Below, piece by piece: positions 1 to 64,000 of a stretch of 64,000 nt of DNA. Numbering within the stretch: the first letter of the stretch is position 1; every line of letters begins with the position of its first letter. The notes under the pieces were generated by a model, which was not told the origin of the DNA, searched no databases, and saw nothing but the letters and a program-made list of their open reading frames with translations. This stretch comes from Cenococcum geophilum (Eukaryota), in the NCBI GenBank assembly GCA_050273025.1, contig CP158635.1, positions 12,524,001-12,588,000 of the forward strand, read 5' to 3'. A program made the translations under genes and the position numbers.

Positions 1-2735
1 CTCTTCTTATTCTAGTTTAATAAGCCACTTAGCTCTTAGTGTGCCTATTCTAGGTCTATTGGTGATCCTTCGTACTAGCGCTCTGTCCTTCGTACGTCCT
101 AATGTGCTAGATCTCTTATCTAGTTTCTGTTCTTGCCATAAGGTAATTTTTGCTCTAAATTCTTCCATAGTTTCTTTTACGTCGCGTCTTATAAGTAGAT
201 CCTTAAAGTCTTCGTGCTTCTTAATCTTAGTATTAACTTTTTAATCTTTAGGCTAAATACTGTGTTCCCCTAGTAAGTCTTTTGGGTTTATATATCTGTC
301 TCCTAGCCTAATCGCTGTTTGCGCTATAGATTCTCTAATTTATAAGGAAGCTCCTTGCTTCTTACTTATAGGTGTTTTAATTTATACTCTAAATTCCTAA
401 CCCCTTAGATTCTTTAATCCTAAGCTTGCTTCTAACTTAAGCTTAGCTCTAGCCTTAGTCTAACTAGGCCTAACTAGTGTCCTCATCTCATCTTAAGAGT
501 CCTAGATCTCACTTATCTCTTCTTAAAAGTCTTATACCGTTAGGAATTCTTATCCTAAGCTTATTCATATGTCTTTAAACTAAGCTGCTACTCTACTCTA
601 TTAGTTTCTGTCCGTTATAGGTTTTTAAGCTTACCTTATCTTATCTTAAGAATCTTAAGCCTTTGGCCTTTTACCTTTATTAAGTAGTAAGCTAGCACTA
701 GCAGTTATCTGCTTGCTTAATTATCTCTAGATATTACTCCTTCCGTCTTATAAAGCAATGGATACCGTATCTAACGGTGTTATAATACCCGTTACTAAAC
801 CTTACTCTATAGCAGTCTCAGTCTCTACTTCTATTACGTTATTAAGGTTTAGATACCCCTAGTTAGTTCCTTTACTGTCCTCGTTACTATTAATTAATAA
901 GTACTCTAACTCCATTATTATTGTTGCTGATTATTGTCCGTATGTTACTATAATATCTTAATCCAGCTTATAGAGTCGATCTTATTCTTTATCTAACTCT
1001 TTAGTTCCTTTAAGTCCCTTTAACTCTGGCTCTTATAGCCAATAGCTTGCACCGTACTTAGTGTCTTTATAAATTTAGTATACGTTGTTATAACAAAACG
1101 CAAAGCTTCTAATTAAATATTCTTTTATTCCTTATAGTACACTATTATCCCTCTATACGTGTGTGTTATATGCTATTAATCTTATTCCCTTTATTGCATA
1201 GTAACTCTAACTATCTTTATAATCCCTCGCGAAGTAACCCTATTTTCCGTAATTTATATAAGCTCCGTCTCTAAACCATTAACTTTATTATGGAGTCCGC
1301 CTAAACGTCTTCTACTATTAAGATCCCTAGTTTAGCCTCTGCTCCTTAGTCCTACGATCACTAGATCCTTAACCTCTAAGTTTTTATAGTTTCTTACTCC
1401 CTCTCTTATAGGCTTCTTTGGTACCGCTTAGGTCTATTAGCTCTACGCCATACTATAGTTTCTAACTTAGCTTTAGTCGTTGCGTACTTTGCGTCTTATA
1501 TAACTATAGAACTCTATCCTAGCCTTTCTTAGCCTATTCCCTTTAGAAGATCCTATTATTGATCTTAATCGCTTAATCTATTAATTCCCTTAGGGTGTCC
1601 GCATCTTCCATCAAAATAATTACGTCCTAAACTTTAGCCTTAAGTCCTTGTTTATACTATACTATAAGCGCCTTATTGTTCCATTTAACCTATATTGCAA
1701 GTATTTAAAACTATATCGTGTATTTAATTATTAAAGTTCGCTGTATTAGGTCCTAAAGCTTTTTCTTTGCTATAGTTATTGCTTCCGGGTCTCTAAATAT
1801 CTATATTAATTGTTCCGCAAATCCTACCTAGCTAGAAAACACAAATTGTACCTCTTAATTTGTAGTAGTTATTCTATTAGTCTATATCTCTATTAAGTAG
1901 AGTTTAAACTATTTAAGTGCCCAACCCGTTAGGAATAGTCCTGCGTAGGCTATTTAGTCCATTATTATGGCTAACTTAGCCCCTTCTTACATGACTTTAA
2001 AATGCATTTGCGTTAGAAATCCTTTAAGCTTTAATCTTTCTCCTAAGAATTGTTTAATCGATAATAACTTAACCTTTACTACCCTAATTCCATTAAGTCT
2101 GTTCTTAAGTACCGTATTATTTTCTATTAATTAATTCACTATTTCTTATAATTGTCCTACCGTTATAGGTTGTTGCGAGTTAGTGTCCGCCATACTAGTG
2201 TCACCCCCTAACCTTAAAGTAGTTGCCGCCGTTAATGGCGTTATAGTGGCTGCTTTTAGTAGCATATTGTTCGACTCTGTGTTTAATACTATAACTAGGT
2301 AGTAATTGTATAACGGAACCTTATAGTAGGAACTACGATGGGTTCTATTAATAGGCTAGGTATATAGGAAATGTAAAAATAGTAGTCGGCAACGTAATAA
2401 TAACTAGTAGAGTGGTTGCCTAACAGATTAACTCTAATTGTATTCTAAGAATTACTATAAGGAAGGAACTATCTAGGTAGGGACTAAGGGTCCTTAAATA
2501 CACAACCGTACTCCTAAGAAATCCTTCTTATATATAATGTACGTCTTATCTGTTTTAAACGTGACGTTCCTTATATTTAACGCAGATAACACGTTCAACT
2601 ATTATGTGACTCGCTTACCATTCTTCGTCATATGGTTCCACGGGTTCCATCCCGGTCCGTGCCTGTATTAACTAACTAGCTTCTTCCAACTCTTCTCCAA
2701 GTAGTCGTAACATCGTACTTAAAGCGTCTGTAACA
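1..2735 (-). mobile_element. Gypsy LTR retrotransposon family A, copy 1 (5' LTR, gag and post-gag region; runs off the window start), RIP-degraded
   Basis: LTR 2309-2735 (tataacggaacc...tgtaaca) matches the LTRs at 46758 and 61783. The minus strand at ~1215-1266 reads, allowing for RIP changes, as a GACxNCGKxGHFARDC zinc knuckle. The sequence is colinear with 56100-57090 and 60640-61780. Confidence 0.9.
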
Positions 2736-2881
2736 CTAGGGGGGCTTCCTTTAACTATAAAGTAGACTATAGGGTAAGAAGATTTTTAAAAAACTTTATC
2801 TCCATAAGAGGTTAGGGGGAAAACGCGTAAGTACGGCGTAGGTATAGGTAAATAAAGCTACTAAACGCGCAAATATTAATA

Positions 2882-2935
2882 GAGGAGGAGAAGAAGAAGA
2901 AGAAGAAGAAGAAGAAGAAGAAGAAGAAGAAAAAG
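2882..2935 (+). repeat. (GAG/GAA)n microsatellite
   Basis: Run of gaggaggagaagaagaa... read directly. Confidence 0.95.
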
Positions 2936-3475
2936 AAAGCTCTATATTATAGAATTAGAATTACAGTAGGTTATTCTATATAAAATTAGAAGCCCTATAT
3001 AAGCTAGGAGTTAGCGTAGGTATAAGAACAAAAAGAGGGTTAAAAAATGGATTATTAAGGCGATAATAAGGTTAAAGGCGCGCGATAAGGTCCTTTATAC
3101 TAACCTAGGCCTTAAAAACGCGTCTAAAAAGTAGGGGCTACTACTAAAAGAGGGGGGTAATATTTAGACGATATATCGCGGACCTTAGGGGGTTGTATAT
3201 AACCTAAGGTTATACTAAGCCTAACCTAGACCTCTAATACCTATTATATATTAGGGGGGCTAATTTGGCGCGGTTATAACCTGGGTTAATATAAGGTTAG
3301 GGCCACCCTTATTAATAACGCGCCCGAACCCTATACAAGGTCGCGTAGTAACCGCCCCTAAGTACTTTCGCACGCGATTTTAGGCGAAAAGGTATATAAT
3401 TTATGTTAGATCGGTACTTCTAGACGGTCGCGTAATATTACTCTAAATTTACAACACCTAAACGGGCTCTATTTC

Positions 3476-3610
3476 TATATTAAGACGTCTTAGTTACTAT
3501 AGTGCAGTTCTATATTAAGGCGCCTTAGTTACTACAATATAGTCCTATATTAAGACGTCTTAGTTACTAGTAGAGTCCTATATTAAGGCGTCTTAGTTAC
3601 TATAGTAGTC
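3476..3610 (+). repeat. ~33-35 bp tandem repeat (tatattaagRcgYcttagttacta...), about 4 copies
   Basis: The repeated unit is visible directly. It lies just downstream of the Crypton ORF. Confidence 0.85.
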
Positions 3611-4059
3611 CTATAGTAATATAGTATTATATATATATATATATATATACTGCTTAATACGGAGCCTTTCCCTCCCTTTCCCTCCCCTACTCTAAGGGCT
3701 AGTTAGTAGTTAGATATTCTTATAAAGCCAATCTAAAGAACGCCGGCCTTGTAGCTATTCTAGCTAGTTAATAGCCTATCTCTTATCTTTTACCGTACCG
3801 TCTTTTACGCGCCGTCTTATATCCTTAATTATTTTATAGTGACGGCTATAGAATATAGCCTCGCCGTTAACCTACTAGCGTACCCCCTAGTAGTAATTAA
3901 GAGCTTTAATTAACGGCCTACCCGCTAGCCCTAAAGTTTACTTAGTCTAAAGCTAGAAGACTAAATTACCGCCTTAAAGCATTTTATATTTCCTTAGCGG
4001 CGCCTATAGGTTAAGGATAAATAGGAAAGATAGTTAAGTATTAGCTTATACCTACGCTA

Positions 4060-4280
4060 GTAGGGGTAATATAGATATAATAGACGGCTAAATAGGCGGT
4101 GCGGATATTATAGACGGCTAAATAGACGGTATAGATATTATAGACGGCTAAGTAAATAGTATAGATATTATAAATAGCTAAGTAGATAGTGCGGATATTA
4201 TAGACAGCTAAATAGGTAGTATAGATATTATAAACGGCTAAGCGGGCGGCGCGGATATAGTAGATATTATAGTAGATAGC
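4060..4280 (+). repeat. 30-bp tandem repeat (gcggatattatagacggctaaataggcggt-like), about 6-7 copies, inside the Crypton ORF linker
   Basis: The unit recurs every 30 nt (a multiple of 3) between the recombinase and GCR1_C-like parts. Confidence 0.85.
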
Positions 4281-5441
4281 GTAGGCTTGCCTAAAGGTAG
4301 ATATATAAACTTTATAGGCCCTATCTAAATACCCGTCTTCCCTTATTAGATCTATATAGGTGCGAATAATACTAATAACCTTTTTATCTTACTAAGGCGT
4401 TCTAAAATCGTCTATATATATAATTAAACCCCCTTTATTTTAAAGATTACGGCTTTATATCTTAGTTTAGCTACGGCCTTATAGGCGGGCTAGTATTTCT
4501 ATATTATTAGCTTATCTAGCATAACTATATTAGCCAACGAGCTTTCTATCTATATAGTAAACCTCTAATACTCCTTATAGCTAAAAAGAGGATTCTTTTA
4601 TAAAGGGTAGAGTAGGAACTACTTATATAGGATTACCCTAAGCGTATAAAGGAGGCGTAGAAATCCTAAGCCTATAAGGTTAAGCCGTATAACCTTATTA
4701 TTGGCCCTGCCTAGGTAGTAGGCCTTTATACATTTTAGCTAGATATTAATTTTAGGCTATATTTTTAAATAGAGGGCCTTCTTTAGTACCTCCTATATAT
4801 AAGGGAAAAAGTAGCCCTTTCCTTTCTTTAGGAAGCTAGTAATTAACCGCATAAACGTATAGGGTAGGTAGCTAAGATAGGCTCATATTATCGCGTCTAT
4901 ATTCTAGCATCTAGCCTATCTAATTTAGGTCTCCTTAATGCTGCTAAGTTTAGTATACCAAACGCTCTGCTTATAGGCGCTATAGATTTTCTCCTTTAAG
5001 TAAATTCCTACCCCCTAGAATATCTTTTTATTTTATTTAAACTGCGTATAATAGCTTATCAGCCGTTACGGTACTTTAATACTACTAGGGAAGATGTATA
5101 AGTTATAGTAGTCCTCTAGCTACTAAAAGGATAAAAAGCTCTTAGCGCTATTTTTACCCTAGTGGTTAAAGAAGTAGAAGGCTATTATAGAGAGGGGGTA
5201 GAGAATAGGGTTAGCGTTCTATATACAGCCAATATACTTAACCTTACCGTGCTAATTCTACTTCCCTTATATTATTAATATAATTATATATAGCGCTAAC
5301 TCGTCTAGTTTAGGCCCTTTATTCTCTAGTTTAATAAAAACAAAGTTAGTAAGCTAAATATCTTATCTACTTTTACTATAGGTAACGGTAGTATAGCTTA
5401 AGGAATGGGTTAGAAAACAGTAGTTATATAGACTAGGTAGG

Positions 5442-8400
5442 TATAAGGTAAGGATATAAATAGGGAGTCTAATAATAGAATAATAGGTATATTGTATAGA
5501 CAGAGACGAATCCTTAAGGGGAAAGGAGGAGTCTGTGTGCGAGGTAGGAAGGGTTTTCCCTAGGTACGTGTAGCGTACGTACCTTATAGGCGAGTTACCC
5601 CTAGATTGCCCTAGGGTCGCCTATACCTTACGGCTATATAACTATCTACTTAGGTTTTACCTAATAATGCCCCCCCCCTTTAAAAAGGGTCGTCCCCAAT
5701 CCTTTATATACTTAAGCCTCAATAAAACCCTATAAAAAACCTTAGTAAGGAAAAATTTTAGAGGGGAAAAAGCGTTTTAATTTTGCGTATAGAGAGACGG
5801 CTAGTATACATACGCAGCGTAAAAATATTAAGGAACTTTAACCAGCGGTTAAAGTTGTCTAATTAGTTAGATTTGCCTTGCTAAGACTCCCCCGCATTTA
5901 ACCGAGCTAATAGCGATTTTCTATCCCGGGGATAGAAAATCTTAATTAGTCTATTTAACGCCTAGAGCCTATAGCTCGACGTTATTGCCTAAATTTGGTA
6001 GACCATTAGAAGTATTCCAAAGCTTACTTATATAGGTAGGTCGCTAATACCTCGCGGGTAGGTTATAGGTTATTCGCATATAGCCAGATTTATAGACGGT
6101 AAGGCTATATACCTATTAAATCCGCCACTAACCCTACTTTAGCCTTACGCTATACCGGTGTAGCGCTATATATACTCCGCGGGTAGGTTATAGGTTACTT
6201 ATATACAGCTAGGTTTAGGACGGTAAGGCTATATATCCATTAAATCCGCTACTAACCTATACTTTAGCCTTACGCGTTATCTGTATAGCATATATATGGA
6301 ATAGTATAAGTTATTAGTATAGGTTACTACTAGCGGGTCATTAGTAGGTTATAGACCCTAGTTAAATAAACCCTAGTTATAAACGGGCCTATTTTCTAAT
6401 ATATAAATAATCTGCTTAGCTAACATAGAGTGACGGACTAGGTCTAGAAAGGGTGCTTTCTAAATTAAGATACGCCGTAGTTCTTACAGCAATCATTACT
6501 TATTCTTTAATCCCTTAGGACGTCCTCTGCTCCGCTTTAATATAGGTTATATTTTAATAGCGGCGCTTACTTTTCGCCTGCGCTTTAGCTATAAGGCTAG
6601 GGTATTCCACTTACAGTACTTATCTAGCAGTTATTAATAATTCTTAAGTTCTATCTTATATTTCCATTTATTATACTTATTTAGCCATCCTAGCTATTTA
6701 ATAAGGTACTATAGTTGTCTAGCACAATCCTAGTAGGCGATAATTGCTTTTACTTCCTAGCTGCCTTCCTTAAGCTCTTCTACTACTAGGGGTTAAAACC
6801 TAGGGCGTAACCTATAAGGCTTTAGTAAGGAGATATAAAAGACTAGGTAGAGCTGTACTATAATAGGTAGGAGCTCTAGCTTATATACTTACTGCCCTAC
6901 ACGCTTTAGGATTCAAAACGGTCCTATAAACTTGCTATCAAGCTTCTTATAAGGACGTTTTATACGGATATTCTTAGAAGAGAGCAGGACTCGTTTATTA
7001 ACGGCGAAATACTTAGCCAGATGGTGACGATTATAGTATTTTACCTAAAGCTATTAGGCGTGTATTATTAACGCCGCCGCTAACTTATATATAAGGCGCA
7101 GGCGTTATAGATACGTCTTTATAAGTTTAACATTTATTAACTTAGACCCCTCCCTACCTTACTAGGCGTCTTAAACGCCGTCTAAGACTCTATCTGGGAC
7201 GTTTAGCAGCTAGCCATAGGCAAGCTTAATAGGGGAACGCTTCGTTATAGTATAGACCTTGGAGTTATAGGTAAAGGCTACTTCTTTAAGTAGGGAGGCC
7301 TAATTAAACTATTCCTAGTTTGTAAATATACGTAGGTATACCTTAAGTTCCTAGTTCTAACGCTTTATCTAACTATCTATCTATGGGTAGAATACGGTGC
7401 TAAGTTTACGTTAAACGCGGAGATAGTAGTATATAGTGCTTTAGTACTCGCTTATAAATATACTACCCCTATTAGAGATAATATTATCTAGAGGCCCTAT
7501 TTATATAAAGACTCTAAATAAGAGTTCTACAAGTTATATAGTATTAATTATCTTATACACTAGATAGTAGTGTACTAGCTTTATAAAACAGTTTATAAGA
7601 ACAAGGACAAAGTTATACTCTACGCTATTAGAAGTCTTAAACTCTAAAAAATCCGTAATAAAGTTAAGTAAATAATACTGCTAGGCTTAGGTAGGGACCT
7701 AGAGAGGCTATAGCTTACTATAGGGTTTATAGCGGCGCGATTTAAAGTATTAGTAGGTATTTACAGAGGTCCTAGGTAAGGCTATTCTAAGTATACTTCC
7801 GCGTAATTACCTTAAAAGTACGGTTAAAACCATAGTAGCCGCCTATAGGATCGTCATAATTCCGCTTAAGGATCTCCTATTATAGTAGTATATAATTCGG
7901 CACCTAGACCTTATTGTTTTACCTTAGGAGTCCTTAATTATTAAGGGTGTAGTCCTTATTACTAGTAGGAACTTATTTCTAGGTTAACTAATTATATATA
8001 GAGTGTATAAAGGCGTCCCTTTTTTATACTTTATAAATAAAATTAACTAGTAACTTAGGGGGGTGTTCTATAAACGCCGTTTTGGCTAAAGCAGCTACTA
8101 CTACCTCTTGCCATAGCACGAGACTCTGCGTAAAGTTAGTGCTAGTAAAGTAATATATAATACGTAGGTAACTTATAGGGTTCTTATAGGGGACCGTAGC
8201 CTAGGCTAAGGGGTCTTCCCTAGGGTTAAGCGCTATTAGGCTAGTTAAAGTAGTCTTAAAGAGAATAGTAGGACACTCTAGTTCGCCGGCGCCAAGTTTA
8301 TAAGGGTCGCTCGTATACTACACGCATACTACTCGCTAGCGTAGTATAATAGCACTAGGGCCGCCTATAAGGCTTATAACCCGCAACTTTTGCTACAATA

Positions 8401-11400
8401 TAGGCAGTATAGTATTGAGTGTCCTCTTACTACTATCTTTAAAGCCTTTAGTATAATCTAGGCGCCGGGATAGTATATTAGCGGAATTTACTTTACCTAG
8501 CTTATATTTAATCTTAAAATTAAACTTAGCTAGTTCCTTAGCGTACTAAGCCTAGCGAGTAGATAAGCTTTTAGTAGTTATAAAGTACCTAAGATTATTA
8601 TAATCACAGAGCACGCGCGTTATATGCGCGGCGTATTTAAGGTAATAGCGCCACGTCTTAAAGCATTACACTATAGCGAGCAGTTCTTTATTATACGTAT
8701 TATACTATACTTTTAGGCCAATAAGCTTCTGGCTATAATAAGTGATTAGGTACCAGTAGAGTTAATCTCCCTATCCTAAAGACTGCAGAAGTATACCGCC
8801 ATAGGCATAATCTAAAGCGTTAGTAATCACTATTAAGGGTAGATTTAGGTCGAAGTAATAAAGTAGCGGAGCCTATATAAACGCAGCATATAGCTTACGG
8901 AACGCCTACTAAGCGTCGTCGGGCTAGGACCAAGGTTAATACCATTTAGTAGGCCCTTTTAACTTACGCTTCTTCTTCTTCTCCCTATCTAACCTTAGGT
9001 CGCGATATACCTATATAAGATATACGTATAGGGGGTATACGGTATCCGAATAGTTCTAAATAAATCGCTTATAGAAGTTAGCGAAGCTAAGGAAGACCTA
9101 GATATCCCTATAGGACTTAGGCTTAGGCTATTCCTTAATAGCTTTTACGCGGTCAGGGTCTATTATAATACCCCTAGGGGTAACAATAAAGCCTAGGAAC
9201 TCAACGTTCTTAGTATAAAAGATACATTTTAACAGTTTAGTGTATAGGCCCTAAGCGCGGAGCTGTTATAGTACCTACTTAATATACTTAACGTACTTAT
9301 CCTTATTATTTAAGTAAACTATATAAATAGTATCTACTAGGGTTTTTAGAGCTTTATAAATATAGCTCTAGAATATTATAAGGGTATTAGCAAGACTAAA
9401 GGGCATTACTAGGTACTTAAAGTGACTATAGCATATCTTAAATACGGTCTTTTATTCGTCTCCCTTTTTAATATAAATCCTATAGTACCCATTACGAAGA
9501 TTTAGCTTTATAAATATCTTCGCATAGCTAAGCCTATTAAAGAGTTCGCTAACTAGCGGTAGGGGGTACTAGTTCTTAATTGTGATCTTATTTAGGCGTC
9601 TATAGTTAACGCATAGCCGTATTATACCGTCTACTTTCGGCACGAAGAGGATGGGCGCTCTAGTAGGCAACTTACTGGGCCTAATCTAGCCCTTTTTAAG
9701 AGCACTATCCAGGTACTCTTATAAGATCTATAACTCTTTCTATAAGAGGTTATAGAGGGGAATTTACGGTGGCGTTTTACCTTCTTTTAAGTCGATTATA
9801 TAGTTATACTTAGAGTTCTACGGTAGTATGCTTGCTAGCTTATTAGAGAAGATATTAATTTCCTCCTTATATACATCTAGTAGGCTAGGGGCTATAGAGG
9901 TTAAAGCGACTATTATATAATAGTATGTTTCCGGGAGCTAGTAAAGAGAAGGGTGCGGCTAATATATATTTTATAGGTGTACTCGCACTAAGAATATATA
10001 TAGCTCTACTATAGTATACTCGATAGTTTTAGGGTTTTAATTACCTCCCCCTTACGTATAGGTAATCTGCGCCGGCACCGGAGGGTCTCTACGGGTACTC
10101 GCTGCCAGTAACGGCAGGTCCTTTACTATATTTATAACCGGTATCTCTACATTTAGAGGGTCTGCACAGGTACTCGCTGCTAGTAATAATAGGTTCTCTA
10201 TTATATTTATAACCGGCGTAGAGAAAGAGTCTTCTAGCTATAGCGAATAGACTATTTCGCCAGCCTTAATATCTGCTAGGAGAGCGTTAAGGGTAACTAT
10301 TTAGAGGCGTCTAAGGTCTAAAGTACCCTAGATAAACTATTTAAAACAGAAGCTAATTAATAGATTTACTTCCGCAAGCCAATCCTATTTAAGAACTATA
10401 TTATAACTATTAAATAAGCCGCCCTAAAAGGTCTACGGGCTAATAGTACGAGAGGTACCCTAAGAGTCGCTAGTAGTAACTGTTAAATTATAAGTATCCT
10501 AGATTGTTATCTGGTTGCTATTAAGGAAACATATAATAGGTTTACGTAAATATAGCGCGTAGCGTATAGGTAGGTTAAACCTATAGACAACATCTTAATT
10601 AATAAGGTTAATTTAGCACCTATTATTATATAAAGCACGTAGGCGGACTTTACCCTAGGGCGTATCTATTACAATATATATTATAATACATTTCTTCTCT
10701 CTCTCTATATTAGGCCCTAGTTACAGTTAAAAGAGATACGCTACTAGGGCTTTAGGTTTTCCAAAGGCCGAGCTAACTTCTCTTTATTAGCCTACTTCTA
10801 GTATTCCTTATAGTGGCCACCTACGGTCCTTTAACTCGCCTGCGTAGCACTAGCGTCTAGGGGGTCCCCTAAGCCATCTAGCTTTTAGGTAGTCTCCCTA
10901 GGAGTTTACTTAAAAAAGCGTCGCCCTTTTTAGGTTCTATTCCCTAAACCTAAGTCTATAAAGCCTATACTACGACCGCGCTTTAAGCGCGAGGATCTAC
11001 CGTTACCCCCTACGCGGTCTTCTACAAGCTTTATAGTGTTAAGCAGTTGCTCTATACAGCAGATTTCGGCAAAGAGGTCTTTAACGGTTCTTACCCGTTT
11101 AATAAAGTTTTGGCGGAAGAGCTCTACTTATAGGTAGGCTAAAAGGCACAAGAACTAAAAGTCTACCTATTGCTTAGGATTAACAAAAGGGGTATATAAG
11201 AAGCGGTCCTTTAGGCTATATATATAGGCTAGGAAGACGTTAAACCTCTAGTTCTCCTTTATAATAGCTATATAGTACGCAGTAGTATTATTAAAGCGCC
11301 TAACTATAGGGTTCCTAATCTAGTCTTAAACCATAGTCTTAAACTTATCTTATAGTAAAGGACTTTTATCCTTAGTGCCTAGCCGTTAATATACTAGTTA

Positions 11401-12426
11401 AGCGATTGTCTTTTCTTTTATAAGACCTTTAATAGCCTAGCGCGTGCGTTATTTACAGTTATAGTTAGCGTTATTAACCTTAAATCGGTTCTTAACTGCG
11501 GCAATCCACTAGTTAAAATACTATTAAGTTATACCGCTAATATTGGGTAGTAACTTCTTAACCAAGGCGTTAAGATTTGTGTTACGGCACTGGCAAACTG
11601 CCGTCAGATTGCCGCAAATTGCCGTCACGTGACCAGAGGATTGTACATAACTTCGAGCGGCGCTGCTACTCTTCTCCTTTCCTTTCTCTAGCTTTAGATC
11701 CTCGTTTATAGACTACCAATCGTACAGGCTTGCGCGTCCCTCTTGCTGTGCTTATGCCTCGATTGACTGAGTTGCTAACAATTTGCTCGGTGTATGCGTT
11801 CGCTATATAACTTATACTCCTTACTAGAGAGTTAACAGGAGGGCTTTATTAAATTAATAATACTCTATAAGTTAGCTATTTTCTTAGCTAGCTTATCTAG
11901 CTCCTTTAGGTTAGTAGTATTTAGTAGGACACTAGTAACCTTACTAAGCTCTTCTTAAGCCCAGGTATATAAGTTAAACTAGTCTTTAGCGTTCGTAAAT
12001 ATCTAATTATTTTAAGATTCCGGAGGTGGCTTAGATTCTACTAGTATACTTCTAGCGGTTTCGTCTACACTAGATCCTAAGGCATTCTACGGTCGCATCG
12101 CCAGCATATTACCATTAGGTATAGGCGTCGGTTTTCTTTTTAAAGGCATTATAGAAAAATTAAACCGGCTATCCTCCCAAGGGGATTAGTAAGGATTTAA
12201 AGGTAAGGTAAGGATATAGATAGGGAGTCTAATAATAGAACAATAGGTATATTGTATAGACAGAGACGAATCCTTAAGGGGAAAGGAGGAGTCTGTGTGC
12301 GAGGTAGGAAGGGTTTTCCCTAGGCACGTGCAGCGCACGTGCCTCACGGGCGAGTCACCCCTGGGTTGCCCTAGGGTCGCCCGTACCTTGCGGCTATATA
12401 ACTATCTACTCAGGTTTTACCTAATA
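5442..12426 (-). mobile_element. Near full-length Gypsy chromovirus, family B copy 1 (gag, PR, RT, RNase H, IN, chromodomain), RIP-degraded
   Basis: LTRs 5442-5666 and 12202-12426; TSD GTAGG on both sides. The poly-C tract at 5670-5678 is the PPT on the minus strand. RT motif RLCV(N/D)YR at ~9600-9620. Chromodomain-like *EVKAII...YL.K*LG at ~6680-6760. Confidence 0.92.
11580..11780 (+). mobile_element. Solo LTR, family C, inserted in the gag of element B1
   Basis: tgttacggcac...gttgctaaca with TSD ATTTG/ATTTG. Homologous to 26750-26986 (inverted) and 45637-45838. Confidence 0.92.
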
Positions 12427-14486
12427 GTAGGGTATATATAAACCTAATAAATGCTCGGCTGTAGTTTAAAGGTAAAACTTAACTAAACCTAGTATCTTAG
12501 AGCTCGTCTCCTAGTACTAAGTAATCGCCTTTTTAAGCCCTTTAACGTTATAGCCGCTAGTAATTATAAATAGGCCTTAATTAATAAAGTTAACGCGTTA
12601 AATCTAGTCCTTATTACGGCGGACGCTATCTAGTACTATTAAGAGCTTTACCCCCTATAGCGGCTATAAGGTCTTACCTTTTAACTACTACGCGTAAAGC
12701 TTAGTAATAGCGGAGACGTAGCCTTTTATAACTAAGTATTAGACTATTTTGTTAAATAAGGCGTTTAGGGCCTCCTTGTCCTATATCTCCCCTTCCTCCT
12801 TTATAGCTTCCTCCCCTATACCTACAGCTGCCCCTATAGCTACCTATTTAATATATATAAAGAGCTTCTAGAGCCCTCTTTAATAGATAGAGTTCTTATT
12901 CCTAATTGTCCGTTTAATAGTTAGATATATATAAATTTAGTAATAATAAGGTTAATAATTAGGAGGACGTTAAGAATTATAATATATTATATATTATATA
13001 AGCTTATACTACACGGTATATTATATAGTATATTATATAGTATACATATATAATATTCCGACTTATACTATGTATTTACACCCCTAGTATATTAGATATA
13101 TAGCCTAACGAAGCTTTATACGAAGAAAAATATTTATACTAGCTTACTATTCTCTACCTAGTATTGAGAAATACCTCCTATATAACAAAGACAACAACTT
13201 TTATATACTGTCTTGCGATGCACTATAACACTGAGAGGGAACGTCAGCAGGGCTCCCACTGATATCTCTTATCGCTTATAAATATTGCTAAGATTAGAAA
13301 GTATTATTTTACTACTACTCTTTAAAGATATCTTTAGGATATTTTTATTAGGCTTTTTATATATTTATATATAAAAATATCTATATTAATAAATATACTA
13401 GTAATAAAAAGTCCTAGTGCTCCTTATGAACGAATATTCGCCCGAAATATTCGTTCATTCATCACTGGGACCCCTGGGAATGTGTAATTGGGCTTGTCAT
13501 GTAGAGACCTGGTTAGACGGTATGGTAGGCTATTACCCTGCTAGCTTGAAAGATCACAAATACTCAAAGCTTATACTAGTCCTCATGTTGTTTGGAATAG
13601 AAAAGCGCGGCAGCCGGGCGGATCTCGTTGAAATGCCGCAGTGAAATGAATCTTCACGTCCTCTGCCTGAGCCTATCACTGCTGATGAGCATGCGCAACT
13701 TTGTGGAACCTATGCTTGCCACTCCAGCCTGTTTCCGATATATTCTCACCGACACTACAGATTTGGCAGTGCCTCCGTGACTGTTGTAGTGCCCGATTTA
13801 AACAGAAATTGCCAACTCAATCTTCATCTGCATCAGGAGCACAAGCGAGACGTAGTGGTGCTGATACGGAATTCCCCGAACATACATCACGCGCACAAAT
13901 GTGAGGTAGGAAAGCAACATTTTTCTATTTTGGCAGATTCAAATGTATTATCAATGGTTCCTTGGAAGACTGCTAACAAGTTAGAAACGAACGTGACCCT
14001 AAAGACGGCGTCCAGAAACAGGGCAACAGCAGTTCACTGCGTATTCAAATGAACTCGAACGCTTTTCGGAGTTCTTCTCGGGATTTTGACTGGCGCCACG
14101 TTATCTGCGGCGAGCTTTGAGGAGCTAACAATAACCACGTCTTTCTTGCCAACACGGTGTTGGTGGGTTGAACTGAGGGTGATTGGAGCTGCAAGCTCGT
14201 GATAATATGTGGTAATGAATAGATAAAATTGACTTGCATCAAACCAGCTACATTTATGGCTAACAATCGAAGTAGGAATTAAGGTCGAGCGGCATGGATC
14301 TGGGGTAGTGGTGTTCATTACTCTATATAAGATTCAAGATTGGATAGTACTTCAACGGCCGCCGGGCCCGCTTATCTGGCCTTTTTAAGTACAAAAGCGA
14401 GCCGCCCGCCATTATCTTACTTGCCCTGCCTGGATGCCAACGCGATGCACGAACGCTAGACCATATATTTTACGGTACCGTAATCC

Positions 14487-16153
14487 TCAGCCTAGGAAGT
14501 CTTTGACGCTTCCTCCCACGTTTTCTAAGTCCAGGAGGAAGGTATCATGTCCAAACAAACTTTTCTCTTCGCCAAGCTCGATGTGAGTGACATTTCTGTT
14601 CCCCGTGCGCCTTATTGTCGTGGCAATCTCTCGCTGCTGCCACGCTGGAAATAGGATGTCGCTGGCGACTCCTAGGACTAACGTTGGAGTGACCACGAGC
14701 GGCTTCAAACCAGCCACTAGATCTGGTGGTGGTTCGTGGGGATCAATTGCAGCAATGAGCTCGTTCTCAGGATTTGCTGTAGCGTCGGCAGACTGGTCTT
14801 GCTCCTCATATGGGTTGTCGGGAAGTGTAAGGTTGCATAAGTCGCCATTTGCATTAGCATTGATATTCTGACCTGCCACGAATGCTTGCAGTTTCCCTTC
14901 GTTCTTTGCTCTGAGTTTGTTTATTCGATTCCGATGCTCCTGGCCAAGATCAAAGAGGTCCATGGCTTTTGAAACGTAGAGTAAGCTGTTAGGATCATAT
15001 TCCAGGCACCACTTTTCGCCTGCATGATCAAGGTATGTTTCGATGAGGAAGTCTGGACAAAGCGCGGGAGGACGTGAAGGGTCAGCACGCCGACGTCCAA
15101 AACGTTGCTCCCATTCCGGACCACTTCGGTATGTAACAGTAGCAATTTCACGTGCAAGTTTCATGCCTCCATGAGGTGGTACCCCGTCATAGTAGAACCC
15201 TCGAGACCAGTTAGGGTCCATCATGAGCACTACAAGCACGGAAGCGTTAGCAAAAGTCCTGCTCATGGATGGGCAGAGGACCTACCTTGCCGTTGCGTAT
15301 GTCTCATAGCGATACTGTACGGATGGCTACGTGCGCAGCCGCTTATGCTAACTATACGCCCTACTCGCTCGGAGAAAAGGACACCGGCAGCGAGACTCTG
15401 CATGCCACCCATACTAGATCCAACGCTGGCATAAAGCTTCTCAATCCCCAGCGCATCGAGTAGCCTAAACTGGGCCCGGACCATGTCCTCCATAGTTAGA
15501 ATGGGAAACCGAGTAGCGTACCGTTCCCCGTTTGCGGGGTCGATAGACGAGGGTCCAGTCGAGCCATAGCAGCCTCCTATGACGTTCGTACAGATGACGA
15601 AGTATTTGTCCGTGTCTAAAGGCTTCCCGGAGCCAATAAATTTCTCCCACCACCCTGGCTTGGGATTCGCTTCTGTGCTGTGCGCATGGCTGGATGCCGA
15701 CAGTCCAGTGTGCAGAAGTATTGCATTGCTCTTCTCTTTGTTCAAGGTGCCCCAGGTCTCGTATGCTACGTTAAATTCCGGGAGTACACCACCCCAATCT
15801 AAAAGTAAAGGCTGACGCGAGTAGAAACTCTGGTGATTTCCAGTGGTATACGAAGGTTCGGGGCCTGAGAGGGAGCGGCGGGATAATGAAGCGGACCTAG
15901 ATTCTACAGCGTCAAGACAGGGAAATGAGAGTGCAGGGTTCGTAGATTCGTATGCTTGTGATTCCGTGGCGGTTGCGGTTGCACTTTGGGCTTTGAGAGG
16001 CGCTCGTTGATGTAAATTCCTCGAAGCTTGAGTTGATTGCCATCGGGCCGAGGAAGAGGACGGAGTGAGTCGATGCACAATGTTGCGTATGGGTTGGGTA
16101 GGAGGACGAAATGCTGGCCGCGCAGCAGCTACCACGCTACGGGGGAGGTTCAT
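14487..16153 (-). CDS. Serine O-succinyltransferase / homoserine O-acyltransferase family alpha/beta hydrolase (A. nidulans CysA / S. pombe Cys2-like); exons 15286-16153 and 14487-15229; 536 aa
   Basis: Motifs [19 protein letters not shown], nucleophile GSSMGG and C-terminal GHDTFLL. A GT-AG intron at 15230-15285 with a GCTAAC branch site joins the two ORFs in frame (1611 nt). The Arg/Ser-rich N-terminus resembles a mitochondrial presequence. Confidence 0.92.
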
Positions 16154-16579
16154 GACTCTTGGACAGTAGGAGAAATACTACCGCATCCTCTGGAGATAGA
16201 AGTTGGGGTAATACTCTCATGGTTGACGCCATTTCGGTGTCTGGTCAGCCAAATGGCACTGATCCAGCCATTCAGCGTTAGATTGAATTGCGTTATCCCA
16301 TAAACCAAATCCTTCGTTGGCGTGCACGGACGAGCTGCGCCCAACGAAATCTTCTTAGATAAGAATTGCGTTGCTTCGGAACATTGAAAGCAATTTTCCG
16401 CCGGGTCTTTGCCCTCCTCCCCTTGGCCCAACTTCAACACCATGAACAACTCTACACGTATCTTAAAGACGAAAGAAAAATTGCCATGTAATTCCTAGAC
16501 TACACGCAACATACCACTATGCATGGCAGTAAAACTGCCAAGACTGCCGGCATTTACGAAGAACTATCTTCTCTGGATA

Positions 16580-16876
16580 TCCCTTCCGCTAGTGACGTCC
16601 TACACCATCTGGCACATCCGGTTGAAAGCGCGTGTTGATCTTGGTAATCAAGCGGCAGAATTTATACCTTTTAGAGTAATAAGCACGGCCATTTTACCTT
16701 GTTTTGGGTACAAATCTACGCATTTTGATTAGCGTGATCGACACCCGCAGTTGAAGTGGACCGTGCGCGAACACCAGAATCAAAAGTACGCGTATGATCA
16801 CGAAGCCTTAATCATATTGATCCTATTGGCCAGCTCTTATCGATAACGGTAGGACGAAATACACCAGCGGAAGGGA
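16580..16876. mobile_element. MITE-like element, long copy
   Basis: TIRs tcccttccgctagtg / caccagcggaaggga flanked by TA on both sides. The last ~115 bp match 17089-17205. Confidence 0.65.
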
Positions 16877-17064
16877 TAAGACACTTCTGTTTCTTGGGCT
16901 TACACCATTTGCTCTAGACACAACGATGATAAATCTCAAAATATTCAAACTTGTAATCACCTGCGGCTTGCGATAATCATCATACCGAATTTGTATTCTT
17001 CTCCTTTCTGCTTGACATGCTAACGCATTGCTCATAACCTTATTTCTACTGCCCTGGATGCTTA

Positions 17065-17205
17065 TCCCTTCGGCTGGTAAGGTTCTACGACCGTGCGCGA
17101 ACACCAGAATCAAAAATATGCGTATGGTCACGGAGCCTTGATCCTATTGATTCTATTGGCTGGCTCTTATCGATAACCTAGGACCAAATCTACCAGCCGA
17201 AGGGA
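17065..17205. mobile_element. MITE-like element, short copy of the same family
   Basis: Perfect 15-bp TIR tcccttcggctggta / taccagccgaaggga flanked by TA on both sides. Confidence 0.7.
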
Positions 17206-17757
17206 TATTAAAATTTCATGGCATGAGTGTTTACCACAGAAAGCTGCAGAGACCTTTTTTTTACCAATCGATTTCCACTTCTCCATGTTCAATATAACCA
17301 AAAGAAGTCAAGAGAACCAGTGCCGCCGGCTTGGCTATGGTGCGGGCCGGATGCCGAGAGTATTAATTTATCTGATGGTGTCGTTCAACTTTTCAAACAA
17401 GTCACGTCTTACCTTCTCCATACAGCGCCCTATAAACTCGATGCCGATCAATGCTAAACCCCACATGTTCCCCGATGTGGTGGGGTGGCGCAATTAAGCT
17501 TGTCAATCCTGGTAATATAAACGGTGCTTTTCGGCGGATCTAATCCCCCCATGTCGGCTGCTCCTCTCCTGAGACATGTTTCTTATTACCGATAATATGG
17601 AAAACTTCCGACGCCACCTCTACCCACACCGGTCTCGTCGCTTTCCATCTGGTCGCTAGGCTACATGTCAGTTGTCGGTAATTGGACATCTGATAACTCC
17701 TTGTAGCGAACACATGAAGTTCTAAGAAGCCTACCGACGCCCAGCCACATTCTCACC

Positions 17758-18515
17758 ATGAAGATATTTTGATAAAAGTTGTTCGAGTCTAACTTGGCCT
17801 CCAGACCTTACTTCCAATGATCTCAGATGTAATTCTGATGGTGAACCAGCAACGGGACTATGACAGCACCCACCGCCGCAGGGCCACCCGTAACCCCCAC
17901 AGCCGACGACGGATTCCCCTAAACCGGAACCAAGGACGATTAGCGGGGACCGACCCCCCGTAGCCGCAGTGTACCACCAAGGGCCAGTTTCTTTGTGAGA
18001 ATCTCTATAAAGCGTTTCCAGCAGTCAGACTACGCCGATTACGGTCGAACAGCTACACGACAAAAGTTGCCGACACAACTATTGCTAATGGCAGTACGCC
18101 GTGGTTCAAGATCAAAGACATTGGGCCAACCTTTCCGGAAGTGCAACGCATCCAAGCTCTACAAACATTCTAACTGTTGCGTAGGGGTGGCACCTGGGAT
18201 CTAGAGAGTAAGAACTGACTCTGCTGTGAACTGACTTGAGCTGATCTTCAAATAGAGAGCTACAGTGTCATCGTTCCCTCATGTTTAGCTGCAGGTGATT
18301 ACCTCCTCCGGATAGAGCAATCGGCTATTCACAACCCATGGCCTGCCGGCATCCCTTAGTTTTATCTCTTGCGCTCAGGTTAAGCCTACTCATCAAGCCC
18401 GTCCGGCGTGAGCATTCTAGGAGCATTCAAAGATACATATCCTGGATACACTATTTATATCTATAATAGCTTCAACATTTATACTGTTCCTGGCCCTGTA
18501 GTATGGACATGCTAA
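17758..18515 (+). pseudogene. AA9 (GH61) lytic polysaccharide monooxygenase pseudogene
   Basis: Exon remnants in order: [114 protein letters not shown]. There is an in-frame TAG at 18357-18359, frameshifts, and no recognisable His1 exon. Confidence 0.88.
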
Positions 18516-20547
18516 GGGGAGATGCTATAGTTGGTATCATGCGATACTAGAGTGACAAATTCATATTCTGTGCAGAATTCTTTGTATTTATATACCAACA
18601 ATATAAATGATTTCAGCGAACACGTAAGCTGGGAAATTGGTCATGTCGTCCAGGGTATATGATTTCACGGTTTTGGAACGAGCGCATGCGTTACGCTTTC
18701 CTTTGTTTACGGGGATTGCGTTGGAAATTACCCGTTCGATCAAGAACTTATATGACCAAAGCTTATTTCAGCTTCTGCTATACGTCGTTGTCGGCTCGGC
18801 CAAGATTTCTCGTGGCGCGAAGACTCTCCTCAGTACACAGAAGAGCTGATGGTAAAGCTTGGCTAGACTGCTCTAAAGCCTTGATTTTACAAAGTTTCGC
18901 AAGCATGCCCTCTGCTTATCGCATTTGATGAGGATCCCAAGTACTATAGCGACTAAAACCCTGCAAATTCTAAAAGAACTGGCCAGGAGAAAGCAACTTT
19001 TAGAATAGAGTAACCAATTTTTGATGGTAAATGCAAGGACACGACACGCTTGCCCGTCGATCACGCACGATCATATATAGTAAATTTAGGGGCAAATCGC
19101 CTCCATATCACAATCTGTTCAATCTGTCGCCCATTTTGTAATTAGTGGCGGCTACTACCGTGGCTCATTTGAATCTGTAATTGAATCGATTGTTCGGTAA
19201 GGCTCCAGATGAGGCCCCAGATTTGACTTCGCACAATGCGTGACTGACGTCGGTGAGCGATTCGAGTGAGCCCCTCTCTGCCACCAGGCCTCTATTGCGA
19301 CTCCCTACTTGGCGTAGTAATAGAAACTCCTCCTCGGCCAACGCCCTCTCTGCGATCGACATTTTCTACGCCTTCGCCCACCTCCCGTATGAGCGCCCCC
19401 CGGAAACAAGCTTATCGCGATCACGAAGGCTAAGATAATAACATTATATAAGGCTTGCAAATGCAATAGCAGTATCGCGATCGGGGCGTGTGGAGCCGCC
19501 ACATCACGAGAAGTCGTCACTTTGGCGCGTAAACGAGAGCTCCAGATTAATACGGAATAGAACAGGAACTCGACGCTACATATTAAAATGGTGCCAAGAA
19601 CCTCATTTCAACTACTATATACAGTATAGCCTGCAAATTTGACGCGCTTACCGATATGGAGGAGCTTCAGACTCAGATCTACCGAACGACCACCTCATAT
19701 TCAGATTTGAGCTTCATATCGGTTACAAATATTGAATATGGAGGTTGCAACCGAACAGCCCCTTATTAGCCACCCATCACTCTGCAGGATTCGTAATGAC
19801 GCTTCACTGCAGAGAACAACTGAGCACTACGCTTCTTTTACAGAGTTGAAAGAAACCTTGGGCGCACGTAGATTCGCAAATGCGGAAAAGCGCGGGTGGC
19901 GGGCTGAAAAGGGAGGCGAAGGGTTTGACATCGCAATACAGAATCGAAGCTCCCACAGAATCGCCGTCCTTCAGCCCAGGAACCAAGAGTTACCTATTAA
20001 TAAGTAGCCTCAAACTTTGTGCAAGATTCAGACCGCATCAGTACAATGCAGGGGAATAATGCGGTCGTGTGCTGGTGCAGATGAGGCGTTCCCTTGGTCA
20101 TCCGCTTGCTGGGCGTTTATTGAAGTTGGCCTTACAACTTCTGCCAGAACCGCCGACCATACCATACCCTGACTTGTCTGTCGTTCACACCAACATCAAC
20201 ACCACCAACATATAGTTCAAATTCCTACTCCCCCCCTCCTTCCTCGAGCCAGTGTTTCTGCGAACACAAGCGCCTTCAGCTCGTAACCAAAGCGCGGCTG
20301 GCTGGCCGCGACTCCAGAAGGTCTCGCAGTTCACTCTTCACACTTCGAAACACTAGCTCACCTCCTCAACATACCCGAAAACATCTATCTTGCACACTCT
20401 TTCAGGACCGTCTGGCCGGCTCGAATGCCCCAGCACAGCGCTGTTCCTGCCGCTCACAATACATAGAGGCGTTGACGGTCCAGAGCAGCGAGCGCTGCGT
20501 TCGGGCCCCCACTCAGCGCATACCTCAAATTGGATCAGCAATCTTCC

Positions 20548-22847
20548 ATGATGGACGAAAACTACTCCAGACTCGACGACAGTGGGCGTACTAGCCCGGA
20601 TCTCCACCTCGATATTGACGGGGCCATGGTTGTCTCCCCTTCTACACTAACCGGAACGCCAACCATGTTTTCTTCACCGACTTCGCGCACACGAAAGCGA
20701 GGCATGATGTCGCGCTCAGCACCACGACCGATCCATACTCCCAGTCCACTCCCTTCTTCCAGCATACCACATAATCTTCTACCGTCCGCGCCTGCATCAC
20801 CGCCGACGCCGGCTCCAAGCCCGACACCCACACAGAGAGCGCCGGACTGGAGCACAGCAGCGGAACATGAAGATTCGCAAGTCAGAGATATTCGGGCCTT
20901 GTTCAGCGACATGAATGAAGCAGAGCAGCAGCGGCTGTTAGGCGAGCTCCTGAACATGTGCAATAGCCACCAGCTCAGCTTCGTGGCCGAATTTGTCAGC
21001 CCAAGGTTGAAGAAGGACCCCTTCATGACACTTCCAACGGAGCTCTGCTTACGTGTACGTATTCAACACGCTCGATGGTAACAGGCAGTTTCTGACATTA
21101 CTATATATAGATCCTGAAGTTCTTTGACGAGCCTACGACTCTCGTTCGTTCCTCGCAAGTCTCAAAGCGGTGGCGCGAACTAGTCAGTGATGACATGGCC
21201 TGGAAATCACTTTGCGAAAAACATTCGTACCGCAAACTGTCAAAAGATGATGAGGACGAGCCTTACGATAGGGACATGCCAGACGACGATGATGACTCCT
21301 TCAATCCGTCCTGGGCGCGAGGCACAACCGGGGAGCCTTCACACACCATGGAACTTAGCAAGTCTACTGGGGACCACACAGGCCAGAGCAACGGTGCGCG
21401 CGTAACGGAGTATCTGAGAACTCAAAGTCTAGACAGAGCTGGTAAAAAGAGACAACATCGTAGACCGAAGGCCATGACATACAAGTCACATTTCAAGCAG
21501 CGGTATATGGTGGAGACAGCCTGGCGATCAGGAGGCAAATGCGACTCACGTCAAATTACTCCTGATCAAGGTGTCGTGACTAGCCTGCACTTAACACCCA
21601 AGCATATTGTCGTAGCCTTGGATAATGCGAAAATCCATGTTTTTGATGTCGACGGCTATCACCAGAAGACACTCCAGGGGCACGTCATGGGAGTATGGGC
21701 CATGGTTCCGTGGGGCGATCTCCTAGTGAGTGGTGGTTGCGATAGGGATGTCCGGGTTTGGAATCTTCTCACAGGGTATGTTCCTTGGTGTCATTTCCCA
21801 GTAGCAATATGCGTGCACTAACAGGGTATCCTTCTATGCAGTCTCCCCGTACACACTCTCCGCGGCCACACCTCTACTGTGAGGTGTCTCAAGATGTCTG
21901 ATGCTAACACGGCCATTTCCGGCTCGAGAGACACGACTCTACGAATTTGGGATCTCAAGAAGGGTATTTGCAAGCATGTCCTCGTTGGACATCAAGCTAG
22001 TGTACGCTGCCTTGAGATATACGGTGATTTGATTGTATCTGGGAGCTACGATACCACAGCTAGAATTTGGAGTATCTCCGAGGGTAGGTGTCTACGGAGT
22101 CTCACAGGCCATTTCAGCCAGATTTACGCCATTGCTTTCGACGGGAAAAAGATCGCTACGGGGAGTCTTGACACCAGTGTGCGAATTTGGGATCCTACAG
22201 ACGGGTATGTTAGTGTGAAATCCATGACGTGTAACAATTGCCGACATGCAATGTTTTAGGAAATGCTTGGCCGTGCTGCAAGGCCATACATCTTTGGTTG
22301 GACAACTCCAGATGAGAGAAGATATCCTTGTCACCGGAGGCTCCGACGGCTCGGTGCGAGTTTGGTCATTGACAGACTACCAACCTATCCATCGGTTGGC
22401 AGCTCATGACAACAGCGTTACCAGCCTGCAGTTTGATAACACGCGGATTGTCAGCGGCGGCAGCGATGGGCGTGTCAAGGTCTGGGACTTGAAGAAAGGG
22501 ACGTTGGTAAGGGAACTCAGTTCCCCAGCAGAAGCAGTCTGGAGGGTGGTATTCGAAGAGGAGAAGGCAGTCATCATGGCTAGTCGTGGGGGCAAGACCA
22601 TCATGGAGGTGAGTATGCGCAGGTTTGCAGTGCAAAGATATGACAGCGCCAAATTTACTTTGCATATGACTAATGGACTATATAGGTCTGGTCGTTTTCG
22701 CCTCCTGAAGATGAATACATGGATGGCTACCGTTCAAGTAGCCCTGTAAGCATGCTGGATCACTCGACAGACGATTACAATGCGCGAAGCGCTTCCGAAT
22801 CCGCATCAACGGATATCAACATGACAGATGCCGCAGAGAACTGCTGA
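20548..22847 (+). CDS. F-box/WD40-repeat SCF substrate adaptor (Cdc4/Fbw7-like superfamily); exons 20548-21054, 21111-21775, 21842-22204, 22260-22608, 22686-22847; ~681 aa
   Basis: F-box DPFMTLPTELCLR|ILKFFD...SQVSKRWRELVSDDMAW. Multiple GH...SGS.D.T.RIW WD repeats. Four GT-AG introns give a 2046-nt frame. Confidence 0.92.
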
Positions 22848-23885
22848 GCAGCCGGTTTTACTCTCCGCGAGACTATTACAATGCGCAATCGTCTCTCATC
22901 CATACAGCACTTTATTAGAATGCGAGTTGAACTCGCGCAGCGACTGCTCCTTTTCCTTAGTCAGGATGTCGATTACGGAGACCTCATGCAGAATTATTTT
23001 CCTTTGTCGATATTTGCAAACAGGCTTCGATTGCACAAAGCCACGAGCCTCTGCCCTTTGATTTCGCGGCTATGGGTGCATGAGGTAGACTTTTGGTCCT
23101 CCAGCGAAATAACAGCATAGGGCTCATTGGCTTTTGGAGAGGTTTGGCATAATCTCTCGGCATTGCACAGTTGGGTTCTAAGAGTAGGAATCCTTTGATA
23201 GGAATTGTTTTTGCGATTGGGAACTGCGTATGGGAAATATTCGGGACGACACTCAAGCATTTGTGGGCGTTTTCTGCATCCACTGGGCGGCTACGAGGCG
23301 TGTAGCTTGGCTATTTTTAACCCGGCTGATTTTGCCTTGTTGGCTGCGATTAGGACTTTCATGTTGGGGACAATTTTTGGAGAATACATTTTGAAGAACA
23401 TTTACCAATAGGAAATAGCATTGAAGATTTGACTGGTGTAGTTGATTCCACATGCGTGCCCGGATGGGCGAAGAGTCGTATGCTTTGGCGTGCGCTGAGC
23501 GGTTGGCTGGCCCCATAAGTCAAGCCTTTTGGGTAAGCACTGGCTCACGGGAACGGGTGGGTTTGTGCGAGAACCTTGCTAGCCACTGCCAGCATGTAAG
23601 CCATCTTGGCAGAATTTATGGGCTCCCAATACGTCACCAGCACTGGAGATAACGGAAGACGCGGATTCCAAGGCGAGCGAGCTGCAACAAAATCGCGACT
23701 CTCCCTCAGTAAGCAACCATTGTCGCAATTCCCTCGGCCGTCAATTTCCTCGCTGTCTCCCCTGTCCATTGCTTTGGTTATATACTCCCCCGTTCCCGCA
23801 ACTGGACCCTCGCTTCTGACTCCTCCACTCCCCTCACATCCGGCAATCCAAGCTTCACGATCGACAGGCACTCGACGCGCAAACA

Positions 23886-25251
23886 ATGTCTTCGAAAATA
23901 GAAGCAATGAGGCCTCAACGCAAGATTGAAATGTTTTCAGGCACCTATTTTGCCGCATGCACGCTTGGTGGTATCGTGGGTGAGCACATCTCTGAATGAC
24001 CTGCTGAATTGCATCTGTTTACACACCAATGCAGCTTGCGGGCCAACACATACAGCCGTCACGCCCCTCGACCTCGTAAGGCTATCTCCTGCAACTACTC
24101 TCAATTCATTCTGGAGCAAGCAAATCTAGAACTTTATGATTGACACGTGAGGAGGACGTGTTCCTAACACATACTACCAGGTAAAATGCCGCCGTCAAGT
24201 GGACCCTAAATCATACTCCTCCAACTTGCAAGCCTGGCGCACAATCTATTCATCTGAAGGCATCCGTGGCATATTCTTCGGTTGGACTCCTACCTTCGTT
24301 GCCTACTCCTTTCAAGGCGCTGGGAAATATGGGTTTTACGAAGTCTTCAAATACTTGTATGGAGATAAATTGGCTCCGAACGCGAACAGAACCATTGTGT
24401 ATCTAGCCGCAAGCGCCAGTGCAGAGTTCCTAGCGGATATTGCCCTCTGCCCATTCGAGGCGATCAAAGTGCGCATGCAGACGACCCTACCACCGTATGC
24501 AACCACTCTAAGAGAAGGGTGGAATAAAATCGTCGTGCAGGAGGGTTATGCAGGGTAAGTCCAGAAGATATTCAGACCTGTGTGACGTGCGGCTGACCAG
24601 AATTAGCTTGTATAAGGGCCTGTACCCACTATGGGGACGACAAGTACCGTATACGATGGTCAAATTTGCGACTTTTGAAAGTGCTGTGTCGCAGATTTAC
24701 AAGACTCTAGGGAAGCCGAAAGAACATTACAACGCGCTGCAGCAGACTGGGGTTGCGTTCCTTGGTGGTTACATCGCTGGCATTGGAGCTGCAGTTGTGT
24801 CCCATCCTGCTGGTATGAGAACCACCCTTCAGGGGCTTTGATAGCATACGCTGACTTGATCCCAGACGTGATGGTCTCGAAACTAAACAGTGACCGAAAA
24901 CGTGAGTCGACAAGCAATCTTCTAGAGGTGATGAGACTTGCCGTACTAACTGCCGTGTTTTCATAGCGGGGGAAGGTGCTGGACAGGCCATGGCGAGGAT
25001 ATATAGCAACATCGGATTCAGGGGTTTGTGGAACGGCCTCCCAGTGAGGATTGTCATGATTGGAACTTTAACTGTAAGAGGAGACAATGCAGTGCGCAGA
25101 ACTGTGACTCACCCTTCTCACAGGCATTCCAATGGTTTATTTATGATTCTTTCAAGGTTTATCTGGGAGTAAGCTTTCATCCGCAATTGTTCCGTGAGAA
25201 GTGCCGCGCTGATATGATGCCCCTTAGTTACCAACTACTGGAGGACACTGA
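23886..25251 (+). CDS. Mitochondrial phosphate carrier (SLC25, Pic2/Mir1 family); exons 23886-23979, 24035-24075, 24181-24554, 24607-24812, 24866-24901, 24967-25073, 25124-25168, 25228-25251; 308 aa
   Basis: Motifs [70 protein letters not shown] and [22 protein letters not shown]. Seven GT-AG introns give a 927-nt frame. Confidence 0.93.
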
Positions 25252-26033
25252 AAGACTACAGCTCGAAGCGAAGCCCAGATTAAGCAAAGTGGGACGCCAG
25301 TATGTTACAAAGAGTTGGTGCTGTGCTCCCTCCAAGATGGTATTTGACATCTAATAGACTAGAAGGTTCGTTGGGCTGGCAGGCTCGGCAGTTCGTGCAG
25401 TGGAGGTTTGGGGTTTCCAAGTATGATTTGCAGCATCACGAGGCGTTTCCGATGGATTCCTGGGGCGGATTAAGGTATGTTTCCAAGATGGCCAATGTAA
25501 TACCCGGCTGAAGCTAGGAAATAAGGATTGTCCTGATCACAACATGAATTTCTCCTCCTTGCCAGGGAAAATTTGGTTAGCGGGTTAGCCTTGACATGCG
25601 TGACATGCGAAGTTTACCCTAGCGATCTCTCAGCATGGCCGGCACGCTCCCGTCACTCAAGCCCGGCACTTCAAGACCATCAACTGAACCCTGCACTCCG
25701 CTGATCGTGACCGCACCCCGCAAAAGCTATGCCTTGTGGAGAAGACTTTCCGCTTCCTGCGTCTTCCATGAGCCTTTCGAGCACACAGAGCTTGACAACC
25801 AAACGTTGAGGTACAGTGCTATAAGACATTCGTCTGTGCACACACGAATTCTCACTAAAATCGACACGACTTTGAACACATGCATAATGCCGTAGCAATC
25901 AAATGCAGCTAGTATGCAGGTAATTTAATTGCAGTTAATATTTTGTCTGCCAGCCATATGCTTTTCTTATTGCCTTTAGCCTTTTGCCTATACTTTCGAT
26001 TAAGCGCCGCATAAGGCTTTAATCGAAAGCTAG

Positions 26034-26237
26034 TGTCGATCGGAATATCGAAGAATGAGGACTCTGTCTATTGAATGTGGCTAGGGCCTTTATATATATA
26101 CATGAGGAAGGTGTAGGCAATAAGGAGGGGGATAGCAGCAGAAACAGGGGGTAGGTGGTCGAGTCAAGGGGTAGATGACTGAGTCAAAGGGTAGGTAACC
26201 GAGTCAGGGTGGTAGGACGACCTGATTCAGGTCGACA
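26034..26237. mobile_element. Solo LTR (separate family, 204 bp)
   Basis: tgtcga...tcgaca terminal inverted repeat, TSD GCTAG/GCTAG, an internal TATA run and ~21-bp sub-repeats (ggtaggt..cgagtca). Confidence 0.85.
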
Positions 26238-26492
26238 GCTAGCCACGCGTCCTTACACTTAATTAACCGCTCTAAACCTTCTTACTTTATCCTATCTATT
26301 TAAGCTCTAGATAAAGCTTAAGAATCTTCCTTTTTAGTGCCACCTAAAGGTCCTTAATTAGATTAAGGTCAGGTAAGTATAGAGGGAATTTAGAGTCCAA
26401 ACGTATAAGGGATATTTTATCCCTTACTGGGCATCGCCCGAGTGCTACTTAGGGGCAGCCTAGCCGAAGGCTAGGCTTGGCACTTCCTTATA

Positions 26493-26740
26493 CAAAGGCG
26501 CACTTTTTTGAAATCCGAACATCAAAATCTCTAGGTTCTAAAAATGGCGTACCGTAGCACTACTAAGTCCGAATACTTTAAATCAAGCTTTATGCGACAG
26601 AGAAGAAGTCAAAGTATCTTTTGGTACAGTTTCGCGATTCTAAAGTTTTAGGGAGTTTTGTTATAATTTTTTAAACAGAAGGAAACAATTTCAAAACTCT
26701 CGCTTAGCGGGTGGACGGTTTTCAAAAAAGTGCGCCTTCG
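26493..26740. mobile_element. Tc1/mariner-type MITE
   Basis: TIR caaaggcgcacttttttgaaa / tttcaaaaaagtgcgccttcg with TA flanks. Confidence 0.85.
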
Positions 26741-26749
26741 TAAGCACCT

Positions 26750-26986
26750 TGTTAGCGACTCAGTCAATCGAGACATAAGCACGGCAAAAGGGTCGCGCAA
26801 GCCTGTACGATTGGATTGTCTATAAACGAGAATCTAAAGCTAGGGAAAGGAAAGGAGAAGAAGAGCAGCGCCGTTCGATGTTTTATAAGATCTTCGCGTC
26901 ACGTGATCGCAATATGCGGCAATCTGTGGCAACTTGCCGGTGCGTAGTTCTGCCAAGTTCTGCCAAGTTCTGCCAGTGCCGTAACA
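26750..26986 (-). mobile_element. Solo LTR, family C (inverted)
   Basis: tgttagcgac...gccgtaaca with TSD CACCT/CACCT. It is the reverse-complement homolog of 11580-11780. Confidence 0.92.
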
Positions 26987-27349
26987 CACCTCAGGCTTGC
27001 AGCCTCTTCCTCTCTTTATCGGTTCGTCTCTGTACGAGGCTATTGCCCATACTCTTTGCTATATCATCCTCCTATATCGACTCTCCTATAACTCTTGCTC
27101 GGCCTGCCTACCCTCGACCGTTTACCTAGCATTATGCCGTATAAAACTCCGTATGTTTCTAACTGCTCCTTTACGAGATTTGACGTATAGATTAGAGCGT
27201 TACCTATTTAGTAGATATTTAGAGACTTATAGATCGGTATAAGGCCTTCTTCTAAGGCCTGGACGTAACTTTGGCTGCTGTAGCCGTTTTTCTACATTAA
27301 GGGGTCACTTTCTATCGTAATTAGTCCCGAACGACTATTATATTAAAAA

Positions 27350-30300
27350 GTGGTAACATGCGGAACGTTGGTCCCCCAACGCAAATTTTGACCCGAGTTT
27401 ATAACCCAAAGCTTTAACTTAGAGCTTTATTATATAGACTTTAATTAATATATATAGAGATGAGGTTTTCCAGGGGGAGACCCCCTGGGACCCCCCTATA
27501 TAGAGCTTTTGCTTAATTTAGAAGTAGTAGTAAGATTAAGGCGCCTTGGTTACCGCTAGGTAAGGATCTATTACAGTAACTAAGGTACCCTACTTAAGCT
27601 AGGTTTAAAGATTATATTGGTTACGAATATAGCATATATTTGGACTATAGAGCTTTAATACAGAGCCCTCTATATAGGATATAATATAGTAAATTGTAAT
27701 TCTAATTTAAAGCTTTATATACTAAATATTTTTAATGCCTAATAACTATTAACTACGTTATTGCCTACCCAGTTCGGACGTATAATAACGCAATAGCTCG
27801 GCGATAACGTAATAGCTTAGCGCTGAGTAATAGAAAGGGGGAGGAGGGGGAGGAGATTAGGGGTGGCTTAGCTACTGCAAGAAGGTTGTAATATTAGTAT
27901 AGTATTAAACTTTAAAAATTATATCCCGGGAGCTTAATTAATAACCCCTATATAAAACGTTAACAATATTTAATTATAGAGCTTTAAACCGGTAGATCTT
28001 TTAGGAATACCTATTATAAGTAGCTCCAAGTATAAAATTTAAAATATTTAGTAGTGGTATAAGTATAGGACGGGGGTACGTATTTACGTTCCCAAATATC
28101 GTTATATAATATAATTTTTGGGTAATAAAAACCGCCATTAATGTTGCTTAACTAATACCTACTAGAGGTTCCTCCGTCCTTTTTATCTTCTTTCTTACCT
28201 ATCTCCTTATCTAATACTATCTATATCACTATATTAACTAATAAATCCCTTAGTAGAGACTAGGGAGGAGTATTAGAGCGCCTCTAGCTCTTATAAGGAA
28301 GAAAAAAGAAGAAGAGAGGAAGGTATAAAAGAGGGAGTATTTATAAATAGGAGGAGGCCTGCAAACGGGAGATTAGGCAGCTATAATATAGATATTAATA
28401 TTGCTTAACTAACACCTACTAGACGCCCCTCCGTCCTTTCTATCTCCTCTTTTACCTATCTCCTTATTAGATGCTGTCTATATCACCACGTTAACCAATA
28501 GATCCCTTAGTGGGGACTAGAGAGGGATATTAGAGCACCTCTTATAAGGAAGAAGAAAGAAGAAGAGAGGAAGATATAGAGGAGGGAGTATTTATAGACG
28601 GGAGGAGGCCTGCGAACTAGAGATTAGGCAGCTATAATATAGATATTAACGTTGCTCAGCTAACACCTACTAGACGCCCCTCTGTCCTTTCTATCTCCTC
28701 TCTTACCCGTCTCCTTGTTAGATACTGTTTATATCACCACGTTAACTAATAGATCCCTTAGTGGGGACTAAAGAGGAGTATTAGAGCACCTCTAGCTCTT
28801 ATAAGGAAGAAGAAAAAAAGAGAGAAAGGTATAGAGGAGGAAGTATTTATAAATGGGAGGAGGCCTATAAACGGGAGATTAGGCAGCTATAATATAGACG
28901 TTAATATTACTTAGCTAATACCTACCGGACGCCCCTCCGTCCTTCCTATCTCCTCTCTTACCTATCTCCTCGTTAGATGCTGTCTATATCACTACGTTAA
29001 CCAATAAATCTCTTAGTGGGGACTAGGGAGGAGTATTGGAGCACCTCTAGCTCTTATAAGGAAGAAGAAAAGAGGAAAGAAAGGTATAGAGAAGGGAGTA
29101 TTTATAGACGGGAGGAGGCCCTATAAGTACGTAATTTGGTAAGTACTAATAAGCATAAGATTCTCGTATAAGATGGGCTTAATTACTTACTAAAATACGG
29201 GGTGTCTCTATCACTATAGTGGCTACTATAGTAGTAGAGACGCCTTAAATATTTAATATAACTAACTACTAAGGCTATTAATAAGTAAAAGGTAGGCTAC
29301 TAATATAGTGTAAATGATGTAGTTATTAATATCGTTTATAGCCTGTTTTTGCTTCTAGTATACGCGTAGATTATCCTTATATTTAGCGTAGAGCTAGTTA
29401 TAGGTAGTAAGCTAATTTGGGTCTAGCTTTACTATTAATATAGCTATAGGTAGTATGTCCCTTAGTATAGGCCGACTTAGTAGTTCTAGCTTTAGAAGAT
29501 CGTCTTTCTTCTTAGATGGGTTAATATACTGCCATACCTCGTTAGTTTTGGCTATGTCTTAGATAATAAGAACCATTAAATCTAATTAGATGGCTTATTA
29601 AGGATAAGGTTAATTTTTAATTTAGTAAAGGTTATTATTTTTAGAATTTAATAGGTTAGGAAGGGTCTAGGTTAGGGTCTAGCTAGCGTCTTAGCAGAAC
29701 CTTATTTAGACGTTCCGAACTTTTAATTTAATTCATTAGTTCGTTTATTAGTTAGATTTTATTATAGGGAGCGCAATTAATAACCCCTACTAATAGCTCT
29801 AACTACGTCTAATTTTTAATTTATAAATCGGTAGACTTATAGGTAATAGTTATTTTAAGCAGCTCCAGGTGCGGTATATATAAAATCTTAACTATAGTAT
29901 AGAGAAGTCGTGGCTGCTAATATACGGTCCCAAGTAGCATATATTCTTAGAGGTCACGTAACTCCTTATATAAGCGACATTTCCGCCCTTTAAAAAAAAA
30001 TTGAAAAATTCTAAAAATTAATTAACGCTATAGATAGCAGCAATATTGATCCAGTAATACTGCTAATTCTCTTTATATACCATTATATGTATATCTAATA
30101 GCTCTAGAAGCGGTAAGAAGGTAGGATAAATAGGGGGGTTAAAATTTAGAAAATTAGATTTTATAGTTAAGCTATTTAAAAATTAGGAAACTAAGATAAA
30201 TACTATATTCTCCGCTTACCTTTAAGCTAGTACATAATTTCCTATTTAGGAAAATTCGTTTATAAGTAGTTGCTACTACCTCTATATAAAATCTTCTTAT

Positions 30301-33300
30301 TATACCTCTTTAGTCTTACTTATAGATAACTAAAATTATTTTATATTAAACCTATATTTAAATATAAGCCCTAAAAGCTTCTTAACTTATAAGATTGCTA
30401 TATAGGTTAGCCTAGCTGTCTTATTCTTTTCCTTAATATCTAGAACCACCCGGTTAAGTATTAGGCCCTAGCTTTTATATATAGTAAGAGCAAAAGCTAG
30501 AGTAATTGGAAATTAACGCCGTAAGTAAGAGCCTCTTATACCCTCTTACTTATAAAGCACGGAAAATATAGGGATAACTTTCTTACTATCCTGCTAAGTG
30601 AATAGGGTAGGTCCGTTATACCTATCTACTATAATTAGTAGTGACTAAGGCTGATCCTTTTTAATATCCACGTGTCCCTTTTATACGATATCTTTAATTA
30701 TACTAGTAGTACCGTTTACTAAGCCTAGTTTAACCTAGATATTTTATATTAGTATTACTTTCGCGCTAATATATAGGGCTAGATTCTCTATAGTATCGCA
30801 CTAATTAGGAGTAACTTTCTGCGTACCTACACCAGTGTTAACTGACTTAATAGCTACTACTAGCTGTAAAAGGTCGCGAAGCTAAATAGTGTTATATTTA
30901 CCTATAGTAGCGCGTATACTATATAGCCGAATTATATTATTAAAGCCCGCAATCTTATTAATGGATAGGTCCTACTTATACTTAGTTAAAAGAAGCTTCT
31001 AGGTCGAATTACTTATAGAATTACTACGTAGCTCTATAAGGGCGGTCCTAAATGCAAAGCTCTTAGCGTTATTACCGCCCTGCCATATAACTTAATCTAG
31101 AATAGCTATTTAGTTAATTACCTTATAGGCTCCATTTCTATAGCTAGCGAGCTCTAACTGCCTAGCGGGTAAATTGCTATATAACGCCGCCTAACCTATA
31201 GGGGGAAGCTGATAAAAATCGCCTACTAGCAAGATATTTAAGCCTCTAAAGTAGTTATTATTACGCGCAGGGTAGATCTAACGGAGGCGGTAATTAATCT
31301 AGGCCAGATATACTTACCCGATTATAGATTTCTTATTAAGGATAAGATAGTAAATATCCTTAAAAGCTTATTATAGAGGCGTAAGACTAGTAGCAGGCAA
31401 TTTATTAAATAGATGGTTTACTAGTAACCTTAATAGATTGTATATAGTTCTGCCGTTAATATTAAAGGTAGCTACCCTAGTAGGGGCCGCTCGAGCTAAT
31501 GGCGATGGCTTACTATTAGCCCTTACTATATTATAGAGCGTGGTAGAGAGAATAGTAATAAGATATAATTTACCGGTTCCTGCCTCTCTATTAATATTAA
31601 TCCGCAGTAGGGGGGGGGGCTAAGGCCTATTTAGATCTGCCTATAGTAATTAACTATAACATTATAGATATAACGCTAACCTAGTTATAAGGAGGATGAA
31701 GTTACTATTTAGGATAGGCGGCTCTACGGTAGAGGCTATAGCCATACTTCCTACTAATAAGTCCTCTTATTAAGCTGCGGGTACGTACCCTAATATATAC
31801 TCTAGTTGTAGTTATAATTAAGCTCCCTATTACTAAGCCTATTAGGATCCTTAATTTTAACTCTATTAGTATTTTAAACGCGGGTATATAGGGCCTTAAA
31901 GGACTAGTATAGCTCTAAGTCGTCTACGAAATCGTCCTTAAACTCATTAATATTATTAGTAGTTTTACAACCTTCCTCTAGTTTCTAATTATAGAAGTAG
32001 TTAGGTAGGTACTAATAAGAGTTAATATAAGCCTAATAGGAAGCTATATAATTAGGGGCCCCGAATCTATTAGTATAAGTAGCCACTTCCTTATACTCCC
32101 TCTATGGGTAATAAAGAATAAGCTTTATATAATAGAACTTAGGATACTATAAATAGAAACAATTACTATTATATTATAAAAAGTACGATATAACTTAAGG
32201 CCTTACTCTTAGCCGACGCTTATAAGTAGAGTAATTAAAATAGAGTAGAAAATCGAGGAAAGTAACGTCCTCTACCCTATTTAGGCGGCGCTTATATTTC
32301 TTATAGTTAGATAGTCCGCACTCTCTTAGTTGCCCATTATTAAGCTTATACGTAGCGCTTTAATTGTCCTCCTAGTAGTAGTTTAAAGTTACTATATTCC
32401 TAAAGCCTTCGCAAAGGGGAATATTAAGAAGTAGATAGTATACCTCCTATACTAACTAATTGCATTTAGTAATAAGCTTATTTATAAACCTAGCCACGAC
32501 CGAACTAAAGGCATAAAGGCTATTGGCGTGCGGCTATACTAATTAGAGTAACTCCTAGTAGGAAGTTAACTTCTTCTCTTCCTTACTGCAATATTTGCCT
32601 ATATAGTTAACTATTATTAATATACTTATAGCGGGTAATATATTAATATTCGCCATCTACGCTAATATTATAGCTATATTGTAACTATTAAGAAGCTTAT
32701 TATTACGCTATGGACAGAACGTCTAGTGATATAGATTTTAATCCTTTAATATAGCGGCCTTATTGCGGAGAGAGCGTGGAAAATAGAAGCGGCACTTCTT
32801 TGCTCTAGTGGAGCCTTTCTTTAATCTTAAGCAGTAAGATTTAGTGCAATTATAGTGCCGTTGAAATTAATTAAGGTAGGTAGTAAGAAGCTTACTAGTA
32901 TTAAGCTGTTCTTTATAGCTAAGAGTAGAAGGATATTAGAGATTAGGAGGCCTAGATTAATTAGGATTAACTATAAATATAAAAGTAGTCTAGTACTTAG
33001 TAAAAGCCGCCCTTAATTTACTAGCTAACGGATCTAGCTTTAGGGCTATTAAACTCCATAAAAAGCTATATATATAGCCGCTACCTTATACCTACCACTT
33101 ATACTAGGACTAAAAGTCTATACCATTAAATAGGCCTATAAGTATATACTTCCTAAATAGATTAAAGCGGCGATATAGCTAGTAAGCAGCAATATACGGA
33201 TTATTGTTAAGATTTTAAGAAGCAATCCGGTAGCGCTAAGCCTTATTAGTAGCCTTATATTTGTTAAATAGAGGTATATAAGAGTGTAAATCATACCAAT

Positions 33301-35461
33301 ATAGATTAGTAGCGCTAAGTGTAAAAAATAGAGACCCGCTCTTAATATTCTCAGCATAAGCTATAAGCTTATTTCTCTTCTACCTCTAGTAAGGTCTAGT
33401 GCCCTTAAGGTTTCATATATACCATACAATCTTATTTAGTAACTAGCTACCCCTATTACTATTTATAAGATTACTAAGCTTATCTAAAGATAGACTATTT
33501 TTATTTAATCGGCCGTAAAGGAAGTGGGTAGCGCTAAGGGCTTGCTCTCTTATAATCCGATTAAACACGTAGTAGCGAAATAAGGGGTAGCGGCTAAACC
33601 GACCGTCCTAATACTTAAGTATATACTTAGCGTACGCAGCTAGGGTAACTATATAGCTTTATAGTATATTAAAATCGGCTTTACTATAAGGAAATAGAGT
33701 AGGAAAGGCGCTATATATAATAAAACTAGCTGATTGCTTAGAGAGAGGTGTCTATTGCATAGTAGGAACCTCTAGGCCTACTTATAGGTCTTATTAGTAT
33801 TAAACCTCGCAACCTAAAAGCTCTAATTTATTAAGGTTAGGTACTAGATTAGGAACTAAAGTATCTAATATATTATTATTAAATTCGCTATCTAGTATAT
33901 TACTGCCAAGCTTAGTAGGTAGAGGATTAATAGCATAAGGATGTTATATAGGAGTAGTAAGGTAAGCTATTAGGCCACTAGAATTAGACTTTAACTTATT
34001 AATATAAGGTAGCTAGTCTAATATAGAGCTATTTTTAGGTAAGCTTATAAGCTGGGTGCTATATATTTTAACGTTATAATAATTAGGATAATTAACCTTT
34101 AGAAAGTAAAGCCACTATACTATAGTAGAGCGCCTTATAGTATACCGCTTGGTAAACCGCCAACTTAGGTATTTATTACCCTCTACTGCTGTAGGCCTCA
34201 CAACTAGTATATCAAGTTTAGTAGGTAGCCGTAGTAGCTACCTCTAAGTCTTTAGTATGTTTTGGCCAAAGCAGCAGACATAGCTAGTATAGCGATATTA
34301 CTGGCCGCGTACACGTATGACTTGTAGATAAACGTATACGCGCGTAATTAGAAGCTCCTCTACTACGGTAAGTATAGGTAGGAAGCTAGGAACAGGCCCC
34401 AGATTAAGCCCGTTGCTTTCACTAAATAAGGGTAAAAGGGTTGGATTTTTAAGACTATTAGCGTCCTTAATACAGGCTTTATATACACCTATATTATCAC
34501 CCTCTATAGCTAGGCCTATTTAGAACTACCGCTTCTTATAACGACTATATGTCTCTATACATTTAGCCTATAGTATACTCCTAAACTTCTTAATTCGCTT
34601 TTAATTGATAGCCGAAACGGGTAGTAGTGTGGCCGTAGTTAGAGCTTGCCGCAAGAAAGGTAGTATTAGCGGTAGGGTAGGTATTGGCGGAAGGGTAGGT
34701 ATTGGCGGAAGGGTAGGTATTGGCGGAAGGGTAGGTATTAGCGGTAGAGTAGGTATAGGAGCTAGTTCCGGCAAGGACGTATTTAGGCTATTTAGAGTGC
34801 CTTTGCTGTATGGAGCTTTATCTATAGTATATAGCGGAGGGGTAGGCGAGTGAGCTTTACCCCGCTGATTAAGAATGCGGTACTTCTATTATATTGCCCT
34901 AATTGTCTTCCGCTGTTAAGCTATCTTAGGGGTATCTTAGCTATTCTGGCCGCGAGGTAGGAAGGCGTTCTTAGTATCGTTTTTAGGTAGAGCAGTTCGC
35001 TAGCGCTTTATAGGACAAGTCTTAGTAGTAGAACCTAACTCTATAAGAGCTCTCCGCTTATTTAAATTATATTTGGAGATTTAGAAAAGTAAGTAGAGGT
35101 AGAAGTAATATATAGGGAAGACGCGCCTTTAACCGAAATAACTGGTATAGCTTTAAAAGCTTCTTTAAAGGGCTGTCTTTAATAAAGCTAAGGCGGGGCT
35201 TGTGAATATGGTACTTGCTGTACTGAATTATAGTAGGATCTGCTATATTTATAATGTATATAGTAGTATTAATAGAGGTGTTAATAAAAAGGAAGGCGCA
35301 ATACTAGGATATTTTGATGTTTATAATATTTTGATGTTCGTTATGTGGATTCTGCCACAACTTACCGCGCGTGCTTTTTCATCTAACCAATCAGAAGCCG
35401 GCTTGGCGAGAGTTTGAATTCCAGGACCCGAATATAATAGACCACTCGTACCTCGGGTCAA
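27350..35461 (-). mobile_element. Helitron-superfamily element with Helentron/Helitron2-type ends; Rep-helicase ORF ~30500-35050, RIP-degraded
   Basis: PIF1 motifs LRININREAGTGK (~31570-31607) and RAAPT.V. Rep motifs GLYFLHLA/LFFTLSA.D region and *YKW*V*GSG.(H) at ~33070-33107. Asymmetric IR ttgacccgag (27388-27397) / ctcgggtcaa (35452-35461). 3' hairpin at 27366-27381. Confidence 0.82.
28139..29120. repeat. Four tandem ~250-260 bp units inside the Helitron-like element
   Basis: Units start at ~28139, 28398, 28648 and 28903 (aYRttgcttaRctaaYacctac...gggaggaggcc). Confidence 0.92.
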
Positions 35462-36355
35462 TAAATATCTACTTAAGGTTCTTTCCGTTAGATACTTCTT
35501 TAATATATTTATAGTCCTACTTTTATAAAGATATTTGGAAGACCTAAATAGGCTCCTTTTTAGGACTACGTTTATAGAAATATTTATTAAAAAACTTAAC
35601 TTATTTCTAAAAGAGGTTTTTATACTTCCGGGCCTAGTGAAGCCTTAATTAAGCTACTAATAGCGTTAACTTTAGTCTTTCCTTAGCGCGCTAGTTTGTA
35701 ATATAGTGCTTTTTAAGGAGATAGTATAAAGTTTTATACTTAATAGTAATCTTTATAACTTAGCACTTAGGAGCTATATAGTTGGTTTAAGGGTTCTTAC
35801 GTATAACTCAAATAAGTAGACGCTTATAGTATTAAGTAAGCTTTTCGGGCTGTTTAGGCCTTAGTAGAGACTTAAGCGTATAGTGGTTATTCCGTCGATT
35901 AATTATGCTACTAATATAGTATCTAGCGGAGATTTTAGTCTTCTTCTCTTATACTTCTACCATATCAAGAATTCTAGCTCTTTGTATATCTAAAAGCTCT
36001 GCTCTAGACCTTTAATTTCTACTAATTCCCGTGCCAAACAAGCGTTACATTGTAATGTAGTAAATAATTAAATTTGGCGACAATATTGCGACCGTGTGGT
36101 GTTGGCTCGCATGTGCATAGAGTAATGTCTTGGCATCGTAACCCTAGTCTCTGCAGAGTCGAATCCCTAGAGTCATTTCTTACTGCTTAGTGCCGCCCTC
36201 ATGGTGCTGTTTCCTTCATGTTGTTTCTTCCGCGTTCAAAAAAGTATGAATAAATACCGCTATAAACCCTGCCGCAAATCATGGTTGCGCTTCACGCAGC
36301 CGTTCTTCAGATCCTCCCAATCTCTCCATTTGGAATTATACCAGTCAGTTTTTCT

Positions 36356-38205
36356 ATGTTGCCCCTCAATTGGAAAGCAGCTGCCCTGGCCTGGGCCTGC
36401 GGCGTCGTAGCTGTTCCCACGGCAGAGTGGGGTAGCAAGGCGCCAACGGCTACCGTGAAAAATGGTACCTATACTGGTGTTTATTCCGCGGAATATGACC
36501 AGGACTTCTTTCTTGGTGTCCCCTTTGCACAGCCGCCCGTTGGGAACCTTCGCTTCCGAGCACCTCAGCCTCTAACTTCTTCCTGGGAGGGTACAAAACC
36601 AGTAACCTCCTACTCTGCTGCCTGTATCGGTTATGGCAGCGATGATTGGCCCTACCCGAAGCTCTCTGAGGACTGCCTCTACCTCAATGTGATCAGGCCA
36701 TCTGGGTATGAAAACCAGGAGCTTCCTGTGGCATTTTGGATCCATGGAGGTGGGCTCACTGAGGGTTCCAGCATTGACCAGAGATATAACCTCTCGTTCA
36801 TCGTGGAGAGGTCTGTGAAAATTGGGAAACCAATTATAGGTGTGAGTACAAATTATCGATTGAGCATGTGGGGCTTCATCACGGGCGAAGAGGTGATTGA
36901 GGCAGGGAATGCGAATATCGGTTTTAGAGATCAAAGGTTGGCGCTGCATTGGGTGCAGGAGAACATTAGAGCCTTTGGAGGTGAGTTGCGATTCCTGTAT
37001 TTCCAGCGCGCTTCCCATCTTGCCTGGTTCACAAGCACTCGTTCTTATGTTTAGCTCGTTTGAACGTATAATGCTAAACATCTCACTACTATAGGAGACC
37101 CAAGCACGGTCACCATCTGGGGCGAATCTGCTGGTGCCGTTTCTGTTGGTATGCATCTTATGGCTTATGGCGGCCGCGACGATCATATCTTCCGCGGTGG
37201 AATCATGGAGTCCGGCAACCCAGTCTTCTACGGCTCGTTCGGTCATTGGGACAAAACGGCCTTCACAAACGCCACCAACACACTAGGATGCGGCTCCGCC
37301 TCAGATAAACTACAGTGCTTGAGGGAGCTTCCCTTTGATACACTCAACGCATGGATCAACGGTACAGGATCTTCAATAGGCTGGCAACCAATAGTCGATG
37401 GGGACTTCATACAGGGGTATACAAGCATGCAGCTCGCCAAGGGCAAATTCGTCCATGTTCCAGTAATATCAGGTGCAAACTCCGATGAAGGAAGCGCGTT
37501 CGGCCCCATAGGCATCAACAGCACACAAGACTTTATAAACTACCTTGAAAGTAAGCTCCAATTCTTCTTCCAGCTCTCCCATTGCCCAGATCTCACGGCT
37601 CACTAGACGACCCCTCCCCGGTGACCCTGCCTGCTGCCTCCGTGACGCCCGTCCTTTCTGCCTACCCCGCCACAATCACCTACGGTGCCGTGCCCACGGG
37701 CCTGCCACCGTCTTACATCCCTTCAGAACCCTTCGGTGCCTCGTGGCGCCGCTCTGCGGCCTACGGTGGCGATGTGGTCATGATCGCGCACCGCCGCCTG
37801 ACGTGCGAGACGTGGGCGGCCAACGGCGTCCCCGCTTTCTGCTACCGCTTCAACACAATCCCGAACGGCGTCTCCGCATTCATCGGCGCGACCCATTTCC
37901 AGGAAGTCGCGTTCGTGTTCAACAACAAGGAGGGCGTTGGGTATCCGCCGGTGTCGGTGGACCCGTTTGGGGGGGAGCCGCAGAGTTATTTCGATTTGAG
38001 TGATAAGATGAGTGCGGCGTGGGTGAGCTTTGTGCATGATGGGGTGCCGGCGGCATGGTGGCCGAAGTATGAGGCCGGAGGGAAGGGGGAGAATTATGTG
38101 TTTGATGCGAATGTTACCGGGTTGGGCTATCCGGAGCCGGATAAGTGGAGGGCCGCTGGGATTGCGCTGATTAATTCCTGGAATGCGGATGTTTATTTAA
38201 GGTAG
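36356..38205 (+). CDS. Secreted carboxylesterase type B / fungal lipase; exons 36356-36980, 37095-37550, 37607-38205; 559 aa
   Basis: Signal-like N-terminus; motifs FLGVPFAQPPVGNLRF, SEDCLYLNV, WIHGGG, catalytic WGESAG (~37118-37135), NSDEG and ATHFQEV. Two GT-AG introns give 1680 nt. An upstream in-frame ATG at 36281 is possible. Confidence 0.92.
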
Positions 38206-38647
38206 GTTGCTAATGACTAAGGGTTAAAGATTGAGGGTTGATGGATGATAATGAGAGCCGACTTGAATGTTGGTAATTCGTACGTACCTGGATGCGATAA
38301 TCAGGGGTCAGGGCTCTGTCATTTCTCCTACCCTCGAGCTTTTGTGTACGCGGTTTGTTTAATTTTGAATGTCATTTATGATTTTCTTAAGCCCTTTGAA
38401 TTAGCATCGAGGGAATGTCTTGGAAAATATGCGGAAAGGGCATAGGCCATTTCTTTATGGGTATCTTTGAAAATGTACAAATATTTACCATCTATGCGTT
38501 TTAGATCTCCAACAATCTAAAATCATGCTCATGCTTTTTACCCCCAATCTACTCAAAACGACTTGCCAGCCTTCCAAGGCTGTGGTTTTCACGCAAAGCC
38601 TAACAAATCAACCATCCACTGCTCAGAAACACCCTAGCACTCCTACA

Positions 38648-39429
38648 TCACCGTCCCTCCCCCTCCCCCTCCCCCTCCCCCTCCCCCTCCCCCTCCCCTT
38701 CCCCTCTTTCCTTCTCCCTCCTCTCCCCTATCTCCTTCAAGGCCCTCCTTGTCCCCTCAACAATCAATCCATGCTCCACCTTGTGCATCCTCTTCTCCAA
38801 CTCCTCCAGTGTCTCCCCCTCCCTCATCTCCACCTCCTCCACCACAATCGCGCGCCCCGCATCCACCTCCGCAATGACCTCATGAATCATAATGCCGGTC
38901 CTCTTGATCTCGCCCTTCCGAAAAGCCTCCCACGCCCGCTCGATCGCGCCCGCGCCCGCAAACTCCCCGGGCAGCGCGGGGTGCAAGTTTATAACGGGGA
39001 CGCCGGCGGCGGCGAGGGGCGCCAGGAACGAGGGCGCCAGGATGTGCATCCAGCCGGCGCAGACGGCCAGGGAGGGCGCGTCGGCGAGGATTAGCGCCGC
39101 CAGGTCCGCGTCGTAGGCGCTGCGGGCGGCGCTGATCCCCGCGGGCGTGTCGGGGTGCTGCTTTTTGTACGGGATCAGGTTGTGGTAGGTTGTAGGGATG
39201 GAGGCCGCCGCGGCGCGGGTCAGGCCGTAGGCGGATTTCCGGCTGGGAGGGAGAGGTTAGCGGAGGGTGGTTTGGAGGGATGGGAAGGGGGGGTAGGGTG
39301 TTACTTTGATATTACGCGGATTATGCGGGTGGAGGGGAGGGCGGAGGAGGCGCAGGCGTTGATGAGGGCTTGTAGGTTTGTGCCGTTGCCGGATATGAGG
39401 ACTGTGAGCTTGTAGGTGGGTTCAGACAT
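38648..39429 (-). CDS. ADE8: Phosphoribosylglycinamide formyltransferase; exons 39305-39429 and 38648-39242; 239 aa
   Basis: Motifs LTVLISGNGTNLQALI, VISNRKSAYGL, CAGWMHIL, INLHPALPGEFAG and TGIMIHEVIAEVDAG. Intron 39243-39304 (GTAAC...CTAAC...CAG); 720-nt frame. Confidence 0.95.
38657..38705 (-). repeat. (GAGGGG)n hexamer repeat encoding a Gly-Glu tail of Ade8
   Basis: ccccct repeats on the + strand; the protein ends GEGEGEGEGEGEGEGEGR. Confidence 0.9.
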
Positions 39430-39665
39430 GGTGGAGGCCTTTGCTGAGACGATTAGATGCAATGAATGAGGAATGATCATACTACTTGTATGAAAATTTG
39501 AAAATGTGGACGGGAGGCAGGTATTCAAGTCCTGTAGGTCTCTTGGTGTTCAGTGCAAAATATAGTAATATAAGATTGAGTGGTACTACCAATGCCGAAG
39601 CAGTGTTGTGAGATGTTTGAAGATTGAACTGCTTCGCGATATCTTTTTTGGTGGAGCTTAATTGG

Positions 39666-42600
39666 TGATAATAAAGTTTATTCCGCCCGGAGGCACTAAG
39701 CCTAAAGGGCACTAGTACTATATTACATAATTACGCTTCCTTTAGTCTCGCCATATTCTCGTACAAGCCCGTACATATGCCTTGTTTAGTATTCCCTAGT
39801 ATTACTTATGCCTTATTTTACGAGATCTTATAGGTGGTTAATAGCAGGTAGTCTTAGGGGGGGGGTGTTCCTCCAAGTATTTAGTGTCCTATCTTCGGCG
39901 ATTAAAGCGAGATCTGCTAGTAGCACAAGGGTATATAGTGTAGGTTGGTTAAAGCGTAAAGGGGGGGAGGGGGGGGAGTTTCTAACTGTAGTAAACGGGT
40001 TATTAATCCAATTCTGCCTTAAGTCGTCTAGTAGCTATTATATATTTTACTATCGCTCGGACCGCGTCTATGTTTAGTGTCTACTGTCTAGGGTTAGTTG
40101 GTGCCTTCCCCCTAAGATAAAAGGATAAGCTGCCTCTTCTTATATCTGTTTACTATAGCATTTACTCTTAGTATACTATCTATTTTATACACCTAAAGAG
40201 GAAGTATTTAACTGTTTCTCTTACCTAACCGTAATTACATTAATCTGATTCTGCCGCCCTAATGTAATATAGATACCTATTAAGTTGTATTATTTCTATC
40301 CATAACTAGGCCAATATATTTACCTCTCCTTACTTAAGGGAGTTATATAGCCTGCGGGTATATTTACCTAGTAGTGCTATATCTATTTTTCTTAAGTACC
40401 TTTCTACTTCTTCTAGTAGTGTTTTCCTACCCTACTATTTTATTCTTGTAGTGTTTATTATTATAGCCTTAGCCTAGTATTGTTGTCCTTATAGTAGGCG
40501 TCCTTATATAGTGGCTTATTATGCTGCTATTTTTGCCTTCTTGCCTAGTTTAAACTCCCCTTATAGGACCTATATAATAAGAAAGCGGTTACTTCTTTAC
40601 CTTAGTGTGTAGGCTATATTATAGATCTATATAATACTTATTTGGCTAGACTATTACTTAGGTTAGCTAAGCGCTAATAGTGCTGCCTAATTACTGGTAA
40701 ATATAGTAATCTATCTCCCCTGTAGATCCGGTAGTAAGTATCTTATTACCATTAATATTGCTACTAGTTTAGCCGTATATAGGTTTTGTTCTACTCTTAG
40801 TCCTAATATAATTAAGTATATAACTGCTTCCCTATTACTAAGGGTGTTATAGATAACACCTTCTATCCCTACTATGCCTCTCCTCCTAGACGAGCTTGTT
40901 GCGATCTGTATTCCTTAGGTAGAGTTAGCTGTTTTAGTTACCTTATCTTTATCTAGGTTAATGCTTATAAGCAGTCGGTCCTCCTATAGTAGTACTATAT
41001 AGGGTTGTGTAACCTCTATCTTATCTGTTGGTGTATATTAGTATATATAGGCTATCTTCTACAGTAGGGACGTAAACCTCTAAAGTACCTTAGTGCGGAG
41101 CCTTAATAGTGGGTTTGTCTTATATAGTGTGCGGAGGTTAACCTATAGCTTTATAGCCCTCTCTAAGTGCCGCTTGCGTACTAACTATATACTTACTTCA
41201 GCCTCCCTAATAACTATAGCTACTATATAGAAAGTTCCTATAATTGCCTACGCTCTAATTCTTTATACCCTATTTATTATGGCTGACGCGGAACCCCTAT
41301 AGGCGTATATTTAGATATTTAAGGCGTAGTCTACTACCGGCGCTACCGTTGCCCTAAATAGTTATCTTATAGTTAAAGGGGATACCATCCGGAGTCTCTT
41401 TAATGCCATTACTGCGATAAGGCCCTTGGTGGCTGCTTTTGTGATATATTACTTATACTAAAGCTCCACATCTATAACTACCCCTAAAATCTTAGCTATA
41501 TGCCCTAGTGTAACTGTTTTTCCCTTAATTATAAACAGAGTAGTATTGGTCCGCTCCATGTTTCTTATAAAGTGCACTAATATAGTCTTTTTACCTTTAA
41601 ACGTTGCGCCGCTTTATTTCTCCTAGTTTATTGCTCTATTAATAATAGCCTAAATACCTTTACGGTTTGCTGCTGCTAATAGTTCTATAACCTATATATT
41701 ATAGTCGTCCACAAACGCTATTAAGCCTCTATTTATATTAAGCTGGTGCTAAACTAGGTTAGCGTTAAAAAAGAGGAATAGTATTAGTGAGAGCGGCGAT
41801 CCTTATAGTAGTTCTGCTTATAGTAACTATTACTAGTTAAAGGTATAGCCGCTAACTAAGATAGTCGTTATCTGATTAAAGCAGAATGTATTAATCCACT
41901 ATACTAGTACTAGTGGTATACCTCTTACTATAAGCCTCTATAATAGCCTCTCTTTATATACTCCGTTATATACACCCTTTATATTAAAGCTAATAAGGCT
42001 AAGTACCTTCTTAGACCTTTACGCGTTATAGATATGTTCTTATAGTAATAGCAGCGCCTATTTAGTGGAACGCTTCTTTTTTACCTTAAAGTAATTTATA
42101 GGTAGTAGACCGAAGGTCTCTACTATATGCGATATTCTCTTAGTAACTATAGACTCTAGTACCTTACCTAGCGTAGACAGTAGGGAGATAGGCCTCTATG
42201 CCCTTGCCTTTATATAGTCTCCTTTATTCGGCTTCTTAAGCGGTATAATCTTAGCATTTCTTTATTAGTTGGGAAGGTTGCCTTTATCTAGTGAGGTCTA
42301 AAAGAGGAACAGGACCCTATCTTTTATTACTGGCTATATCTGCCTCTATACTATCGCTAGTAGTCCGTTATCCTCTGGCGCTTTCTATAGCTTTACTATA
42401 AATATTTTCCGTTCTACCTCTTCCATTGTAAGACACGGCATTAGTATTAGCGTTTATTAAGGCCGCGGGCCCTTATTCTCTATTCCTGTTAGCAGCAGGG
42501 GAAAGAATATAGTTAATAGCTTTGCTGCTTACTTATCTTTACCTTCTATAGTAAATCCATCCGCCCTTACTAATAGTGGTATCTTATTAAACGCTAAGTT

Positions 42601-45178
42601 GCCGCTTAGGTTAAGGTATTTTACTACTTACTAAATATTTACGTTATTAGCCAGGAAGTTATTCTAATATGTCCTTTTCTGTTTCCGTATTGCATTGTAG
42701 TATTTTTTAAGGCCTCCTTTGCTTATTACTTTAGTTCTAGTAATATCTAGCCTGCTTAGCGTTAGTTCTTTACCCGGTTTCTTTAGTAAGTGTATACCCA
42801 GCAGAGCTTTATAAGGTCTGTTATTTACTACCTTTTTATATATAGTAACGGTCTAGCTTTTAGAGTTAATGTGTAGACTACCTCTAGCACTATATCTATA
42901 AGCCAGTCTGTTTACTACTATACTTTACTACCTACTAGGATAATATAGAGGGCGGTAGTGACCCTATTCCTAATTTCATTCTATAGTATATTCTTAAAGA
43001 GTATTCTCTATTCTATAGCGCGTTTAGGGACCGTAATATTAAATGCCGTCTTAATTACCTTATAATTAGATCCGTGTTCTGTCCCATATACTATATACTT
43101 TACTATTATAGATGCTAGTTCGTCTAATACTAGGATTAGGTTAATTATTATCTCGTAGTTACCATTTTACTATATTTTCGTACCCCTAGGTAGTAGGCTA
43201 CGTAGGGAGTGATCTACTATAAGATTAATAATCGGGTTAGCTTCTCCCTATCTCGCCTATAATATATTATTTTCTCCCTATAGCTAATTATGCCGATTAA
43301 AGTCTCCTACGAGTATTATATCGGTTTATATACCTATCTTATTCTATATTTCCTGGATTAGTTAATATAGTTTACCGGTTATATCCTATAGTGCCTCTAT
43401 ATTCTTTCCCTTAACGTATACTAACACTACTAGTACTAATTGGTCGGGAAGGCGCAGCACTGCCGCGGTAAGGTCTGCTGATTATACTGGCACCTATACG
43501 GCCTCGATGTCTTTTTAAACCTATAGCATACTCTATACCGCCCACCTCTCTTTACGTTAGACCGTGGGTATTACCTTAGTTTAATTTAAGTGTCCTATAG
43601 GGACTGTTACGACTATATTATCCGTTTTCTATGCATATGGCTCTAATATCGCTAATACTCTAAAGTCTTTTAGTTATTTATCGTTTATTAAGCTCTGCTA
43701 TACCATACTCTACTTTTAAATATTTAGTTAAAGTATCTAAAGTGTCTTATATATAGCGGGTAGGATAAAGCACTTAATAGTTTTTACTAAACGATTTATA
43801 TAGTCCTCTGTATAGTATATACTTTAGGATCTATCCTTAGCAGTCGTTATAATAATATCCTTCTTAAGCGCATCTAGCATATACTTGCGGTCTTATATAT
43901 ATAAATACTTTATGTTCTAATGTCTAATACTAATAGTATTGCGTTAGACCGCTTTTAGGTTTATAGGTTCTAATATAGGCTAATTCCCCTATAATATAAA
44001 AGTATTAGTCCTGCAGCAACCGTGCTGCTTTACTACTTTTGGTAACGTATATAACCATTAATCTATATACCTTTCCTATATCTTTTTTACTAAGCCATCC
44101 TATCTGGGCTATATATACATTGTTCTCTTTTTCTAGTACCTCCACTGCTTTATCTTAAATCTTTCCTTCCTAGTTAAGAACTACTGTTTAATTAGCGTTG
44201 TTAATTTTTACTAGGTAGAGCTGGTCTTGCAGCACCCAAATACTAAGTACTAAGGTCTTTTAGGCCGCTTCTTTTATATATTAGAGCTCGGCTTTATTTC
44301 TATAAGTTATCCTAATACATACGGGGTTCCTAGGGTCTTTAATTACTGCTACACAGCGCTAGCTCTTATAGCCTTCCGTTAAGCGTATACTACTTTTAAT
44401 TACTTGCCTAATTACCCCTAGTTATGCTTTATTCTTATTTTCTTCTTTAACTCTAAATGTATTAAATATGTAGTATAGCGTATTAGTGATAGTCGATAGC
44501 ATAGTATTCCTTAAAGGGAAGGATGTTAGGTTGCTTAGTTAACTGTTTAGCGGCATATAGGCAACCTCCGCGTACAACAGATCCGCACTTAGTGGTGCTT
44601 AAATATTAAACAATTAGGTCTAGATCACCTCTATCTTTTCTATAACCTCTACTCTAAGCGCGTTAATCTGCTCTATAAATATTTCGGTAAGAGCTTTAAT
44701 TTAGTTCGCTTATGTCTCTTTCTACTCCTCTATTGCCCCTAGTAGTGATATAACTAGGTTAGTTAGCACCTTAATATACTTATTTAATATTACATTTATC
44801 TTCTTAGTTGTTAATTAATTTGCTATAGTAGCTGTTATTACTAATTACTCTATTCTCTTTTTAGCCATTATAAGGTTTCTTATTAACAGTATTTGATCCT
44901 TGGAGCGTAAGTTTTTCCCTATACGCTTTGATCGTGGTGTACTAGGGGCCACTGCTGCCACGTGAACCGTATCTTCTGTATTGCTTTTATAGCTGTCGAC
45001 TTTAAGGGCCTTGGTTGTCTTGGCGCGTCCCTGACGCAGTTGACGCGTCGAGCCTCCTTCCACCTCTGCCGTCTCCATCTTCCCGTTCTCAACTTGGCTA
45101 ACGTGACAGTGTCCGTATAGGGTAGGCGTAAGAATAGTATAATAATATAGAAAAGAATCACCCCTGGGTTCTTAGTTC
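39666..45178 (-). mobile_element. Full-length Tad1-like LINE (ORF1 with zinc knuckle; ORF2 with endonuclease, RT and probable RNase H), RIP-degraded
   Basis: 13-bp TSD GGAGCTTAATTGG at 39653-39665 and 45179-45191. ORF1 starts at 45078. RT motifs GSPLS (~41790-41805) and AFVDDY (~41701-41718). Confidence 0.92.
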
Positions 45179-45873
45179 GGAGCTTAATTGGAGGGTGGTG
45201 GGGTCTTAAGAATATTTTATCTCGTACCCAGAGCTTCTACCGAAGTTTATCTATAGCGCTAAACCGCATTAAGAAAACCTTCGGGGGGACAGATGCATGG
45301 TGTTACGAAGAACGACTGTATACTATCTAAGCGGGCATTACGTGATCCCAGGAAGCTCCTGTGGATGCCTTAACCCCCTACCAACAGATGGTCTGGGACG
45401 CGATTTAAATTTTATATAGTGTAGAGGTCGCTATCTAAAGTCTTTACACCTTCCCGATTAAGAAGATTTAACTTACCCCCCGGTAGAATATTATATATTT
45501 TATTACTAAAGGCTTAAAACTTATATTTAAAACACTAAATATCTATATAAATAATTGCTAAAAAGTAGAAAGAAGGTGGTTATAAGATATTACTACTTAA
45601 TTAAAGGACTTTATAGAGTTAGTAGCGGAGCTAGGATATTATAGCACTAATAAAATATAGCAGAACTTGGCAGAACTTTGCGGTTATGTGACTAGAGAAC
45701 CGCATAAAAGAATACTACGCTATTCTTCTTCTCCTTTCCTTTCTTTAGCTTTAGATCCTCGTTTATAGACAATCCAATTATATAGGCTTACGCGTCCCTC
45801 TTACCGTGCTTATACCTCGATTAATAAAGTTATTAATATTATCTAAAGCTTATCTACTCTTTTTCCTAAAAAG

Positions 45874-46056
45874 TGTTACGGCACCGTAACGGATCTAGTT
45901 AGGGGGCTCGCTTAAGCCTTAGTATATGTATATAGACGTGTCCTTTTCCTCCTTTTACTCCTTATCTTAATATCTAAGTCCATAAACTACTAATTGTATA
46001 GGCTTATATACGTTCTTTACGGCGCTCATGCCTTGATTGACTAAGTCGCTGTAATA
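45874..46056 (+). mobile_element. Solo LTR (related to family C) inserted in the leader of element C
   Basis: tgttacggcacc...gtcgctgtaata with TSD AAAAG/AAAAG. Confidence 0.85.
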
Positions 46057-46808
46057 AAAAGGAACTTAAATATATCTATAGACTATAAATAGGATAAGGA
46101 TATAAAACTAGACTTAAAGAATATTACTAATCTAATAAGAATAGAATAGGACCTTAAGGATAGGATAGGACTAAAGGGATACGTATAATATAGCCTAAAA
46201 AACCTATATAGAATAGAACCCTTAAAGAAACTATTAGAAATTACCTAATACCCCTATTACTATGCTAAGAAATATAGTAGCTAGTAAAGTAGCTGTAGAA
46301 CCCTTAACTACCTTTAATAGTAAAATATTAACTAACTTAAACTTTTAAGGGGAGCTTGCGGCAGCTAATACTAAAATTAAATAACTTTAAGAGCAGCTTA
46401 AAACTAGAAATACCCCTATACCTAATAAGGAGTTATTAGATACCTAAAGGCTTACTATAGTCCTTAAAACCTTAGCCTAATATATAGTATTAGTATTATT
46501 ACGGACCGTAAAGGTCGCGGACCCCCTATTACTTATAGATAAAACTAACCCTAGATTTAATAATTAGAAGCTTTAATTATAAAATAAGCTTAAAGTTAAC
46601 GAGGATTACTTCCCTACTATTTAAGCTAAAATAGCCTATGTCTTTAGCCGTACTGGAAGGAACGTATAAATATATCTGTCTATAATACGCCTAGGACTTA
46701 GTAGACCCCTTCCTCTCTAAAAAAGAAATAATTAACTACCTATCTTTTATCTATAAGTGTAACGGAACCTTATAGCAAGTACTATAATAGGCTCGTTAAT
46801 GGGCTAGG

Positions 46809-49800
46809 TGTGAGGTGAGGATGTGGATAGGGAGTCCAATGATAGAACAATAGGTATATTGTATAGATAGAGACGAATCCTTAAGGGAGAAGGAGGAGTC
46901 TAAGGTGCGAGGTAAGGGGTTTCCATAGGCACGTGCAGCGCACGTGCCTCACAGGCGAGTCGCCTGCGGGTCGCCTGCACCTCGCAGCTATATAGCTATC
47001 TACTCAGGTTTCACCTAACAATGCCCCCCCCTTTAAAAAGGGTCGTCCCCGATCCTTTATATGCTTAGGCCTTGATAAAACCCTATAAAAACCTTAATAA
47101 GGAAAAAATTAGAAGGGAAAGAGCGTCCTAATTTTACGTATAGAGAGATAGGTGGTATACTTACGCGAAGATATTAAGGAACTTTGACCGCCGGTTAAAG
47201 TTATCTAATTAGTTAGATTTGGCTTACTAAAACTTCCCTATATTTTACTAAGCTAATAGCGATTTTGTATACCTGGCATGGAAAATCCTAATTAGTCCGT
47301 TTAATAGGTAGAGCTAGTAGCTTAATGCTGTCGCCCGAATTTAGTAGATATAAAATATTCTAAAAGCTTGCTTACGTAAGTAGGTCGCTAGTACCTCGCG
47401 GGTAAGTCGTAGGTTACTTACATGCAGCTAGATTTATAGACGGTAAGGCTGTATACCCATTAAACCCACCGCTAACCCTTGCTTTAGCCTTACGTTATAC
47501 CGGCGTAGCGCCGTATATACTTTGCGGGTAGGTTATAGGTTACTTATATACAGCTAGATTAGGACAGTAAGGCTATATACCCATTAAATCCGCCACTAAC
47601 CCTTGCTTTAGCCTTACGCGTTATCTATATAGTATATGCGTAGAATAGTGTATAAGTTGTCTATATAGGTCCCTACTAGTAGGTCACTAGCAGGTTATAG
47701 ACCCCAGTTAAAGGACCCCGGTCTTGGACGGGTATAGGATAATATAAGTCGTCAGTATAGGTTACTACTAGTAGGTCACTAGCGGGTTAAAGACCCTAGT
47801 TAAAGGACCTTAATTACAGACGGACCTATCTAGTATAAGTTATCGGTATAGGTTACTACTAGTAGGTTACTAGTGGGTTATAGACCCCGGTTAAAGGACC
47901 CTAGTCTTAAACGGACTTATTACCTAACGTATAAATAGTCTATAAAGGTGGTATAGAGTAACGGACTAGGTTTAGGCCTAGGAGAGTACTTTTTAATTAC
48001 TTTAGGGTCATTAGCGGTGCGCTATAGCCTCGCCTATAAGTCGCCTATAAGTCGCCGGGTTGTGGTAGAGTATAGCTTATATAGAATATTAATGAATTAA
48101 GCTTCACCCCATATATATACCGCAACTCTTACTATAAGCGTTAGCTTATTCCTTAATCCCTTAGGATATCCTCTGCCTTTCTTTAATATAGGCTATATCT
48201 TAGCAGTAGCAGTGCTTACCTTTTGCTTACGCTTTAGCTATAAGGCTAGGTGGTAGCACATTAGCTTTATAAAATGGTCTATAAGGATAAGGAGGTGTCT
48301 TAAACTTAGGGAGATCCGTAGTAAAGTTAAGTAAGTAATACCGCTAGGCTTATGTGGGGGCCTTAAGGGCTATAGCTTACTATAAGGTGTATAGCGGTGC
48401 GATTTAAGCGTTAGCAGGTATTATAGTACCTAGGTATTTACGGAGGTCCTTAGTAAGGCCAGACCTTATCATACCTTAAGAGTCCTTAAGTGTTGCCAGC
48501 AGGAACTCACCCCTAGGTAGTCGCGTATAGAGCGTATAAAGGCGTCCCTTATACTCTATAGATAGACTAGTAACTTAGGGGTATTCCATAAGCCGTTTCG
48601 GCTACAGTAGCTACTACTACTATTACTATAGCACGAGACTCTGCGCGAAGTTAGTGCTAGTAAGGTAACTTATAAGGTTATTACGGGGGACCGTTGCCTG
48701 GGCTAAGGGTCTAGCGCTATTAGGTTAGTTAAAGTTTTAATAAAAATAGCAGGACACTCTAGTCCGCCGGCGCTAGGTTATTGGTGTAGTAGCACCAAAA
48801 CCGCCTATAAGGTCTATAACCCGCAACTTTTATATAGCGTTAAGGGTTAATTTGGCACCTATTATTATATTAAATACGTAGGCGGACTTTACCCTAGGGC
48901 GTATCTATCGCAATATATACCATAATGCGTTCCCTTTCTCCCTATCTAGCGTCGGGTCGCGATGCGCCTGCGTAAGGTATGTATTTAGGGGTATATAGTA
49001 TCCGAATCTTTAGGCTTATATATAGGTTATTAGTATAAGTCACTACTAGCGGGTCACTAGCGGGTCGTAGACCCCGGTTAAAGGACCCTAGTTACAGACG
49101 GACCTGTCTGCTAATATACGTTGTTAGTATAGGTTACTACTAGCAGGTTACTAGTGGGTTAAAGGACCCTAGTTAAAGGACCCTAGTTATAGACGGACCT
49201 ATCTAGTATAAGTCGTCAGTATAGGTCACTACTAGTAGGTCACCAGTGGGTTAAAGGGCCCTAGTTAAAGGACCCCGGTTATAGACGGACCTACTACCTA
49301 ATAGTTAGGCATTATTTGTAGCGGTTTACCGCTAGTGTTCTTTGCGATTACTACCTACGTTCTTCTTACGATGCGCAGGCGTATTGCCGGCGTCTAGGGG
49401 GTCCTCTAAGCCATCTAGCTGTTAAGTAGTCTCCCCTAGAGCTTAGTTAGGAAAGCGTCGCCTTCCTAGGGTTCCGTTCTCTAAACCTAACCCTACGGAG
49501 CCTATGCTACGACCGCGCTTCAGGCGCGAGGATCTGCTATTATTAGCTGCGCGGTCTTCCGCGAGCTTTGTAGTATTAAGCAATTACTCTATATAGCGGA
49601 TTTCTGTAAAGAGGTCCTTAGTAGTTTTCACCCGTATAGCGAAGTTCTAGCGGAAGAGCTCTGCCTATAGGTAGGTTAGGAGATATAAGAACTAAAAGTC
49701 TACCTGCTAATTAGGGTTGATAAAAGGGGTGTATAAGAAGAGGTCCTCTAAGCTATATATACGGGCTAAGAAGGTGTTAAACCTCTGGTTCTCCTTTATT

Positions 49801-50732
49801 ATAGTTATATAATACACAGTAGCATTTTTAAAGTGTCTTACTATAGGGTTCTTAATCTAGTCTTAGACTATAGTCTTAAGTTTGTCCTATAGTAGAGGAC
49901 CCTTATCTTTAGCGCCTAGGCGGCGATGTACTAGTTAGGTAACTATCTTCTCTTTTATAAGACCTTTAATGGCCTAGCGCGTACGTCGCTCGCAGTCGTA
50001 GTTAGCGTTATTAATCTTAAATTGATTCTCGATTGCGGCAATCTATTAGTTAAACTTCTGTTAAGTAGTGCCACTAATATTAGGCGGTGACTTCTTAACT
50101 AGGGCGTCGAGATTCGTTTATTATATGCGTTCGCTGCGCAACTTATACTCTTTACTAGAGGGGTAACGGGAGGTTAAATTGATGATGCTTTATAAGTTGG
50201 CTATTTTCTTAGCTAGCTTATCTAGCTCCTTTAGGTCAGCAGTATTCGGTAGGACGCTAGTAACCTTGCTAAGCTCCTATTAAGCCCAGGTATATAAGTC
50301 AAACTAGTCTCCAGCGTTCGTAGATATTTAATCGTCTTAAGATTCGGAAGGTCGCGTAGATTCTACTAATATGCTTTTAGCACTAGATCCTAAGGCATTT
50401 TGCAGTCGTGTTGCTAGCGTGTCGCCGTCAAGTATAGGCGTCGATCTTATCTTCGGAGGTATTGTAGATCGTAGAAAATTAAACCGGCTATCCTCCTAAA
50501 GGGATTAGTAAGGATTCAAATGTAAGGTAAGAATGTGGATAGGGAGTCCAATAATAGAACAATAGGTATATTGTATAGATAGAGACGAATCCTTAAGGGA
50601 GAAGGAGGAGTCTAAGGTGCGAGGTAAGGGGTTTCCATAGGCACGTGCAGCGTACGTGCCTCACAGGCGAGTCGCCTGCGGGTCGCCTGCACCTCGTAGC
50701 TATATAGCTATCTACTTAGGTTTTACCTAATA
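46809..50732 (-). mobile_element. Internally deleted non-autonomous derivative of Gypsy family B (B2, 3.9 kb)
   Basis: LTRs 46809-47020 and 50521-50732; TSD CTAGG/CTAGG. The internal sequence matches only patches of 5667-12200. Confidence 0.92.
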
Positions 50733-53700
50733 CTAGGTGTATAGGTGATACAAATTAAAGTTAATAACGTAATAATAACTAGTAGAGTGGTTGCCTAATA
50801 GATTAACTCTAATTATATTCTAAGAATTACTACAAGGAAGGAACTATCTAGGTAGGGATTAAGGGTCCTTAAATACATAACCGTACTCCTATAAAATCCT
50901 TCTTATATATAATATACGTGTTATATATATTGTACGTACATTCCCTTTATATACTGCGTATACTGTGTATAACGTTATATAACCTTAGTTACCATTCCTT
51001 ATTATATAGCTCTATCGGCTCTATCCTAAACTGTGCCTATATTAACTAACTAGCTTCTTCTAACTTTTCTCTAAGTAGTTATAATATCGTATTTAAAGCG
51101 TCCGTAACACCATCTCCCTCCTTTTTATCTTTGTCCTTAAAGATTCTAAATATCTCTAAGTTGTTTACTAGAGGTATAATACCGTTTAATTAATTTGGTT
51201 AATATTATTACTTATTATACCTAAGGCTCCTTCTTCTTCGTAGGCGCAACGTCGTGCTCGTACTGTTACTGCGATATTATCTCTTAGTAAGATTATACCG
51301 TCTTTGTATTTTTGTTGTTTAAAAGAGGGGTTAGTTTATATTATATTGGCGAACCCATCTTCGCAATAACCGTTCTTTTGCTTAAAGTATACTAAAGCAA
51401 ATATTTATTCGTCTTATAATATTTACTCTATCTCTAATACTAAATATATGCAACCTATTACTCTTAATAGTTGTCTAGTTCCCTAATTAATTTGTCTTAG
51501 GGTTTTATATTTAATCTACTACTGCACAGCTAGATAGTAAACTGTTTGTTACTCTTGCTAAGTTAAAACGTTCCCGTAATATAGAGTAAAAAGCCTTAAA
51601 GGCTTATATTACGGCGTCTACTTAGTTACTCCGTCTTAAGAAGGTTTATAAGAAGGTCTATTTTAAGGAGTAAAAACTTATAGAATAAGGTTTATAGGAA
51701 CTTAGCGATAAAAGAACGGATTCTTTTCTAATAGAGAAGGAAATAGATTTAAATAGTTTGGCAACTACTCTTCTTAGGTCCCCCTTAGGTAACTTATTCT
51801 TTAGTAATCCTTTTTTATTAATACTGCCTAACCTAATTTCTTTTAATACTCCTATACCTTTCTTATAGTATTTTTTAAATTCTTTAGTAGTTCCTAGGTA
51901 GTCTTAGTGTAGCCTATCTACTTAACCTTATACTATATTTTATTGTTAATGTCCTTATAACTAATAATCTTTAAAACTTACTATTTATCTTCTTCTTATC
52001 CTCTATACGTGTCTGCTTTATAAACAGTAGCTTAATATTCCTATATACTAGTTTTAGCATTATAATATACTATATAGGGTAGATCTTTATCTTAACTAGT
52101 AGGTTTAACTTAAATATAACTGGTAAAATCCTCTATATAATTTTAAAAGGTCCTAGCCTAACATAGTTTAACTTTTTACTTAGTTGTTAACTCTTAAAAT
52201 TTTTATATAGTAGCCATACTTTATCTCCCTCCTTAAGATCTAGTCCCTTAGATCTCTTAGTATTATAGTACCTTTTTATTCTCTTTTATACTTTCTTTAC
52301 TAATTCTATAAGGTTTATATAAAGATTTATTAACGTTTTTATCCTTTCTTTAGCTGTGCTACTTATTTTCTTTGCTTACTATAGTAATAATGATATTCTT
52401 AGCTTATATCCATAATTTGCCTTAAATAGTAATATACCTATTCCTTCTTAAGGTGTTATATTATATGTAAACTGTATAACTAGTAATAGTAATACCTAAT
52501 TATTCTATATATAATTAATATAATACCTTAGATACTGCTCTAGCGTCTAATTTAATCTTTCTATTTAACTATCTGTCTGCGGATAATATATAGTAAAAGT
52601 TACTACTTTAACCCCTTACTCCGCTAAGAATACCTCCTAGAATACTGCTATAAATCTTAGATCTTTATCTAATATAATTTTATTTAGTGCTCTGTATCTT
52701 ATAAATACTTCTTTAATATAAATTCTAGCGATATCTTCTACTAAGATTTCTTTTATATATGCTATAAAGTATCCCTACTTTATAAGCTTGTCTACTATTA
52801 CTAAGATTATATTATAATCTTATCTAGTAATAGGGTCTCTTAACTTTAGTAACTTAATAATAAAGTCCTATAATATAACCTCCTATAGTCTTTCCAGTAT
52901 TTTAATAGGTTATAGCCCTCTATATAGCTTATGCCTTATTAGTTTATTCCTTTAGCAATCTAGATATTCTTTTATAACTCTTTACACTAAGCCCTAGATT
53001 CTATTAATAATATACTCCTCTTAGAGTCTTAACACTAAGCCCATGGCTCTATTATGTCCTTAAGTTATTCCCTTATAGAAATCTTTCATAAAATACTCTA
53101 CTATGCTCTTTAGGATGTACTTTGCTTCTTAGTATTTATATAATATTTCTTCTTCTAGATGTTCTAACTATTCTTCTAGCTATACCTTAAAGATCCTTTA
53201 TACCTAAAAGCTTTCTAGTATCTTATAGACTTTTTTTAGTTTGTTATCCTCTTAAGTTACTATAATTTTTAGATAATTATACCTAATTAATCCGTCTATG
53301 TCTTTTTGCAGTAAAGCCCCTAATGGCTTTTCGTTATTTTATAGTTTAGCTTTTTAACTTAGAGTATCTACTCACATATTATCCGTGCCTTTAGTATACT
53401 AAATCTTAAAATAGTACTCTATAAGTATCTCTACCCATCTAACCTATTTTTAGTTAAGTTCCTTTATTATTAGGAATCCTGTTAAGTTCTTATAATCCGT
53501 CTTAACTATAAATAGTTTCTCTATACCTTATAAGAATGCCCTTTATTCCTTTAGTACTATAATTATACCTAACAACTCCTTATTATAGATATTATAGTTT
53601 AACTCTAGTAGTATTATCTTCTAACTATAATATACCACTAGGTGCTATCTATCTTAATATTTCTATATAAAGTATACCCCTAATATAAAGTCTAATATAT

Positions 53701-53800
53701 CCGTTTCTATAACCGTCTCTAGTTTTAGTTAATAGATCTTAAGAACTAGCTCCTAGGTAAATAACTCTTTAATTTTCTTAAATAATTCTTACTATTCCTT

Positions 53801-53927
53801 TGTCAGGTGACGAAGTCACCTCGCCTATATATATTGTTCCGCATAGCCGTGTCTGGCATCAAGCCAGTCACTCGTTTACCTTTTGCGGGTTTGTGTGGCT
53901 GAGTGGTGCGGAGCTTATCACCTCACA
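53801..53927. mobile_element. 127-bp solo LTR-like insertion in the pol of A2, not RIP-mutated
   Basis: tgtcaggtga...tcacctcaca termini; TSD TCCTT/TCCTT; CpA/TpG retained. Confidence 0.85.
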
Positions 53928-56900
53928 TCCTTTCCCTATATCTATAGTTCTTCTTTTTTTATTAACCGCGTAAATAGTTTAATATCTTTTAACTACTGCG
54001 CTATAAACCTTCTATAGTAATTGCAAAACTCTAAAAACAATCTTAACTATATAACGTTCTCTAGTTCTTACTAATTTACTATAGCCTTAATCTTCTTTAG
54101 ATTTATATTAAGTTGGCCTAGTTTAATAATAAATCTAACAAAATCGGTCTTCCTTATAAAGAACTCGCATTTCTTAATTACTACTAGCATCTGTTTTTCT
54201 TATAGTCTCTTTAAAACCTATTTAACGTATTCCCCGTACTCTTCCTTAATTATTAAGTAGATAATAATAATATTAAGGTATACTATAATAAATTCATCCA
54301 AGTGTTCTTCTAATATATTATTAATACGCTTCTAGAACGCTGCTAGTATATTTATAAGCCTAAATTGCATAACTAATAGTTTATATAGTTCTTCCTTTAA
54401 TCTAAAGGCTGCCTTTTATTTATTGCCTTCCTTAATCCTAATCTAATAATACGCCTATCTTAGATCTATCTTTATAAAGATTTATACATTACCTATCCTA
54501 TCTTAAATTTCGCTAATTAAGGGTAAAGAATACCTATCCTTCTGGGTAATGCTATTTAATTACTTATAGTTAATACATAACCTAAGCTTTCTATTCTTCT
54601 TTAGTACAAATAGTACTAAATAACCCGTTAATAACTATAATGGTCTAATATATCTCTTTTATAAGTTTTCTTAGATAAACTCTTTAAGTGCTTTAGACTC
54701 TTTTTCTATAAGCTTATAGATTAGGAAAAACCTTAGACTTGTTTCTAGTTCTAACTTTATCTTATAATCCTATACTATATAATCTACTAGCTTTTTACTT
54801 TTTAGGCTTTATAGCTTCTTGCTATACTTATAGTATCTTTTTAGTATATAACTTAAGCCTCGCTTAGTCTCTTTATATATCGCTCTAGCTTGGTACTGTG
54901 TTAACTTAGTTTACTATCGTATCTTATAGTATTAAGTATCTCTAATATTAACCTAACCTATAATCTAATCGATCTTTAGATTATATTCCTATAACTAAGG
55001 TATACTTAATACTGCCTTATCCCGTCCTAACGGTAGGATATTAAAAGATATCTTAATTTGCTTTCCTTTAATGGTTATCTAAATAGGTCCTATTTTAAGA
55101 TTAATAATCCCTCCTCCGTAGGCTATTAGATCTCCTAAAATTATAACTAATAGGTAAGGTTGCTTCTTTTATCTATGGGGTAATCCTATTCTTTTAACTA
55201 CTACTAATAAAATATAGTTTTGCGTTACTCTACTATCTATTAGCGCTTTAAACTGCTAATCTTACCATTTTACTTATAAATTTAGGTATTATCCTTAAAT
55301 TCCTTTAAGGGTCTAAGGCTCTATTACTAGCTCCCTCTAGTTTTATAGGCCTCTACTTTTCCTAACTATTAGCTGCTTAATCCTGTTATACTTAGCTTAC
55401 TCTTCGGCTAATACCTAGTTCGCTTTTTATCTTTAATATGTCATAAATACGTATTCTTTAGGTATTTCTACTACTATTATCCGTCTAAGCATTTTTCCGT
55501 AAGAAATCTTCCTAGTTAAAGTATTAAGTCTCCTAACTCTTAAACTTTTATTAGATACTAGCTATATATATACTTAGCATTTCTGTACTATTGCTTATCT
55601 AGCGCCTAATATATCCTTATAGAGTATTTCCGATTCTTTTCCTTTAGATTCTTATATATTTTATATATATTGTCTATATATGCAATCTATAATAGCGTAT
55701 AGTATGCTAGGTGTTTTAGGTTAACTCTTAACTTATCTTTATCTTTAAGTTTAAACCTCTACTATACTAATCTAAACATTATAACTTTGTTTGTAGGTAC
55801 TAAGATGCGTTTTTTACTTCTCTAGTCCTCTAACTATTCCTTTAAATCCTTTAATATTATAATTAAGACTCCTTTAATATAAGTTATAGCCTTCTCTATA
55901 ATCGGGTGGTCTTAGATAACTCGTTTATCCAACTATATATAAAAATCTTCCCACTTATTATTATGTCGCTGTTTATACTACTTCTAGTATAGCTGTTAGA
56001 GTATATATGGCTTATCTGTAAGGAAGTATCTTCTTATTACTATATTGTAATAGCCCTTTATATATCATTCTTTAAACCTAATAGAGATCCCTAAATCCTC
56101 TTCGTTTTCTAGTTTAGTAAGCTATTTAGCTCTTAGTATACCTACCCTAAGCCTATTAGTAATTCTTTATACTAGTACTCTATCCCTTATACGTCCCAAT
56201 ATGCTAGATCTCTTATCTAGTTTCTGTTTTTACTATACAATAATTCTTTACCTAAATTCTTCTATAGTTTCTTTTGGTTTACGTCTTATAGATAGATCCT
56301 TAAAGTCTTCTTACTTCTTAATCTTAGTGTCGTATTCTTTAATAGTCTTTATTTGTATCTAAAAATCTTAGTTCTATAGAATTCTTAATCCTAAGCTTGC
56401 TTCTGTTTTAAGTTTTACTCTAGCCTTAGTCTAACTAGGCTTACTTAGTGTTCTTATCTTATCTTAAGAGTCTTAAATCTTACTTATCTCGTCTTAAGAA
56501 TCTTATACTTTTAGGAAACTTTATCCTAAGCTTATTCGTATATTACTAAACTAAGCCGTTACTCTGCTCTATTAGTTATTGTTTATTATAGGTCCTTAAG
56601 CTTACCTTATCTTATCTTAAGAATCTTAATTATCTCTTATCTTGTCTTAAGAATCTTAAGCTTTTAGCCTTTTGCCTTTATTAAGTGCTAAAGTAGCTCG
56701 CTGTCCTACTTCTTTTACGTCTTATAAAGCAATAGACATTATATCTAGTGAGGTCTTAATCCCTACTAATGTTCCCTATTCTATAGTGGAATTATCCTTT
56801 ACCTCTTATATAATATCTTTAAGGTTTACGTATTCCTAGTAAACCGCCTTTATCGCCTTATCGTTATAAAATGTTTTACCTATATTAAATTTATTATCCT

Positions 56901-57091
56901 TAATATCCAATCTGCGAACTAGTTTATTGGTTCCTTTATATTCCGTTAAATATAGCTCTTATAGCTAATAGCTTGCGCCGTATTTAGTGTCCTTATAAAT
57001 TTGGTATACGTTATTATAATAAAACGCAAAACTTTTAATTAAACATTCTTTTGTTCCTCGTAGTATATTATTATCCCTCTATATATATATA

Positions 57092-60000
57092 TTGGCCCGC
57101 AAAGCCCTACTGCACGCGTCCACGTCGCCGCGGGTGGAAACATCATCGGGAAATCATTCCTTATGATGGCTAAGTGCAGAGGCGATAGAGGAGAGCCGTC
57201 GCAGCGCGCGCAGCGCGCTGGTGTTGCGACTCTATGGTGTTAAGCCTGCGACGCGTATATCGCCCTTAATAACACCAGGAGTCCTACTGCCCCCACTTAG
57301 GGCTCCTACTATACCATCCAGGGGGGCCATTAAGGGAAACTGGGATACGAAAACCGCCCGACGTATAACTACCTGGCTCGCAGCTAGGCCCGAAACTAGC
57401 CTTATTTAGCCAGTTAATATAAACGCGCCCTAGGCGTACGACAGGACACCCTTAGGCTTGCACTAGCTCTAAGACTAAGAGGATATAGCGAGGGTGTAGG
57501 GAACCTCTTTTTATAAGAACTTGTTAAGGTTAATGCGTTATAGATACTTTATACGAAACTTATTAAGGCCCTAAGGCTACCACGAAGAACTTATTAAGGC
57601 CCTACCTAAAGAACTTATTAAGGCCCCTTTATAAGGGCCTATCTGGTATTTAGTACACCTAGGTAACTTAGAAGAGGGTCTTAATAGGCGTAGTACGCGC
57701 GACCTGGACGACGGTAATACGCCGGCAATATAACGGCAACGTAACGGCAACTGAATAGCGACTAGACGGCTTAATAAGGTGGAAATACGGGTAAAGCTCT
57801 AGGCAGTGGAAATATAGGCTAGCTTTAACGGCCCTATAGCGTTCGACTTACAGTTAACTTACAGTTAACTTATGGTTAACTTATAGGCGACTTATAGGAG
57901 GGTCTTAATAGGCGTAGTGTATGTAACCTAATATATATATGCATAAGGCGACTTACAGGAGGGTCTTAATAGGCGTAGTGTATATAACCTGATGTATATA
58001 TATGGGGGAGGCTATAGGGGAAACATAGGCTAGTTGGACGAGGACTTAATAGTTAGAGATATAGGCCAGCTTATAAAAAGGGGGGACACAAGCTTAGTTA
58101 GTAGGAGGGGGGAGAGTAGGTCGCCTGGTGCGGGACCTGGTTTCTACGGCCCCCCTCTTATAAGACACGGTTGGCCTATTATAAGGAGACTTTTATAGGC
58201 AACGTAAAACGGGAACTAGTAGTATATAGGGTGTTGCGCCCCTATATTACTACTGGCTTCCTATAGGGTATAGTATGTAGTAGCTACTACTGGCTCTAAG
58301 GACCTTATTCCTTAACTAGGCTCTAACCTTTAGTGCACCTAGTAGGTAGATAGGATTATACCCTAGCTAAAGAGACTACTACGTAGCTTAAGAGAACGGA
58401 TATGTGTGTTGGTATATTAATAGACGGAACCGTTCACCTTTAGGGCGGCTCGCCAGTAAGATATGCTTAAGAAGTAAATAGGAGTTACTTAGGCGGGAGA
58501 GGCAGTGGCTCGGCCTTGTCCGTAGAAGGTATACCCAACTATATTATAGGATGCAGCTATAACACCTCTATAGGATTATGTTAGTAGGCGTAAAGATGGG
58601 AGTTACAACCCCTAGAAACGGCAGCTTATGCCCACGCCAGTGGAAATAATAAAGAAGGCGTAAAACTAGAGGCTATAGAAGGCTCCCAAGCTATGCAAAA
58701 GTATACTAACTTTAGGAGGAAACTCTTATACAGACTACTAGGGGGTAGACTAGTACTTGGGTAATACCGTTATAAGATATCTAAAAGAACTGGTGAAATT
58801 CCCCGCAATTGGTGGTGGCAGCCAACTGCTTATAGTTTGGGACTAAAGCACTAGAAAACTGGGGTAGAGGCCTAGATAAGTAGGTATGTTAAACTCTACT
58901 ATATTACTAGCTAATATATAACTACCTGCCTTTTCTTTATAAGCAACTTGCTTAACTCCTTTAAGGAAGGGGCGACCTAGGGGATAGGCTTTGTTAACGA
59001 CACAAACTTAATTATATATGGGCTAACAGCCGCAGAAAATTGCAGAACACTAGAGAAAGCCTATAACACTTATATAGAATAGGCAAAACATTATAGAGTC
59101 TAATTCTCACTAGAGAAATACCAGCTAATCTATTTTATAAGAAAACGCAACCAATCTACAGATCTCTAGCATATAATTTATATTTAAGACTTTAGGGGTT
59201 AACCAGTTTAGAGCCTAAGGGTATTAGGAGTATAGGTAGATAGTAAGCTCTAGTGGAGCGTATATGCGGCGTAAGCGGCCCATAAAGGCTAAGTATAGTT
59301 TATCGCTTTATCTAGGATTGTTAATTCTATATAGGGTCTATGCTTTTAGAGGTCACGCCTACTATATATAGCAGTTGTCTGGCTAACTATGATATATAAA
59401 TCTAGTATTTAGGCTATTAGAGAAACTAAGAAGGGCCCCCCTAAATTACTCCTTAAACTACTTTAAAAGGTCTAGACAGCCTGCCTTTAAAGTATTATAG
59501 GTGGGTATAAGCGAACGGCCACAGTACTGCTTAAGAAGGAATTCAATATTCCCCCCCTATAGTTATATATTAAAGCCGCTATAATATAAAGGACGCAAAA
59601 TAAACGTAACTCTAATGTTATAAAGTATATTAAGACACGCCTAAGTAAACTATAGAGGGACCCTAGGGTGCCCTATAGGAGAATAAACTAATAACCCTAA
59701 AGTAGGGAAGAGATATTAGAGAAACAGGTAAAGAAAGCAGAAGAAGGATAGTGCCGCTTTAGGGCCTAGGCCTATATAGAGGAGAAAGGGAGACGTATAA
59801 GAGGTTAGTAAAGATAATAGTAAGATAGAGAAAGGAGCTAAAGTAGAATATATAAGAACGCCGGGAAACCATCTACCGTAATATAATACTGGTTAGACTA
59901 ACGCTAGAGAGGCGAATAGGAGTTAAAGGTATAGAGGCTGACTTAGGCAAGACAAACCTAAGCTATAGTATGGTTAACGCTATAGGGGGTAAATACCTAA

Positions 60001-60631
60001 GGGCTCTAAGAAGGCCTAATAAAGGTAAAAAATATAATAGTAATACTCTTAAGAACAGGAATAATAGGACTAAAAGATTGGCTTTACTAGGTGGGAGTCC
60101 TAGTAGGTAGCTTAAGATGTAAATATAGCTAGCTAAAACAGATACTAAAACACGTAATACTGCTATGCCCCCTATACACCAATTAAGAAATAATACTCTT
60201 AGCAGCTGGCATAGAGAACTATAATACACTACTCTTAATATAAAAAGGCCTTAAGGCGGTCACCTAGTGGCTTATTAGTTAAAATGTGCTAAATTAGTTC
60301 CGGGTTATAAGGGAAATGGTAATAAAAGGTAAGGGGGTAAGTAGTAGGTGCCCCCTAGTAACTCTATAGTAGTAGAGTAATAGTTTATAATACTAGCGCA
60401 TCCATAGGCTTATTACGGCAGCAGTGGTTCCTAAGGAGGTTAAATAGTAAGGTAGTAGAGCACCATAGGCAACTTATAGGCGTTAAGTAGGCGAGTCCCA
60501 AAAGGCGGGGAGATAGATTATGGGGTTTTCTCATTTTTCTTAAATAGAGTTTTCTCCCCATATGTAAATAAGGAGTAGTCCGCGTGGGCCCAATAGGGAT
60601 CCAAATTAGACGTTAAGTAATAAATTATTAT
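57092..60631 (+). mobile_element. Internally deleted LINE (Tad-like RT remnant, C-terminal CCHC, (TTA)n tail) inserted downstream of the gag zinc knuckle of A2
   Basis: Flanked by (TA)n on both sides at a site that is uninterrupted in A1 (~1155). RT GFVNDTNL at ~58987-59010; C..G...Q..KHVILLCP at ~60117-60172; tail taaattattatta. Confidence 0.85.
57095..57179 (+). ncRNA. HDV-like self-cleaving ribozyme at the LINE 5' end
   Basis: P1 GCCCGCA/CGCGGGT; P2 CTGCAC/GTGCAG; P3 GCG/CGC; L3 TCCACGT; J1/4 GG; P4 CATCAT.GGGAA/TTCCT.ATGATG; J4/2 GCTAA with the catalytic C at 57170. Confidence 0.85.
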
Positions 60632-62047
60632 TATATATATATGTTGTCTACTAGTCTTATTTCTTTTACTATATAGTAACTCTAACTACTTTTATAGTCT
60701 TTAACGTAATAACCTTATTTTCCATAATTTATATAAGCTTCCTCTTTAAACTATTTTTCTTATTATAAAATCCGCCTAAACGTCCTCTACTGCTAAGATT
60801 CCTAGTTTAGCCTCTGCTCCTTAAACCTTTAATTACTTAATTCTTATCCTCTAAGTTTCTATAGTTTCTTATTCTATCTTATAGATTCTTTAGTACTACT
60901 TAGGTCTATTAGCTTTACGCTATACTATAGTTTTTAACTTAGCTTTAGTTATTGCGTGCTTTACGCCTTATACAACTATAGAACTCTATCTTAACCTCTC
61001 TTAGCCTGTTCCCTTTAGTAAATCTAATTATTAATCTTAATTACTTAATCTATTAGCTCCTATAGGGTATCCGCATCTTCTATTAGAATAATCGCGTCCT
61101 AGACTTTAGCCTTAAGTCCTTACTTATACTGTGCTATAAGCGCCTTATTATTCCACTTAACTTATATAGCTAACGTCTAGAACTGCGTTATATACTTAAT
61201 TGCTAAGGTTTATTACGTAATATCTTAGAGTTTTTTTTCCGCTGTAGTTACTGCCTCTAGATCTCCAAATATTTATATAAGTCGCTCCGTAAACCCTTCC
61301 TAGCTTAAGAATATAAACCATACTTCTTAATTAGTAGTTGTTATACTGTTTGCCTATATTTTTATAAGGTAAGGCTTAAACTACTTAAGTACCCTTTTTA
61401 ATAGGAATAGTCCCGCATATACTATTCGATCCATAAGTATTAGTAGCTTTACCCCTTCTTATATAACTTTAAAGTGCATTTATATAAGAAATCCTTTAAG
61501 CTTTAATCTCTCTCCTAAGTATCTCTTAATTAATAGTAGCTTAATCTTTACTGCTCCTATCCTATTAACCCTTTCTTCCAGCGCCGTATTGTTTGTTGTT
61601 AACTAGTTAACTATCTCTTATAGTTGTCCGACCGTTATAGGTTGCTATAAGTTAGTGTCTATTATACTAGTGTCCCCTCCTAACCTTAAAGTAGTTGCCG
61701 CCGTTAATAGCGTTATAGTAGCTGCTTTTAGTAGCATGTTATTTAACTTTCTATATTTAATACCGTAACTAGGTAGTGATTATATAACGGAACCTTGTAG
61801 CAAGTACTACAATAGGCTCGTTAATAGGCTAGGTGTATAGGTAATGTAAATTAAAGTTAATAACGTAATAATAACTAGTAGAGTAGTTGCCTAACAGATT
61901 AACTCTAATTATATTCTAAGAATTACTATAAGGAAGGAACTATCTAGGTAGGGACTAAGGGTCCTTAAATACACAACCGTACTCCTATAAAATCCTTCTT
62001 ATACGTAATGTACGTGTTGTACGTATTATACGTACGTTCCCTTTATA

Positions 62048-62432
62048 CAGTTAGACGACAAAAGTCTGTATGCACACCCTAAAACCCCGCCAAAACTAGC
62101 CAAAAGTTACCCTTTTTACCTTTAATTTTCTTTACTACTATACTATAATAAAATATATAAAATTTAATTTATATATAAAATAAAAATTTATAAAAGCTAG
62201 AAGTTAAACTTTTAATAATTTTACTCTTTTGCCAAGAAATTTCTTAGCAAGACTAAAAAAATTAAAGTCTTTTAACTTCTAGCTTCTATAACTTTTTAAT
62301 TTCTTAAAAAAAAAAAAAATTTATTTTTAATTATTATAGTGTAGTAGGAAAAAAAATTAAAAGGTAAAAAGGGTAACTTTTAGCTAATTTCGGTGGGGTT
62401 TTAGGTGTGCACACAGACTTTTGGCTTAGATG
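62048..62432. mobile_element. Foldback-like Tc1/mariner MITE inserted in the 5' LTR of A2
   Basis: Long imperfect TIRs (caaaagtctgtRtgcacacc...aaaaccccRcc...), TA duplication, and absent from the sister LTR at ~50950. Confidence 0.88.
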
Positions 62433-63464
62433 TATACTACATACACTGCGTATAACGTTATATAACCTTAGTTACTATTCCTCATTATATAGCTCTATCG
62501 GCTCCATTCTAGACCGTGCCTATATTAACTAACTAGCTTCTTCTAACTCTTCTCCAAGTAGTCGTAATATTATACTTAAAGCGTCTGTAATAATAAAGAC
62601 CCCTTTAAGGTATAAAACGCCTATTTTAATTATAAAAGCCTAAATATAAAAATAACAGAGATCTTTTTGGCCTTTTAGACCTACTTTTTATATCTAGCTA
62701 GCTAAGTCTAAATTCCCTATAAAGACCTAATACTAAACCTCTTTAATAAGCTTACCCTAAACCTATAGCGCGCTATACTACTAGTTTTTACTACTATATA
62801 GACGCTAAAGGTACTTACGGACTACTACCTAGCTATTAATTAAGGCCTTTATTAAATTAAGGTATAAGCTAAGCGGTATAAATCTAGAAACTCTTTAAGT
62901 TAAATTATAAGCACTTTAAAAACAGCCTATAGTGCCCTAGTATAATCTATAACTTTTATAGTACTAGGTATATAGCTTATTATTAATCTAGTAGCTAGCT
63001 ATATAGCTAGTCCTACTATAGGCCTAGTGTATACTTAGCCTATATATAGCGACCCCTATAAATAGACTCTTAGTAATTAAGGAGCTTGCTTTTTATATAG
63101 CTAAAAGGACTATTTTACTAAAGACTACTAGATAAAGGTAAAATTAGATAAGATTCTATTAATTTAAGAGGACGGCATAGAGTTAGAAAAAGAAAAACTT
63201 TAGAGAAAGACTCCTGTTTAGGATTAAAAGGGATTAATATATTATATATTAATCTAGGCTAGCTAATTAGTAAAAAAAGCTATACTATCCTTTATACTTT
63301 ATTCTATAATAAATACTAAGTTTTAACTTCTACTTTAGCTAACCCTTATTACGGACCTTATATTAGCAGTAGTATAACTACTAAGAAGATATAGTACAGA
63401 AGGCGCTAGAACTAATTAAGTTATAAAATAAGGGGTAGCTAAGTTATATAGCTAGTTATATTAT

Positions 63465-63712
63465 AAGTTTAGAATATAAAAATATAGAAATATGGGAATA
63501 TAAAAATATAGGAATATGGGAATATAGAAATATAGGAATATGGAAATATAGAAATATAGAAATATAGGAATATAAAAATATAGGAATATGGGAATATAAA
63601 AATATAGGAATATGGAAATATAGAAATATAGGAATATAGGAATATAAAAATATAGGAATATGGGAATATAGAAATATAGGAATATGGGAATATAGAAATA
63701 TAGGATATACTA
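63465..63712 (+). repeat. 8-bp-period minisatellite (gRaatatR)n
   Basis: Directly visible repeats of ggaatata/gaaatata/ggaatatg. Confidence 0.92.
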
Positions 63713-64000
63713 ACATACAGCGTACTTAGTATATTTCGTAGACGTAGTATTAAATACTTAAAGGACTATAGTCCCTACCTAGATAGTTCTCTTCTTTATA
63801 GTAAATCTTAGAATATAATTAGAGTTACTCTATTAGATAACCTACTCTACTAGTTATATTTATATTGTTAACTATTATATACCTATATACCTAGCCTATT
63901 AATAAGTCTACCGTGGTATTTCCTATAAGGCTTTATTCTATATTTACTACTAAGGTTATAGTAAAGGAAGTTAAATAACATGCTGCCTAAAGCACTAGTT

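What the first reader, a model, noticed from the sequence alone, without database searches (positions are those of the whole stretch)
57095..57179. Complete HDV-like ribozyme at the 5' end of a fungal LINE
Seen: every element of the nested double pseudoknot appears in order. P1 57095-57101 pairs with 57129-57135 (G-U at the cleavage site, one A-C mismatch); P2 57110-57115 with 57174-57179; P3 57116-57118 with 57126-57128. L3 is UCCACGU, GG at 57136-57137 can form P1.1, a long P4 hairpin spans 57141-57168, and J4/2 is GCUAA. The predicted cut 5' of G57095 lies within about 3 nt of the element boundary. The segment keeps its CpA/TpG dinucleotides while the rest of the element is RIP-eroded. Established: HDV-like ribozymes process the 5' ends of several non-LTR retrotransposons, e.g. 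R2 and L1Tc. Inference: this fungal LINE family cuts itself out of read-through transcripts, and the ribozyme may still be active.
Basis: partly seen in the sequence, partly recalled or inferred. Interest (0 to 1): 0.88.

Follow-up and report, generated by a model that had tools for sequence, protein, structure and literature searches.

The report
HDV-like ribozyme heading a fungal retroposon
A self-cutting RNA motif of the hepatitis-delta type sits exactly at the first base of a retrotransposed insertion in a fungal genome, so it very likely trimmed the RNA that was copied back into DNA; the kind of system is already known, but the element is a hybrid and not a plain LINE.

Summary
A strict descriptor finds this one site in the window and none in 40 Mb of random sequence at matching quality. 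Two Rfam HDV models align full-length but below gathering score.

A 16-bp target-site duplication (57079-57094 / 60631-60646) bounds a 3,536-bp insertion. It starts at G57095, the predicted cleavage product.

Five further copies, seen as read-through ORFs with unrelated upstream flanks, begin homology at the same base. They carry G where the window has A57101, which restores a 7-bp P1.

Only 58926-60630 is LINE, namely the 3' half of the RT, a CCHC region and the tail. The 1.75 kb after the ribozyme is an unrelated, multi-copy, transcribed, apparently non-coding repeat. Full-length relatives of the LINE have a different 5' end and no such ribozyme.

Best reading: a ribozyme-headed composite, non-autonomous retroposon mobilised by the LINE. 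No nucleotide-level covariation or cleavage assay was possible. It is a new member of a known kind.

The parts
57079..57094 (.). 5' copy of the 16-bp target-site duplication (CTATATATATATATTG)
   Evidence: In purine/pyrimidine coding, 57000-57094 matches the uninterrupted paralogous repeat at 1074-1168 at 100% over 95 nt. Sequence read.
57095..57179 (+). HDV-like ribozyme. P1 57095-57101/57129-57135; J1/2 57102-57109; P2 57110-57115/57174-57179; P3 57116-57118/57126-57128; L3 57119-57125; P1.1 57120-57121/57136-57137; P4 57141-57168; J4/2 57169-57173 with C57170. Predicted cut is 5' of G57095.
   Evidence: Five relatives conserve the core at amino-acid level.
57180..58925 (+). RIP-mutated body of a multi-copy, transcribed, apparently non-coding repeat family. 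It is unrelated to the LINE and contains short tandem repeats (for example 57885-58001, a 61-bp unit x1.9).
   Evidence: No LINE homology. Dozens of DNA contigs per position in runs X1 and X5, and RNA contigs and reads in X15 and X21. 35 short ORF fragments from relatives tile it, but in changing frames. Tandem repeats.
58926..60630 (+). 3' half of an APE-type LINE: RT from just before the FVDD motif (here FVND), thumb, CCHC-like region, 3' UTR and a short ATT/AAT tail. RIP-mutated with many stop codons.
   Evidence: blastn 83-87% to L001-L003, L006, L008, L010, L011. About 98% in purine/pyrimidine coding. Family HMM i-E 7e-101 at 58930-60321. P0001 residues 707-1026 at 69% identity. 3' ends aligned.
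60631..60646 (.). 3' copy of the target-site duplication (TTATATATATATGTTG). It differs from the 5' copy by 2 transitions.
   Evidence: 60631-60700 matches paralog 1153-1225, so paralog 1153-1168 is present on both sides of the insertion. Sequence read. Empty sites of the host repeat appear as joints 57090/57093 to 60648/60663 and in L072.

Best explanation
57095-57179 encodes a genuine HDV-type self-cleaving ribozyme that forms the 5' end of a retroposed RNA.

Proposed mechanism, with the status of each step:
1. A source copy is transcribed from whatever lies upstream (inferred).
2. The nested double pseudoknot folds, and C57170 in J4/2 catalyses cleavage 5' of G57095, leaving an RNA that starts with G (inferred from the fold; not assayed).
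3. The RNA carries the 3' 1.7 kb of an APE-type LINE including its tail. The LINE's reverse transcriptase uses it in trans by target-primed reverse transcription. Shown indirectly by the canonical LINE 3' end and the 16-bp target-site duplication.
4. The cDNA runs to the very 5' end of the RNA, so the insertion begins at the cleavage-site G. Shown: the insertion starts at 57095.

The ribozyme and the 1.75 kb behind it belong to a separate, multi-copy, non-coding repeat family. Other copies of that family start at the same base, and some are 5'-truncated, so the family is itself spread by LINE machinery. The window copy is a composite of that family and a 5'-truncated LINE, joined at 58925/58926. 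It could not have been autonomous even before RIP.

The join could have arisen in three ways: read-through of a LINE fragment nested in a source copy (5' transduction), template switching during reverse transcription, or DNA recombination. The evidence does not discriminate between these.
For: Fold and specificity:
- All helices are present.
- There is one site in the window and 0 in 412,635 nt of related loci.
- 0 of 40 Mb of random sequence reaches the observed quality.
- Two HDV covariance models align end to end in the same register.

Position:
- The insertion is bounded by a 16-bp duplication of paralog positions 1153-1168. Its first base is G57095.

Independent copies:
- ORFs P0145, P0152/P0157, P0156, P0160 and P0162 read '...S|PRSPTARVHVAAGGNI(I/V)GK...MMAKCRGD', which is the ribozyme in the frame starting at 57097.
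- They have five unrelated upstream sequences.
- P0158 and P0159 show the uninterrupted flank of P0152/P0157.
- DNA contig record 17 of run X5 aligns from exactly 57095, with 88 unaligned bases before it.

Conservation:
- 5 of 5 relatives have Arg where the window has Gln (CAA). Base 57101 is therefore G, P1 is 7 of 7 paired, and the window's mismatch is a G-to-A change.
- Every other amino-acid difference inside the ribozyme falls in P4. I-to-V at 57145 gives a G.U pair. L-to-P at 57161 turns a G.U pair into G-C. S-to-Q lies in the loop. F-to-L and M-to-I are the others.
- Ala (GCN) keeps G57169 and C57170 in all 8 sequences that cover it.

Mobilisation by the LINE:
- The 3' end matches the LINE 3' end and tail in 6 loci.
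- 5'-truncated copies of the repeat exist at L010:1-146 and in P0132.

Expression:
- RNA contig depth in X15 rises from 2.9 (56937-57073) to 839 (57074-57210).
- X21 reads over 57074-58991 are strongly one-stranded.
Against: - Rfam scores are below gathering thresholds, and the window-wide gathering search found nothing.
- No nucleotide sequences of other copies could be obtained, so covariation is untested. Conservation is inferred from translated ORFs of fairly close copies.
- The pseudoknot-free minimum free energy of the 85 nt is not unusual (z = -1.28). It contains a hairpin that competes with P1 and P3.
- The base before the element is A in 5 of 5 relatives. This could instead mean that the RNAs start one base upstream, at a transcription start. 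In the two testable cases (the window's duplication, and P0152/P0157 against P0158/P0159) that base is also present in the target.
- F-to-L in P0156 and P0162 breaks one inner P4 pair.
- There is no cleavage assay and no mapping of RNA 5' ends. The jump in RNA depth may simply mark the end of homology.
Confidence: 0.78

Rival explanations
1. One reading: the ribozyme is the native 5' end of an autonomous LINE family that cuts itself out of read-through transcripts. The repeat behind it would be that LINE's long 5' UTR, and the window copy would be an internally deleted derivative.
For: - The exact 5' terminus is shared by several copies, and 5'-truncated copies exist, as for LINEs.
- Depth falls towards the 5' end in DNA runs.
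- One relative, P0134, continues past the 58925 junction with other sequence, so full-length family members are longer than 1.83 kb.
Against: - No endonuclease or RT signal in 57095-58925 in six frames or by tblastn with 121 family proteins.
- ORF fragments of relatives change frame along the body.
- Full-length copies of the LINE that supplies the 3' half have another 5' end and no HDV-like motif: 0 of 79 loci, and no hit in L002:1700-3700.
Confidence: 0.15
2. The common 5' end is a transcription start from an internal promoter, one base upstream. The HDV-like fold would play no part in defining the end, or would only remove a capped nucleotide.
For: The base at -1 is A in 5 of 5 relatives despite unrelated flanks.
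Against: - In the window -1 is G and is part of the duplicated target; both duplication copies end in TTG.
- For P0152/P0157 the A is also present in the uninterrupted flank, as Ile (ATH) in P0158 and P0159.
- A complete and conserved HDV fold placed by chance at a transcription start is very unlikely.
Confidence: 0.05
3. Chance resemblance: the helices are fortuitous and the RNA does not cleave.
For: - Rfam scores are sub-threshold.
- The minimum-free-energy z-score is unremarkable.
- There is no experimental data.
Against: - 0 of 40 Mb of random sequence reaches this quality.
- The site coincides to the base with an insertion boundary.
- The core is conserved in 5 further copies, which also repair the only P1 mismatch.
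Confidence: 0.02

Closest known systems
R2 SIDEs and R2/R1 hybrid SIDEs of Drosophila (Eickbush and Eickbush 2012, PMC3414825; abstract and outline read)
   Same: A non-autonomous element with an HDV-like ribozyme at its 5' end joined to the 3' end of a LINE whose machinery moves it. In the hybrid SIDEs the ribozyme and the 3' end come from different elements. Target-site duplications are typical of the donor of the 3' end. The same paper reports template jumps that produce 5' chimeras.
   Different: Here the host is a RIP-affected fungus. Insertion is not rDNA-specific: this copy lies in another repeat at a TA/TG-rich site. The retained LINE part is 1.7 kb. The ribozyme-bearing part is a 1.75-kb non-coding repeat, not a piece of a known autonomous element. 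Whether this exact junction recurs is unknown.
L1Tc Pr77 HDV-like ribozyme of Trypanosoma cruzi (PMC3185411; abstract and one Discussion passage read). That the non-autonomous NARTc shares it is recalled.
   Same: The ribozyme occupies the first roughly 80 nt of a non-LTR element and frees it from read-through transcripts.
   Different: In L1Tc the autonomous element carries the ribozyme. Here the sampled autonomous LINE relatives do not. The paper mentions a compatible fold in Penicillium chrysogenum only as unpublished laboratory data.
Fungal HDV ribozyme variants (BMC Genomics 2017, PMC5640933; section 7 and passages read)
   Same: HDV-class self-cleaving ribozymes in filamentous ascomycetes: 230 representatives in 26 species, plus 11 of canonical type known earlier. 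Two were shown to cleave.
   Different: Those variants have a C-G pair at the cleavage site, an E-loop in P4, and an extra base between P2 and P3. The window's ribozyme has G.U, an ordinary P4 and no extra base, so it is the rarer canonical type. The paper reports 'widely variable gene associations', and the word 'retrotransposon' does not occur in its main text. Its alignments were not among the supplementary files held as text.
Rfam RF00094 (HDV ribozyme) and RF02682 (HDV-F-prausnitzii)
   Same: Full-length alignment in the same register, with the same P1, P3, P4 and J4/2 GGCUAAG block.
   Different: Bit scores of 22.9 and 28.6 are below the gathering scores of 50 and 44. These models cannot score P2 or P1.1.

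Membership tests
HDV-like self-cleaving ribozymes | Nested double pseudoknot: P1, P2, P3 and P4 in order, with P1.1 between L3 and the bases after P1 | tested here: met
   Direct reading and the descriptor scan. The scan gives a unique site in the window and 0 of 40 Mb of random sequence at this quality.
HDV-like self-cleaving ribozymes | G at +1 forming a wobble (R-Y) pair at the base of P1 | tested here: met
   G57095.U57135.
HDV-like self-cleaving ribozymes | Catalytic C in J4/2 | tested here: met
   C57170 lies in GCUAA. The Ala codon GCN is retained in 8 of 8 relatives that cover it. A catalytic role is inferred.
HDV-like self-cleaving ribozymes | Score at or above Rfam gathering threshold | tested here: not met
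   0 hits at gathering score. Best scores are 28.6 of 44 bits and 22.9 of 50 bits. Per PMC5640933 section 7, most members of this class were found by structure descriptors that largely ignore sequence.
HDV-like self-cleaving ribozymes | Covariation supporting the helices | tested here: inconclusive
   Only translated ORFs of relatives were available. They show one-sided changes that keep pairs (57145, 57161) and G at 57101 restoring P1. No double-sided change could be verified.
HDV-like self-cleaving ribozymes | Mg2+-dependent site-specific self-cleavage giving 5'-OH and 2',3'-cyclic phosphate ends | not testable with these tools
   Indirect support only: at least 6 insertions begin at the predicted +1 base.
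Non-LTR (LINE-mobilised) retroposon insertion | Target-site duplication and an empty site elsewhere | tested here: met
   16-bp duplication. Uninterrupted paralog at 1074-1528 and in L072. Empty-site joints in run X1, three of them also in X5.
Non-LTR (LINE-mobilised) retroposon insertion | 3' end identical to that of a LINE, with its tail | tested here: met
   Alignment with 6 LINE copies up to the ...AATAATAA-type tail.
Autonomous LINE | Encodes an endonuclease and a complete RT | tested here: not met
   Only family HMM positions 653-1099 are present. No Pfam hit in the three + frames read with X at stops.
SIDE-like non-autonomous family (ribozyme + LINE 3' end propagating as such) | Several copies sharing the same internal junction | tested here: inconclusive
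   No other copy with the 58925/58926 junction was seen. P0134 continues differently past it. Only part of the read-laying output is listed.

The most novel reading that the evidence does not exclude
A family of long, non-coding, ribozyme-capped retroposons lives in Dothideomycete-like fungi and parasitises an APE-type LINE. Its genomic 5' junctions would be a fossil record of HDV-type self-cleavage in vivo. By extension, many of the 'orphan' HDV ribozymes reported across fungal genomes with 'widely variable gene associations' could be heads of such retroposons rather than gene regulators.
Probability: 0.35. Interest if true: 0.6.

Novelty: new member of a known kind. Interest (0 to 1): 0.5.

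Why it matters
HDV-like ribozymes that trim the 5' ends of non-LTR retrotransposons are established in insects and trypanosomes, and HDV-class ribozymes are known to be common in fungi. The fungal ones have no assigned biology in the papers I could read.

This locus links the two. At least six independent insertions begin exactly at the predicted cleavage product, which is in-genome evidence that the ribozyme worked.

It also shows a ribozyme head combined with the 3' half of a LINE from another lineage. That supports the view that a self-cleaving 5' module plus a LINE 3' end is enough to be mobilised.

The result is incremental for ribozyme biology. It is useful for annotating fungal repeats and for explaining orphan fungal HDV motifs.

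Tried and rejected
- Whole-genome search and file: no genome is held for this window. Records behind the metagenome loci are not held either.
- My by-eye matches of endonuclease and RT motifs in 57180-58925 were not borne out. tblastn gave only E >= 0.07, and the family HMM gave nothing in six frames.
- tblastx of the 5' part against 79 loci matched only L010:1-146.
- Purine/pyrimidine-coded blastn at a loose threshold gave only noise. At E <= 1e-12 it found no homolog of the 5' part apart from one 72-nt stretch in L030.
- A coding reading of the 5' body, with an ATG-ATG at 57163 in frame with the RT remnant, was rejected. The word-index search found nothing. The phmmer hits are short ORFs whose frame relative to the window changes within single proteins. 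Stop density does not discriminate between frames.
- Covariance model R1, built from the window ribozyme alone, found no second copy in the window plus 79 loci.
- Rfam E-value search of L002:1700-3700 gave no HDV hit.
- Pattern scans found 26 stretches in prokaryote genome contigs and 1 in viral contigs. All match only the typed core and are chance hits in GC-rich DNA.
- The search of earlier findings returned nothing.
- Papers not held: the 2011 RNA Biology review and the 2009 Science report. What they list for fungi is known to me only through PMC5640933.
- Literature searches found no paper describing an HDV-like ribozyme at the 5' end of a fungal retroelement.
- Read laying listed no 'other letters' rows inside 57095-57179 among the 40 rows shown of about 1,094. 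The reads therefore gave no covariation data.
Full report
**1. The motif**

- P1 is GCCCGCA/CGCGGGU, with G57095.U57135 at the cleavage site and an A57101-C57129 mismatch at the inner end.
- P2 is a perfect 6-bp helix, 57110-57115 with 57174-57179.
- P3 is GCG/CGC.
- L3 is UCCACGU. Its two C can pair with G57136 and G57137 to form P1.1.
- P4 is a 28-nt hairpin.
- J4/2 is GCUAA, with C57170 at the catalytic position.

A descriptor I wrote for this architecture finds exactly this site on both strands of the window. It finds nothing in 79 related loci totalling 412,635 nt.

In random sequence the loosest form of the descriptor occurs 5 times in 20 Mb (Markov model of the element) and 21 times in 20 Mb (iid, GC 0.57). 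With a 6-bp P2 and a P4 stem of at least 6 bp, as observed, it occurs 0 times in 40 Mb.

Rfam gives nothing at gathering score. In E-value mode two HDV models align over their full length in the same register. RF02682 scores 28.6 bits (E 0.0022) and RF00094 scores 22.9 bits (E 0.41).

Pseudoknot-free folding recovers P2 and P4 but prefers a small competing hairpin to P1 and P3 (z = -1.28). The two nested halves evaluate to -22.4 and -21.6 kcal/mol, against a minimum free energy of -26.6. The energy calculation therefore neither supports nor contradicts the fold.

**2. The insertion**

57000-57083 and 60648-61000 match one continuous copy of another repeat at 1074-1528.

RIP changes only C to T and G to A, so I recoded the DNA as purine/pyrimidine. 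In that coding 57000-57094 equals 1074-1168 at 100%, and 60631-60700 aligns to 1153-1225. Paralog positions 1153-1168 therefore occur on both sides of the insertion. This is a 16-bp target-site duplication: CTATATATATATATTG and TTATATATATATGTTG, which differ by 2 transitions.

The inserted unit is 57095-60630. Its first base is the G that the fold predicts as the 5' end of the cleaved RNA. There is a 1-nt ambiguity, because G57094 could be shared.

Empty sites of the host repeat are also seen in locus L072. They appear too as contig joints 57090/57093 to 60648/60663 in DNA run X1.

**3. What the unit is made of**

The RT remnant led to protein P0001 (1,026 aa; Exo_endo_phos + RVT_1), which is 70% identical over the query region. 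It also led to a large family of roughly 1,100-aa LINE proteins.

Seventy-nine metagenome loci encoding relatives were fetched. The window matches the closest of them (L001-L003, L006, L008, L010, L011) only from 58926 onward. Identity there is 83-87% at nucleotide level and about 98% in purine/pyrimidine coding, so nearly all differences are RIP-type transitions.

A profile of 28 family proteins hits only 58930-60321 (profile positions 653-1099, i-E 7e-101). It hits nothing upstream in any of six frames.

The 3' end of the unit aligns with the LINE's 3' end and short AAT/ATT tail in six copies.

Full-length copies of this LINE (L002 from about 1953, L001 from about 4285) begin with GGAGCTCTTGCTGCACC.... 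They give no HDV signal by Rfam, by my descriptor or by a model built from the window ribozyme.

The window unit therefore lacks the endonuclease and half of the RT. It was not autonomous even before RIP.

**4. The 1.75 kb behind the ribozyme**

This stretch has no similarity to the LINE at any level. It is nevertheless a repeat family in its own right.

Public runs were laid on the stretch.
- Dozens of DNA contigs per position appear in two organisms (X1, X5). Most differ from the window by T>C and A>G, so the window copy is the RIP-mutated one.
- In a metatranscriptome (X15), RNA contig depth rises from 2.9 just upstream to 839 in the bin containing 57095.
- In a stranded RNA run (X21), reads over 57074-58991 are mostly first-mate-on-minus. 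In most stranded libraries this corresponds to + strand RNA.
- One DNA contig (X5, record 17) aligns from exactly 57095, with 88 unaligned bases before it.

A phmmer search was run with the frame that starts at the ATG at 57163, reading stops as X. It found 35 short proteins tiling the whole body. Their frame relative to the window changes, even within single proteins. I read them as spurious ORFs called on GC-rich, un-RIPed copies of a non-coding sequence.

One of them, P0143, is named by its source as a protein of Lindgomyces ingoldianus, a member of the Pleosporales. The family therefore extends to a named Dothideomycete.

5'-truncated copies also exist. L010:1-146 begins at the 58522-equivalent. 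P0132 joins an alpha/beta-hydrolase ORF to the 57733-equivalent.

P0134 follows the body up to the junction and then continues with sequence unlike the LINE. The 58925/58926 junction is therefore not universal in the family.

**5. Evidence from the read-through ORFs**

Five ORFs read through the ribozyme in the frame starting at 57097: P0145, P0152/P0157, P0156, P0160 and P0162. They share '...S|PRSPTARVHVAAGGNI...' but have five unrelated sequences before it. P0158 and P0159 show the flank of P0152/P0157 without the insertion.

Together with the window, this makes at least six independent insertions whose homology starts at the predicted +1 base.

- All five have Arg where the window has Gln (CAA). 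Base 57101 is therefore G, and P1 is fully paired in the family. The window's A-C mismatch is a private G-to-A change.
- All other amino-acid differences inside the ribozyme lie in P4. At 57145 the A-to-G change keeps a G.U pair. At 57161 the T-to-C change turns a G.U pair into G-C. There are two changes in the loop. One change (F-to-L) breaks an inner pair. Two M-to-I changes have partners at silent third positions.
- The codons covering P1, P2, P3, L3, P1.1 and J4/2 are otherwise invariant. Ala (GCN) keeps C57170 in 8 of 8 sequences.

This fits a constrained catalytic core with a tolerant P4. But the copies are close relatives and only two of every three bases are visible, so it is not a covariation test.

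The more divergent P0143 appears to change two bases of the 5' strand of P1. Their partners fall on silent positions, so compensation is possible but unverifiable.

**6. RIP sparing**

The ribozyme has non-RIP dinucleotide indices (0.5 and 1.5). Every other part of the unit and its flanks is RIP-like (Fisher p = 1.3e-4).

The indices relax gradually towards the 5' end: 57180-57500 is intermediate. DNA depth is lowest at 57211-57347. I therefore attribute the sparing mainly to fewer homologous partners for the extreme 5' end, because many copies are 5'-truncated. I do not attribute it to selection on this copy. This is inference.

**7. Mechanism and rivals**

The simplest account has three steps.
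- A source copy is transcribed by read-through.
- The ribozyme cuts 5' of G57095.
- The LINE's RT recognises the LINE 3' end and copies the RNA to its 5' end, producing an insertion that starts at G and is flanked by a 16-bp duplication.

The composite structure could have arisen in three ways: read-through into a 5'-truncated LINE nested in a source copy, template switching, or DNA recombination. A 1-3-nt overlap and a 15-nt tandem duplication sit at the junction.

Rivals:
- The ribozyme-headed family is itself an autonomous LINE with a long 5' UTR. This is possible because full-length members were not seen.
- The shared end is a transcription start one base upstream. The A at -1 in 5 of 5 relatives suggests this, but the two cases where the target can be checked argue against it.
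- Chance.

**8. Relation to what is known**

HDV-like ribozymes at the 5' ends of R2, L1Tc, baggins and RTE elements are established (review PMC6765202, passages; PMC3185411).

The closest analog is the Drosophila SIDE class. This includes R2/R1 hybrids, in which a ribozyme from one element is joined to the 3' end of another. Template-jump chimeras are described in the same paper (PMC3414825, abstract).

HDV-class ribozymes are known in fungi: 230 variant representatives in 26 species and 11 canonical ones, with cleavage shown for two (PMC5640933, section 7). That paper gives them no retroelement context.

The window's ribozyme is of the canonical type, not the fungal variant type.

Four full-text searches found no description of a fungal retroelement headed by an HDV-like ribozyme. 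The 2009 and 2011 papers that list earlier fungal examples were not available.

**9. Verdict**

This is a real, very probably once-active HDV-like ribozyme heading a LINE-mobilised composite retroposon. It is a new member of a known kind, of moderate interest.

Noticed in passing
window 57094, and the residue before 'PRSP' in P0145, P0152/P0157, P0156, P0160, P0162: The base just before the element is A in 5 of 5 relatives (Ser = A+GC) and G in the window, despite unrelated flanks. In the two testable cases it is also a target base. This suggests a preference at the 5' junction, either in top-strand cleavage or through microhomology. It remains unexplained.
   Followed up: partly
window 58896-58924: A 15-nt tandem duplication (x1.9) lies directly before the junction between the repeat body and the LINE. 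The relative P0134 has a single copy and then continues with non-LINE sequence.
   Followed up: partly
window 41314-42579 (- strand): A second, different LINE RT remnant (29-33% identity to P0001 and P0002 by tblastn). It is unrelated at DNA level to the element studied.
   Followed up: no
window 1074-1528; 57000-57094 + 60631-61000; L072:7491-7639: The insertion sits inside another RIP-mutated repeat. That repeat has an uninterrupted copy elsewhere in the window and in a metagenome contig, and very high contig depth in the DNA runs. The target is a TA/TG-rich stretch. P0145's flank (LCIYQ) also back-translates to a TG/TA-rich site.
   Followed up: partly
window 59814-60635 against 57074-58991 (run X21): RNA reads over the repeat body are mostly first-mate-on-minus. 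Over the LINE 3' part they are mostly first-mate-on-plus. In that organism the two parts are therefore transcribed mainly from opposite strands, not as one chimeric RNA.
   Followed up: no
P0132 (262 aa) against window 57733-57989: An alpha/beta-hydrolase ORF (Pfam Abhydrolase_1) runs directly into a 5'-truncated copy of the repeat body. This is either an insertion into or next to a gene, or a chimeric contig.
   Followed up: no
window 28418-28945: In purine/pyrimidine-coded blastn the same 22-nt word recurs at 28418, 28669 and 28924. The spacing of about 250 nt hints at a tandem array there.
   Followed up: no
window 57163-57168: An ATG-ATG in the 3' strand of P4 is in frame with the LINE RT remnant 1.8 kb downstream. 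Some predicted ORFs of relatives (P0128, P0161) start at it. No conserved ORF follows, so I treat it as coincidence.
   Followed up: yes
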